A DNA stretch of 64,000 nt from Klebsormidium nitens (taxonomy: Eukaryota > Plantae > Klebsormidiophyceae), in the NCBI GenBank assembly GCA_000708835.1, contig DF237405.1:1-64000 (forward strand), written 5' to 3'. Below are positions 1-64,000 of this stretch, one piece after another. The notes under the pieces were generated by a model. That model was not told the origin of the DNA, made no database searches, and saw nothing but the letters and a program-made list of their open reading frames with translations. The position numbers were made by a program, and so were the translations under genes. The number at the start of each line of letters is the position of its first letter. Position 1 is the first letter of the stretch.

Positions 1-1447
1 AGTCCGCACGAGGGGGTCTTGGCTGAGTGTGAAAACCACTCAGATAGACAAATATCACCTCTTTGCGCCTTGCCAGGCGCCTCCTTCTCTCAGCTTGAAC
101 AACGCCCCTTTTAGAAGACGCTTGACTTGAATAGGCTGACGCAGCCTTATTTTAGTAAATTCGCACGCAAGGGACGGTTTAGTATTTTTGCGACAGTCGT
201 CGGCCGGCGGCCGCAGGACAGCCTGAGGCGCGCGCGTGCGCGCTTCTTCATCTTGCCGGACTTGCCTAATTGTCGCTTCAACTTAAATGTTGAACTAAAG
301 CATTCCTCAAGCCTAAAGTGCCTCTGCACGGTCAATCTATCGTGGCCGTTAGTACTCACTGTATTTGAAGGCAGACGAACATTCCCCCGCCTGCTTCCCT
401 GTCACCAGATGCGGCGCGGCGGCTTAGCAGTGCCTGGCGGCGACACGGAAAGCCGCGGCCGCTGGCCCGCTGGCGCGGTTTTGCACAACGGTTTTGCCGG
501 TTTCTTCGGACTCAGGCAAGTTGCAGCCCGGTACCGTACCGAGGTGCTGTCCTTTTTTTCCCCCCCTTTCTTTTTCAACAATCTGCCCGTAAGCAGCTCG
601 TCATGCTGGGGACTGCTGACTGGCATACGCGGTAGCGCAATGAAAAAGTTCACACGGGTGACTGGTACAATAAAGCATAATTCAGCATGATGGCCGCGTA
701 TCCACATAGACAGCCGGCCGTGCCCCGCCGACGCGGTCCGGACGCAACGCCTGCATTGAGTCCACGCTTCAAGGGGTCATGAGGCTCTGGTACTGACGCC
801 ACTACTGTGGTGCCAGCATCCGAGTTGGTACCGTCATCTGTCCCGTCAGCATGTATGCCGCCAGATCTTCGTTTGCGTTTCTCGTTGACCGCTTTTATTC
901 CAAAGACGATTTGACTTCTCGGCATGGCTTGTGGTCGTCATGTCCCAGCCAGCTAGTGGTGGAGGTAATACGCTTCGTCATCGTCCTTCTATCAATGCGC
1001 CTGGCTTTGGAGTCACGCCACACCATATACGAGGGGGATTTATGTTTGCAACTTGTCAGGCCAATTGGTGTCGACGGAATTGCTTGTAAGGTGAGCTATT
1101 TGGCCGTTTAATGTGAAACTTGAGCAGCCGGTACTTGTACAGCGCTGGCTTGCGCCTGGACTGTAGCATTTCAGCATTTAGTCTAGCATTTGCATGTGAG
1201 TCAATACTGGTTGTTCCAAGTTAACCGACTCTGTATCTGAGAGTGCCGTTTCTTGCGAGGTGGTACCGGTTCCTTGCAGTGGCGACTTTCGCCAGATGGA
1301 ACAGTGTGATTTGCTTTTGCGGTCCATGCGGCTGTCTTCATTTGTAGTGAGTCTACATTTTTTGAGTCCGCAAAGCTGGGCCAAAAAAAAAGCTAGTACC
1401 GAGGTGCTATCCGGAAGCAACTCGGACGGCACTTCCCAGTCATGTCG

Positions 1448-1647
1448 CGACACTTCAGGAATAGTAAGCTCAAGGAATAGTAAGCTCAAACCAAACACTA
1501 AAAACCTAACCTATTAAAATTACCTGCTCCGCACCCATACCCACCCTAAACCCCCAAACTAACCCTACCCGTCCTGGTCCCGTCCTACTGAGGCTGGTGA
1601 TTTTACTATTCCTGTGTTTCTGAAGCTTACTATTCCTGAAGTTGTCG
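1448..1647. mobile_element. MITE-like foldback element with inverted repeats around a telomere-like (CCCTAA-rich) core
   Basis: CTTCAGGAATAGTAAGCT at 1453-1470 is the exact reverse complement of 1624-1641. Extra subterminal copies of AGGAATAGTAA occur on both sides (about 1473-1486 and 1607-1618). The core 1490-1575 is homologous to the reverse complement of about 42290-42372. Confidence 0.7.
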
Positions 1648-2001
1648 AAGTGTTTCGAGATATTTCCGGCCTCAGTGGCCTAGTAGGTAGGTAATCGCCC
1701 ATGTTCCGCGCGTCCGGGCCATAGCCCCATTTCCAGATTGTCCATACATACTTCTTTTATAAGGCAGTAGCATGATTGTCTGATTGACGTATGGCTCGAC
1801 GGTAGCGGAACCTACATCTTTGAGGGATCCCTCAAGTACCGCTGTGCGACGTGCCGCATATCCGATCCGCCTCGCGCAAAATGCCAAGCGGGGCTACGGC
1901 GGCCGCCCGGACGTGTCGCGCGCGGGTGGCCGTAGTTATCATCTGCGGAATTCTGTACGTCAGTGTCAGAAGCTTGGTTCTCGATCAGAAGCCTAGAAGT
2001 A

Positions 2002-2192
2002 CCGTACTGCTATTTATTTTCGGCAATAAATAAATAATTCTTCGGCCTGCCGAAAATTTCAGAAAATATTTTCAGGCGATAATGGGTCGATAATGGTTAT
2101 TTTAGCAGGTAACCATTGGTCTGCCGAAAGGACGGAAAGTTTCATAATTAATTATTCGGCGTCGAAGGTGCCGAAATCAAATAGCAGTACGG
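2002..2192. mobile_element. Tc1/mariner-type MITE (TA target-site duplication, CCGTA termini)
   Basis: Left end is TA|CCGTACTGCTATTTATTTTCGGCA and the reverse complement of the right end is TA|CCGTACTGCTATTTGATTTCGGCA. TA flanks lie at 2000-2001 and 2193-2194. The interior is AT-rich and non-coding. Confidence 0.85.
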
Positions 2193-2537
2193 TATTAGGA
2201 AAGTGGCTTACCTATTTCCATGCGATAATCAACCACCTGACAAATTAAATTATCGTACCTAAATCGTAGATAACGCGTCGCTCGACAAATTTGTCAGGAT
2301 GTGTGCAAAACGGCACGCCTGACAAAATTGGTAGCACCGGCGTCGCACCGCACACTGTACGATGGGCAACGCACGGTCCGATATCGACCGTGCTCGACGC
2401 GACCGTGACGGTCGAGTGAGTCTCGACCCACATTGAAAGTTGCTGCAGTATCCTACATAACGGCGGCGCCCCTTATTGGAGGAGGTGGTGGTTCGCGACG
2501 ACTTGCCCCGGGTGCCACCAGCACTGCAATTCCACTA

Positions 2538-2708
2538 GCATTAGGGTCTCGCGTACCGCCCGGCGAGCAACCGGGCCCTCCCTGTGACATTAGGGTCTCA
2601 CGGGCAACCCAGTGACAACCGGGCACTTCCCAGTGACATTAGGGTGTGGCGGTCACTCTATCCTAGGTTTTTAGTGTGCCCGGTACCTCCCTGTGACAAC
2701 CGCCCGGG
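2538..2708. repeat. Degenerate short tandem array (units containing CAACCGGG..CCC(T/A)GTGACA(TTAGGGT))
   Basis: CAACCGGGCCCTCCCTGTGACATTAGGGT at about 2567-2595, CAACCGGGCACTTCCCAGTGACATTAGGGT at about 2617-2646, and further partial copies at 2538-2562 and 2678-2708. Lies upstream of APRT. Confidence 0.65.
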
Positions 2709-2969
2709 GATTACCAATTTTTGTCAAGCCATGCATTATCTCCGATATACGGTGTTTATAAATTTGTAGCGGCGCACGTCTTTCACGTGCTTGTATTACG
2801 GTAAACCCAGTTTTATGAATGCCTGCTGAGAAGGCTGAGAAGGCTGAGAATCAGAAGCTGCACACAGATCGTGGGGATCTGCAGGCCCATACGCAGGGCT
2901 CCAGGGCTGATCAGTGATCTGTGTCCGAGACCTTTGAACAAGACTTTTGAGTGCCCGAAGACTGAAAAG

Positions 2970-4743
2970 ATGGCGGACCCGCGCATTGCTCGCATTAGCA
3001 ATGCTATCCGCGCTATTCCAGATTTCCCCAAGAAAGGTAAGCAGACAGGAGGCCCCACCTATTGTTTTGTTTGGATCTTTTGCGCAGACGTCTCAGATGT
3101 CCTCAAGGTGCTGCGATGGTGGTTGAGCTTTTGACTTGTTCAGCATTGGGCACTTGCTGAGAGGCTGCGCGTGCTGTGTGCAGGTATCATGTTTCGCGAC
3201 ATCACCACCCTGCTCCTAGATCCAGCAGCCTTCCAGGATTCCATTGACCTCTTTGTCGCGCGCTACAAGGATCAGGGCATCCAGGTGGTGGCAGGCAAGC
3301 CCCGCACGTCATCCCTTTGCTGCAGTCAGGGCTGTCAGGGGGCTTCTCTTGGCAGGTTTTTGCTTTTCCATTCTGGAGGATGCACCCAGCATTATGCAAT
3401 GTAGTTGCGTTGGGCAGATTATGGGTGCACATTTATGCTGTTTCCTGGAACAGAGTACTTCCAGCTGTTGCAATTTGCAGGGATCGAGGCTCGCGGCTTC
3501 ATCTTTGGCCCTCCCCTGGCCCTGGCGTTGGGCGCCAAGTTTGTTCCGTTGCGAAAGCCGCGGAAGCTCCCAGGTGAAGGCGCAGCTGCTACCGGCTGGT
3601 CTGCAGCATGCCCTGATGAATCTACTGGTCAATCGCAGCTGTCTGTTCGAACAGCATTAGAACTTTCCGTCGACAATAAACAAGACAGTCCTTCACCACT
3701 TCCCGTTTAAGCCGGGGTTCTCATCCTGCATCTTCCACAGCTTCGCTGGGGTGCTGAGGTTCACTGCTGTCCCTTGCTGTCAACTGTTTGCTGCCTGTCT
3801 GGCGGTCCCCTCACATTCGCCACGAGCTGTCCCACCGAGGTGCTTTGAATGTGTGCAGGTCCGACCATTGGTGTGGACTACTCGCTCGAGTACGGCACCG
3901 ACCGGATCGAGATGCACGTGGGCGCGGTGCAGGCGGGGGAGCGCGTTGTCATCATCGACGACCTCATTGCCACGGGGGGCACCATGGGAGCAGGCATCGC
4001 GCTCATCGGTGCGCAGCACGGGCCGCCTTTCTTGCCTCTCATCCACAGGAGCACTGCCGCCAACTGCTTGTCCGGAAGTGCCTCCCATTGCTTTGCGCGG
4101 GTCAGGACAGAAGGCTGTGGGTGGCCTTGTTCCCGCAGGCTCGTGGTGATACTTGCAGACGCATGTCCCTTGAATGCCGTCCAGCCTCTGATGTAGGACG
4201 GCGTTTGTTCTGCAGACCAAGCTGGGGGCAAGGTCGTGGAGACTGCTTGTCTGATAGAGCTCACAGATCTGAAGGTGAGTTGACATGGACAGACAAGGAC
4301 AGGCTCTTATTGAATTGCCTGCAGCCTGTCCCTGCGATGGCTCTACCAGAAGCGGTTCCTCCGCAGTGTGGTCCCTGCCTGTCGCCCTGACTCGACCATG
4401 CGAAGGGGGCCCAGACTAAAGCGACTGGCTCTGGGGATAAAGAGGACAATTCAGGCAATACTTCCTTTGAGGCCCATTTTCGTTTCGAAAGTGGTTTTGC
4501 TGCGCCACCTTTCTGGAGCAAGCTGCACAAGATCGGATGTAGTTCGCTTCTGCTTCAAGACGTGGCACCCGCGTCCAGTAGTGCACCAGGGTCCTCAAGC
4601 GGGACCTGTCTGTGCTTGCTTGTCCTGCAAGGTTGCAGCGCATCCGACAGTTGACATCTACTTCCTGACTTGTGCGTGTGCAGGGCCGTGAGAAGCTTGG
4701 GAACACTCCACTGTTTGTCTTGGTCGAGTACGAAGGGGAGTAA
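2970..4743 (+). CDS. APT: Adenine phosphoribosyltransferase, 6 exons (2970-3036, 3184-3294, 3481-3573, 3859-4008, 4216-4274, 4684-4743)
   Basis: Spliced product [36 protein letters not shown]...[10 protein letters not shown]...LRKPRKLPG...LEYGTD...[13 protein letters not shown] (PRPP-binding motif)...[19 protein letters not shown]. Intron 2 has a GC donor. Confidence 0.97.
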
Positions 4744-6014
4744 GGGATGATTTGAATGATTGAGATAACAAGGTACTATTCGTACGTTCTCATCAACATT
4801 ATACTGACAACGTTGCAAAGCAGTCTCTGGCTCGGCTGATTATTTCGTAACTTTTTGTTCAAATGTCTATGGAGACAACTACGAGCGGCGCTGGGATTCA
4901 ACGCCAGTTTAATGACAGACTGGATAATCGTCGACACTTAGTCAAAAGTCGGCAGAATTGATTGAAACTCTATGGGTTGATATGTTAGACACTGGCACTG
5001 ATGGCCTCCATTAGATCCAATTGATTGAAGAAGCGTAAAATGGTGACACTAACACGAGGTCTATGCCCTGTAAGTCGAATACGTCAATTGATCTGGTATG
5101 TGTCATGTCCCGCCTGCGCGGCAGCAGTCAAGGCGTGAACGTGTTCACCTGTTGTTTTGTGATACTTCAGCGCAAATCTGGTAGATCGCTTGCAGCGTGT
5201 CCATTCCAATTAATCGCGAATCAGCAGCTTTATACTTTGAATCGTCCGACCCTTGATACAATTAAGCGGATTTTTCGATGAGAGCTTGGCTGTCCAGAAT
5301 GCTCGGGCATGCTGTTTGGACCGTGCAATGGAGACCGTCCATGCCAGCCATGGCCTATATACTCGGGCGCGCAGCTGCACTTGCTATAGCTGGGGTGCCA
5401 CTGCTGTACTCACGCCCGTTTGCCGTTGTATACTACAGCAATCTCTGCCAGCCGGGCCCAAATTGCATGGCGTGTCAGTTTGTGGCGTTGAAGCTTGCTC
5501 ATAGCTCGCAATGACTTGTCCAGCGGTACAACAGCAGGTGCAACTGAAACGAGCTACAAGTGTTCGAGCATTGCTAGGACTCTGAGAATGAACAGGAGCA
5601 TAAGCTATGGATGCAGGCAGAGGACGCTCAGAAAATTGAGAGCGCATGGAACCGTATCCGAAGATGGAATGTTCAGATAGTCAAGGCAGCTTCATCAGGA
5701 GCTAACGGACAAGGAAAAACAGTAAGCGACTTAAGTATAATCTCCAACTTAACTCCATCCGAAGTATGGCTCCCTAATTCAATGTCGGCTATTACAACTT
5801 CGTATGCCTGGATGTATGATTGACCGCTCGAGCACCGCTCGTCCATCAACGCCTTGGTCCTATGCTTCAGTCGGGCACCTGCGCTTCAGGCGGACTGTCA
5901 TTTGCAACGAGGCCCGGTAGGTCAAAGAACCAGCCCTGCCGCAGGCCAATCGTGATCTCTTCGCGACATCTCAGACGTTCCTCTGTCCAATCGTGCTTGC
6001 CCCGGCGATCCGGG

Positions 6015-9000
6015 TCAGCAGCAGCGCGCCGTACGCCCCGTGCGCGGCCCCCCCTCGTCCTCCTGCTCCAGCTCGGGTGCGGCGCGCGCCAGCATGGCCA
6101 GCACGTCGTCGAAGGTGGGCCGCCGCCGCGGGTTGCCCGCCCAGCACGCCGTCATCAGCCGCGCCAGGCCCGGGGGGCAGTGCGCCGGGACGGGCGGCCG
6201 CGCCTCCTGCACGCACCCACGCAGCAGTGAGCAACACGCAGGCCGCCAGAGGGGGCGCAGCGCAGGGCGGCCGCCGTCCATGTGCGGCACGAAGGGGCGC
6301 AGCAGGGCGGCGCGTGCGTGGGGCTCACCCGCGCGACGACGGCGAAGGCGGCCTGGATGCCGGTCATGTCGGGGAAGGGCAGCTGCAGCGTGAGCAGCTC
6401 CCACAGCACCAGCGCGAAGCTGTACACGTCCGCCGCACCGCCGTACGCCTTGCCCGCCAACACCTGCGCAGCCGACCACGCCGATGTAAACCGACGCCCG
6501 CCCGGGTCGATCGCCCCCGAAGAGTCCACCTCCTCCAAGCTCAATCCTTGAATGCGTGTCTGGGAGGCAATGGCGGATCCGCTGTTTCGACTCGGCTATG
6601 GCGCAGCACCTCGGATGGTGTAAGCTCCTGTCTTAGTGGGCGGTGTCTCTGCAGAGGCCAGCGTGCCCCAACACAAAGCTTCAGCTGATGCCACCAACGA
6701 GCAACCTTCTTCTCGGACACTCCTCGGTGACGGACACGCGCAAGCCCCCGCCCTGTCCATGATGGACACGTGGTTCGCCCCGCCCTGCTGCGACGCTGCT
6801 GCCGCGCGCTCACCTCCGGCGCCATCCAGCGGTAGGTCCCAATCTCGCCGCGCGCCGTCCCCGCTGGGCCCAGCCGGACGGCCTCGCCAAAGTCGGCCAG
6901 CTTGATGGTGCCGTCGGCCGTGAACAGCAGGTTCTCCGTCTTCAGGTCGCGGTGGACGATGCCCTGCGAGTGCAGGTATCTGCACACGGGACAGCGACGT
7001 CAGCGAGAGCGAGCAACCTAGTGTCGCCACACGCGACATCAGTACGTACTGGCTCGCTCTTGCTGAGCCTCAGGCAGAGACCACCCCGTCACCACGTCAC
7101 CAGCAGCGTCTCGGGCAAGATAGCAGAGCTGAGGGCGGCGGCCTCACGCGCCGGCGTGGGCGATGTCGGCGGCCATGTCGAGGAGCTGCAGCGGGGGGAT
7201 GAGCTGGCCGCGGCGCAGGCGCAGCCAGTGGCGCACACTGCCGCCGCGGCAGTACTCCATCACCAGCGTGCGCACGGGGGGGCAGCAGTAGGCGCCCACG
7301 AACTGCAGCAGGCGGACCACGCGTTCGAAGTGACGGCCCCAGCATGGGACAGCGCCCAGGACGAGAACAATGCCCTTCGCCCTTCCAATCCTTTGGGGGC
7401 TAGCGTTACCTGGGCTTTGCGGGACCCACTTTGGTACCAAGCTTCAGCATCCGAGAATGAGGGGGCGCGTAGCCCATGACGCCACTGCCTATGGAGGGGC
7501 CAGGACAGCAGGGCGCTGCAACCAACGAGCATGCAAAGACCGATTGCGCAATCTTCCCACTTGCTCGCAACCGCGGTGCGCGTGCTCACCTTGACGATGT
7601 TGGGGTGCTCCAGCTGCGACAGGATGCCCACCTGCGCACACCACAACCGCGGGCTTCGTGTGAATGGGCCCCAAAGGTCGTCCGCGGCGCTGCTGGTCGA
7701 AGCTGCGCTATCCGCCACTGTGAGCAGAGCAGCGTGCAACTCTGTGATGCCCCTCAGACTAACATTAGAACGCGAACGTCTTGCTGAAGGTGCTGATTGA
7801 TTTGTAGAGAAAGAGTTTGAAGGTACACGACAAGAACACTGCGCCGACCAAGTGAGACGTGCTGCCCACCTCGTTTTGGAACTGGTGCGCCATGGCGTCC
7901 GCGGCCTCCTGCGACGCCGTCATGCGCAGCACCTTCACCGCCACCTGCACCACCACCAGCCAGCCACCCGCCACGTCACTAAAGCCAGTCCACCCAGAGC
8001 TGGAGTAGCCACACAACACCGGCATGGCTGCTGCCGGTCATCAGGCTTGCGTGCTTTACCCTTGCCCTGCTCTGCTCACCTCTCGTTTCTTGTACTGCCC
8101 CCGGAAGATCCGCCCAAACGCGCCTGCCGCCACCTCCGCTCCCAGGAACAGCTGTTTTACGTCAATGGTGTGCAGCCGCGCCTCCAGCGGCAGCCCGCGC
8201 CAGGCAGCAGGGCTCACCCCGGCCTCTGCGCCCGCCCCCCCCTCCCCCTCCCTGCCGTCCGGGCTGTCGCGCAGGCTGGCGCTTCCCCACGGCAGGAAAA
8301 GGCCACTACTGCTACGGAGCAACGGCTCCAGAGACACCCCCGTGGCGTACGAGGTGCCGCCGTCCCTGCTGCTACCAGCACTGGGGGAAGAGCGCCCGGG
8401 GGACCCCCCACTGCCGCCGTCGCGCACACTGTCCTCGCTGCCCTCTACGGACGGCCCAGGGGCAGTCGCTGGCGGGAGCCCGAGCGGGGACTTCTTTGCC
8501 GCAGCCACAGCCGGCGCCCCCCTGGGGCCATCCCCCCTACCCAACGAAGGCCCCTCGCTGGAAGGCGTCGACGCCGGGCCGGCCGTGGGCTGGTCCGCCG
8601 AGGTGTCGCTGCTCCAGAGCAGGGGCCCGCTCATAGGGTAGTGCGGCGTGGGGGCCCAGGAAGGCGCCGACTGCGTCCTGGGGAGGCCCCCCGGCCATGC
8701 GGCTGCCGGGGCGGTCTTGGGCACCGCGGGCCCAGGATCAGGGGAGGCGAGACCCGTGCGCGGATGGCTGTGCGCGCGAAGGGCCCTGCGATGCAGCGCG
8801 CGGTCCAGGCGGTGCGCCTGCGCTTGCTCGTTGCGCTCTCTGGCGCGATTGCGCATGCGGCTGAGGCCAGAGAGGCGGCGCGCCCCCTCGGCCAGCAGGA
8901 GGCGCTCCGCAGGGGCCAGCCCTGGAGACAGCGCGGCCGAGCGGCGCTCCTCCTCCTGCATGCGCGCAGCGCCCGGCTTCTCCGGGGAGGGCGCCTCCGC

Positions 9001-9776
9001 TGCGGGTGGCGCGCTGCCCTCCTTGGGCCCGCCGGGTGACTCCACCCAGGAGCTGGTGCGGCGGGTGAGGCTGCGCCAGAGCCGGCCGAGCCGCGCACTG
9101 GGAGGTGGGTCGCCTGCGGTGGCACAAACTTCAGAGATGGGGAGGGAGGATCGCGCAATTGAGAGCGGGGTCGCACTGAAAACAATGTCCAGCCTGGATA
9201 CATGTTTGGGGGCTGTGCTGCACCGCAAGGGGAGATGCTGGGATGGCGCTACTTTGCCTCAACGTGGGGCGCCTCTAACTGCCAGGGCTAAGGCTGGGCC
9301 CACTCTGCAGCATGGAGCCGCTGTTTTGAGGACTCACTCCCCTGTCTGTCCTCACCTGTAGCACTGTCTCCGCCACTGCCTGCCCTAGGCAGCTCCCTGG
9401 CGCTGACCACTGCGCTCTCCCACAAGCGATCGCTGCCTGGGCCCTCCAGGCCATGAGCCTCCGCCCAAGTGCGCAGGCGCCGCTCCTCCAGGCTGGCGCC
9501 GCCTGCGTCGGGCTCTGGGGGACCATTCGCAGGGGCACTGGTGTCCGGAGAGGAGAAGGGCGCCTGGGCCTGGCTCTGAGTGAGGCCCTGCCCCCCCGTT
9601 GCCTGGCTGGCTGGGCTGTGCGCGAGTCCTTTCCCTGGAATGACCAGGTCGCTCACGGCCAGGCCTTGTCGCCGGGTGCGCAGCGACAAGGAGCGCCCCA
9701 GCTCCGGCGGGCGCTCCTGCCCGGCCACAACACGGGGGGCCCCAGCCTCCTCGCCAACTGGAGGTGCTGATGTCAT
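6015..9776 (-). CDS. Raf-like (group C, HT1/STY-like) Ser/Thr/Tyr protein kinase with a long low-complexity N-terminus; start codon uncertain (9776 or 9863)
   Basis: Exons encode [97 protein letters not shown] and RRPTF, with GT-AG junctions in frame. Confidence 0.92.
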
Positions 9777-10309
9777 GTCAAGAGTAGACGAGGCTGGCCT
9801 GAACCATTTGGGTGCCCGATGCAGAGAGCCCCCCAAGATCAGCCGAGCTTGTATGTCATGCAAGCAAGGCGCTAGCGAGGAAAGGAGTGTGGCAGCCTGC
9901 TACAGCGTCAGGTGTGCCAGCTGGCCATGGCGGCCAGGGGGAAGGGCGCGGCTGCAGCGGCCTATGCAATGCTGCAATTGGGTTGCACCGCACAGCTGCC
10001 TCAGTGTCTAAGACAAGGATGATGGCCCCCCGAATGCCGCCAAGGTCCACCTACTGCTCACCAATGACGAGATGACAATATGCGCATTGGAAGGACTTAG
10101 GAGGGGCACCTCAAGCGGCACTGCCAGCAGCATGGTCGGGCGCCCATACCGTATTAAATGCCATAATGGACTGCGTTGGTGTTGTGCCCATGTGCATGAT
10201 GCAACATTGTTGAAAGCTGGCACGGGCCGCACCGCCACATCAAACAGGCTACACTGCTATGAACACGTGCACCACATGTGCATACCGGGCTGGCAACTCT
10301 GGCATGGTA

Positions 10310-10583
10310 CCGTAGTGGCACGACCCATTCGCGACCCCTCTCTGCGAACATTATTTTTTTCACTTATTTTTTTTCACACCAAGCTCAAGAGGATTTATTT
10401 CATTTCGTACCAGCAATATAACCCTACAGAATCAGGTAATTAACCACCCAAAACAGACGTAACCAATCAACTAACCCGGATCTTTTAGTTTCGCAGTTTC
10501 ACACAAGCTGTTCAGAATTAATTATTTTTTTCACACAAGCCCAAAATAATTAATTTCAGGGTGAATGGGTCGTGCCACTACGG
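10310..10583. mobile_element. Tc1/mariner-type MITE (21-bp perfect TIR, TA TSD) between the divergent kinase and TBL2 genes
   Basis: CCGTAGTGGCACGACCCATTC at 10310-10330 and its exact reverse complement at 10563-10583. TA flanks at 10308-10309 and 10584-10585. The interior is AT-rich with repeated TTTTTTCACAC motifs. Confidence 0.88.
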
Positions 10584-10647
10584 TACCTGGATCATGGATG
10601 CAACAAAGTTCCAAGTTCCAACTGCTCTGCTCCATATATAATGTCAC

Positions 10648-10695
10648 GGTTGTAGGGGGTTGTATAGCCTGTCGGTTGTAGGTTGTAGGTTGTAC
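10648..10695. repeat. Short GGTTGTA tandem repeat just upstream of the TBL2 start
   Basis: About five imperfect copies of GGTTGTA. Confidence 0.6.
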
Positions 10696-10707
10696 AGAGA
10701 GCGCACG

Positions 10708-13700
10708 ATGGAGGCGGCTTGGAGTGGCGTGCTGGTGGGGGCGGCCACGGTGTTGCTGGGGTTCCTTGCGCTGGTTCTGCTATGGGGCAGCCGAGCGGCG
10801 GGGCCCACGACTGATGCAGCAGCGGCAAGGGCAGAGACGGCCAAAGCGGTCGCCCCCAAGAAGGGCGTGACGCATCACAAGGCGGCACCCCGGGTAGGCT
10901 GCATGATCGCCCTGCATGTGCGCGCCAGCCTGCTCCGCTCATACTTTGGCGCTCAATTGTGCGTGTGGCAATCCTGCCTCGATGCCTGACCCCGCCCTGT
11001 CGTGTGCACCTTTTCAGGCCCCTCTGGCGGCGCACCATGAGCACCACCCGCTGTGCATCAACACGCTCAAGGGCCATGGGGATGCTGTGCGCGGCCTGGC
11101 CTTCACCTCCGATGGGCGCGGCCTCGCCACAGGTGCCGCACATCGCTTGCACCACCCACCGCATCTGCATTCTGCCTGCCAGAGGGTGTTTGTTGCAGTT
11201 TGTTGCATTGGTAGATAAACTCCCCGCCTGTGTCAAGCTTTTCCTGTCGTCCTGTTTTTGGCGCATCACCGGAGTCTGCTTCTGAGTTTCGATCGAGCTG
11301 GCGCCACTTGATCGTAGCAGCACAGCCGTAGCGCCCAATTGTGGTGGTGGTTGAGCGCCGCCTGCTGTGTGTTTCCCTGCAGCCTGTGCGGACGGCTGTG
11401 TGCGCGTGTTCAAGTTGGAGGACCTGTATGCCAAGAGCTTCAAGTGCGCTCCTCCCCCCTCCATGTCAACTGGTGCCACACAAGTTGTTTTGTTAACTTG
11501 CGGTCCTCTGTCGCTCTGCCCCACTCTGACAGGGCTTGCTACCTCCCCCTGCCTTCACTGTGTTCTCTTGTTGTTGCCCGTCACTTGGCTGTCACCTTCC
11601 CTCCTTCTTCCCTGCTCCAGCCGCCTGCTGTTCCTCCAGGTTCTTGCGCATCAATCTGCCACCAGGCGAGATCCCGGTTGGAGTGGCCTTTGGGGAGGTC
11701 AGTTGCGGTGATCTTCTTGACTACGCCAGCTCCTGGAGCTTGCTTCAAGTGGACCGGCTAGCTGTGCTTTGCAACCCGCCTGCTTGCTTAGTGCAGCGTT
11801 TCGACTCTGTTGCCAGAGCCGGTGTTGCCAGAGCCGGCTGAGGTACCCTGTGCTCGCCTTCAGACCATGGCCGCATGTCATGCTAGCACCGTACTTTCCC
11901 TCTGCCCCCCCCTGGGACAGCTGGCCCCTACCTGAGGTGAGTATGTGGGTGTCTGGTGCGCAGGGCGCGTCGGAGCTGGTGGTGGGCGCGCAGAGCAGCA
12001 GCGGCGCCACGCTGAGCCTGTATGGGCAGGGCAGCGGCACCGCAGCGGCGCAGGCGCGCGAGCAGGGCAAGCTGCCGCCGCCGGAGGTGAAGTGGGCCAA
12101 GTCGCGTGTGCACGCGGACAAGGGCATCCTCACGCTGCACGGAGCGGCGGCCACAGCGGGGAGCGGGGACGGCACCGCCGTGGTGGCCTCGTGCTCAGAA
12201 GGTGAGGGGCCGCGGAGGAGACGAGGGGCAAGCTAGAAAGAGCAGGACAAAGCTGGCATTGGGGACTGCAGTCAGGGGATGGATGAGTGCCAGCTGCACT
12301 TATACTCTGCTGATTTAAAATTACAGTTTGGTCGTTTGTTGCTTGTGGAGAGGAGAGTATTAGTAGAGTCCAATCCCTTTGGATTGTGCTCGATTTGAGC
12401 CTTCTAGTTGCCCTTTACTCCGTAGAAAAGTGCAAACTTGTTGTGAACTTTTTGGTGGCATACCAATTGGAGCAATGTGGCAGCAGTTCGAGTGACTCCT
12501 TGCAGAAGCCCCTATGGTGATGCAACATGAGGGCCAACCTGGAAACACAGTCTCTGTTTAGAAGAGGAGCAACTGGGTCCAAATTCCAAGCACCGAGCTA
12601 CTAGTGCCATCATATGGTTACAGAACGTTGGGGCCGACGACGGCCAGCCCTTGCACTTGTGTAGTCTTTGAGGGGCCTGCTGCCAGTCCGCCCATACTGG
12701 GCGGAGGCGCTGAACGGTGCTTGGTGGTGCAGGGACGGACATTGCGCTGTTCCACGTGGCAGACGGCCGCGCCGTGGGCCGCGTGGACACAAGCCAGCTG
12801 CAGAACCACATGGCCAGCCTCTCCCCCGACGGCCGCTTCCTGGCAGCAGCCGCCTTCACCGCCGATGTCAAGGTGCGTGTACGCGCGCATCTTGTGGAGC
12901 CAGCACTGAGGGCCACAAGGGTGCACGCTTTGATGTCTGTACGAAGTCTTTCGTTTGTCGTCTGCTGAGGGTCGTTGGGCGTGTCCCTGGCATAATGGCA
13001 GCTCTCTGTCTGCGCAAGGCCTCTGCCGTATGCAGCCTTGGTGCCGGTCGTGTAGCTGGCGCTGCGGGGGTGTGGCGGAGCTGGTGGTGACAGGGTGTGG
13101 CTGCGGGGCTGCGCAGGTGTGGGAGCTGGTGCTCACCAAGGACGGCGCGGTGCGCGACGTGGCCAAGGTGATGCAGCTCAAGGGACACAAGGTGAGCGCG
13201 CACGCCACAGTCCCGCACGCACACCAAGAGCTGGCAGAATGGGGCGAAGAGCAGGCCAGCAAGTTGCGTCGACTGCTCAGCCTGTCTTTATGTGGACCAT
13301 CACTGCGGCTCTGCTGGCAGCCTCACCGCGTGCTGCTTAATGTAGCGATACCGCAGACTGTCCGAAGCATTTCTTGTTGCATGCAGGGTGCGGTTTATTG
13401 GCTGTCGTTCACGGACGATTCGAAGCGCATTGTCACGTCGTCCAAGGACGGCACGATCAAAGTATGGAATATTGATGGTGAGGAGGGCGCCCTGAAGTGC
13501 GTAGAGGAATCGAAGCACTGCTTTGTGGCCAGATATTCAATGATAGACGTGAGACACACGCGGTGACATCTACGAAGACGTGTCCTTTTCTATAGTGGGC
13601 GCAGGCCATGCATGGACAAGCCCGATCACGGCATTTAAAGTCCCTCACAAAAGCGCCGTCCGAAATCGAGACCGTTCATCATGTGACGCCGTCCAAGATA

Positions 13701-14512
13701 GCGCTGACGTCCGCTCACTTTAAGCTCGGCATCTCCTCATGGTCGACTCTCAAAGACGAGCAATCAGCCGCAATTATCACTGGCTACCGCCTGCTTGGTC
13801 CCGGAGATCCGCAGCCGTTCGGGTGCTCTGACCGTCCGTCCGTTGCTGCTGCAGTGCGGTACCAGCTGGACGAGGACCCCCGCTGCCTGGCCACGTTCCC
13901 GTGCGGCCTGCCCGCCGTGGGCAAGGCGCCGCCCCACTACGACCGGATCGCGGTGGCGCCGGGGGGCGCCCTGCTGGCGGCGGCCGCGGGGCACACGCTG
14001 CACTGGCTGGACCTGCGGACGGGCGCAGTGCTGGAGCGCGCAGAGCACGCACACGAGGGTGAGCCACCGAGGGGGAGCAGGCGTGCACCGGGAACTGGGT
14101 GCCAGCAGCGGTGCGAGCTGCTTGTCGACGGGAGATGCTTGTCCGGGGTTGCCGTTCGTACGGCCTGCTTCCGTCTCACGCCCCTCATTTGTTTTGCTTG
14201 TGCAGGGGAGATCAGCTGCCTGGCATGGGCCCCGCAGCCGCGAGGTAGGCGCGCCTGCTCTGCTGTGATTACTCCTCTCTGATCGAGTCTTGTGTACCAC
14301 CCTACGGCCGTTAGCTCATTGCAAGAAATTGAGAACGTCCTGACGTTGTGCTGATGGACAGGTGTGGGCATGGCCGTTCCATCAACTGTGATACAAAAGT
14401 CGTAATGCTTTCTTCGTTCCTCCATGCAGGAGCTCTAATTCTAGCAACGGGCAGCACTGACAAGAAAGTGAAGCTTTGGAAAGCCCCGCCAGTAGATGGG
14501 GAATCGAAGTAG
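10708..14512 (+). CDS. TBL2: Transducin beta-like protein 2 homolog (N-terminal TM anchor plus WD40 repeats), multi-exon
   Basis: Starts with a hydrophobic anchor MEAAWSGVLVGAATVLLGFLALVLLWG, then HHEHHPLCINTLKGHGDAVRGLAFTSDG, ACADGCVRVFKLED, VDTSQLQNHMASLSPDGRFLAAAAFTADVKVWE, MQLKGHK, SSKDGTIKVWNID, RYQLDEDPRCL and ATGSTDKKVKLWKAP, all typical of TBL2. Confidence 0.9.
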
Positions 14513-16075
14513 GACAAACAGCCCTCCACTTTACTTAGTAGAGGGCAGAGGAATGAAGTTTGAGAGCTGCATATGGTCATGCTTTGCTTTGTTCTAACGA
14601 TGGGTTTGACCTTATGCGAATGAAGCAATGAAGCCGAGCACCTAGATTTTCTGATCCAGCCTTGCCAAGTGCTAATACACAATGTTTGAAGGATGCTGCA
14701 AATGACTCAAAGAGTATCTGTAGTCGCTGTAAGCAAGTTTGGCTAAGTTTTGTATGCTTGTGAGTTGAGTCACGTTGCAATCTCTTGACCTCAGTTGAGC
14801 TGGATCTTGTGGTTTAAATGGGCACGCCGCATTCAACGTCACCTATCTCTAATTGAATAGCAATTTGACCTAGTTCAGTCGAGTTCTAGCTGTAGGCCTT
14901 GCTAGGCATGTAATGCAAGCTAGCTGTGCAATTGACTAGCATGATGATGCAAGCACATACTGGTCATAGTAATGGTTTTTTGCGATGCTGTAGCGCTACT
15001 GCAGCGCGGCCTGCCATTTTCTTAGTTCTCATGTGTTTGTTTGGAACACGATATTTTTAGCGGATCTGTTCCTCATGCGGCCAATGATCAGCGACAGATT
15101 CGATCGACTGTGTTGCACACACATATTCGACGCAACTGAGCTACAGTAGGCTAGGCATGACATATTGCTCTTGTGCTCAGTAGGCAACATGACGCTGTTG
15201 TTCAGGTTTATCACAGTTCTATCGGATCTACACATATCATTCTATATCTACCATTCACATTTCGAAAAGATCATTGTTTTTCCTTTCATGGCAGTTCCGT
15301 TCGCCTGACTTGCGCATACAAGAATGCGACGGAAGATCTATTTTGGCGAGAAGTATTTTGGCACTTTCAAACAGTAGGTTCTCTCTCCATTGAAAGCTCC
15401 ACAAGGCAATGTTTCCAATCGACCTCATTATTGGCTGAGGACGTGCCTTGCGCATTCGCTTACATGCTAGCTTGTAAGCGTCTTCAAGTTGCTAAGTTGC
15501 CTTGCTAGGTCAGCAACTTAAGCATGCCCGCATTCGAAGACATTCGACACAAGTTCATCGGACCGCCAAGATTGACGCTTCACATTCCGATCGACGGATC
15601 GAAAAGTTTCACTCGTCACATCTTGACAGGTGATTGCAGCCTTCGATTGGCGAATCGACGGCGCTGCGTGACTACGCGAGTGATTTACGGTGACTCGTCC
15701 GATCGGACCGGACCCGGCGCCTCGGTTGGCGTCTAGTTGCAGTCAACGGCGTCAACTTACGTAGCATTTTTCCAATCAAATAGGGCGATACGAATGCAGG
15801 CAGCAGGCGCCTTTGGCAATCGAGCCGACGTAAGGAACTGTTATGGTGACAAAGAAGTGCCGCTACCACACGACGTTATGTCTCTGATCCTCGGCAACCG
15901 GTGAGGTATCGTTGGGGAGCACATCAGGTCATGGCACATATAGAAGCCGTGAGTGGGATCGAAAGGGCTAGCATCCCGCTAGCATCAGCACGACAAGCCC
16001 TGCTTCTTTAACGCCGGTATCATTCTGAGTGGTGCTTTCTGTCTCGAAGGGTCGAGCACTTGTTTCAGATGAAAG

Positions 16076-17521
16076 ATGTCGAGCAAGGTTGACTATAGTC
16101 GGGGACGCCCCTTCTCTCGGCCAGTCCTCATGTCGCGCTGCCTCCTGGTGTGCCAGCTGGGCCTGCTCTTCGCGGCCCTCTCCGCCGTGCAGGCCGTCCA
16201 CGACACCGTGCAAGAATGGGTGGCCCTCGCACTGGGCGGGCAGCCCCTGCGCCGGGCCGCGGGCCTGGCCGTACTAGTGTCTGAGGCTCTCGCAGGCCGC
16301 TTCAGCGGCAGCCCCGCCGCGAGCGTGGCGGGGTCGGCCGCGGCAGAGGGGGGCATGCGCGTGCTGCTGGTGCAGGTGGCCTCCCAGCTAGCGGGGCCGG
16401 CCGCGGTTTGGCTGCTGGCGTGCGCCCTGCTCGCACTGCAGCTGCGCACAACAGGGCTGCCACGCACCGCCTTCTCCGCTGGCCCAAGGAAGGCCCGAGC
16501 TGATGGGCTCTTAACAACATCAAACTTCGACTGTGTTGTCCGCCCCAGAGCAACCGTTGAACCTGCTGACGATTGTTTGAGTCTGGCGAGCGGGCAGGGA
16601 AAGGAGCAGTCCACCGGTACTCTTGCAATGGAGAAGAGTAGGCCTGAAGCTCGACTGCACAGATTGATTCACGGGACGACCAGACAAGAATGGAACATTT
16701 GTAACACGTTTGGCGACGGTTTGTCGAGCCCGTCCAGCTACGACCTAGGGGAGGTGCTCGACGAAACGTCCAAGTCTGGAGTGGGCGATGCGGGGGATAC
16801 TGCTGTCCCATGCCCTGCGGTGCGCCCGCCCTTCCACACCCGCTCCAACGCAAGGGCCATCCGTGCGGCGGCCCGCCTCCTGGTGCATGTGCTGGGGCGA
16901 ATGCAGCCCGCGGACGTGCTCCTGCCGTACCGTCCGCTGCGCTGTGCGCGCCTCCTCCTGGGTGTCCCGCTGGCGGCATCGGCGGGCCAGCTGGCGTGGG
17001 TGGCCGTGTCGGGCAGCGTGGTGTGCGCGGCGCTGGGCCTGCTGCCGCTGTACCCGGGGGCGGACGGCGGCCGCCTGCTGTGCGCCGTGCTGGGCAGCCC
17101 CCCCGCGTATTGGGCGGGGCTGGCCGTACCGTGCAGCAGAGTGGAGCACGCGCAGCGGTTGTGGGCAGGTGCTGCAGTGACACTGCTGACGTTGTGGGAC
17201 GTGGCGCAGCTGGGGGCCGAGGCCTGGGCCAGGCCGCCCTGGTTGTGCCACAAGCGGAGGCGACCCTGCGAGCCCGCTGTCGACTTCCCGGAGCCTGGCT
17301 CGTCAGGTGTGGGCGAGGAGAGTGCGGGGCGGTGGCGAGCGCCCCGGTGTGCATGCGGGGCCCCCATGGTGTTGCGGTCCGTGTGCCACCGGAAGGGAAC
17401 CGGCGCATGCCAATACGATGGGGGCACCAGCAGGCGGGCGGATGTTGGCAGCGCCTCGACGTACTTCCTGAGGAGGGCGGGGCCAGGCGCAGAGTGTTGG
17501 CAACAGCGTCCGTGCTCATAG
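16076..17521 (+). CDS. Intronless multi-pass membrane protein resembling a degenerate peptidase M50 (site-2 protease), with a Cys-rich C-terminal tail
   Basis: 481-codon ORF (second ATG at 16130) with several hydrophobic segments. HDTVQEWVALALG, LAGPAAVWLLA and LGLLPLYPGADGGRLL occur in the order of the M50 motifs HExxH..A...G, AGPxxN and NLLPxxPLDGGR. Confidence 0.65.
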   Translation: MSSKVDYSRGRPFSRPVLMSRCLLVCQLGLLFAALSAVQAVHDTVQEWVALALGGQPLRRAAGLAVLVSEALAGRFSGSPAASVAGSAAAEGGMRVLLVQVASQLAGPAAVWLLACALLALQLRTTGLPRTAFSAGPRKARADGLLTTSNFDCVVRPRATVEPADDCLSLASGQGKEQSTGTLAMEKSRPEARLHRLIHGTTRQEWNICNTFGDGLSSPSSYDLGEVLDETSKSGVGDAGDTAVPCPAVRPPFHTRSNARAIRAAARLLVHVLGRMQPADVLLPYRPLRCARLLLGVPLAASAGQLAWVAVSGSVVCAALGLLPLYPGADGGRLLCAVLGSPPAYWAGLAVPCSRVEHAQRLWAGAAVTLLTLWDVAQLGAEAWARPPWLCHKRRRPCEPAVDFPEPGSSGVGEESAGRWRAPRCACGAPMVLRSVCHRKGTGACQYDGGTSRRADVGSASTYFLRRAGPGAECWQQRPCS

Positions 17522-18647
17522 GCAGGAGGCTGCGGCCATTGGTTGGAAATCTTGGAGTAGTTGTTAAAGCCCTTTGAGCATGCTGCAGTCGAATAAGGAA
17601 GCCAAACGGTCGAAGTCTCTACGACCCCCTCAGATTGGTTAGTTGTCTGCACGTCGTCGAAGTTCGAAAGAAAGGCGCGATCTTCTCTACATTTGAGCCT
17701 CTCGCACGAGTACTCTACAAAACAATGCGCAAAAGAAGGGTAATGTCTGGGCCTCGTTGGACAGTCTGCGCAGATACCAGACCAAATGCGGTTTGCAATG
17801 AGTGCATGACTGCTACCAAAAGCGGACTGTCCTTGCTCGCTCGCCATATAGCAACACGACGCTGCAGGCGCAAGTCATTCACCTATTCTGTAATTCAAAA
17901 GCGCACGTACTCAGTGGGTTATTGATGCATTGGCATGCCTGATCCCGTATCCATGAAAATGTCTGTCCGATTACCAGTATAGTATAGGTACAAGAGATAG
18001 ATGGGTGCTGGTGCCGCTCCTATTTCGTTTCTGGTTACCGGGAGCAACGTCGTTCTGGAAGGTCTTCAAATTGCATGATCGATGTGGTTAAGAAGCATGT
18101 GCAAACTTATCTCACAGTGGAGATGAGAATGAAGCAATCCAAACAAAAAGTTTATAGTGGAAAGCTATGACCAAAACGCGCGGCATAGGGACAGTGGTCA
18201 ACATTTCGAGCCAAATATCATAGTCGACCTCCAAGAGCGAAGCTGCAGTCAGCAAGTTGCTCATGGACTCGACATTCAAGCCATTCAACGTCAGCATGTG
18301 CCTCGCGGTTGTGGTAAAAAATGGTCTTAGTTCGCTTACAACCTGTCAATTGTAGACTATCTGAACAGAACACCTCTGCGTGCCACGTCGATCAACAATT
18401 TCATGTGCCAGAACTCTGATAGCAGACCAATCCTGTCGTACTGCAGGCGCTGATTTGTTTGACGAGGTACAGTAGCTGTGCTCTCATCAGACCACCTAAC
18501 CAGACACGAAGACAAGATATGCAGCCTCAGTGCCGACTACATCAACGTCGCAGGCACTCCCATCTGGACCCCAAGCCCAGGGGTGACGCGTTCCTTATTC
18601 ACGGGCAATCGGCCCTTCGCATGCGGGAGGGCCTTCCTGGCCGGCGG

Positions 18648-21600
18648 TCATAAGGGCCGGGTGTCCATGGGATAGCTGCCCAGAACCCGCAGAAAAGGGG
18701 CGATCTCCTGCACAGCCGTGAGGTCCATTGTCGTCAGCTTGCGTTACGCGTGAGCAGGGACGACAGCCACCTACGGACCAGCCGGCAGAGAGTGCTCCGA
18801 CAGTTTCGCACCAAGGACGGGTTTGCCAGAGGTCCCTGCTGCCTCAGCCTGCAGGCCTGCCCTGCTGCATGCTGAGTCTGCTGTCTGGTCCGGCGGAGTG
18901 CTCACCTGGAGGTGGCGCAGCGCATTCTGGGCCCGCTCCTCGGCCATGCTGGCCATGAAGTCGATGTAGAACAGGAACTGAAACGCCCTGCACCGCAAGC
19001 ACGCACGGCCGCTGTCAGCCATACGACTGACAGAATCTCAGCAACTGACGGGAAAGACGAAGTGTCAAAAACGTGCATGCGGGAGCTGGCGGGGATAGTC
19101 AGCGTCGGCTAACAAAAGAGGCCAGTGTGGTTGGGAGGGGGGCCTTACTTGGTGGAGGTCTGGTTGCGGAGGTCCTGCACGACCTGGAGGGGCTTGGCGC
19201 GCTGCGGCCGACTCTCAATCTGCATGCGAAACCCCGTGTGCAGTTCAGGCACAGCATCACGCGACGAGTAGACAACAAGCGCAGCTGCAGACATCAGGCA
19301 GCAGGTTCAGGGCCTACGACAGGCGGCCCGGTCGTCGACTGTGACGGCCGGGCCACAGTGCGGGCTGCGCGCTGACCTTGGTGAGGTTGATGTCGCGCAG
19401 CGAGAAGACGGCCAGCGCCTTGAAGAGGGCGCCCGGGGCCTCCTCCAAGGTGAACACGATGCTCGTCTGTCAAGCAGGCACGCCACAACAAACAGGCGTC
19501 AGCCGCAGGGAAATTACGAGAAGAAGGGCAAGGCAGGCGAACGCACGTGGGACTGTTCCGCTGCCAGACACGGGCACAAGGGTCTCGCCCTGCTGAGCGA
19601 CATGATACTTTCTACGACGATGAATGGACTGCTAACATCGATCCTACGATCGCTGGGTCTTCAAAAGGAGAGAGGAGCAGGATATGAGGTTGTGCAGTTG
19701 CGGCGTGGTTAGGCCGCAGCGGTGGTGGGCAGTACCTTGTAGGGCACGCCCAGGCGCGGGATGTGCTGGTCGCGGGCCAGCATGAGGAAGCGAGTCACGT
19801 TGTCGGCCTCGTCCTGCACAGGCCACCGCAGGGAGGGCGGTCAGCAGCCGGGCGATTCGTGAAACAGGAAGCAGAAGGCTCCCGTCTTGACGAGTAGCGG
19901 CAACTCCGAGCTGGGCCGTCCGCCACCGGGTGGAAGCGACATACGAAGCAGCACGTATCCACTCTGAAACATTCCGTTGAGGCCTGAAGCATTAGTGGGG
20001 TCTAGATCTGAGCAGGTTCGAGTGATAAGCGGATTGTATGCCTTCAAGGATGACGAAAGAAGTATGTCTCAGCCGATTCGATTATATTTTCGTACAGCTG
20101 CAAATCAAAGATCGACCAGCGGCGGAGACTGGCAGAGTCGTCGCTGTGTGTACGCAGGAGGCCGTGTATGCCTGCCTTACCTGGACCCCCTCTGCCAATA
20201 CGTCCAACCCGTATATTTCGCCCGCACGCCGGCTGGCAATCGCCCCCGCGTCGGTCCACCCCTCCTGGGCGATCAGCTGCACGCGCCAAGCACACGGAGT
20301 CAGGCATACCTCGGAAGTCGAGACAGCCGTCCTCCCTATGAGCAGGGGGCCTCCTGTGTGATGTTGTGAGAGCGATGCCTGGACGGCCCCTGCCAGGAGG
20401 GCGGAGCTGCAACCTGTTACCTGGAGAAGCATCCTTCACCGCCCTGCCCTAATTGCCGGCGAACTGTCGGCAATTGTCTTGCAAGAGCACCTTGTGGTTG
20501 TCCCTCACCTGCGCAGAGCCTGCGGTGTCGGCTGCGGCCTCCCTGATGACCCCCAGCGCGGACAGGTAGCCCTCCGTCTGGGCGAGGGCCTGCGGGTGGC
20601 TGAGCACGCGCTTGAGGTCCTCCTTGCGCACGCCCGGCAGCGCCAGCAGGCAGTGGTTCACCGGGAAGTTGACCTGCGCACAACGCCGCCATCGCCACAT
20701 CAACCAGTGCACCGCCACACCAGCAAGGGAGCCTTACTTATTGACGAGCTACATTGTCGAAAGTTACTTAAGAAGCAGGACGTTGCACCCAAGCTCAATC
20801 TGAGTGATTTGTTCGAATTCTTTGGCTTGACAGATGCCCTGAGAGAAGTGACAGTGCACCACCTTCCAATCAATCTCCGCCCTATGAAAAGCGCCTGTTT
20901 CCGAGGAACTCGCCCGGAGTGTGCAAGTTCATGCGTTGCTCACGACCAGCCTTGACCCGCAGCCAGTGATTGCGGGCTACTAAACCAGAGGCTGCCCCCC
21001 AAAAAGCAGACATGTGATCATTGAATTAGGATCTGCCGGCCAGTGGCCAGACGGGGCGGCAGGCGCTGCGCTGCTTGCCTCGCCCACAATGTAGAGGCGG
21101 TGGCGCATGAGCAGGTCGTAGTTGCGGTGGATGCTCCCCCCCAGGGAGTTCTCAATGGGCAGCACCGCGCGGTCCACCAGCCACAGCTCCACCGCCTGCA
21201 AGCCACGTGGCGGCAGAAGACCGTCACAGGGGCCAACAGCAAAGATCTATCGGCAAACAAGACACTTCTCCATCTCCCAATGCGAAAATGTCTCAAATGC
21301 CAGCATGGGAACGTGAGGAGGCCTATAGCAGGGCCAGGCGCTGGGGGACAGAGCAGGCAGCCCGGTGGTGGCGCACCTGAAAGGCGGCATCAAACTGCTC
21401 ACACGGCACCGCTTCGCACCCGGGGAAGGCATCATATGCAGCTGCCTCGCTGTAAGCCCCCGCGGCACCCTGGACAAGAAACCAGGTTGAGGATAAGCAG
21501 ACGCAAGGACAGGGAGAGCAATGCAGGGAGGCGTGCAAGAGCCCTTCAACAAGATGGTCCGTTCCTTATGAGATACCTGTGCGACTTCGTACCTCTCAGG

Positions 21601-22386
21601 CTCGCAAGCGGCACAACACAACGTAAGCCCACTCTCATGGCAGGGGCACCCACTCTCATCAACAGCTGGATCAGCACGAAGTCAAGCACGACCATACCTG
21701 GTACGCCACCCGCAATTGCCCCGTCCTGTTGATGTTGCTTTGATTGGTGGACAGAGGTTCTGGAGACGTCCCAGCAACACAGCGACAGAGAGCTGTCAGT
21801 GGCAGGGCCCATCGGAGGAGGCAGCCAGCTGCGGCACCAACAGTGGCGCAAAGATGGACGAGACATAGATCTGGCAGCACTGGCCTAGCTCATCATGCCG
21901 CACCTCGGTTCGCTTTTCAAATCATGTGGAAGCAGACAATCACGTCACAACGCTGCTTATGCGCCCTCAGCGTGGTGCAGTTAGATACGACTCACTGGGC
22001 AGGTGGGCGGGCGTCTGCAGGCGCTGGTCTTCAGGTCCCCCGGCACCCTTTTCTAGTGCATCCTGACTGACACTTGCTGGCTGCGCCTCTTCCCCGCCAC
22101 TTGTGCTTGCAACACTCCTGCTCCGCAGCGTATCTTTCCTACCATCCAAGTCCTCATTGCCCTGATACCGCCATTGCCATGCTTGGATGGATTCCATGCT
22201 CAATTGTCTGGGCTGGACCGCGGTGGCAGCTCTCGGAGGGGTCATCCGCTGCCGTGCAAGCTTCCACTCAGTGGCCGCTGACTTGCTTGATGATCCCAAC
22301 GGCCTTTCTGCGAAACTATCCCGGAATGGACTGGAGAAGACGAACGATGATGGACACAACTCCGCTGAAATGCAGGCGGCCTCCAT
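18648..22386 (-). CDS. ADT: Arogenate/prephenate dehydratase with a probable plastid transit peptide, about 10 exons
   Basis: Exons give [129 protein letters not shown] and [11 protein letters not shown]. Confidence 0.96.
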
Positions 22387-22971
22387 GAAGAAGCTCCTCT
22401 GAATACTTGACTCGACTCAAAAGAAGAAATAAAAAGAACCAGTTCTCTTCAAACATTTCCAAAGCCAGCCCGGCCATGCATTGCGCTAATTCAATGCAAG
22501 GCTGCGCATGCTGCTGTTCCCGGTTGTCTCTAACCGGGCAGAATACTGCCCCAGTGGGTGCTGGAAGCCTGCCCCGGTCGCTGCTAAGACATACCGGTAC
22601 ACGATCATGCAGCTTGCAAGACAGCATTCCACCGAAGTCCCACCTGGCCACCTCACCACAGCCCTGACGCAGCGCAAGCAACCAGTCTGAGTTGGCAAGC
22701 TGCTACACAAGCCTGCTTGCGCCACTGAATTTTAGCCCTACCTCCGCAAGGCGCTTCCCTGAGTATCCTGCTGCCTCTTGGGAGAGGTTGTTTTGTAAGT
22801 GCACTGCCACAGGCAAGGTTTATTCCTGGCGGCAGCTTCAGGCGAGCTCGTTGTTAGAGAGCTCTTGCAGGGGCAGCTGGGGCTGATTCATTGTTGAGCA
22901 ACTCAGGCGGACTGGTGTTTGGTTGCTCATTGTGGTGGCTTTTCTGAGTGGGAGCAGCTTTGGAAGGCGCC

Positions 22972-24518
22972 ATGTCAAGTCCAAGTAAACGGAGGGAAAT
23001 GGACGTCATGAAGCTGTGAGTTAAGACTCTGAAAGCTGCGGCAGAACGTCATGAGGGTTTTGCACCCTGTATTCCACTTGATTTGAATGTGATTGTGCTC
23101 GTTCTCTTGCTCTGAAGGACGTCCTTCATTTCCCTTTCCAATAAGCCTTTGTGCCTGTCTTCAGCATGATGAGCGACTACAAGGTGGAAATGATCAACGA
23201 TGGTATGAGCGAGTTCTTTGTCGAGTTCCTTGGGCCAAAGGAGAGTGAGTACAATGCCCCACTTCACAATATGTCCTCCACTCTAGCTCGCGTCTCCTTC
23301 TGTCGCTTTCCTCAACATTGGCTTGTCCCCTTAAGAGCAACTGCTTGTGCTGCAGTGCTGCCGCTGTCTCTGACCAGTCCTCCAGTAGCCAAGCGGTGCT
23401 GCTCCTCTAACCCTGTAGATTTACTTGTTTTGTGCACCTTCTGCCCAATCTCAAGCTGAAGCCCTCGCTTGCACATGTTGGCAGGCCCGTACGAGGGAGG
23501 AGTCTGGAAGATACACGTGGAGCTGCCTGATGCATACCCTTACAAGTCACCATCGATTGGATTTATCAACCGGATATTCCATCCAAACGTTGACGAATTG
23601 TGAGCAACTCTGCTTGAGCTTTCTTTCGAACATTCTTCCCAGTTTATAGCATCTTCCTTGGGCAGTACTCTCTGAAGGAGGATACAGCATTGCTTGATGT
23701 TTGCAGTTTGCTTCTGAAGGGCTAGCAGGGACTCTTAGAGCATTAGTGCTGTGCGCCCCCCTGAGTTCTCTCGTCCAGATTGTGGAGCCTGTGCCATGCT
23801 CGAGTCTGCTTCTGAAGGGCTTTTCCTGCAGGTCGGGCTCGGTGTGCCTTGACGTCATCAACCAGCGGTGGAGCCCCATGTTTGGTGAGTGTCCCCAGAC
23901 GAGCCCCCCAGATGCCTTACCAAAAGAGTCATGTAAGTGTGAATCATGCTTCGGGCTGCTGACTTCTGTTCAGCTCTCAAGTTTGTGCACCTAGGATACA
24001 AGCCCAGCAGTCATAGTTGTGGAAGGTCAATGGAAACTGGCGCTGACATAGTGTGTGTGTGCCTCGTGCAGACCTGATCAACGTGTTTGAGGTGTTCCTG
24101 CCTCAGCTCCTCCTGTACCCCAACCCCACGGACCCGCTCAACGGGGAAGCTGCGGCGCTGTTGATGCGGGAGCCAGACCTGTACAAGAGCAAAGTCAAGG
24201 GTGCGCACACATGGGCCCTGGGCCTGCGGTCTGGCTTTTGCTCAGTCAAACAGCCTGGGTTGTTGCAGTGTCTGAAGATATTTCCTTTACTGACTTAAGA
24301 AGTGTGCTTGCAGATTGCGGGTTCTGTAGTTTTGCTTGTGCTGTGACGGTCATTGTTGAACGTGCTGCCCCTCTCTCTATTTTGCAGAATATTGCCAACG
24401 TTTTGCCAAGCCCGAGGACCTTGGCAACAAACCGGAACCGGAGAGTGAGGATGAGAGCGAGGATGATCTCAGCGACATGAGTGACGATGACGAGATGGCG
24501 GGGCATGCGGATCCCTAG
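22972..24518 (+). CDS. Ubiquitin-conjugating enzyme E2, UBC8/UBE2H class (plant UBC4/5/6-like), 6 exons
   Basis: [36 protein letters not shown]...[70 protein letters not shown], followed by an acidic tail. Confidence 0.96.
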
Positions 24519-25978
24519 TGCGTTATTTGGTCAAGCGCGCCTGGCAGACATCCGTCTCCACCATTTATTGCAGCACCTGTCCATAAGCGCAGTGTAAGCG
24601 CCACAGCTCTAGGGAGGACTTAGTCCTTCTGCTGGCGCTAACGCTGCCTAGTCTAGGACTCCACTGACGGTAGCCTAACGAGGGGAGCGGTTTGAAAGTA
24701 CAGGTAAAACAGGTTCTGTACTTTCAGTGGTCAAGCATTGGTTGAGAACTCCAACAGACCATCTTGTAGACATGTACATACAGCTGGTAGAATCTTGGAC
24801 AGGTGCGAGCGTCAGCAGTAGCAGGTGTACAGTATTCGCTAGATCTTGGCAGCGTTTCATTGGACAGCCAACAAAAGGCAATCAGATATGGTGAGCTTTA
24901 GCACTACTCATGTACGTGGCCTTTGAGGTGCCTACATGCATGGACATGATCGTGCCGGACCAGCTCTTGCAACGACCATGCGTTGTATGTAAGGAAACAA
25001 CTTGGGTGGCGGCTGTGATCCTTTGATTGACGCGCGGGCATTTGCGGAGCAGCTATGGAATTACTTTGATCAGCAATCTCAGCTCTTGAGTCAGCCAGCT
25101 CTTGGCGGTCAGTCGATGAAGATTGTACATATATGCCATGCTGCAGCTACGGTCGACATGCATGCTGATATATACATATACGAGACGTTGCGCCCACAGT
25201 GCGATCCACCGGGCCAGGCTGGCCGTTTCCGAATTGCCGCCATGTCTCGATCAATTCAGCTCTTCGATTAAGTCATGCAATTACTGCAATTCATTAAACG
25301 AATCACTTAACACTCTTGTGCGCAGCTAATCTAAGTGACACATTACAAGTCTACAATTATAGATCGGCTATGGACAGTTGACCTGATTCGCGCCCATTAT
25401 CATGCATGACCGCCAATGATGCAGCGCAAGTATTGAGTCAATGGCCCTTAAAATTGTTTGTATACGGTGGGTAGTAAGCTCCGAATGTGACCCGAACTTC
25501 TAGCAAGTCATGCGTTGAGAACGTATATCTCTTGTGAGTTGATGATCAGCTCAAGATCTGTTGATGACCTCTGTAGATTACCGTATATATCCCCCAACGT
25601 TCGATCAGACAGTCTGGATATTGACAAAAGGACCACATGCAGCGCTGTTCATGTCAGCACAAACGATTTTCTAAGTTGACTCCGGCTGTAACCGGCTATT
25701 GCTACCCCCACTGCATATGGAAACTCGAAATAATTGCATTGATCAAGCCGTCATCCTCTACTGTAGTATTGGATGAGACATGTTGGTCCGAAAACAGTCA
25801 AGTCAGGCTTATGTACAGGAGATGTACAGCTTGCAACCTATGATAGTTAAAATCTTTGTGACAGTTGGCAACGATCGGCAACCGCCTAAGGGTCAGCGCT
25901 TGTTTGCGTGCGCGTGCTTCAGACCAGAACGTCCTGATGTCGGGGCAGGATTGACCTGTATGTCAGCGTCCTTTCCGG

Positions 25979-28900
25979 TCAGGTTTGTTGCTTCTTTGAA
26001 GTTGCATCTCGTTTGTCAGCCTCGTCTGGAAGCACCTTGTACGGGTTCAAGATGCCACGCGGATCCAGCAACCTCTTCAGACTCGCCATCAGCTCAATCT
26101 GCAAACACCAGGACCTGCGAGTCAGTCCTGTACATTTCAACAATCCCATTTTGGATTCAGGTCATACCAGGACTCCTGTTCATCTAAGGCGGCAGAGAGA
26201 CACAAAAATGTTACTTCGTCAACCGCACGAACGGCGGGGTGCGCCACGATGCGAGCCCCATGCAACTAAAGGGTGTGCACACGTGGCCGAACCTCCCTCA
26301 CCGCGCTGTCCGCCTTGCTGTAGCGCAGCGCGTGCGGCTTCATCTGGCCCAGCCCGTGCTCCGCACTGATGCTGCCGCGGTGCTGCGCGGTCCACTCGTA
26401 CACCCACGGCTCCAGCCGCGCCCGCAGCGCGTCGCTGTACGCGGGCGCGGACACGTTGAGGTGCAGGTTGCCGTCGCCCAGGTGACCGTACCCAACCGCC
26501 ACCCCCAGCGGCCCTGCAACAGCACGAGACACGACGCGGGCTTCAGCGGCACAGCAAGCCACCAAGAACACACCCCACGGTGCACCAGGAACAGCATCCA
26601 AGCTCCTTTGCCAGGCCCTTTGACAAAACTGGAAGGAGCATCGATTAACGTCCTGTGAATCTCAAAGCGGTCCAGAAAGCACTCCGAATCGTCGGAAAGT
26701 CCGTTGGTTCTCCCCCCCTCCTTGTCCGCTTCACCTGTGGACCAGCGCGCTCACCGATACGCTGCTGGGTGTCCTCCACGAGGCGGTACAGGTCCGTGAC
26801 GGGCAGCGAGAAGTCGTACTTGTAGACCACGCCGTTTTTGGCCAGCGACTCGGTGATGCCCTCGCGGATGGCCCACAGCCCCGCCGCCTGGCCCGCATCC
26901 TGCGCAATGGTGCCGTTCTGCACCACCTCCCCCGCAGAAGCAGCTTCCAGGAACGCGTCCCATTTGGCGCTGCACGGGCCAAGCGGAGAGCGACTTCAAA
27001 GACGTCTCGACGCAGGAAACGGCAGCCGTTGAGGTCCAGGAATTGAAGGAGATTCGTTGGGGGCGGTGACAGCATTTCCCCAAACGAGCGAGCAGCTTTA
27101 TAAGAATAATAGAGCTTGCCGAGGATGCTTTTCTGTCAATGCATCCATTCCTGAAGTTCGACATACGTGGCAGGACGACTTCGGGCAATGAGCTTCATGG
27201 AATAATCGGACGGTCTAAGTCAAGATCGCCAGTCACAATGAGCGGACGGGGACTTCTGGCTTGGCTCTCGCATATTATGATATGCCCCAAGAAAACGAAG
27301 TCAGCTAGAGCAATTTTCCACCACTGTCTGTGCCAAATCAATGAATGGCATCAACTTGGGCCAGACCGCAAATGACGGCACGCAATTGCTCTGACCTGTC
27401 GTGCTCCTGGTTGCTGCCGGCGGTCTCGACCAGCAAGTAGAAGGGGTACGGCGGGGCGCCATCCTCCTCAGGGGGCAGGGGGTCGCGGATGGCGGAGTGG
27501 TGCTTGAGGACGAGGTCCAGGCAGGTGCGGTCGAAGAACTCGAATGCTGACAGGACTTCGCCCAGCTCCTGCTTGGCCAGCCGGAATGCTGTCTGCAAGA
27601 CCACGCAGCAGGCAGAGCTGTCAGAGATTGATACTCCCTAATCACGCGAAATTGATTTATCTGACTCAATCAGGAGCTCAATCGGCATCTCAGACTTATC
27701 TGCACAAAATAGCAGATTGTGACTGCCTGTCCGTGACAGTAGCCCCCCGAAAACCTCTGGTCGTACAGAACCACCGAAGAAAGGGGAGAAGTGCAAATAG
27801 AGCCGCTGCTTTCACTTGAGACTTTCGTCACGAAAACGAAGTCCAGTTTTGTCGTCCTAGTACAATTAGTGGAGCAAGCACGACTCACGAGCGCATCCTG
27901 GAAGCTGGCGCAGGCGAGCAGTGCCACATTGACAGCGCGTGCCTTGGGCGGGGTCAGAATGGCGGCCTGCGTGACCACGCCCAGCGTGCCCTCCCCCCCG
28001 ACAAAGAGCTGCTTGACATCGTAGCCGGTGTTATCCTTGCGCAGGGTCTTGAGTGTGTCCACCACCGTGCCGTCCGCCAGCACCACCTCCAGCCCCAGCA
28101 CGTTGCCGTGCAGGCTGCCGTAGCGCAGCAGCCGCAGCCCGCCCGCGTTCGTGCTGATGTTGCCCCCAATCTGGCAGCTGCCCTTGGCGCCCAGGTCCAG
28201 CGGGAACACAAACCTGGGGGGAGCAGGCGGGCATAAGTACCAAATCCAGCTCACAAGCCCTGCTGAAAACATTGGACTCGATCTTATCGAAGTTGTCATC
28301 AATAAACTCATTGGCCATACTCAGTGGACAAATGCGAACCATGGAGTGACTTTGTTGCACGCGAAGACACCACTCGAGCACACAACGAAGCATCAACTCC
28401 TTGGCGCAGAACCACGATCTATGGAGCTGACGCAACTCGGCTGGTCTAACTGGTGGCAGGCCTCACCCGCGTTCTGCCAGGTACGCGTCCACCTTCTCCA
28501 GGATGCAGCCCGCTTCACAGACCAGGATGCCGCTGACTTCGTCGAAGGAGACGATGCGGTCCATGGCCCCCAAGTTCAAGATGACCTCATCGAACAGGGG
28601 CACGCTGCCCCCCACCAGCCCCGAGTTGCCCCCCTGGGGCACAACGGCCAGGCGCCGCTCATGGCAGTGCGCCAGGACGCGGGACACCTGGGAGGGGAGG
28701 AAAGAAGTAAGGCTGTCAGTGCTTGGGGAAAGGACCACCAGCTGAACTACAGGGACTCTCCGAAGAGGGCCGATCCTTTGCAGTATGTCTATGTCACAAG
28801 GGCAAGCACTGATGATTGCCTCTTGATACAAAGGGTGACCGTTTACCTGCTCAGTTGTACGTGGGCGCAGGAGCAGCTTGCTCTTGCCATGGTACTTGTT

Positions 28901-29428
28901 CATCCAGTCCGTGTTGGCCACCGCCAGGAGGTCGTCGTCCGTGACAACACCACCAAGGCCCAGCACCCCTTGAAAGAAGCGAACGTCATCTGAGGTCAAC
29001 TGCGCAAAGGAGGGGTCCCTAGCTGGCACAGGGGCACTCGCAGAGTAGCTTCTCCATTGCTGGCTTTGCAAGGGTGGTGTCCAAGGAGAGACTGCCATTT
29101 GTGGCCATCGCCAGCTTTGTGATCCCGGCCACTGCCAGCTGGCATCCCTGCAATTCACCTCAGAGCAGGTCCCTGACGCTGCCCGTGCTGCATTCATCGA
29201 GCTGCGCAGCCTATCGCCACTGCCAGCTGAAGCAGAGGGCATGGAGGCGGCGAGCTCTACGAACTCGTGCCTGCATTGCGACTCAGCATTCGACCCATGG
29301 CCAGCTTCAACACGAAGAGGAGCTGCAGGCAAGGGCGTACACAACTCCAGCCTCTCCGCAAATGTGGCTAGCACGCCTGTCCATGAAGCTCGCATGCGGG
29401 CCAGGCTGCCCACCCGCAAGATCCCCAT
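25979..29428 (-). CDS. D2HGDH: D-2-hydroxyglutarate dehydrogenase (FAD-linked, mitochondrial-type presequence); start may be 29428 or a downstream ATG
   Basis: [122 protein letters not shown] and [14 protein letters not shown]. Confidence 0.96.
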
Positions 29429-30554
29429 TGAGAAAGTCCTGCTAAGAGATTATTGAAGCTCCACCATCTTCAATCCCAGGTACAGAAGAGCTCTGAAGAG
29501 GGCCATATTCTGGCGTGGCGCAAATGTATATGGCCCTGATAAACTTATAGGTGCTGCCCCACGGGCCACTGCATTTGCATGGATTTTGAATGAGACTTGA
29601 CTAGGCCGGCGATTCGCCATGATTCGTTGCGATCGTTCGGCCTCCTTTGCCGAATCAAAATCGTTATATTATCCACATGGCAGCCTTGCTCAAGCTTGGA
29701 GCTTGTTGAGCCATCCGATAAACGCTTTTCTAATAGATCCGACGGCCAACGTGACTTTTAGCTTTTGACTCAAAACTCGGGCCATCCAGGTACCTACGGT
29801 ATATGTATTCGGTACCTTTGTCAAGACTACGGTATGTAGGTACATTACCTAGGACTACAGGTCATTGCGTCACTGGTCACTTGTGAATCGTTGTTTCAAC
29901 CTGAGAGTTCTGCAAGCTTTTCGGTCAATTGCGGAATGCTCTGATTTAGCTGTACACAGGTGGGGATGGTGGCTTAGCATACCTATCCGCCCCTACATCT
30001 GAGAAAAGGCCACGATTCACAATCACGCTTGAAGGATGGAATGCACCAACAAGTCTTGCCACGAAACCGCTGGTAAATATGACTTTTAGGGGATCGCAGA
30101 CACATCATGCATAACTCAATATTCGAATTCGGAAATGCAGATCAATCACGATTCGCGACATCCTTTTTAAAGTACGCCGTAGCCAAACCACTTAGAGATA
30201 CCCACTTTCTGATAGGTCGTGACTAACAACAGATGCCATGATGTCAGAAACCCAAGCAGTCTGGAACTACCACTCATGACAGATAGAGACGTATTGAGAT
30301 CCAAAAAATCCACCCTCGTTCTAAGCACTTCAAAAACATACCCACACATTCCATGTGCCACATTGCATAAAAGCGTTCATGAACATTTACGACATCCGAT
30401 GCCCAAACCTGCATTAAACTCAGTGCATCCAAACAACCTCGATATGCATGTGTACACGCCTTTCGCATGAAAGACCAATCTCCTCCAACAACTGCACCAA
30501 GTGCGCATGAGTCCGGCCACACCGTTCCCGACCAACTTTTGTCCGTCAAGCCCC

Positions 30555-33534
30555 CTATTGCGACACGCCCAGCCACTTCTGGAAAACGTCGAACTCGGTG
30601 TAGTCGCTGTCGCTGATCATGGTCTTGTAGTGCGCCTCGCCCGCCTTCTTCACCTCCTCCTTGCTCGCGCCAACCGTCCGCTTGGCCGCCAGCTTCTCCG
30701 CTCTGCCCTTGGCCTGCCGGGCCTGGATACGGAGAACCCCAGGGTTCAGGAACACATGGGTTGATTAGACGGCTTGGGATAAGTAAGGAGGCAATCAGTC
30801 CAGCAACTTGCTAATCTGGTGGCTTTGTCAGGTGGGCAAGTTGAAGCGCTAGCATCTGCCCGTTTTGGTACAGCTGCTACGCAAAATATCAAGCACTTGC
30901 TGACTGTATCCATCAGACGTTTTCCACAATCGACTTAAACTCGCAATTGTTGAGCAGACTCCACAGGGACAACGAGAGAATTCCCCACCGCCATCAGGAT
31001 GAAAAAGGAACTTAGGAGGCCCCTATGCAGCCCTGACATGCAGAATACAACCGTGGGTCCATGCTCCTCACCGACGCCAGCAGTTCCAGCCTGCGAGCGG
31101 ACTTGGCGAAGGGGTTGAGCTTGAGGAGGGCTCCCAGGTTCTTGAGGGGGTTCTTCTTGAGGGGCCGCCTCTTGAGCTCCTTCTTGGGGGCCTTGACCTG
31201 GAGCAGGAGTGCCTTGACAGGTCAGAGAGGATAGAACGGGGCGGCTTCAGTGGCAACCGGACTGGCCGTTGCCTGTGCATACACCGTATAAACGAAGTGA
31301 TGACCATCGAATTGCCGGGTGGCAAGAGTATTGGTGTCAGCGGAGACTGGTTGTGGGAGGGACGGAAGCGTTGCGGGGCTTACGATGCTCTGGATCTCAT
31401 CGCTGTTGATGATGCGGGTGAGGTCGGAGTTGGCCATGATGGAGCGCGGCAGCTTGTAGCCCTTCTTGGCGGTGGACGGCTTGTCGTGGGTGCCGTAGAT
31501 GCTGTCCAGCTTATCGAAGGCGCTCTGGGTCCACACGATGAAGCGCCCCAGGTGACCTCCGGGCGCCAGCTGCAGCAGGTTCAGCCTGCACAGGACGGGG
31601 GCTGCGTCCGGCAACTAATGCAGCGTGCGGAATACCAGGGATGCTGGTTGCGAAATCAAAGTACAACAATCAAACATCCAAGCTGCCCGTGCTCGGGCTG
31701 TGCCGAGCAAAAGGTATCCTGATTCACTGTCAACTTTGGCCAACCCATGTTGTATCTTGTGGGGCGACCGTAAGACTAAAATATGTTTGCCTTCCACCTT
31801 GATCTAGACCTGCCGGATCGAAAGCAACATACGTGGACATGCGGTGCCTGCACTTCATGTAACCGTCTGAGTTCACCTTGCTGAATTTGTCGCTAGTTTG
31901 CGAAACCTGTGCTTGACGGAGAGCATCTTCGCATGAATGCTAAACTTACTGAAACTGTGCTTCAGCTGCTTCGATCAAAGGCTATACAGCAGACAGCCCG
32001 CACGACCCCGCGTCAACCACACTCTCAGACAGACGTGTTCGAAATCATCCCTGCTTCTAATCCATGATGAGAACTTGTCAAATCAAAAGTGGTTCAATGC
32101 ATTGAACCGCCGTTCTTAGAGGCAGGATATCACACTGCACCTCAACTTATAACCCTTGCTCCACTTCTCTCGAAAACCCATCGCAACCGTCCCCCATGCT
32201 TGCAGTTGAAAGGCTGCACTTTCAACCTGACTGTCAGAGGGATGCAGGCAACGAGGCTTGAGGGCAGACAGAGTAGACGTTTGTCCCACCTGTCCACAGA
32301 CGCCACCTCCACCCCCGGGATGTTCCTGAAGGACTTGGCAATCTTGGCCCCCTCCGTGCCATAGACCACCAGCGGCCCCTTCCTGGACACATAGCGCCGG
32401 TTGCGCATCTTGCCCTTGCCCGAGCGCAGGTTCCTGCTGTCCTTGGCCTTGAGCACATCCTCGTACGCGCCGATCTTCCTCAGGATCTGCACAGCAGATA
32501 CAGGCCTGCCTAAGGCACACAACTCGGAACAAGAACCTTGAGAGTCCCTGTCCTACCCATCGATATGTCATACCTGGTAATGGTTCAGATTGATGCGGCT
32601 CACAGATGCTGGTACAGCAATTAGTGAAGTTGCACTGTTTGAGGAATTGCTGCCTATGCTAAACAAGGCTGTATTTGAATCTCCGCTAGAGCATACATGA
32701 TGCAAATACCAAATACCTGTCTCTGTCCCAGCCGTGTCCCGGCAACAGATACCTGGCCCCAACAAGCTGGACACATGCCGGTCATTTGCGACCAGTCAAA
32801 CCATTACCGCATCAGCATTGAGAAGCACCCAAAATCTTAGAGAATCACAAGCCGCCCAAAGGTGCACATCAAGAAGTAAAAGCACATTTGGTAATGGTTA
32901 ATCAACCACAGCAACCTACGTAAGTACCGTACTTTACTTCCGGCCAGATGGGATAAGGTAAAATGCATAAGCCAATAAATTATCTTGGTGCAACCTTTAC
33001 CAAAACTTGCTCCCCGCGGCTCACCTTGACAGCGTCCTTGGTCCTCTCGAGGCCCTCCACCTCATCATGCAGGACCAGCGGGACCTCCGCCACCTTCTCA
33101 ATCTGGTGACCGCGGGCAAGGACCAGGGCAGGCACTGCGGACGCGGCCAGAGCGGAGGCAATTGCATACCTCTTCTGGTTCACATTCACCTTCCTGTGCC
33201 ATCTCCTCCAGGTCTTGTTGGGCGCAAACATGCGACCCCCTCGGCACATGTTGCCAAACGCTCCCTGTCCCGCCCGGTGTGTCCCGCCACCAGGAACACG
33301 AGGGATACGGGACACGGCCCGACCCGTCCCCCATGACTCTGCTGACGTCTGGTGCCCAGCCTTCACGCTGACAGCATACGCCTGCCTCTTGTTCTTGTTC
33401 AGGCTGGTGTGCACAAATTGCACAATATCGGGACGGATGGGGGCAGTGAACACGGAGGGGAGGTGGGTCTGGCTCTCATCCTTGCTGTCCCCTCCCCGCT
33501 GCACGGTCACGAGGGGTCTCGCAGCGGCCGCCAT
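30555..33534 (-). CDS. RPL4: 60S ribosomal protein L4 (uL4), multi-exon
   Basis: [11 protein letters not shown]...[12 protein letters not shown]...[21 protein letters not shown]...[14 protein letters not shown]...[12 protein letters not shown]...RNIPGVE...[19 protein letters not shown]...[10 protein letters not shown]. Confidence 0.98.
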
Positions 33535-34315
33535 CGTGATCGTGCCGTCTCACCTGCCCTGCAGCAGAGAGAAAGAGGACCAGAAAGCCACGCAGGCTTG
33601 GGCTTTCAATCTGCTCAGTCAAAATTCCAACTCTATCGGGGGGCTAGAATCGTCCGTAAATTCGAGGGGGCTATGTAAGATCTTCGCCAGTGTGCGCGCG
33701 CGGTTTTACTAATATTAACAAGTGCTTGGACGTCAAAGACCGGACGCAAAACGGCCCCTCGGAAAATTCAAAATCTGTGCAAGAAGCCAGCTAGCTTGAG
33801 CAGACGCACTGGTCTACAACAAGGGAGCAAGGGCGCTATGGGTCCTTTCTAATAGTAGAGGAGAGGCTGGAAAGCTGTCCTGCATCTGCACTCTGCTTCT
33901 GGTGTAACAAAGCTGCGTGAACTGAATCCAAGGTAGGTGGTCACATTCCAAAACAGGTGAAAAGGCCACCTGACCTGGGAGGAGCCTAAATGGGCCGGAC
34001 GAAAGAGCAGGACTTCAATATTCAAGGCAAGCACTTCCAACCCTATCCGTAGCTACAGTTTGGAAAGGGCGACTCTAATGGATGTGTTACCCGTTGGTAA
34101 AATGCTGGAGAACATCTCACTGGTTGGGACACACCATTTGGCCTTTCTGCACAAGGTGCCCCTGTTGAAAGCTGCGTGGGGTGCAAGATGCTCCAACCAT
34201 GTCGGTTGTCCTCCAATCACGGCATCAAATGAAGGCAGGAGGAGTGGCACTCAAAAAGCTCCCTTACAATGTGGAGTATATGAACCGCTGTACTTGTTGC
34301 AGGCGGCCCAGCTGA

Positions 34316-37300
34316 ATGAGCGACTTAGCCACAGCAATGGACCCCGATCAGGTGTACCTCTTCAGGATTAGTGTGGACGTCAGGAACTTCCGAGCTCTTA
34401 GAAGGTTGCCCCTGCCTGTGGCTGCCATCTATGTCAAGGTCCTCTTCCCAAGGGAGATTGTGCAACTGGCAGCAGAGGGCACAGCCAAGCAGCCAGGTAC
34501 GAGAGCAAGCCCGTGCATCCCCCAGGTGCATTGGTCAAATAGAGAATTCTCGCAAATTTCCTTCACATTTGCTTCGCTTGCAGGGCGCTTTTTTGGCAAT
34601 ACCTCAAAGCAGAAAATTATGGTCCCAGTTAATGGTGACATGTGTCGCCTTCTTTGTGCAGGCGCCAGCGTCGCTGCCCTCACAGCTCCACTCCGGACGC
34701 ACCCCCCTCAGGAGGTGGCGCGGCAGACAGAGGTGGCCCTGACGAATGGCTTTGTTGCCCTGGAGCTGCCTGCCACTATCCTGGCCATGGCAACAGCACT
34801 GGCCAGGGGGGCAAAGCTGGTGGCGGAGGTGAGACCCGCATGCCACACAGCCACCTCGCCATGGAGGAGACGCCACCAGGGTGGCTTGAAGAGCAAGTCA
34901 GGCAGTGCATGGTGCACCCTGCTACAACACTAACGGCAAGCTGGGAGGGTCTACAGCTGCGGAACTTATAACAGCCCAACTTGCAGGCCTGCACCTCCAA
35001 GCCACGGTCTTCTGATTCTTCTTCCTTAAGGGTTAACATAGGACGACGTTTGCCATTTCCTTATGAGAATCTCAGGCTACTGCGATCAAGCCAGATCAAT
35101 AGAGCTGATGTCAGAAGGCCACTTTGCCACACTCCGTTCAACCCTTCCTCGCGGTCAGCCCCCCACCTTCACCCTGCATCAGGTATACCACCGCGACCGC
35201 TACACTGCGGACCGTCTCCTGGGGCGTGGCACCGTCCCCCTGGCTGCGCTGCTGGAGGAGCCGTGGCTGGACGGCTACGTCCCCATGCTGGCCAGCAAGG
35301 CCGTGCGCACGCAGCGCGGGACCCCGCCCGCCATGGAGCGCGTCGCAGTGGGCAGCCTGCGCCTCGTGCTGCTCATTGAGGAGCTGGGGCCAGCAGTGGG
35401 GCCGGCCCGTGTCAAGCGGCGCTCGGAGGCGGCCATTCGGCCCGAGGTGCCGCCGTCGGCAGCAGAGGACCTGCCGTGGCCCGAGGCGGAAGGTGGGGTG
35501 GAGTTACCAGAGTATGCGGGCAGTGTGTATGCGTCAGATGCAGAGGAGAAGCAGGAGGGGGGAAGCGCAGCATGGGCGAGCACGCCAGGCAGCCGGCCAG
35601 CGGCGCTGGCAAGGGACCAGGATGCGAACGGGGAGGGTCGGGAAGAAGTCGAACGGAGGGTGCTTACTGATGAGGTTTTTGGTGAAGCGGCGGAGTTACG
35701 CAAGGAGGTACAAGGGGGCAGTGGCCTTGAGCCAGAAGCCAAGGTAGTGGCCGAAGCAAGTGGGCTCAACGGGATCGAAAGAACAGAGGGGGACCCGGAT
35801 ACGCTGGAGCAAAGGGCGCAGCGACCAGTTTCCCGCTCGGCAACCCCAACGGAGGTCAGGATTCAGGACAGAAGGATAGGGGAGAGCGGAAGGGCAGAGT
35901 CTGATGGGGTCGAAGCGGCTGCAACAGGCAGCAGGGCAGACGGTGAGGGGCAAGACGCTGTGCTAAATGGGGGGAACCATGGAGCGGGGACGCCGGCAGG
36001 CATCCGGGAAGGGGCAGAGTATGAGGCAGCGTGGGCACTGGAGATGTGGAAGAGGAGCGAGGTAAGTGGCGCAAGCAGGGCCAGTGGCAACCGACACGTA
36101 TGCCAGCAGGCTGATCAGAAGTCACAGACCCAAGGACACGTTCTACTAAGCACGCTGCACATGCTGGAACCTGTTCAATATTCCGGTCAAAATTCGAGAT
36201 GATGTTTAGACCCTCGAATACGATTGCTGCATGGAGCTTGGATTTGGAAGGCGTGCTGTTTTGGCTTCTGCAAGTTGTTTTTCATCTCTTAGGGCCTCAC
36301 AATGTTTGCTATGCTACAGAGGCGTTTCAGAGCCCACCCCAGCTTCTCCAAGCTGTGGTGGTTGGACATTGACACTGGTGTGCTTTGAAGCAGACTCTCC
36401 GATGTGACGCCACCACCGTGTGCAGGAGTCAAAATTCATGGCCGAGCTTAAGGAGCGGGAGGCGGCGAGGATGGCAGCTCTAGAAGAGGAGTGGAAGAAG
36501 CGGGAAAAGGAAAGGGTGAGCCTGCTCTTCCAGTTTACCTTGAGGCTTTTTTTCATGGGCTGGTGCTCAGCTGAAAATCTTCTTCTAACAAAGGATCACC
36601 GAATCGAGTGTCTGTCTAGGTTGAACCGGTGATTCTAAGTATACAAGGTAGAAGGCTGGCTGCCTCTATCATGTGTAACGATTCATGAATGCTTGGCAGC
36701 CTGCTCGACGTCATCAGCTTTAGCCCCGCAGCCGGGATCCGCATGCATCAAGAAATGCCCATCACCCTGCTGAGGCCCTTGAACCTGCTGATATGCAATA
36801 CGGAACGATTTTGAACTTCAATTCCGAGGACAATCTATGGCAATGCTCTCTGATTGCAGTCGCTTGTTGCAGTGCATTGAAGTTTGCTTGTAGCTGTAGT
36901 GGTCAGTGCGCTTGCTGGCGTGCAGGTGGCGGAGGTGGCGGCGGTGCGCGCGGAGCACGCTGTGCTGGGGGCCAAGCTGGAGGAGCAGCTGGCCAGCCTG
37001 GCGGGGCGCGAGAAGAAGCTGCTGGCCGCCGAGGAGGCCGCGTCCACCAGGAGGGAGGCCCTCGAACGGGACCACGCGCACAGGACCGCCGATGCCAAGG
37101 TGGGCCACGTGGCAGGAATGGTCGAGGAAAGGACGATGGACGCGCGACCCCGAGAGTGGGAGCTTGGAACATGCGACTTCCGCGTGCGTGATGATTGTAA
37201 AGAAGGGGGCTCGTTGTTAGAAACTTGCTCCTTGACTGATTGAGTGCAGCAGACGTAGATATATTCCTGCTCTTTCCTCGACTGGCCGCTGAAGTGTCCA

Positions 37301-39396
37301 GTGTGCCGCCCTGCCAGGCTGCCATCAAGCGGTTGAAGGAGGAGTGCGAGCACCAGCTGCAGCTGGAGCGCAGCCGCTACGAAGAGCTGGCGCGCCAGAA
37401 GAAGGGTGAGCACCAACGGGGCCTGGGATGGAGTCAAAAGGGTTTCTCCACAGCCGTGGCACTAGCTCGTCGACTGGGTTGTGTTCGTAGTAGAGAAGGG
37501 TGCTTGATGAAGGTGTTGAAGCATACTTTTCTGCCGAGAATCCAAGCTGTCGAGGGCAACAAGTACGCTGATCATCTCCCTCAAAAGTTCCAACGAAAAA
37601 GTCTTGAGGAACTTCCAGTTACACGAAGGTACAGCATGGTCCGCTTTCGATCAAGAGCCGGTGCTTTCGGGAACTCCTTTGCCCCTGCGTTCGGACGTCG
37701 AGCAGCACAAATCCACAGAGCCGGCCCATGCCCAACACTGCATCTCCTGAGCCCCCAGAGCCGCCAGAAGTGCAGAGACTTGAAAGGCGGCCACCGCTCG
37801 GTCCTGAGACACCAACTTAAGGCTTGATTGTTTTGCTCCAGGACTAGAAGAGCGCCTGTCGGCGACGGAGGCTGCCCGCGCCCGCCTGGAGCGCGAGTTT
37901 GCGGAGCATCGCGCGGCGCAGCGGGGCACTCCGGAGGCGGAGCTGGCGGCGCAGGTGGTGGCGCTGCAGCAGAAGAACCTGGACCTGCAGCGCAGCGCCG
38001 AGAAGGCGACCGCCGCCAAGAAGCAGTACAAGGCGCAGGTGCTGCGCATGGCGCGCGAGCTGGCGGCCATGCACCGGCAGCAAGCCGCGGGTGAGACGGC
38101 GCACCGGCGACCACGGCGGCTCAGCGTCACGAGTATGCAATAGGCAGCGGGAGTATGTGAGAAAGCGGGAGGACAGCGGCTGCGGATTGGTTGAATCATT
38201 TGCCAAGCAATCGTCAAAACGTCGTCACTTTAGATCCGACTTCTGTGTCGACGATTATGTTTGCACCTGAACGTCATCTCGTGCGTGCTTTGGCTGGCCA
38301 ACCACGGGGTGCTTTCCGACGCTCATTCTTCGCTGGACCCACCTCTTGCGGATTGGCCTAGGATAAGTGACGTGTCTCGCGCTCTTCCTCGTGGCTCCTG
38401 GTGACTGACCAGCGTCGCTTACCTGCAGACGAGGCCGCTCGGCTGGCCAAGGAGCGGAGACGGTTGGAAGCACGGGCGCTGGCAAGCACCGCCAAAGAGG
38501 AGGCCGACAGAGCGAGGTAGGCAGTCTCTGCCCTCGCCGCCCATGCACAGCGAGTCCACACATAGGAGTCGACGTTTCAATTAGCAAAGGCGGCGGCGCT
38601 ATTGAAGTCTTGCAGCTCTCTGGCAGTGCGTCACGGCTTCACTGCCGATGGAATTCGACCTCTACTCGACTTCTCGTTTCTTGATTACGGGTCGTTGTTA
38701 TGCTGTGTACAAGTACGGCCGATGACTTGCCCGGACAGGATGTGCTGTGTTGGACCCCACGTTCCCCCTCCGTGCAGGGACGAGCGATTGGAGCTGGTAG
38801 CGATCAAGGAGCAGCTGGCGCGCCTCCAGGACCAGGAGCAGGCGTCGGCCGCAGCCACGGCGGCCGCGCTGCGGGCCCTGGCTCTCGACCGAGTGGTCAG
38901 CGGCGACGAGGCGGAGCGCGCAGCAGGGAGCCAGCGCCGCAAGAAGCAACCGGCTGCGGCAGGGGCCCCAGGCACCGCGAGGAGGAGAAAGCAGCCCCCT
39001 CGAACCCGAAAGGAAGGGCAAGTGGACGCTTTGGAAGCCGCTGAAGCGAAGCTGCGGAGAGGCTCGGTGAGGCGGGAGGAGCAAGCGAACGAAATGAGCG
39101 GGAGCGACAGTGGGATGCGGGAAAAGGGGATCGACTGGCCAGCGCTTCAACCCGTGGATGATCCCCCAGACGAGGCACGTTGCAAAGACGAAGTAGATGC
39201 CCCAGCTTTTGTCGGCACCATGTCTCAGGAAGAACTTCGAGTAAAGTCGCTTAGAATACCGGACCAAGACGTTATCCGGTTGCTTCGGGAGCGGGCAGCA
39301 CTTCTACGAACTGGAGTTTATCAAAGGGGCGACAAAGTGATAATCGCGCTTGAAAAGGAAATTGAGAAACGAAGTGGTGAGAAGCATGAAGTCTGA
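34316..39396 (+). CDS. CEP120: CEP120-like centriolar protein (one C2 domain plus coiled coil), multi-exon; start at 34316 or 34337
   Basis: C2 segment YLFRISVDVRNFRAL...APLRTHPPQEVARQTEVAL...VYHRDRYTADRLLGRGTVPL, the signature EYEAAWALEMWKRSEESKFMAELKEREAARMAALEEEWKKREKER, a long coiled coil, and C-terminal LLRTGVYQRGDKVIIALEKEI. Confidence 0.85.
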
Positions 39397-39953
39397 GCGA
39401 ATTCTTTCCCTGAGTTTCTCCCTACATTACTGGTCTACACTGGAGCTCTCGTGCTTTCTTTAAGTTGCGCAATCCTGCATATCGTCATTTGTCCGCGCAT
39501 TTGTGTCAGTCGCTTGGGACCAAATCGTTGTGAGCAGGCATATTTGATAACTAGGATCTGGTGCACTTTTCTATGTATGTAAAGGAGATTCGATTCTTAA
39601 GCTTTGTATCCCTTGCAAGATAGAGGCCCGGCCATGTGCTGCACCAAGCACTTGCAGGTATGCAGTCATATCCAGAAACCAGACATACCCCTTCCGTATC
39701 GCATGAAGGCATATGGAGCACGGCTCAGTAGTATTGCATCATTCATGATGTAGCTATTTAGCGGGCTTTGGCGGCCCACATCATTGAAAGCTAAAAGTGG
39801 ATTAGCATGCTGATAGTTTAAGATATCGAGGATAAGGTATACAATTGCATAGCATTATGCAGCTCTAATCAAAAAAGTAAGGCAAAATGAGCGCACCTCT
39901 TCATATATATCTAATCAAATCGATCGCAATGCACTTGAGGGATTCAGAATGGC

Positions 39954-41662
39954 CTAACGTGCGGCAGCGAGCTCAGTCCGACTGGACTTTTGTATGAAGA
40001 CGGTCTTCATACAGGCTCCGGCGACAGATGCGAAACTAGTACGGGTATTGTCTTCCAACACACTCACATACGTAACTCCTAGCAACTTCTGCAATGCTTC
40101 CCTTCTTTCTTCCGACTTGCTGTTACTTGCACACACTGCTACAATACCATCTTCTGCAGCAACTTCGCAAACAATATTTTTCAGCCTACTTGCCTGCATG
40201 ACTCTTCTTTTTTTTCTTGGACTTGGACTTGTGGTGATCAGATCTATGCTCGTTGCCTTCTGCAGAATGAAAGGAAGGAATTGCATGAAGTCTATGCACA
40301 GACAATTGAAAAATAATCTTTCTCATGCACAAAGAGCACACTGCCGATTATCAGCACATGGGAGAATTTAAAGCAATAGGATGCTTATACTTCTGAGGTA
40401 TGCTCTGGTAGTATGCACGCACAGAGATGTCCCACATTCAGAACTGCCACCATCGTTGAGGTTCCAATTGCCTGTTGACATCCATAGATGTTGCTGACAC
40501 GAGAACTATATAAGTTGATGCGGTTGCTTATAAGTTGATGCACTCTTGCAACCTTACCTTGACCATTGCTCCCCTTCGTTTCTTTTGGTGAGATTGCAAC
40601 TGACGGCACTGGTTCAGATGATGAAGACGGTGCAGACTCCGTTGTAGCCGCCAGCACGGGGCGTGCTCTGGTATCCAGGGCGCGGGACTGTTCTTGCTTC
40701 CCAGATGCAGGAAGCTGTACATGTACAGCTTGATCCTCTCCACTGCTTGTTCTCGCTGCAGCTGCATGAGAATTTTCCGCTTCATGCCCTGCCACTGCAG
40801 AAGGCTCCTTTGGCGTCTCCAGTGCCTTGGGTGCATCGAGGGACTGTTTCTTCGAGGGCTGCGCGACCACTTTGCCAGGTGCTTCTGTCCCCTTAGCAAC
40901 AGCAGAACCATCAACTGGCTTCTCCGCAGGCTTCTTGGCTGGTGCAACTTCCAACTTCTTTGCAATGTGATCTGCTGACTTCTTCGGAGAGCTTACAGGA
41001 AGCTTCTTGGGAGACACTACTGCGGGTTTTTTTGGGGGATCTGCGCTCACAGATATTGTGAGAGGTTGGCTCTTAGGCTTGCCCAAGGCTGGGTTTGCCG
41101 CCTTTGTTGCTGATGGTTTGGAGCTAGGAACATCTACATCTTGTGCCGTCAAGTTCCCTGACTGTTTAGCCTGCATGCTCTCCTCACCATTGCCCTGGGT
41201 TGAAAGGTTGGCTTGGGTTGGTGAAAACAGCGACCTTTTCTGATGATCAATGTCACTTTGAAAACCCGTTCCTGAGCATCTTCCCTGGTCTGGAAGAGCA
41301 TCCTGATCGGATGACTCATGCTTCTCTTCACTTTTCTTAGCCACTTCCGCACTCCGATCTTCCTCTACATGCTTGCATGCAGGATCAGATGCCTTGTCTG
41401 AAGGCAATTGAGCTCCTGATGCTGGTGTCACAACGTGCTTCTCAGTGGTGGTGCAATCAACCGGTTCCCCCTTCCCAATGCTAACCTCACTGCTTTGCCC
41501 TGGATCCACCTTCCACTGGTTATACCTTACATACAGGACATAGAGCAGGACTGGTGGGACGTAGACAGGCGAGAAGATCAATAAAGCTGGCCAAAAGATG
41601 CAGATCAGGACTCCAGCCAAAAGCCAGTGTTCTTGCATAAGTTTGACAACCTCCATCTGCAC
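39954..41662 (-). CDS. Protein with an N-terminal Pro-containing hydrophobic segment, a long low-complexity linker and a small C-terminal domain (SLDP-like lipid-droplet protein candidate); splicing uncertain
   Basis: 425-codon ORF 41662-40385 starts with HWLLAGVLICIFWPALLIFSPVYVPPVLLYVLY. A downstream in-frame exon (acceptor at 40260) encodes RLKNIVCEVAAEDG...ERREALQKLLGVTYVSVLEDN. Confidence 0.6.
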
Positions 41663-42264
41663 ATGGCGAATCGTGAAACGTAAGCATTGGGCCTCCGTTT
41701 CTAAAGATCTTGGTGGTGTCTCAAAAGGTCTGATGCACTAAAGTCCTTTTTACATTGCCAATTTGCGAGCCAGTCTTGATTGCATCTCTCAAGAATGGAT
41801 CGCGCAAGCAAGCCTCGGCAATTCACTGTTGCAAGAATGAAACATCAGAGGACCCTCACATGAAAAAGGTGGTGGGACAGGGAGGGTACATGAAAATGTC
41901 GTACAGATTGCATGCAAAGCTGCCTTCGCATGTTTAAAGGAAAGACGCCTTGGACCTCGAACAGCACGAAGGCTCACCTTTGGGCAACACACAATGGCCG
42001 CTCCTTCCAACAAGCTCTTCTGCATAGGATTTACCTAGGGAGATATTCTGGCGTTTGCACCCTCTTGTCATTGACAAAATTCGCGTCATGAAATGCAGCT
42101 CTGTGCGACATGGTGACTCAGCATGTTGGCTGGTTGCCCGGACTGGCGCCAAACTCAAATGCATCTCCTGCATTGTCCGATCGGACGACTGGGAATCATT
42201 ATCAAAGAAACACGTCAGCACATCGAAGGGCCTCGGCAGAATTTTGCAAAGGGATAAACTTTAA

Positions 42265-42418
42265 TAGTAATAAGGAACTTAAGGTACACGAGTACGGGTG
42301 GGGTTAGTTTGGTGGTTAGGGTGGGTTCGGGTGCGGAGCAGGTCATTTTGTCCTTAGGGTTTTAGTGTTGGTTAAGCCGAGACATTGAGTACTTTCAGTA
42401 CCTAAGATCCTTGTACTA
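42265..42418. mobile_element. MITE-like element with imperfect TIRs and the same telomere-like core as 1448-1647, in the opposite orientation
   Basis: Left TAGTAATAAGGAACTTAAGGTAC versus reverse-complemented right TAGTACAAGGATCTTAGGTAC. The reverse-complemented core, CAACACTAAAACCCTAA..AAAATGACCTGCTCCGCACCCGAACCCACCCTAACCACCAAACTAACCCCACCCGT, aligns with 1492-1572. Confidence 0.65.
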
Positions 42419-42571
42419 CCTACTAAAGTTTATGGTTATGAATTTTGCCCTGCGCATTGATCGCCGCTGCTGCGCAGTGCATTGCCAGGGAAGAGCTTTT
42501 AGGGTTTGCTTCAATACGGTAGATCCACTTTGGTGCGGCACCAAAGCAAAGGTCCAAGGAGGGAAGGGGCC

Positions 42572-45500
42572 ATGGATGCTATGGGGGGCGAGGAGCGGCA
42601 GGTGCAAGTACGTTTTGTCACAAAACTTCCCGAAGAGTATAGGGTTACCAACGCATCCTTTGCTGTTCCTGCAAGATTGACCCGTTATGGACTCTCGGAG
42701 GTCATCAATAGCCTGCTAAGCACAGGTAAGCCGTCATGAAGTCCGCTTTCAATAAGGCAGAAAATCCTGCTGCAGAAACGTTGCCTGCGATGGTGTGAGG
42801 TTGAGGTCTGCCAGCATGTTGTTCCTGGTGGCCACCACAAGCCCCCGAGCAACACCACTAATATAGTACTTGCTTGCTACTGTTTCTCAAAACAACTTCG
42901 GCCAACTCCCTGTACAGAAAAGCTGAGGCCGTTTGACTTCCTCGTTGGCGGGGAGCTGCTCAGGACCTCTCTGGAGAGCTTGCTTGTCTCCAAGAAACTT
43001 TCAGCGGTGAGTTATTGTCTTTGGTTACCGAGATGCCTAAGCCTTGACATGATGGAGAACCCGCTGCAAAACGCACATTGCTGACCACATTGCCATTCTC
43101 TGAAGAGCGATCTAAGAATGCAACACTGATCTGGCTGCAGGAAACCACTCTAACGATCGAGTACATTCCTGCGGTTGGACTGCCCAAGCCAGTCTCAAGC
43201 CATGTCCACGACGATTGGGTCAGCGCAATCAATGGAACTTCCCCTGAGTGAGTGGGCCCTGTGGTGCACCACCGCAGCATCGGGCGCTCTTGGCATAATG
43301 TTCACCTTAAGGTCCCTTTTGAAAGATGGTAATGGTGGGGTGCAATGTTCAATTACGCTTCTTGCGGTGATTGGGTTTCTCGGTCTGTGAAGGCAGCTGA
43401 GTGGTGGTGTGCATAAAGGGGTGGTAGCGGCTTCAATCTATGGTAGATCAGAAAAGTCCTTGGTGCGCTTTGGCCTCTGAACAACTGTGTCTGACCTTGT
43501 GACTTTGGTCTGCGCAGTGTGCTCGTAAGTGGCTGTTACGATGGTGTTGCAAGGTAAGGCACTTACAAGTCTCAGATGCCAACACATATAGAGAGAGTTG
43601 TTATGCCCTATCGTTAATTGGATGTCTTTATATTTGTCCCAGTTTGATCATGGTGCTTATGTACTTTGTTTTTCTTTTCATTGGACCATGAGACTAAATC
43701 ATCTACGCATCCTGCCAGGTTATGGAGTTCGTCAGGGGAGGCTCTTACCTCATTACAGGGGCATTCCGATGCAATCACCTCCACCGCGGTCATACCACGG
43801 GCATCGGGCTCATGTGATGTCATAACAGCATCAAAGGACAGGACACTTCGAGTGTGGCAGGTGCGTAGTACGGTATTGTGATTCTCACTCACCACTTTCC
43901 GATATTCATCATCTGGGTGAGCAGAATTTCAGTGCCTTGTCAAGAAAGTAAACGGAGGGGCAGGACAATGATGTGCACCGATCGCACAAAAAATGGCCTC
44001 AGGTTGTTGCAGTACTCCATGGCTGCAAAAGCTACACAGAACTTGAGGCCGGAAAATGTGTCACGGTTGTTTCTTCAAAGCTCACTCTCTAAGAGACAGT
44101 TTATGCTGTGCCAATGCTTGCTGCTACCACAGATCTGTCTGTCAAGCTTGCCAATTGAAGAGGATGCTGAGGGTGACCTCAACAAATTGAACAGCCAGTC
44201 CACGGTGGTCGACTCATCTACTTGTCACGTGTCCTTTATAGGTAAAAGGAACTGATTCACAACCCTCGGGTGACCTTCATCAAGTGCTACGAGGTCATAG
44301 TGCAGCAATCCAGTCTGTGGTCGCCAGTCCGTCAGGGAATGAGGTAAGTCCACTTCAAAGCAACCGGTTGTTCTATTCTTTAGCAATTGTCAACCGTAAG
44401 CATGGCTTCCTCGTTGCTGCCATGCTTTGAAAGCGTTCCCGACGTTGAGCCCCATATCCAGCCCCCTGTTCGTCAGGGTACCCAAAACTCTTCTAGAGGT
44501 CCGTTCATCAGGTTACCAAAGTTCTTTGTCATCTGGAACGCAATGGCACTGTCAATGTTTCTCAATGATAGTTTGGCCTTGTGGCTTCGACCCTTAGGGT
44601 AGCATCCAGTCAGGGCATACTGAATTGACCCCTTACTGGTGGTTCTGGCTGGATGTCGAGCCCTTGCGAATTCATGCGTGACAGTCTTGGCCTCATCTAA
44701 TATGGTGAACCCACTTCTTGCAGGTGGCTTCGGGGTCCTGGGACACGACCATCAAGGTGTGGTCTGTTAGTAGAGACGCTGAAGATGGGGGCAGTGCGCC
44801 CAAGAGACAAAGAGTCGAGGACAGTGGGGCAGCCCCTGCCGGGGAGCAGGAGGCCAGAGAGGCGCGGGTCACGCTGGAGGGTCACTCGCAGTGCGTTTCA
44901 GCGGTGGACTGGTCTCGAGCTGACACAATCCACTCCGCGTCGTGGGACCATTCCGTTAGAACCTGGGACGTGCAAGCGGCAGTCAACACAAGCACCATTG
45001 TGAGCCCTCTGACCAGGCCTGGATGCGGTGTTGCTGGTGGTTGCAGCTTGCGTTCTAGAGATCGAGTGGGCCGAAAAATCACACCTTGCTGGAGCCTTGC
45101 TGGAGCTAACCGGCCCATCAGAAGAATCCTCACTTCAGGAAAAATATCTTGGTTCGTTCCCATCTATAATTGATGGGATCATTGCCAGGACTTTAGTCAG
45201 CAGATAGAGAAGTGATACAGGCATCTAAGAACTGGTGAAGCTACCATGCTGATTCGTTTTCTGTGTTGGATTGTAGGGAGCTGTCGGAGCTAACACGCTT
45301 GATTCACTTTGCAGACTGGTAGCAAAGTCATCCTGGCCCTAAGCGTGGGAGGTGAAGGCGGGGCTTTGCTGGCAACAGGGGGAGCAGACCCAGCCATTCG
45401 AATCTGGGATTCACGAGATTCAAGTGAGCACTGGACTCGCTTTCTTTGCACATTGGTATCGAACATCAGCAGCGGTTCTCACAGCAAACCGACTGTCCTG

Positions 45501-46208
45501 ACATGTACTACTCCTGTCCACCTGAGCCTTGACATTCCGTGCATTCATCCCTGGCAGGTTCTACTGGTTCTGCGATCCAGTTGCTATCGCACAAAGGCTG
45601 GATAACGGCGGTGAAATGGTGAGCTAGCCTTCTTTCGATGCTTGTCACCGCTCGTGTCTACACAGTCTGCTTATCCTCGGGTATCTGCTGTCTCTTTTTG
45701 AACAGCACGTAAGACTGGGAAGGATGCTCTTGTACAATTTCTGTGCTGATTGCAGACTCATTATTGAATGTTCATGACTTTCAGGACGTCTTGGCTTCTC
45801 ACTTTCTGAATTGTTTGGAAGCATTGGAAGCACGTGGCAGAGTTCCAATTCCCATGCTGCACGCAGGCACAAGACCAGAACACACCAGTTGCTCTCCACT
45901 TCGCATGATGGCACCGTCAAGATGTGGGACGTTCGGAGTAAAGTACCTCTGCATACTGTACAGGCGCACACTGTTAAGGTGAGGGTTTCTTATCATGGTC
46001 TACGTTTTCTCCCACACTGATTGAAGTCGAAGATGAAGTTTCACGCTTTGGTCGACAGTGTCCTAAGACTCTGACAACGTCTCTGCATCGAAGTAAACCT
46101 TCTCTGCCTCTATTGCAGGCTCTGTGTGTGGACTGGTTTCAAGAGGCGACAATCGTCAGTGGTGGGGCTGACAATCAGCTCCGTTTTCACGCTCTGGACA
46201 ACCCATAA
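42572..46208 (+). CDS. WDR12: Ribosome biogenesis protein WDR12/YTM1 (NLE domain plus WD40), multi-exon
   Basis: QVQVRFVTKLPEEYRV...VPARLTRYGLSEVINSLL, RPFDFLVGGELLRTSL, ETTLTIEYIP, HDDWVSAI, SGSWDTTIKVW, TLEGHSQCVSAVDW, SASWDHSVRTWD, STSHDGTVKMWDVRS and SGGADNQLR. Confidence 0.94.
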
Positions 46209-47448
46209 TTCTGATTTTGTTCAATGTGAAGGAACCCAAATCTGTATAGACGGTAAGAGGTCGCGAGCATTCTTTTGCGGCGTCAACAAGACGGCCAAAC
46301 AACTTTTCTGAAAGGTCGGATGCTTGGATGCGAGCTCGAGAATCATGGTCATTTCACCTAGGGCCTGATTTGATTTGGTCGAGCACATGGCATCCGGACT
46401 TTCTTGGTGTAAAGTGAGCCGGCTGGCTTGCTAGCGTCCAATGGATTGAAAATTTATCTCGGCCAAAATAGAAGTGATCTGGTCTTTGAAAGCTGCACAC
46501 AAACAGTTCTCATAATAGACTATGGTCCCTGCATAAAGGTGGATGGCAAGGGCTGTCCGGAGCCAAATACGAAAACACACTTACAACTTCCCTGCATGTG
46601 TGAGTAAACCGGATTTCGGTGTTTCATGCTTATAAATCTGACCAGGGGCTTAACTACCATGGCTGGTACCAAAGCTTGTGGTCGAATGACTACTTTGCTC
46701 AGTGGCAAACGCTTTACTCCTTTTACCAACCGGCCTCGCATGAGGCACATCTGCCGGGCATCTGCCGAACGACGGCCTTGCAAAATGATGGATTTGAGAG
46801 TAATGAAAGCCGTACACATGCATGTACGCGTGAGTGTGTTAATTATGGAACTTGCGGATATGCTTTTAGACATGTTGAAGTTCTCTTTTACACGCCGTAG
46901 CCACCTGCGCCATAGGCTTCTCATGGCATGTACGTAAATGAATGTCAGTGTGTGTGTGTATCGACCTGAGGGATATGGGGAGTTGTTCACGGAGACAGCT
47001 TGCAGGTTGGTTTGTGCGTTTCGATCACTAGCAGAGTGGGTACATCCTCTTCGTCACCATGGGCATTATGTATAGGTACGGTGGAATCATTGCATATCGT
47101 ACTTCGTCTACCTAATGAGTTGTTGATTTAGAAATCCGATCTATCTTCTCATGCATGACATGGCATGAGGGCAAGCGTCGTGCCCGGCACTGTACGCGCG
47201 CTCAACGCGAGCGAATACCTGTGGCGGCCGCGCAGGCACCGGAACGATCGACGCCTGGCCGGGCCCGGTTGCTCGCCAAATCGTCCCAGTTTCACCCCGT
47301 TGAAGCTGAACCATCGGGTTTTACAGGGCCTCGAGCATCCTGGGAAGTTGGGAAGGAGACGAGGACGCATTTGTCCTCTTTCGCGTGCGGCTGATCAAGC
47401 AGCAGGGCGGCCCTGTAGCGTCTTGACCCCTCTAGGAGGGCTGCCAAG

Positions 47449-50222
47449 ATGGTGAGTAGCACCTGCCTTGTCTACGGCTGGTTCCTTTGATGTTGCGAAT
47501 AATCCTCTAGTGCCTCGTCTGACGTTTCACTCTGAAAAGACTACGGTGCTGCCATCGCATATCTTGGGTCCAAAGGAGAAAGGGGCACGTCTTTTTCTGG
47601 CGCTGGAGCTTACAGGCCTGGATGAGATTGAGATTGTTGCAGCTGGCTGCGCCTCTCAAGTCTGCATCTGTATGCGCATCGCACAAGTTTTTCAGCTTCG
47701 GTAATGGTGAAGTCATAAAGCAACACCTGACATAGTAGCTGTCAATCAATCTCATGCCCTTGAATTCTCTGTTTTGCAGGCTCGTGGTGTGAAGAAGCAT
47801 CTGAAGAGGCTCAATGCCCCGAGCCATTGGATGCTTGACAAGCTTGGCGGAGTGTTTGTGAGCATCTTTGCCTTTTTCTCTCACCGGAAGGGCAGCAGTA
47901 GGACGTGAGGGCAAAGAAGCTTTGTCACACGGCACTTGTTGCTTAGGCTTTCGAATGTTTTTATATCACATGGTAATGGTGTGGTCGACAGAATCTGCAG
48001 CTGCACTGTACTGTCTGCGCGGGTCAATGATTTCAAAATTAGATGTCCAAATTAGATTCTTTAGCAGCGCCCGGTATTTTTGATGCATTTGGCGCCAGCA
48101 TCAGTTGTACAGATGGTTGGGCAACAGGTGTTTGCAAGAACGATGAATAGCCTGTTCCGCTGGGAAGAGGTTCCTTGGTCTTTACCAGCAACACATGGCA
48201 GAGGGGCCAGGACAGATTGCTTGCTCAACCTTGGAGATTGAAATGGAACGCAAAGAGGTTGGAGAGGGTTGGCTCGCGTCAGACCGCTGCTGTCTCAGCG
48301 ACGTTCAAGCGGGGTTAAAGGGGACAGGCAGAGTTCTAGTCGACATAGCATTTCTTAGAGGACCTTGGGGATACTTCATGGTGGAGAATTGGGGAACAGG
48401 GGGACATCGCATGGAGCCCTGCCCAAAGCTTTATCAACAAACGTCGCGACGGCACTTTCAGAAGGGGCGAGGAGAGTGTTCGTTCAGGACTGTGCTAAGA
48501 AGTGGGAAAACCTACGATCTTTTGTAGAGCTGATGTTGGTGTCTTTGCACACCTTTTCAGGCCCCCAAGCCGTCCCCTGGTCCCCACAAGGAGCGCGAGT
48601 GCCTCCCTCTCATCCTCATCCTGAGGAACAGGCTCAAGTATGCCCTTACTGGCCGTGAGGTGACGGCAATCCTCATGCAGAGGCTGGTGGAGGTGGACGG
48701 CAAGGTCCGCACTGACAAGACCTACCCGGCAGGCTTCATGGGTAAGCAGCCAGGGCCATGCGCCGGCGCCGCCCTTTGGAGTGTGCTGTCAGTCGGTCCC
48801 AGCTTCCTTTCCATTCCTTGCCTTCATGTTCTAACTGTAGGACAAGCCCTCAGGACCAGTGCTTGATCAAGTCAAGATAGTTGTCATGGTCTGAGCGCAT
48901 CTCGGCAGGCGGGACACAGCAAAAAAGTATCTTTGCAAGGTGCGGAGCCCTTGTGGCAGAGATTGTCCCTTGTGGACATCAGGAGGAAAGGGACCATCTC
49001 TGCCGTAGTAGTGTCAGCAAGGTCCCGGAAAAAGTTTATCACCACCAAAAGGCGCACCGAAGATGTTTAGAGCCAAGTATGCCCAAGGCACTTACAGCGG
49101 CTGTAATGTCATTGGGGCATCAGTCAACATCTCGCACTGAGGTTGCTATCTGCTCATTCACAGATATCATCCACATTGCCAAGACCGACGAGCACTTCCG
49201 TCTTCTGTACGACTCCAAGGGGCGCTTTGTGACCCACAGGGTCACTGCTGAGGAGGGAAAGGTGAGGCCAACGCACAGCATCAAGTTTCTCAATCATGGC
49301 ACAAAGACGGGAGGCTCGCATGCACCTGGCTGGCATTAGAGGCGCTGGAGCTGTTGGCAGCTCTTGGGCCGTTGATCAATGGATAACTTGTCAGCCGTGA
49401 GCGCTGTACTGACATATCCTGCTTGGGTGGTTGTGTGCAGTACAAGCTGGCCAAGGTGCGCGCCCAGAAGGTTGGCGACCGCGGCATCCCGTACATCTCC
49501 ACCTCCGACGGGCGCACCATCCGGTACCCGGACCCGTTGATCAAGGTCAACGACACGGTCAAGATCGATATTGAGACCGGCAAAGTGATTGACTTCATCA
49601 AGTTCGATGTGGGCAACATCGTCATGGTCACGGGAGGGCGTAACAGAGGGCGAGTGGGGATCCTGCAGGTGAGGCGGGCAAACAGAACGTGGGCATCATG
49701 CATCCGGCAGCCTTTAAGAGGATCGCACTGGCGTCCGTAACCAAGTCATAATTCTGTGCATCGGTTTTTCCTGCATGTTTGTCTTGTCTCTGAAGTGCCG
49801 GCTCGCTAGCTTTGCAATGCCGATGGGGTTGCATGGGATCACAGAGATTGGTTTTCGTGTTCTGCAGAAACACATCCTTGTATTTGGACTTCCATCCCCT
49901 GAACATTCCGCCGAGGAATCTCGATTGGTTCAATCTGCCGTTTCTTGGGTTTCTCCCTGGAGCGTCTTGTTTCTTGAGGCAAGTAGGTGACGTCTGTTTG
50001 TTCCTGCGTGTGCAGCACCGTGAGAAGCACAAGGGGAGCTTCGACATTGTGCACATCAAGGATGCGGCGGGCCACCAGTTCGCCACGCGGCTGACCAACA
50101 TCCAGCTCATCGGTTCGGGCACCAAGCCGTGGGTCAGCCTGCCCAAGGGCAAGGGTATCAAGCTCTCCATCGTCGAGGAGGCCAGGAAGGCACGGGCGGG
50201 CGCGGCTAAGGTGGCGGCATAA
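47449..50222 (+). CDS. RPS4: 40S ribosomal protein S4 (eS4), 6 exons; first coding exon is the ATG alone
   Basis: ATG|GTGAGT at 47449, then [42 protein letters not shown]...[13 protein letters not shown]...[12 protein letters not shown]...[11 protein letters not shown]...FATRLTNI...[11 protein letters not shown]. Confidence 0.98.
48952..49134 (+). ncRNA. Two strong stem-loops in RPS4 intron 3 (possible intron-encoded structured RNA)
   Basis: GGCAGAGATTGTCCCTT (48955-48971) pairs with AAGGGACCATCTCTGCC (48988-49004), 16 of 17 bp. A second stem is ATGCCCAAGGCACTTACAG..CTGTAATGTCATTGGGGCAT (49079-49120), with an outer GATGTT/AACATC stem. Confidence 0.25.
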
Positions 50223-51317
50223 GCGACCGTTCAGCAGGGAGAAACTGGGCTTGGGATGAGGGACAGTTGTATATGAACCGAAACTCTGTCTGCAACCCCG
50301 TGCCCTCGAGCATGTTGCACTCGCTTCCCCCGCTTGTTCTTTATACTCAAATGATCATACGACGCGTGTCATCAGCGACTGGTTCACATGATTCTTAGTG
50401 ATTGCCGCATGATTGATTCACATAGATCGAGGATACGTCGTCTGCACTTCATCTTATATATGAGTCATTGCATCGAACAGCTTGATGTTTTTTTAGATTC
50501 AATTTTATGGTTTTGAACATGCGTGTGCTTACATTGACATTGGCCTCGAGCTATCATACGCTCATGCAGTACACCTTGGTCTCTATTTGTTGCAAGAAAT
50601 ACGGCTTCTGCATAAAAGGGGACCGTGATCATGTTCGAACAGCTAAGTGAAAAATGATTGCATGTGCAGCCGCCCGGGTAGATATACAGTAAGACGAAAT
50701 CATTAGATTGTGTACACTGTACTTTCTGTACACTCCCGGTTGTGAATCTTCAAGCAGACTTCACCAGTGCATTTGACAGGTCATCTTCGATCACAGAAGA
50801 CAACACTGAGCTCGATGTTCATCAGGTTCATCATGTACTATACCATGCTATATTAGCACGTACCATACATCAATCACAGGAATGGGTCAACTGCATGCGC
50901 CATAATGCACTGCGGCATGCATTAGGAGTAGGATTCAATTCAAAGCTTGCATGAAGCAACTATGCTAGTCAAATAGCACGAAGATGACAAAGGACAGAGC
51001 TATTCAGGTTATCCAACTCGAAAGTTTGCAGGCCCTTTCAAAATTCAGATTTTCATGCAAGACATATCGGTCCGACCTAATCTGAACGGTTTTTCGACGG
51101 CACCTCCTAATGGTGCCCTTCTCCTTGATCACAATTCAAAATTGCGTCTCGTTACTTGCAGCTTGTACACATTGATACAATCCTATGTCTCTCTCCCGGT
51201 GCCAGAATAGTGCTCCCGATGTATACGTAAGATCGGTTATGCGCAAGCCTTGATGTCGGTGTCTGATCCTGCAACGAACTGTGTCTACCACTGCCTAAGT
51301 TGACGTCAAGTATCCGC

Positions 51318-53633
51318 TTATTTGTTCTTGACGAGCTCCACCTCTTTGAGTTCCAGGGCAAAGCCCTTCCCCGTCTTCCAGTAGTCAGACAGCGGATGTA
51401 TACCACCTTCGGGGGGTTCGAAATCCTGAGAGCAGACAAACGAGCCGCCACCTTTAGCAGATCATGGGTCCACGTCTTAACTTCAAAAGTAACTTTGTCG
51501 ATTAAATTCGGCTGCAGGACAGGCGTGAAAAAGGGAAGCTTGTCTAGAACGATTTCAGGAGAACCCGCAAAGTCGATGTGTTATGAAGCGCGCTCGCCAA
51601 GCCCACAGAGTCTCAACACCAATGTTTTGCGTAAGTCGAAACATCTCGCGCCTGAGGGACAGATTGCAGTGTGGAAGAGGAAACACTCGCACAAATGATA
51701 AACCATGAGCGAGCCTGGGACACGTCAACGAACACCTCCAGCCAAACCCTTCAAAAATCCCTTTCTGGACCGCCGAAAACTGGAGTCCTCGGCTTTCCCC
51801 TGTTGATATACACAATTGGGTTGTGATCTAGGTTCAAAGCGAAATTTCTTTGCCTAGAACTTTCTCTCCCGTGGTACTTCAAGAGGGTCCGTCAGTCCTT
51901 GACAAAGCAATTTGCCATGCGTCTCGTTTAACCTAAGCGTTTCGTTTCTACTCTCTAAACTCCCGTGCGTTCTCTCCGCGAGTGCAGAATCAGAACAACC
52001 CGCCGAGCTTCCGATTTGAGAGAGCGGTGTTGAGATGCTTTGAACCCGCTCACCCGCCGTTCCTCTTCCTTCTCCTGTGTCGAGATGCCGTAGCGCTTGT
52101 CGCGCGCGGCCACCAGGTCCGCCGGCACGGGGGCCTGCTCCTGCGGTGACGTCATGAGCGCGGGCACGCCCAGCGGGAGGCTGTGCTTGTCGGTCTGCCA
52201 CGTGTTCCAGAACTTGCCGTACGTCTTGGCCATCTTGGGCAGCAGGCCGCGCTCCGCCGCAGACGGCACGCCCGGCAAGACCCACAGCCCGGTGCGGATC
52301 TCGAAAAAGTGTGAGTGCCACAGCTTCTTCTCCTGAAAACGGAGGGGACCACGAGTCGGACATAATTCGAAGGAAATTCTTGTCCCGGAGTGGGGGTAAG
52401 ACTTCGCTCATGTCGACTGCTTTTGGCAGAAAAAGCCGCCTTGCACAGGGCTGGCGTGTTCATCGATCTTGACTTGCTAGTCGATTTCCGGATATTGTTT
52501 TGATAAAAAAGAAGAAACGTGCGCAGAGCGCAATGCTGACAATTGTATAGCGGCCAATCGAACGGAACAGAGAAGAAGAGCCACACTGATTGGTGACCGA
52601 TCGAAGTTTCGAAAGGCTCAATGAGAATTGGGGAAGAAGGGGCATACCTCGTCTGGCAAAGTGTGGAACAACTTCTCAGACACCACATACTCCACGCCCA
52701 CAATCCTGCATACAAAGAAGAGAGTAAGATACACGAAGTTACGGTAAGCAAGAGCTAACAAACCGTTAAAGCAATTGATCAAGACCCTCGTTTCCAAGAT
52801 GCAATTGGCTCGATTGAACAGAGTGTATCAACATACTCGTCAAAAGAATTAGGTTGTCTCTGGCTTAGGAAAACGAGTAAGTGGTACCAGTACAGCAGAA
52901 GGTATTATCAGAGCGCCAGAGCGGCTGCAGAAACGGACAGGAAGCTTGAATAGCAGAGGTCAAATCCAATACACCGACCACTCTCACTCTCACTCTCCCC
53001 CTCCCCTCCCGCCCCTGCCCCTGCAAGCTGTTCCCCAGCTCTCCCCTCTCCACCCCCCCCCCACACTGGTCCTTTTAAGTGGGCGTGTCGGGGCAGCTAC
53101 CTGGCATCCTTTTTGTCTGAATCATAGACGACGCACTGGAAGAAGTCGTCATTCACTGCTGCCACGTGGTGGTGGGTCTCGATGCAGCGGCTGGGGTTGT
53201 CATGGAACATCGCCCAGGTGCACACGTGCTGGTTGATCTGGCGCAGACAATCACAGCGGTGAGAAACAGAGCACAGGTTTCGAACATCACATGCAACTTC
53301 TAGCTAGCCCTGAATGATCAGGAGAGATCTTCACCAAGGACGAAGGGTGTAGTGACCAGCTGAAGTATTCAAAGAATTGACTGATTGAACATTCGTCAGA
53401 ACATTTCTTTAGGTACTGAAGGACCGCCAATATAAGTCTTCTGTTTTGAGCCTGTCCCCCCAAGCTGCCCCCACCTGGTTGATGGGCTTGAAGCTCTGCA
53501 TGACGGCCGCACCCGTCTCCAGCACGGCCGTCCCGGTGCTCTTCTGCTCCCCGGGCACATTCTCCCCGCCCCCAGCCGAGCCGTGCGTCCGCACGTGCTC
53601 GCGCTGTGTGGTGCTGTCGGGCCCGCTCGACAT
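51318..53633 (-). CDS. OBAP: Oil body-associated protein (OBAP / DUF1264 family), 5 exons
   Basis: GENVPGEQKSTGTAVLETGAAVMQSFKPINQINQHVCTWAMFHDNPSRCIETHHHV...QCVVYDSDKKDARIVGVEYVVSEKLFHTLPDEEKKLWHSHFFEIRTG...TYGKFWNTWQTD...LPLGVPALMTSPQ...HPLSDYWKTGKGFALE. Confidence 0.93.
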
Positions 53634-53861
53634 CCTCGTAGCTTGCCTGCTTAGAAGCTACGTCTTCGACCAAAGAGCCAAGGTGCCTTCGAAGCTCAGA
53701 CAGAAGATAAGCGGCGAAAGATCGGTTGATGCGAGGACCCCACGAACAGTGCTTTATGTGTCTTCGGCGTCCTCCTGACCAGAGGGGCGCTAGCGGGAGG
53801 CCTATCGTATCCTAGCTGAGAGCTCCAGTGTGAAGGTCATTCTCGGAGCCGCTCCTCGGGC

Positions 53862-53959
53862 GCATGCAATTGCATGCAGGCGGACCCTCTTTGAGCCGGC
53901 GCGTGGCACAGTAAAGCACACGGTGAATGTACGCACGCGGTCCCGCGCGCGGTACGTGC
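53862..53959. promoter_or_regulatory. RY-like palindrome plus ABRE/CE3-like motifs in the OBAP / TPR-MBL divergent promoter
   Basis: GCATGCAATTGCATGC at 53862-53877 (two CATGCA cores), CGCGTGGC at about 53900-53907, ACGCG at about 53935 and TACGTGC at 53953-53959. Motif match only. Confidence 0.3.
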
Positions 53960-54195
53960 AAGCTGCCGGCCGCGCAAGCCGGCGGCAGCGCCATCGATCT
54001 GCGGGGATCCCGGAGAACAAGCTTTGCGGCAGTTTGCCTTCTCGCAAGAGAAAGCTGCGCATCTGCATATGCTTTCTGATAGCTCCTCCATCGCTTCAAT
54101 TTCAGCCTTGGAGCCTAGCGAAGGTCAGGAAGAGGTGATAGACGCATTGCCTTTGTGTACCGAGCCATCGCGTGCTCCATTGATTCAGCAATCAG

Positions 54196-57100
54196 ATGGA
54201 GGATCTGAAAAAGAAAGGCAATGAAGCTGTTGCGAAAGGAGACTTTCAAAAGGCAGCCGACTTCTATGCAGAGGCATTCAAGTTCGTTCAGCCAGGCAGC
54301 GAAGCAGCTGCAGCATTGCACAGCAACCGCTCGTACGCCCTTCTAAAATTCGGCAAGGCTACTCAGGTAGGCACCACTGAGCTGAGCTTTCTGATGACAT
54401 GGACAATTCTGCTGTCCTTCGTATCCTCAGGTTCCTGTGCAATTGGTTACAGTCGGCCATGTTGAAAAGGTGCCTGTAGTTTGCAGAATAGTCTCGGATC
54501 CTGGTGGCACTGATGCTGGTTGCAGAGTCTTGCTTGAAGTTGACTTGGTTTTTGTCGTGCCTCTAGGCAGCTGAAGAGGCGGGCCGCGCAGTCACCTGTC
54601 GGCCAGAATGGAACAAGGTATGGTCCTCTGCTTAATGTGCACCACTCCACCATCAGTTTGATTTGGACGTTTGATTTGGCTGAGGTCTTACAAGCAAGAA
54701 AAAGTTTGTTCAGATCGTTCGTGCATTGACCCTGTGCTGCCACTACTTTGATGAAAGGGCCGATATGAGTCATGTGTAACTGAATGTGTGCTAGAACGTT
54801 GTGCCTCAACATCTTCAACTCTGCCACACATGCGCTCTCACATGCATGGAGCTCAGTTGATAGGGGAATTGTTGTATGCAGGGTCACTTCCGCCTTGGAG
54901 AAGCCTTGTTTGCACTGGAGGACTTTGACGGCGCAGAAAAAGCATTCGCAAGGGCGCATGAGCTGGCAAGTACCTGTGCCCAAAGTTTGCAGCTCCTGAG
55001 TGATTGAGTGCTTCGAAAGGTTGGCTGATCAAGTGATGGTCCAATGAGGGTGACTGTTTCTTGCAACTTGGTCTTTGGTTTTTGTGCCCACAGTTTTTGT
55101 GTCTTCTGAGAATGTCAGGTCCATTTTGTTCCTTGCTCCTTGTGAAGCATTGATCTGGAGCTCTGCTTGACCACCAGCGGCACTTGTGCAGGCTCCAGAT
55201 GACGCCCATGTGCGGGGAAGACTGCAAGCGTGCAAAGAAGCAAACAGTGGCTACTTCTTCAGGCAGGCAAGTAGGCTTTACGTCAATCGTTTGAGGTTTG
55301 AAAGAAAGACGTGCACTTCGATAGAGCTGTCTATGGATCCTAACCTGGAAAGCTGGGTGACTGGCCTGGGAGTCTGTCTATGGTATGTACTGGTGCCTTT
55401 CATACCATCGTCATTCCCTCTTTCTCAGCCGGTGCGAGTTGGTGTTTGCAGTTGTTCGCCGGTCGAGACTTTGCCGTCGGCACTGGCGGCATGCTCAACT
55501 TTGTGCAGAACCAGGTCTTCAGTGCGGCTCAACAGATGCGCAACTTCAGCTACCTGGTAGGCGACACTCAGACGCGCGAGTGCGTCGTGGTGGACCCAGC
55601 GTGGGATGTCAAGGTGCGGGAGCCCGTTCTCAGAGTCACTGTTACAGAAGGATTCTGTTGTCCTCTATGGAACTCAGCATTGCCACGATGAGGATGTAAC
55701 AGATCAGTATGTCATCACCTGTGCGCCGATTGGGCAAGGTGAAGATGGATACCGGACAGGTCCAAGATCGTACCTGAAAAAATGACGGCGGCCGTCCCAA
55801 CCAACCAACATTGTAACTACCAATGGGGTCAGCGCTCTTACCAGCAACTTCTGCAAAGCACCTTTTTAGTATGAATCCAGACATCACCATCTAACAAGTA
55901 AGTTGACATTCAAAGGCAGAGGAAAAGCCTAGCAACCTCAAGCCGATTTAGTCCAGTTGTCATTGCACAGTGAAGGTTTGTTGCTGCTCTTCAAAGACCG
56001 ATCTCCCGTGTGCATCTGTTGCAGGCCATCCTGGCCCGTGTGGAAGCGGAGCACATGAAGCTGGTGGGCGCCATAGCGACCCACTATCACTTCGATCACA
56101 CCGGGGGGTTGCCGCCACCGCCGTTCGACTCCCTGGGAATCCGGCTGGCGGGGGTCAAGGAGGTGGCGGAACAAGCCAAGGTGCCGGTGAGCGACGGGCC
56201 ACTGAAACGGCAGGGGCCGGAGTCTATTGACTTGAAGCTTGGCGCTGACGTGGATATTGTTTTTAAATTCGTCGCCGGTAGCACGAGAGTCAGTAGGTAG
56301 CACAGGACTTGTCTGACGGCAGCCGTATGTGCGTTTCGCTTGGGAGACAGAGTGCATTATTATGAGCAGCTGGGCTGACATGTCACAATTGATCTAACGT
56401 TCTCATAATCTTGGGACAGGTGTACGTTCATCGGGACGATGCAGCCACCATTCGGGAGAAGAACCGGGTTCCCGCATCGTCGATCCACGAAGTGCAGGTA
56501 CCTTCTTTGCTCCTTCCCCTGCTGCGCACATCGTGACATGCTTGTTTACGGGGTCCTCCATCTTCGAGCGAGCTAGCCTGCTGTCTAAAGAACCAGTCCA
56601 TCTACGTATTCAAGTTACAGGTTACCGTCTCAAGGCAATGTCCTTCCGAGACAAGCCGCTGCAGTGCCTGCTCCTTGAGGCGTGAAGGCATTCTGCTGTG
56701 CAGGACGAGGAGACTCTGCGCGTGGGGCGCGTCGAGCTCAAGTTCCTGCATACCCCGGGCCACACCCCGGGGAGCATGTGCGTGCGGATCAAGCGGACGC
56801 CGGACGACGCAACTGGCGCCCTCCTCTCGGGCGATACTCTGTTCATAGGAAGGTAAGACTGCTTCTCTGCGTCCGAGCTGCTGACACGATGGAAGAAGAG
56901 CAGTATTTCGCTGTAGCCACCAGGAGTCGGAAAGCAATATGTTTGTCCATGTGAGGTCGCTCTGCAGCAACTTCCGCAGTGCCAGGACAAGCCTTCCTTC
57001 CAACGTTGATAGTAGTAGCTGTCTTTTCGCACGTCGCCGCTTCAGGAATGATTGAGGGGCACTCCAGGGCTGAGATCTGGCTCCCCGCCTGCAGCTGTGG

Positions 57101-57532
57101 CCGGCTGGATCTCCCTGACTGCGACCAGATGGCCATGTACAGCAGCCTGCAAAGGAAGCTGGCCACCCTGCCAGACGATACAAGGTACGCGAGCTTGGAC
57201 GGAGGCTTTCCGCACTGAATTTCATGGTACAGGCGAATCCAAATCCGTGACAACCTCTAGCTTATGTTTGATCACGACGTTGCTATCTCCTCTTGCTTGG
57301 CAGTGGCCAACCATTGTATGTGGTCAGGTACATGTCGTTCCTTGCGAAGCCGTCGGATTGCATGTGGCGGCCATTATTGGGAGAACGATGCTCATTTACT
57401 CTTTGATTCTGCAGGGTGTACCCAGGTCATGATTACGGTGGTAAGTTCACAACTATTGGCTCCGAAAAAGCACGGGGCCTTTTACGGCCACTGTCAGAGG
57501 GCCAGTGGAAGGCTATGCACAGTAAAATCTGA
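54196..57532 (+). CDS. TPR-domain / metallo-beta-lactamase-fold (glyoxalase II-like) fusion protein, 9 exons
   Basis: TPR exons: LKKKGNEAVAKGDFQKAADFYAEA, HSNRSYALLK, RPEWNKGHFRLGEALFALEDF. These splice in frame to an MBL domain with THYHFDH, HTPGHTPGS, SGDTLFIGSCGR and VYPGHDYG, ending MHSKI* at 57532. Introns 3 and 4 use GC donors. Confidence 0.9.
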
Positions 57533-58604
57533 GGAGATTGCCAGAACCAGCTTGACGAGCTTCAACAGCTTCTAGATCAAGCGGCCAGCGGGCGTAACAA
57601 ACTTATACATAGACCAGAATAAAGCAGGCAGCTGTAGCAATGGTCCGAGCCTGAGTATGGGCCTTGTGTAACAGCGTTTGAAAGCACGCATCTGATATAG
57701 CGGCCCAGGAGGAATGTGCAATAGTATGTAGGTGCAATATATTCATTGGTGTCCTAGCTGAAGGTGATAGGTGTAACGTTATACCAGCCCAAATACAAAT
57801 CTGAACCCTTCGTCCTTGATCGATCTCAGCCTGATGGTCGACTAAAGCTTAGCATGTCACATCATGTCGATTCACTAGGTGCAATATATAATATATGGCG
57901 GGTGCAATCTTTCGAACTTCTCAAAACTCTACCGCGAATAAATTTGGTGATTCTGATAACATGCCGTTAACAACATAATCAAGCATGTGCACATGGATTG
58001 CAGGGATATTACGTACCATGCAAGTTGCAACACTATGATATGGCGCGCCGCTGTCTAGCTGCATGATGCACATGGCGGTGCATCAACGTGGCATGCTGGC
58101 CGCGCGGGGACGGCACATGCATCGCAAGGTACATATTGTTAAGTCAGCCTGCACGCATGGAAACTGCTTCCAACGATCGACATCTTTCCAATGTTTTATA
58201 TGCCAGACGGCCTCGTACCCATACTGCAAGCTACTGGAGGGACTTGCAGCGGGCATGGTGTATGCGCTGACCAAAACTGTATTGACCACTGCAATGCTCA
58301 AGGGCTTGCAAAGCACGTGACCCGTTGCTATTGTGCCACAGGACTTATGGATTGCTTCGCAACCACAGCGAGTCGACTAGACCCCCAGAGGTGATGGGCC
58401 ACCATACATAGCGTGCCCCCCTCATTTAATATCGTCAATGGTGGAGGGGCGAGCTTGTTTCTCTCGTCTTCTGTCTTTGAATCGCTTGCAAAGCAGGCTG
58501 AGATGCCCGATCGTTGAGCCTCGTGTATTTGACAGAGGTGGAACTATGTAGTCAACTCGACATTTTGGATTTGTAGCGCTTTTTGAGCTGGACTAAGATG
58601 ATAA

Positions 58605-61600
58605 CTAACCTGTCGTTGCTACGGCAGGCAAAGGTGTCGGTATTCTCTGCACTCCCACGTCTTCTCGGCTCTTGCCCGCGTTTAAGCTCCCAAATCCTCC
58701 AACACCCAGTCCGCTGCTTACTGGCCTTCGATAACCCGTGTCGAAGGCCCCCGGCCGAGCGCCCTCTTGAGCCTGCCACAGGCCTAAGGTCGCACTAGAC
58801 AGGCGGTCACCATCGCTCCCGTTCGGAGGCTTGTACAATACCTTGCCACCCGCCGGTGGAATGGATGCATACGTACTACTGGGAGGTTTGTACGAGGTGG
58901 TTGTCGAAGGGACACCAGATGCCGGGCCCGACCCCGGCCTTGTGTACAGCGGTGCTCCCCCGGCTGCCGTTGGCGCCTTGTAGGCACTACTGTGCGGCTG
59001 GGGAACGCTTGTGAAGGGACGAGTGGTCGGGGCAGGGATAGAGGCGCCTGATGAGCATACAAACGTCTCGTGTGAGAATGATTCCACAAGCCTGCCAGGC
59101 GTTTGGAAGAATGGGGAGGAGTGCCAAGTCTGCGAAGGTCTTTCGCTTTTCAGAAAGAGCGGTACTTTGGGAGAAGGTTGCGCGTTGTCCCAGGTTGTCT
59201 GCGCCACACATCGAAGATGAGAGCCTCGATTCCATCCGCATTTGACAAGTGAGAGACGAGCGTCGAGAAAGATGAAATAAAACCAGAATTCGAGCCTGCC
59301 GGAATGACGCACCGTAAGAGGTGCCGGCCGATGGCCGCGCGGCAGCATCAGGGGCTGCGCTCGGTGCGGTGAAGGACGTGATGGGCTTGAAGGAGAAGCG
59401 CGTGGCCGCCGGCCCGGAGTTGAGCTTGCCGAGCTGCGCTTCCGTGACCTGGGTGTTGAGCCACTGGATCATCTGCTGGTCCGACTTGAGCGTCTCCTGC
59501 GCCTCGTCCAGCTTGGCCTTCAGGTCCGCAGCCTGAGAAGCACAGAAAGCGCGTCAACGGCGTGTTTTCTTTGGGGGAGTCGAGAAGCACAGAGCTTTAG
59601 AATGGCTTTAGAAATCTCTTCGGTATCATTTCCACGCTCCGGGCTTTCTCACGTTGGAGAGTCTGAATCTCAAAAATCCGCTTGCGTCGCTCAACCCAGC
59701 CGTTCCACTTGACCCCGTCCTCCATTTGATCTCATCCTCGTGTGGCGGTTCGTGACCGGATACAGGAAGTTTTGATGCGGAAGAGACGGTTTGTGCACCG
59801 CTATGAAAGGTATCGACTCACCTTCGATCTGAGGGTCTCATTCTCGGCCTTGAGCTCGGCTACCTGTTCCCTGACCGCACTGTTTTCGCGCAAACTTTTC
59901 TCGATCGTCGCCTGCCGTTCGGCGAGCAGGTTCTCTTGCTGCGCTGTGACTGCTGCCTTCAGCTTCAGCTTCGATCTGCTGGCACGAAGCTCCGTCTGCA
60001 AGAGAAAGCACCAATCTTCCGGTCTAGGCGAAAATCTTTTAGGCAAATGGAGACGACTGAGAATCGGAGATTTGCAACCGATTGGAAAGGTGGCGAACAG
60101 AATTGACGAGAATCAGATCGGGTTTTCAGAAACGTTCTGAGGTTGTCAGAGAAGAAACGAAGATGTCACGAATTCCCTTTAGAATGTCAAGAAATGGATC
60201 TTGCAAGCTGAAGACCTTTACAAATAGCCGCGCACCTGCAGTTTCTCGATGATCTGATTCCCCTTGTTGATCTCAGCTGCGCTTGCTGTGACCCGCTCCT
60301 CTGCCCTCGCTGCCGCAGCCTGGCTTTCTTTCCAGGACTGTTCCACTGCCGCTCGGTGGCTCTGCTCACTCTCCAGCTGCTGACTGACTTTCGACAGAAG
60401 CTCCTCCTTGTCGTGAACCTACAGGAGCAACAATTGACGTCACCAAGGGGACAACGATTTCTCGAAGGCATCTCTAGCTCACTCTGACAAGCTTCGCGTC
60501 ACATAGTCAAGTCCCCATTTTCGAACTATCCAACAAAGCATTGGCAACAAATTGCAAGCGTAAACCTACCTGCTGCTCAAGGGCACTCAGCCGAATGAGA
60601 TGCCTGTTGAGGACCTTTTCGGCCTCGTGCTTCTCTCCGTCTAAGGCCTTGTTGTCTGCTCGGAGCTTCTCGCACTCCTGAGGGAAGCCAGAACAAGCGG
60701 TTTGACAAAGCCACCCTGAGCGGAGTTTTCACCATTCAGATTGACAGAAACATCCGAAGCGAAGCTCTCACCAGACGAGGCGACCAGTGCTGATTGCCAT
60801 GCAGTCGTCATCGAATTTGCAAATCGTCCAAGACGCTTAATCGGATGCAAGCCATCAGCAGCGTGACTCATACGGATCAACAATTCTTGGCCGATCTTAC
60901 CTTTTGCATCTGCTGGAGATCATCGTCCACTGCGTTGAGCTTGCCGTTCAGCTCAGCCAATCGCGTTTCTAGTGCATACTTGGTGTCCAACAAGCTTCGC
61001 ACTTGCTTGTCCAGGTCAGTGTTCCGCTCTTGCAACTTGTCATTCTGGGCCCTGTACCGGGCCTCGGTTTCTAGCCGCTCCCGCTCAAGCCTGTCCTTCA
61101 AACTGGTCAAGTCTTGCAGTGCCTGGCAAAACAGGTGAGAAAGCATCAAGAGTGTACGAAAAACGCTCGCAAATTCGTCATGGATTTCAGGACTTGTTAA
61201 CAGATCCAAACGGCCAAGAAACACAAATTGCAACAAGGGCGAGAAGCAATCATCCCGTGTAGTTCAAAGGGCAACACCCTACCTTCTCTTTCTCTGCGGT
61301 GACCGCTAATGCTTGTTCGCCCTTCAATTCGCTGACATACCGGGTGTTACTGTCCTTCAGCTTGGATACCTCACTGTGGAAGAACGCAAACGGTAAGTGA
61401 TGAAACCAGAAGGCTACACCTGGTTGCCATGTGAATGGAAGAAGCATGACTGTCAGGAACATCAGCAGCTAGCTGAGACGCTGGCAGGTCAGTCAAGATG
61501 GCAGGAGGAGACAGGAAGTGCGTACGACGTCCCACCTTGCCAACCTCGAATTATCCTTTTGCGCTGTGTCCAGCATGTGCAGTGCCCTTGTTAGTTTTTC

Positions 61601-62949
61601 GTGATAGTCATGGTTGGCTGCCTGTACACAGGGAAGCCAACTCAGTTGTATTATCAGCCATTTGATTGTGAATCCACCAACGTTCACTTTTAAAAAGGAA
61701 TCAGTTTACAGCATGGGAAGAGTAACTACCAGTGTGAGGAGATGCAAGAGTCTCATCATAAAAGATGAGAAAAGATTGCCTTGAAATAAAAATGACGGTG
61801 TGGGCGAGTAGAATAAGGGCTCACCTTGAACTCTGCCAGCCTCCCTGCAAGATACTGCTTCACCGCAGCATCATTCCCAGGACGAAAGTTCAGGGATATG
61901 TGGCTCAGATGCTTGAACTGGTTGGTTTCTACAATGCTGACGGACGAGTCTCCGCCTCGGAGCCGGAGAATGGCAACAAATCTGCAAATAAAGGGCAAGT
62001 AAAAGTTCGCAAGTCGCCAAGATGGTAGGAAGCATCAGGTGCTCGCTTCTCTATCTAAGGACCACCTGCAGACTTTTGTAAGCCCATGCTGTTCAGTGTC
62101 CTTGGCAGGCAAGACCAGTGCGAGGTTCTCACCTCGGGGAAGCCTGTACCCTTGCTTCGACGCACTTCTCCAGCAGCTCAATGAATTTGGAAGGGAAGGT
62201 TGCAAAGTCGACCAGGATGCACTGCTCCACTTTCAGGGACTGGAAGTCCTCTTCGCTGACTTCCAGAGTGTGGACAAAGAACGGGTCTGCTTCACTTGTG
62301 AGCTGAACCCTCAGCACCTAAAAACCAGATATGGAGTCAGGCAGAGCAGTAGGCTTCGATAGCAAAGTATGTTTCCTGCGGTGTGGGCAGCAGGAACCAT
62401 CTGTGGAACATTACCATCTCAGAGACCCTGACAGTTTTCTCGCTGAAAGCAACACTTGCAAGTTTCCCCAAAAATGATCATCTAAGTAGTCTGCTTGACT
62501 GAGATAGCTTGTTGATACCCGCCTGTTGCTTGTATGCTTGTTCATGCCCAAACCCTAATCAGCACCGCCTGCCGAAAATGGCAGCATCCTGAACCAAGAA
62601 GTACCATCTTGGTCTCCAGAAGCTGCAGACCTTTCTGGAGCTTTGCACCATGTGCCGCATCCTGTTTATATTGCAGAAAAATACATTAGCAGTCCCAGAA
62701 AGTCTTGCAAATCCATGATCTTGAAGGTGCTTAGTACCTTCGTACATGCTTTCACTTCATCTTCCTTGAACTCACCCGGGTGTTCCTGTTCTGCCGGCTT
62801 GAACCCAGTGTTATCCTCACAGATAGTTCCTCCTGCCTGTCTTCATGGCCTGCCTTGCTAATACGAACAGGAACAGGCTTCTCAAAAAGATCATTCATAT
62901 CCTCCATGCTTTCCAGTGCTCTGGAAGATTCACCAGTAGAAAGTGTCAT
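58605..62949 (-). CDS. SAS6: Spindle assembly abnormal protein 6 (centriole cartwheel protein); start at 62949 or 62907
   Basis: Head domain LRVQLTSEADPFFVHTLEVSEEDFQSLKVEQCILVDFATFPSKFIELLEKC and SIVETNQFKHLSHISLNFRPGNDAAVKQYLA, a long coiled coil, QMIQWLNTQVTEAQL, and a Pro/Ser/Thr-rich tail. Confidence 0.94.
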
Positions 62950-63634
62950 GTTCTGCCCTTTCTTCTGGACTCTAGAGCAATGCCCTTGACAGGATGTCCC
63001 CAATGCAGAGCTTTGTCGCTATCATGAATCAGTCAAGACGTGAATTTATGGAGAGCTACAAGACCAGCCGCCGCTGTCGCAAGCAGCTCAAGAAGGCTGG
63101 ATTAATTGTCCTGACTTCAGGTTGGGGAAAAGCTGGTGCTTTTTTTAGGCTCTCTTAAAACATAGCGTGTGCATTCTCTTTATGTGTGCACTGCATGCAC
63201 TGCCAAGTGGCCACTTTCAAGTTTAGGGTATAGATGTGAGAACTTGAGTCCGTTTCAGATCCCCTCTCTTCGGTCCTTGTAATCCTTTTTCCACCTCGTC
63301 CCTGATCAGAGCTCTCGTCTTTCGATCAGATGTCAGCAGTGCTTGCCAGGGCAGGAGCGTGCTTGCCGTTCTGGCGTTCTGCCCTGGGCCTTAGGTACCT
63401 AAGAACTTGAAATCAGAGGTGTCAAACAGTCAAAGCCTCTACCAAATTGAGGCTAGGACACCATGATGCGCCCTTTTTGAATTTGAAATTTTGATATGCA
63501 CTTTCAAATTGCGATAACATCCAACCGTCAATTGAAACTCAAAACAAACTTTGAACGGTTCCAATCATCGGCCTCGTGTTGATTCGCGCCAGGCCCCAGG
63601 GCTCATGCTGGAATTCTGGCATTTGCGCGTACAC

Positions 63635-64000
63635 CTAGTTTCCAGCATGACATCTGGAGGAGCTCTTCCCTCTTCCCTCTTCCCTCTTCGGACTTCCCTC
63701 TTCCTCTTCAAGTTCTGGTACTTTTTTGTCTTTCATCCAACTGACGCAGTTGCTAAAGTCCTTCTGCCCATCCTGACTGCCTGTCAGTGTTAAAACGTGA
63801 GACAAGGGGCATACGACAGATGGCGGGACGCAAATACTGTTTCCTGATGGACACACTGCAAAGTCAGCTGTTTTGCATCTTTTTCTTCGCCAGCGGGCTC
63901 TTTCTTGGTGGAACATGGACCGCCGATGCCGCAAACTCTACCGCTCTTGCCAACACCACACTCGCCCTTAATATTACTGCAAATTCGTCCACTCCCAGTG
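63635..64000 (-). CDS. Possible 3' exons of a gene entering from beyond the window edge
   Basis: An open frame at the edge encodes SGRICSNIKGECGVGKSGRVCGIGGPC. An acceptor-like CTGACAG near 63783 is followed by an open frame to a stop at 63635. No family recognised. Confidence 0.3.

Follow-up and report, generated by a model that had tools for sequence, protein, structure and literature searches.

A TPR module fused to an MBL-fold enzyme in Klebsormidium nitens represents an apparently old eukaryotic protein family with a putative Hsp70/Hsp90 clamp

The analyzed stretch of DNA (the window) comprises 64,000 nucleotides of the Klebsormidium nitens contig DF237405.1 and carries on its forward strand, at positions 54196-57532, a gene of 10 exons which starts with an ATG at 54196 and whose TGA ends at 57532. 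The spliced open reading frame of 1140 nt comprises 379 codons plus the stop, a frame check revealed no internal stops, and the product is identical at 379/379 residues to KFL_004560160 of Klebsormidium nitens, which is publicly annotated as a hypothetical protein and nothing more. Seven out of nine introns are of the GT-AG type; introns 3 (54966-55191) and 4 (55267-55451) start with GCAAGT and end with AG, and these GC donors are required because the alternative GT 4 bases further in leads to a frame shift. The statement in the preliminary description that TPR exons are spliced in frame via two GC-AG introns into an MBL-fold domain was thus borne out by the continuous frame and by the agreement with KFL_004560160. 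A stop codon lies in frame immediately 5' of the ATG, and an N-terminal targeting extension is absent from the protein. Single exons gave weak, sub-threshold TPR and Lactamase_B matches in Pfam and NCBIfam, being too short for classification; the whole protein matched Pfam TPR_2 (40.7 bits), TPR_1 and Lactamase_B (78.6 bits). The features of the gene are:

54196..54366, + strand: exon 1 (aa 1-57), start codon, first TPR motif (K5/N9) and beginning of the second (N44)
54567..54617, + strand: exon 2 (aa 58-74), helix 2 of TPR motif 2, reaching W72-N-K74; GT-AG flanks, in frame
54882..54965, + strand: exon 3 (aa 75-102), TPR motif 3 with R78; Pfam TPR_2 at 27.8 bits for the exon alone
54966..55191, + strand: intron 3, GC-AG with donor GCAAGTA, needed for the frame; the product equals the public record
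55192..55266, + strand: exon 4 (aa 103-127), helix 7 of the TPR, which caps it, followed by the first MBL residues (G-YFFRQ)
55267..55451, + strand: intron 4, GC-AG with donor GCAAGTA, by junction sequence
55452..55613, + strand: exon 5 (aa 128-181), N-terminal part of the MBL domain, specific to the family, with a eukaryote-only insertion at aa 143-150
56025..56186, + strand: exon 6 (aa 182-235), THYHFDH and a eukaryote-only LPPPPF insertion at aa 210-215; Pfam Lactamase_B on the exon
56420..56497, + strand: exon 7 (aa 236-261), in frame and aligning with bacterial homologues
56704..56852, + strand: exon 8 (aa 262-311, ending in phase 2), HTPGH and GDTLF; Pfam Lactamase_B on the exon
57095..57184, + strand: exon 9 (aa 311-341), C312-G-R314-L-D316, matching the substrate-channel motif C161-G-R163-T-D165 of ETHE1
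57415..57532, + strand: exon 10 (aa 341-379 and TGA), PGH346-D-Y348, invariant E358, G362 and L364, and the C-terminal helix ..QWKAMH

The TPR module (residues 1-121, exons 1-4) consists of three repeats with seven helices, which span residues 2-121 in the AF2 model (pLDDT 95, pTM 0.83); in the region of exon 2, the alignment of 40 family members is free of gaps. Hsp70/Hsp90 co-chaperones grip the C-terminal EEVD tail with a carboxylate clamp. Its consensus K5N9-N6-K2R6, that is K5/N9 in motif 1, N6 in motif 2 and K2/R6 in motif 3 (PMC2939883), is present in the Klebsormidium module with all five residues (K5, N9, N44, K74 and R78). Within the family, N44, K74 and R78 are kept in 38/40, 39/40 and 38/40 members, K5 in 32/40 (plus two with R) and N9 in 23/40; since N9 is replaced in the other 17, EEVD binding may not extend to the entire family. 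The nearest solved relatives of the module are HOP, SGT, RPAP3 and PP5: exon 1 matched HOP TPR1, SPAG1, SGT and UNC-45 in the PDB, the family profile scored 75 bits each to HOP TPR1 and HOP TPR2B, and VIA-align superimposed 115-119 residues on SGT, UNC-45, RPAP3 and peptide-bound HOP TPR1 with Z scores of 19.6-20.5 and an rmsd of 1.1-1.6. A clamp TPR and a catalytic domain likewise share one chain in the CC-TPR enzyme co-chaperones PP5, CHIP, Cyp40, FKBP51/52 and plant TDX, and in PP5 the N-terminal TPR is directly followed by the catalytic domain, in the same order as here. The MBL-fold partner, however, does not appear among the domains given for the CC-TPR proteins of Arabidopsis (36 proteins) and rice (PMC2939883). 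In the literature we found no paper describing the TPR-MBL architecture or family, in line with the earlier remark that no characterized protein of this kind was known.

The MBL domain (residues 122-379, exons 4-10) follows the TPR module with a link of one residue. All metal ligands that had been expected were found, namely H201, H203, D205 and H206 in THYHFDH, H277 (together with H281) in HTPGH, D305 in GDTLF and H346 in PGH, and each of these motifs is kept in 39-40 of 40 family members. The domain lies within the glyoxalase II/ETHE1/YcbL group of enzymes. Its closest bacterial counterparts are Rv0634c-like proteins of about 240 aa from Mycobacteriaceae, Nocardia, Nitrospinota, Nitrospirota, Myxococcota, Acidobacteriota and Planctomycetota, which are colinear with the entire MBL domain from the YFRQL..GRDFA segment to the C-terminal ..W..M helix, but lack the TPR as well as the insertions at aa 143-150 and 210-215 and form a separate clade. 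In a phmmer search 80/80 bacterial loci matched with 150-198 bits, compared to about 80 bits for solved GLX2/ETHE1 proteins and about 59-63 bits for those of plants, which together with a GloB score below cut-off (see below) supports the proposal that the domain is closer to the Rv0634c-like subfamily than to canonical GLX2 or ETHE1. The proposed likeness to Rv0634c was also recovered, as the homologues of Mycobacteriaceae and Nocardia (241 aa) start with ..LYFRQLLAGRDFA.., continue with ..QQMRNFSYLIGD..CVVVDPAY and end with ..DQWRMAM. Calling the domain actinobacterial-type was correct as to the subfamily but too narrow as a label, because homologues from Nitrospirota, Nitrospinota, Myxococcota and Acidobacteriota outscore the actinobacterial ones. 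In pairwise comparisons the MBL domain was 41% identical to a Nitrospirota homologue (203 bits) and 43% identical to a Mycolicibacterium homologue (176 bits), and identity to exon 5 was 57% for an Acidobacteriota homologue and 51-53% for those from Mycobacteriaceae; a tblastn search of exon 5 against plasmids returned distant MBLs only, with E values of 0.004 or worse. The genes in Mycobacteriaceae and Nocardia are flanked by HadA/B/C-like dehydratases, SecE and an enoyl-CoA hydratase, which we take to be the neighborhood of Rv0634c on the M. tuberculosis map. Among the 80 bacterial loci, this conservation of neighbors (Had dehydratases, SecE, enoyl-CoA hydratase) was confined to Actinomycetota, loci of other phyla had unrelated neighbors such as S1/P1 nuclease or AlgH, and the gene neighborhoods gave no functional hint across phyla. 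Literature on Rv0634c was limited to one proteomics paper which mentions it incidentally.

Proteins with the same TPR-MBL architecture were found in streptophyte algae, bryophytes, lycophytes, ferns, prasinophytes, haptophytes and a xanthophyte as well as in a euglenozoan, choanoflagellates, ichthyosporeans, chytrids and zygomycete fungi, so that proteins colinear from end to end occur in at least five eukaryotic lineages of supergroup level. End-to-end identity to the Klebsormidium protein amounts to 58.5% over 381 aa in Closterium, 48% in Cymbomonas, 44.5% in Salpingoeca, 44% in Tribonema and 39% in Basidiobolus. Seed plants, animals and Dikarya were absent from the best 120 matches of each of two word-based searches; a fern query reached fungi down to 36% identity and gave nothing from these three groups among the matches listed. 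A word search with a Nitrospinota homologue gave more than 7,998 matches, dominated by Nitrospinota, and no eukaryotes among the matches listed. In a tree of 36 eukaryotic and 29 bacterial sequences, the outgroups of which include three distant plasmid MBLs, all 36 eukaryotic sequences formed one clade (SH-aLRT 99, branch length 0.64), in which Klebsormidium is sister to Closterium within the streptophytes and groups with land plants, rather than falling inside the bacterial clade of the Rv0634c-like subfamily. At least 80% of the eukaryotic sequences carry the insertions at aa 143-150 and 210-215, compared to no more than 10% of the bacterial ones. From these comparisons, the eukaryotic TPR-MBL proteins are taken to be a sister or derived branch of the Rv0634c-like subfamily.

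Two rival accounts concern the fusion and its age. A TPR gene and an adjoining MBL gene might have been wrongly joined, both by the gene predictor and in the preliminary description, and both joining introns indeed carry the rare GC donor. This account is barely credible given that exon 4 by itself spans the capping helix of the TPR and the YFFRQ strand: in the AF2 model helix 107-121 continues into strand 123-130, exon 4 codes for both, and the bacterial homologues begin at LYFRQL, the position that corresponds to YFFRQ. Moreover, the TPR/MBL junction aligns gap-free in 40 species, and orthologues from transcriptome assemblies (Salpingoeca, Amoebidium, Entosiphon, Psilotum and GILJ01) are single complete open reading frames with the same layout. 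As judged from the sequence, it is thereby confirmed that a co-chaperone-type TPR and an MBL enzyme are fused in one gene, as had been claimed, and are not misjoined neighbors. The other account is that of a horizontal transfer from Actinobacteria into Klebsormidium or a narrow set of lineages, followed by the gain of introns and TPR. It draws on the bacterial nature of the closest non-eukaryotic relatives (41-43% identity), many of which are from Mycobacteriaceae or Nocardia, and on the distance of the MBL domain from plant GLX2/ETHE1. We consider it very improbable, since the identical architecture occurs in Archaeplastida, Haptista, Stramenopiles, Discoba, Holozoa and Fungi, the eukaryotic sequences are united in a single clade, in which Klebsormidium falls among the streptophytes, and have the two insertions in common, and the actinobacterial homologues score below those of other bacterial phyla. 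The earlier suggestion of a possible horizontal acquisition, with a TPR gained afterwards, was hence not upheld for a recent or Klebsormidium-side event. As for whether the architecture might already be a well-known and widespread family, it proved to be widespread but not well known. The sequences instead point to vertical descent of the Klebsormidium gene from a single old fusion and not to a recent transfer; the family appears to have been lost later in seed plants, animals and Dikarya, and a much earlier origin from bacteria, at the root of the eukaryotes, is a possible but separate claim.

To which chemistry the MBL domain belongs was addressed by profile, motif and structure comparisons. 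The best NCBIfam match was GSH_gloB (TIGR03413) with 98.9 bits and an E value of 2.8e-28, below the cut-off of 200.8, and PRK10241 reached 66.4 bits against a cut-off of 421. The GSH_gloB match is limited to profile positions 9-167 of 248 and the protein stops 33 residues past the histidine of PGH, indicating that the protein has no C-terminal helical domain for glutathione binding; on the grounds of the sub-cut-off score and this missing domain, an identity as canonical GLX2 was rejected. The binuclear ligands of the GLX2 type (HxHxDH, H, D, H) are all present and, with the MBL core, are shared with GloB/HAGH and the short YcbL/GloC type. They are not discriminating, because ETHE1 retains them and yet shows no glyoxalase II activity (PMC4383860). 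The pocket motif CGRLD is ETHE1-like and takes the place of CGKF at the aligned position of human GLX2. The 2-His-1-Asp iron ligands H79, H135 and D154 of hETHE1 correspond to the conserved H201, H277 and D305. R163 and Y197 of hETHE1 are reported to be glutathione contacts conserved in all persulfide dioxygenase types, and R163 forms an ion pair with D165 (PMC6060420, PMC4383860); the family positions aligned to these residues in CGRTD and HDY are R314 and D316, found in 40/40 members, and Y348, found in 39/40, next to G313 in 40/40 and C312 in 38/40. In an approximate comparison of the tails by their lengths, R/K365 may match the C-terminal Arg of type I enzymes; as the Klebsormidium protein has about 18 residues past the stretch aligned to hETHE1 and hETHE1 about 45 more, the C-terminal contacts (Pro-Lys) and Cys247 of type I persulfide dioxygenases are probably lacking. 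ETHE1 and type I persulfide dioxygenases (hETHE1 4chl, Myxococcus 4ysb, Burkholderia PRF 5ve3) have the same fold (Z 24.8-25.4, rmsd 1.7-2.2, 202-209 residues) and share with the Klebsormidium protein the three iron-ligand positions, the R-x-D and H-x-Y pocket residues and the N-terminal FRQL strand, which is also common to the family and the persulfide dioxygenase-like outgroup sequences. Compared to ETHE1, however, the family has about 20 extra residues after FRQL and about 25 after HxHxDH-GG, and the Klebsormidium protein is only 23-32% identical, has a far shorter C-terminus and no mitochondrial presequence, and carries an N-terminal TPR. The family profile gave 109-114 bits to ETHE1s and 97 bits to human GLX2. 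In Foldseek, ranks 1-21 were persulfide dioxygenases, with YcbL at rank 22 and human GLX2 at rank 28, while in VIA-align YcbL (Z 25.5, the top match), persulfide dioxygenases and human GLX2 (Z 24.7) were tied within one Z unit (24.7-25.5), so that structure leaves the chemistry undecided despite Foldseek favoring persulfide dioxygenases. The pocket motifs, profile scores and Foldseek ranks lean towards ETHE1; overall, a persulfide dioxygenase-like activity and a thioester hydrolase are given equal weight, each as a tentative assignment short of even odds, and some other chemistry is a lesser prospect.

In the predicted mechanism, the TPR would, like those of PP5, CHIP and Cyp40, dock the enzyme onto cytosolic Hsp70 or Hsp90 via the EEVD tail of the chaperone, and the metal center would then act on a thiol-linked small molecule or adduct, either by hydrolyzing a glutathione-type thioester or by dioxygenating a persulfide in the manner of ETHE1. 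Docking on Hsp70/Hsp90 is somewhat more likely than not. The enzyme so tethered might be a plain glyoxalase II that hydrolyzes S-D-lactoylglutathione, as suggested by GSH_gloB being the best match, by JGI records which call relatives hydroxyacylglutathione hydrolase, by the complete binuclear site and by the Z scores to human GLX2 and YcbL. We regard this as rather unlikely in view of a score of less than half the GloB cut-off, the missing glutathione-binding helices, the CGRLD pocket and a ligand set that proves nothing, being the same in ETHE1 without that activity (PMC4383860). The TPR might also serve a purpose other than Hsp70/Hsp90 binding, regulating the enzyme intramolecularly or recruiting another partner with an acidic C-terminus: the one-residue link and the pTM of 0.83 suggest a fixed arrangement of the two domains, N9 and K5 vary in some members, and the TPR of PP5 provides a precedent in being able to auto-inhibit its own catalytic domain. 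This alternative is less likely than not, since at least 38/40 members retain N44, K74 and R78 over more than one billion years of divergence and the closest solved TPRs all bind Hsp70/Hsp90, some having been solved with a chaperone peptide; auto-inhibition and chaperone docking can, moreover, be compatible. Taken as a whole, an old, vertically inherited TPR-MBL family that arose by a single fusion, was later lost in several lineages and performs chaperone-docked thiol chemistry is the reading we favor, with a probability of about 0.6. A bolder version, in which the family is a previously unrecognized Hsp70/Hsp90 co-chaperone of LECA age whose enzyme acts on the chaperone or on bound clients, is a long shot. 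If true, client cysteines might, for example, be cleared of persulfide, glutathionyl or acyl adducts while held, amounting to a 'chemical repair' arm of the chaperones, and the loss in yeast, animals and seed plants would explain why it was overlooked.

TPR-clamp proteins that bring enzymes to Hsp70/Hsp90 (PP5, CHIP, immunophilins) are central to decisions on client fate. The gene described here suggests that this class has one more member, of great age, whose enzyme comes from the glyoxalase II/ETHE1 group; what looked like a bacterial domain in a single alga turned out to be part of a pan-eukaryotic family for which the reading as horizontal transfer was wrong. The family, conserved in organisms as far apart as chytrids, choanoflagellates and ferns, is still uncharacterized, probably because standard model organisms appear to be without it. 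Marchantia, mosses, Klebsormidium and chytrids are tractable carriers, and the family would offer a first functional handle on the likewise uncharacterized Rv0634c-like proteins of bacteria. A link of the phyletic pattern to flagella was considered and rejected, as the gene occurs in Closterium, Basidiobolus, Coemansia and Apophysomyces, which lack flagella, and is missing from animals, which have them.

A ten-exon gene spanning 54196-57532 on the forward strand of the window encodes a tetratricopeptide repeat (TPR) module and a metallo-beta-lactamase-fold (MBL) enzyme. The spliced exons, which were verified by a frame check, amount to 1140 nt, i.e. 379 codons with a TGA stop and no internal stops.

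Exons of the TPR-MBL gene (window positions)
54196-54366, forward strand, exon 1
54567-54617, forward strand, exon 2
54882-54965, forward strand, exon 3
55192-55266, forward strand, exon 4 (residues 103-127)
55452-55613, forward strand, exon 5
56025-56186, forward strand, exon 6
56420-56497, forward strand, exon 7
56704-56852, forward strand, exon 8
57095-57184, forward strand, exon 9
57415-57532, forward strand, exon 10

According to the ORF listing, the ORF holding exon 1 begins at 54196, and there is therefore no upstream start codon in that frame. Compared by script, the spliced model was identical at 379 of 379 residues to the public record found by a word search, 'hypothetical protein KFL_004560160 [Klebsormidium nitens]' (called P0305 here). 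Database searches were run exon by exon and then with P0305. The junction sequences showed GT-AG borders at seven of the nine introns and GC-AG borders at introns 3 and 4, which share the donor GCAAGTA and an AG acceptor; the GC donors are needed because the GT four bases downstream breaks the frame. Exons, GC-AG introns and metal motifs of the gene outlined in the preliminary description were thus all found in the sequence. The extended donor G|GCAAGTA occurs twice (54966-54972 and 55267-55273), and two GC-AG introns out of nine is a high share for a single gene. The frame of exon 4 stays open across the whole of intron 4 up to 55560 (124-residue ORF, 55186-55560, forward strand), so that the product of a transcript retaining this intron would consist of the TPR module and an unrelated tail in place of the enzyme. 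Upstream, ORF fragments at 49423-50222 (forward strand) resemble ribosomal protein S4e and probably belong to a neighboring gene.

Sequence and structural model together indicate that the TPR and MBL exons are one gene and not two. Exon 4 bridges both parts: its product closes the TPR module (..APDDAHVRGRLQACKEANSG) and continues with YFFRQ, and bacterial MBL homologs start with LYFRQLLAGRDFA exactly where YFFRQ stands. In the AlphaFold model (pLDDT 95, pTM 0.83), helix 107-121 is connected by a one-residue link to strand 123-130, which crosses the junction of exons 4 and 5. Full-length alignments of P0305 ran end to end with the proteins of Closterium (58.5% identity over 381 residues), Cymbomonas (48%), Salpingoeca (44.5%), Tribonema (44%) and Basidiobolus (39%) and with an ORF of the GILJ01 transcriptome (48%). 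In the transcriptome assemblies of Salpingoeca, Amoebidium, Entosiphon and Psilotum the family member is a complete single ORF, and the two domains therefore share one mRNA in these species. The fusion proposed earlier is borne out by these orthologs and by the bridging exon.

Whole-protein Pfam searches matched TPR_2 and TPR_1 to P0305. To the published clamp consensus of TPR domains that bind Hsp70/Hsp90, motif 1 contributes K5 and N9, motif 2 N6, and motif 3 K2 and R6 (PMC2939883). With motif 1 counted from Met1, the Klebsormidium protein has all five clamp residues (K5, N9, N44, K74 and R78). Of the 40 species in the family alignment, 38 keep N44, 39 keep K74 (the remaining one has R) and 38 keep R78; in motif 1, 32 keep K5 (plus two with R) and 23 keep N9. 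The closest natural solved sequences were those of HOP/STIP1, SPAG1, SGT, SGT1, RPAP3, PP5, CHIP, Tom70 and UNC-45. In structural superpositions, residues 1-122 matched human SGT with Z 20.5 (rmsd 1.1 over 118 residues) and TPR1 of HOP with bound Hsc70 peptide with Z 19.6 (rmsd 1.6 over 115 residues), and they also superposed on UNC-45 and RPAP3. Both sequence and fold thus bear out the co-chaperone type assigned in the preliminary description, and binding to a chaperone is predicted. Clamp-TPR adaptors fused to enzymes are an already known kind of protein, to which the Klebsormidium protein belongs in general terms; the present family is a variant of that kind.

The MBL domain has a complete set of ligands, namely H201, H203, D205 and H206 (THYHFDH), H277 (HTPGH), D305 (GDTLF) and H346 (PGH), each of which is kept in 39 or 40 of the 40 family members. 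Over its whole length the domain is 41% identical to a Nitrospirota protein (203 bits) and 43% identical to a Mycolicibacterium protein (176 bits). Each of the 80 bacterial loci retrieved with exon 5 codes for an Rv0634c-like protein (113-198 bits), the best-scoring homologs among them coming from Nitrospirota, Nitrospinota, Myxococcota, Acidobacteriota and Planctomycetota. At the mycobacterial and Nocardia loci the neighbors are HadA/B/C-type dehydratases, SecE and enoyl-CoA hydratase, surroundings which match the Rv0634c neighborhood on the M. tuberculosis map. The proposed likeness to Rv0634c is therefore supported, but the label 'actinobacterial-type' was too narrow, since Nitrospirota and other phyla score best.

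Two chemistries could be predicted for the domain from sequence and model, thioester hydrolysis as in glyoxalase II (GLX2) or persulfide dioxygenation as in ETHE1. The ligands do not decide between them, because ETHE1 retains all GLX2 ligands yet is no hydrolase (PMC4383860). Against solved proteins the domain scored 82 bits with human glyoxalase II, 79 bits with human ETHE1, 75-83 bits with bacterial persulfide dioxygenases and 74 bits with YcbL, which makes it about equidistant from all of these, and in VIA-align YcbL, persulfide dioxygenases and GLX2 tie at Z 24.7-25.5. A canonical glyoxalase II was ruled out: the NCBIfam profile GSH_gloB scored 98.9 bits, below its cut-off of 200.8, and matched at profile positions 9-167 of 248 only, so that the C-terminal glutathione-binding helices are absent. 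C161-G-R163-T-D165 of human ETHE1 corresponds to the invariant C312-G-R314-x-D316 of the Klebsormidium protein, and H195-D-Y197 to H346-x-Y348. R163 and Y197 are reported to be the only glutathione contacts conserved across all persulfide dioxygenase types, and R163-D165 to be an essential ion pair (PMC6060420, PMC4383860). Persulfide dioxygenase-like sequences of Acaryochloris and Paraburkholderia share the N-terminal FRQL strand with the family, persulfide dioxygenases rank first in Foldseek, and with the family profile they score about 12-17 bits above human GLX2. Taken together, the CGRxD, HxY and FRQL motifs, the Foldseek rank and the profile scores lean towards the ETHE1 side. Against a plain ETHE1 speak the VIA-align tie, the undecided ligands and the Klebsormidium C-terminus, which, as judged from the alignment to solved proteins, is probably too short for Cys247 and the Lys/Pro contacts of type I. 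The literature search returned no paper on the TPR-MBL family, in line with the earlier view of the enzyme as uncharacterized. A 377-residue JGI metagenome protein (P0248) keeps the TPR module and the fold and has lost the metal ligands (TAACPDH for THYHFDH, PTPGP for HTPGH, GDLLY for GDTLF); from its sequence it looks like a pseudoenzyme branch.

Nearly all of the closest relatives that the full HMMER search retrieved for exon 5 were 330-590 residues long and matched about 130-320 residues in; those examined were TPR plus Lactamase_B proteins.

Eukaryotes with a family member (named examples)
Streptophyte algae: Chlorokybus, Mesostigma, Klebsormidium, Chara, Closterium
Bryophytes: Marchantia, Riccia, Calypogeia, Sphagnum, Ceratodon
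Lycophytes and ferns: Diphasiastrum, Selaginella, Psilotum, Adiantum, Ceratopteris
Chlorophyte: Cymbomonas
Haptophytes: Prymnesium, Gephyrocapsa
Xanthophyte: Tribonema
Euglenozoan: Entosiphon
Holozoans: Salpingoeca, Amoebidium, Creolimax, Sphaeroforma
Fungi and relatives: many chytrids including Batrachochytrium; the aphelid Amoeboaphelidium; Basidiobolus, Coemansia, Dimargaris, Martensiomyces, Apophysomyces

With a fern query, the best 120 matches listed reached fungi at 36% identity and included no protein from seed plants, animals or Dikarya. Basidiobolus meristosporus and B. ranarum have at least three paralogs each, and Sphagnum has two loci (chromosomes 4 and 11). Three Closterium gene models are faulty (P0123, P0124 and P0126; one fused to a copia-type retrotransposon polyprotein of 792 residues, two with a translated mid-protein intron), P0320 being the clean version. 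In five haptophyte-type proteins (P0405, P0409, P0138, P0394 and P0396) a longer segment (..MV.GPF..) replaces PPPPFD..GI, and Prymnesium and P0138 have in common an N-terminal extension of about 70 residues before the TPR module.

In a maximum-likelihood tree of the MBL domain (69 rows, LG+C20+F+G4), whose base is a polytomy and whose bacterial sample was picked by similarity to the query, all 36 eukaryotic sequences formed one clade separate from the bacterial rows (SH-aLRT 99, branch 0.64). Within this clade, a streptophyte group has Klebsormidium beside Closterium and unites the embryophytes; the haptophytes form a group of their own, and the fungal and ichthyosporean sequences are grouped with each other. 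Two insertions (residues 143-150, and LPPPPF at 210-215) occur in 80% or more of the eukaryotic rows and in no more than 10% of the bacterial ones. On the history, the preliminary description, with its patchily distributed and possibly horizontally acquired hydrolase, is wrong. The single clade, the shared insertions and the many lineages speak against a patchy, recent acquisition in Klebsormidium; by sequence, the gene belongs to an old, pan-eukaryotic family. The simplest reading would be a single ancient fusion followed by vertical descent and several later losses. One protein labeled 'tetratricopeptide repeat protein [bacterium]' (P0345, MDA9097971.1) falls within the clade of eukaryotes, beside marine picoeukaryote-type metagenome and MMETSP sequences; it was found on contigs of up to 416 kb and probably comes from a eukaryote whose contig was assigned to a bacterial bin. 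The ESM Atlas also contains bacterial TPR plus Lactamase_B clusters in Aminicenantota, Thermodesulfobacteriota, Acidobacteriota and Chloroflexota (feature scores 0.87-0.94).
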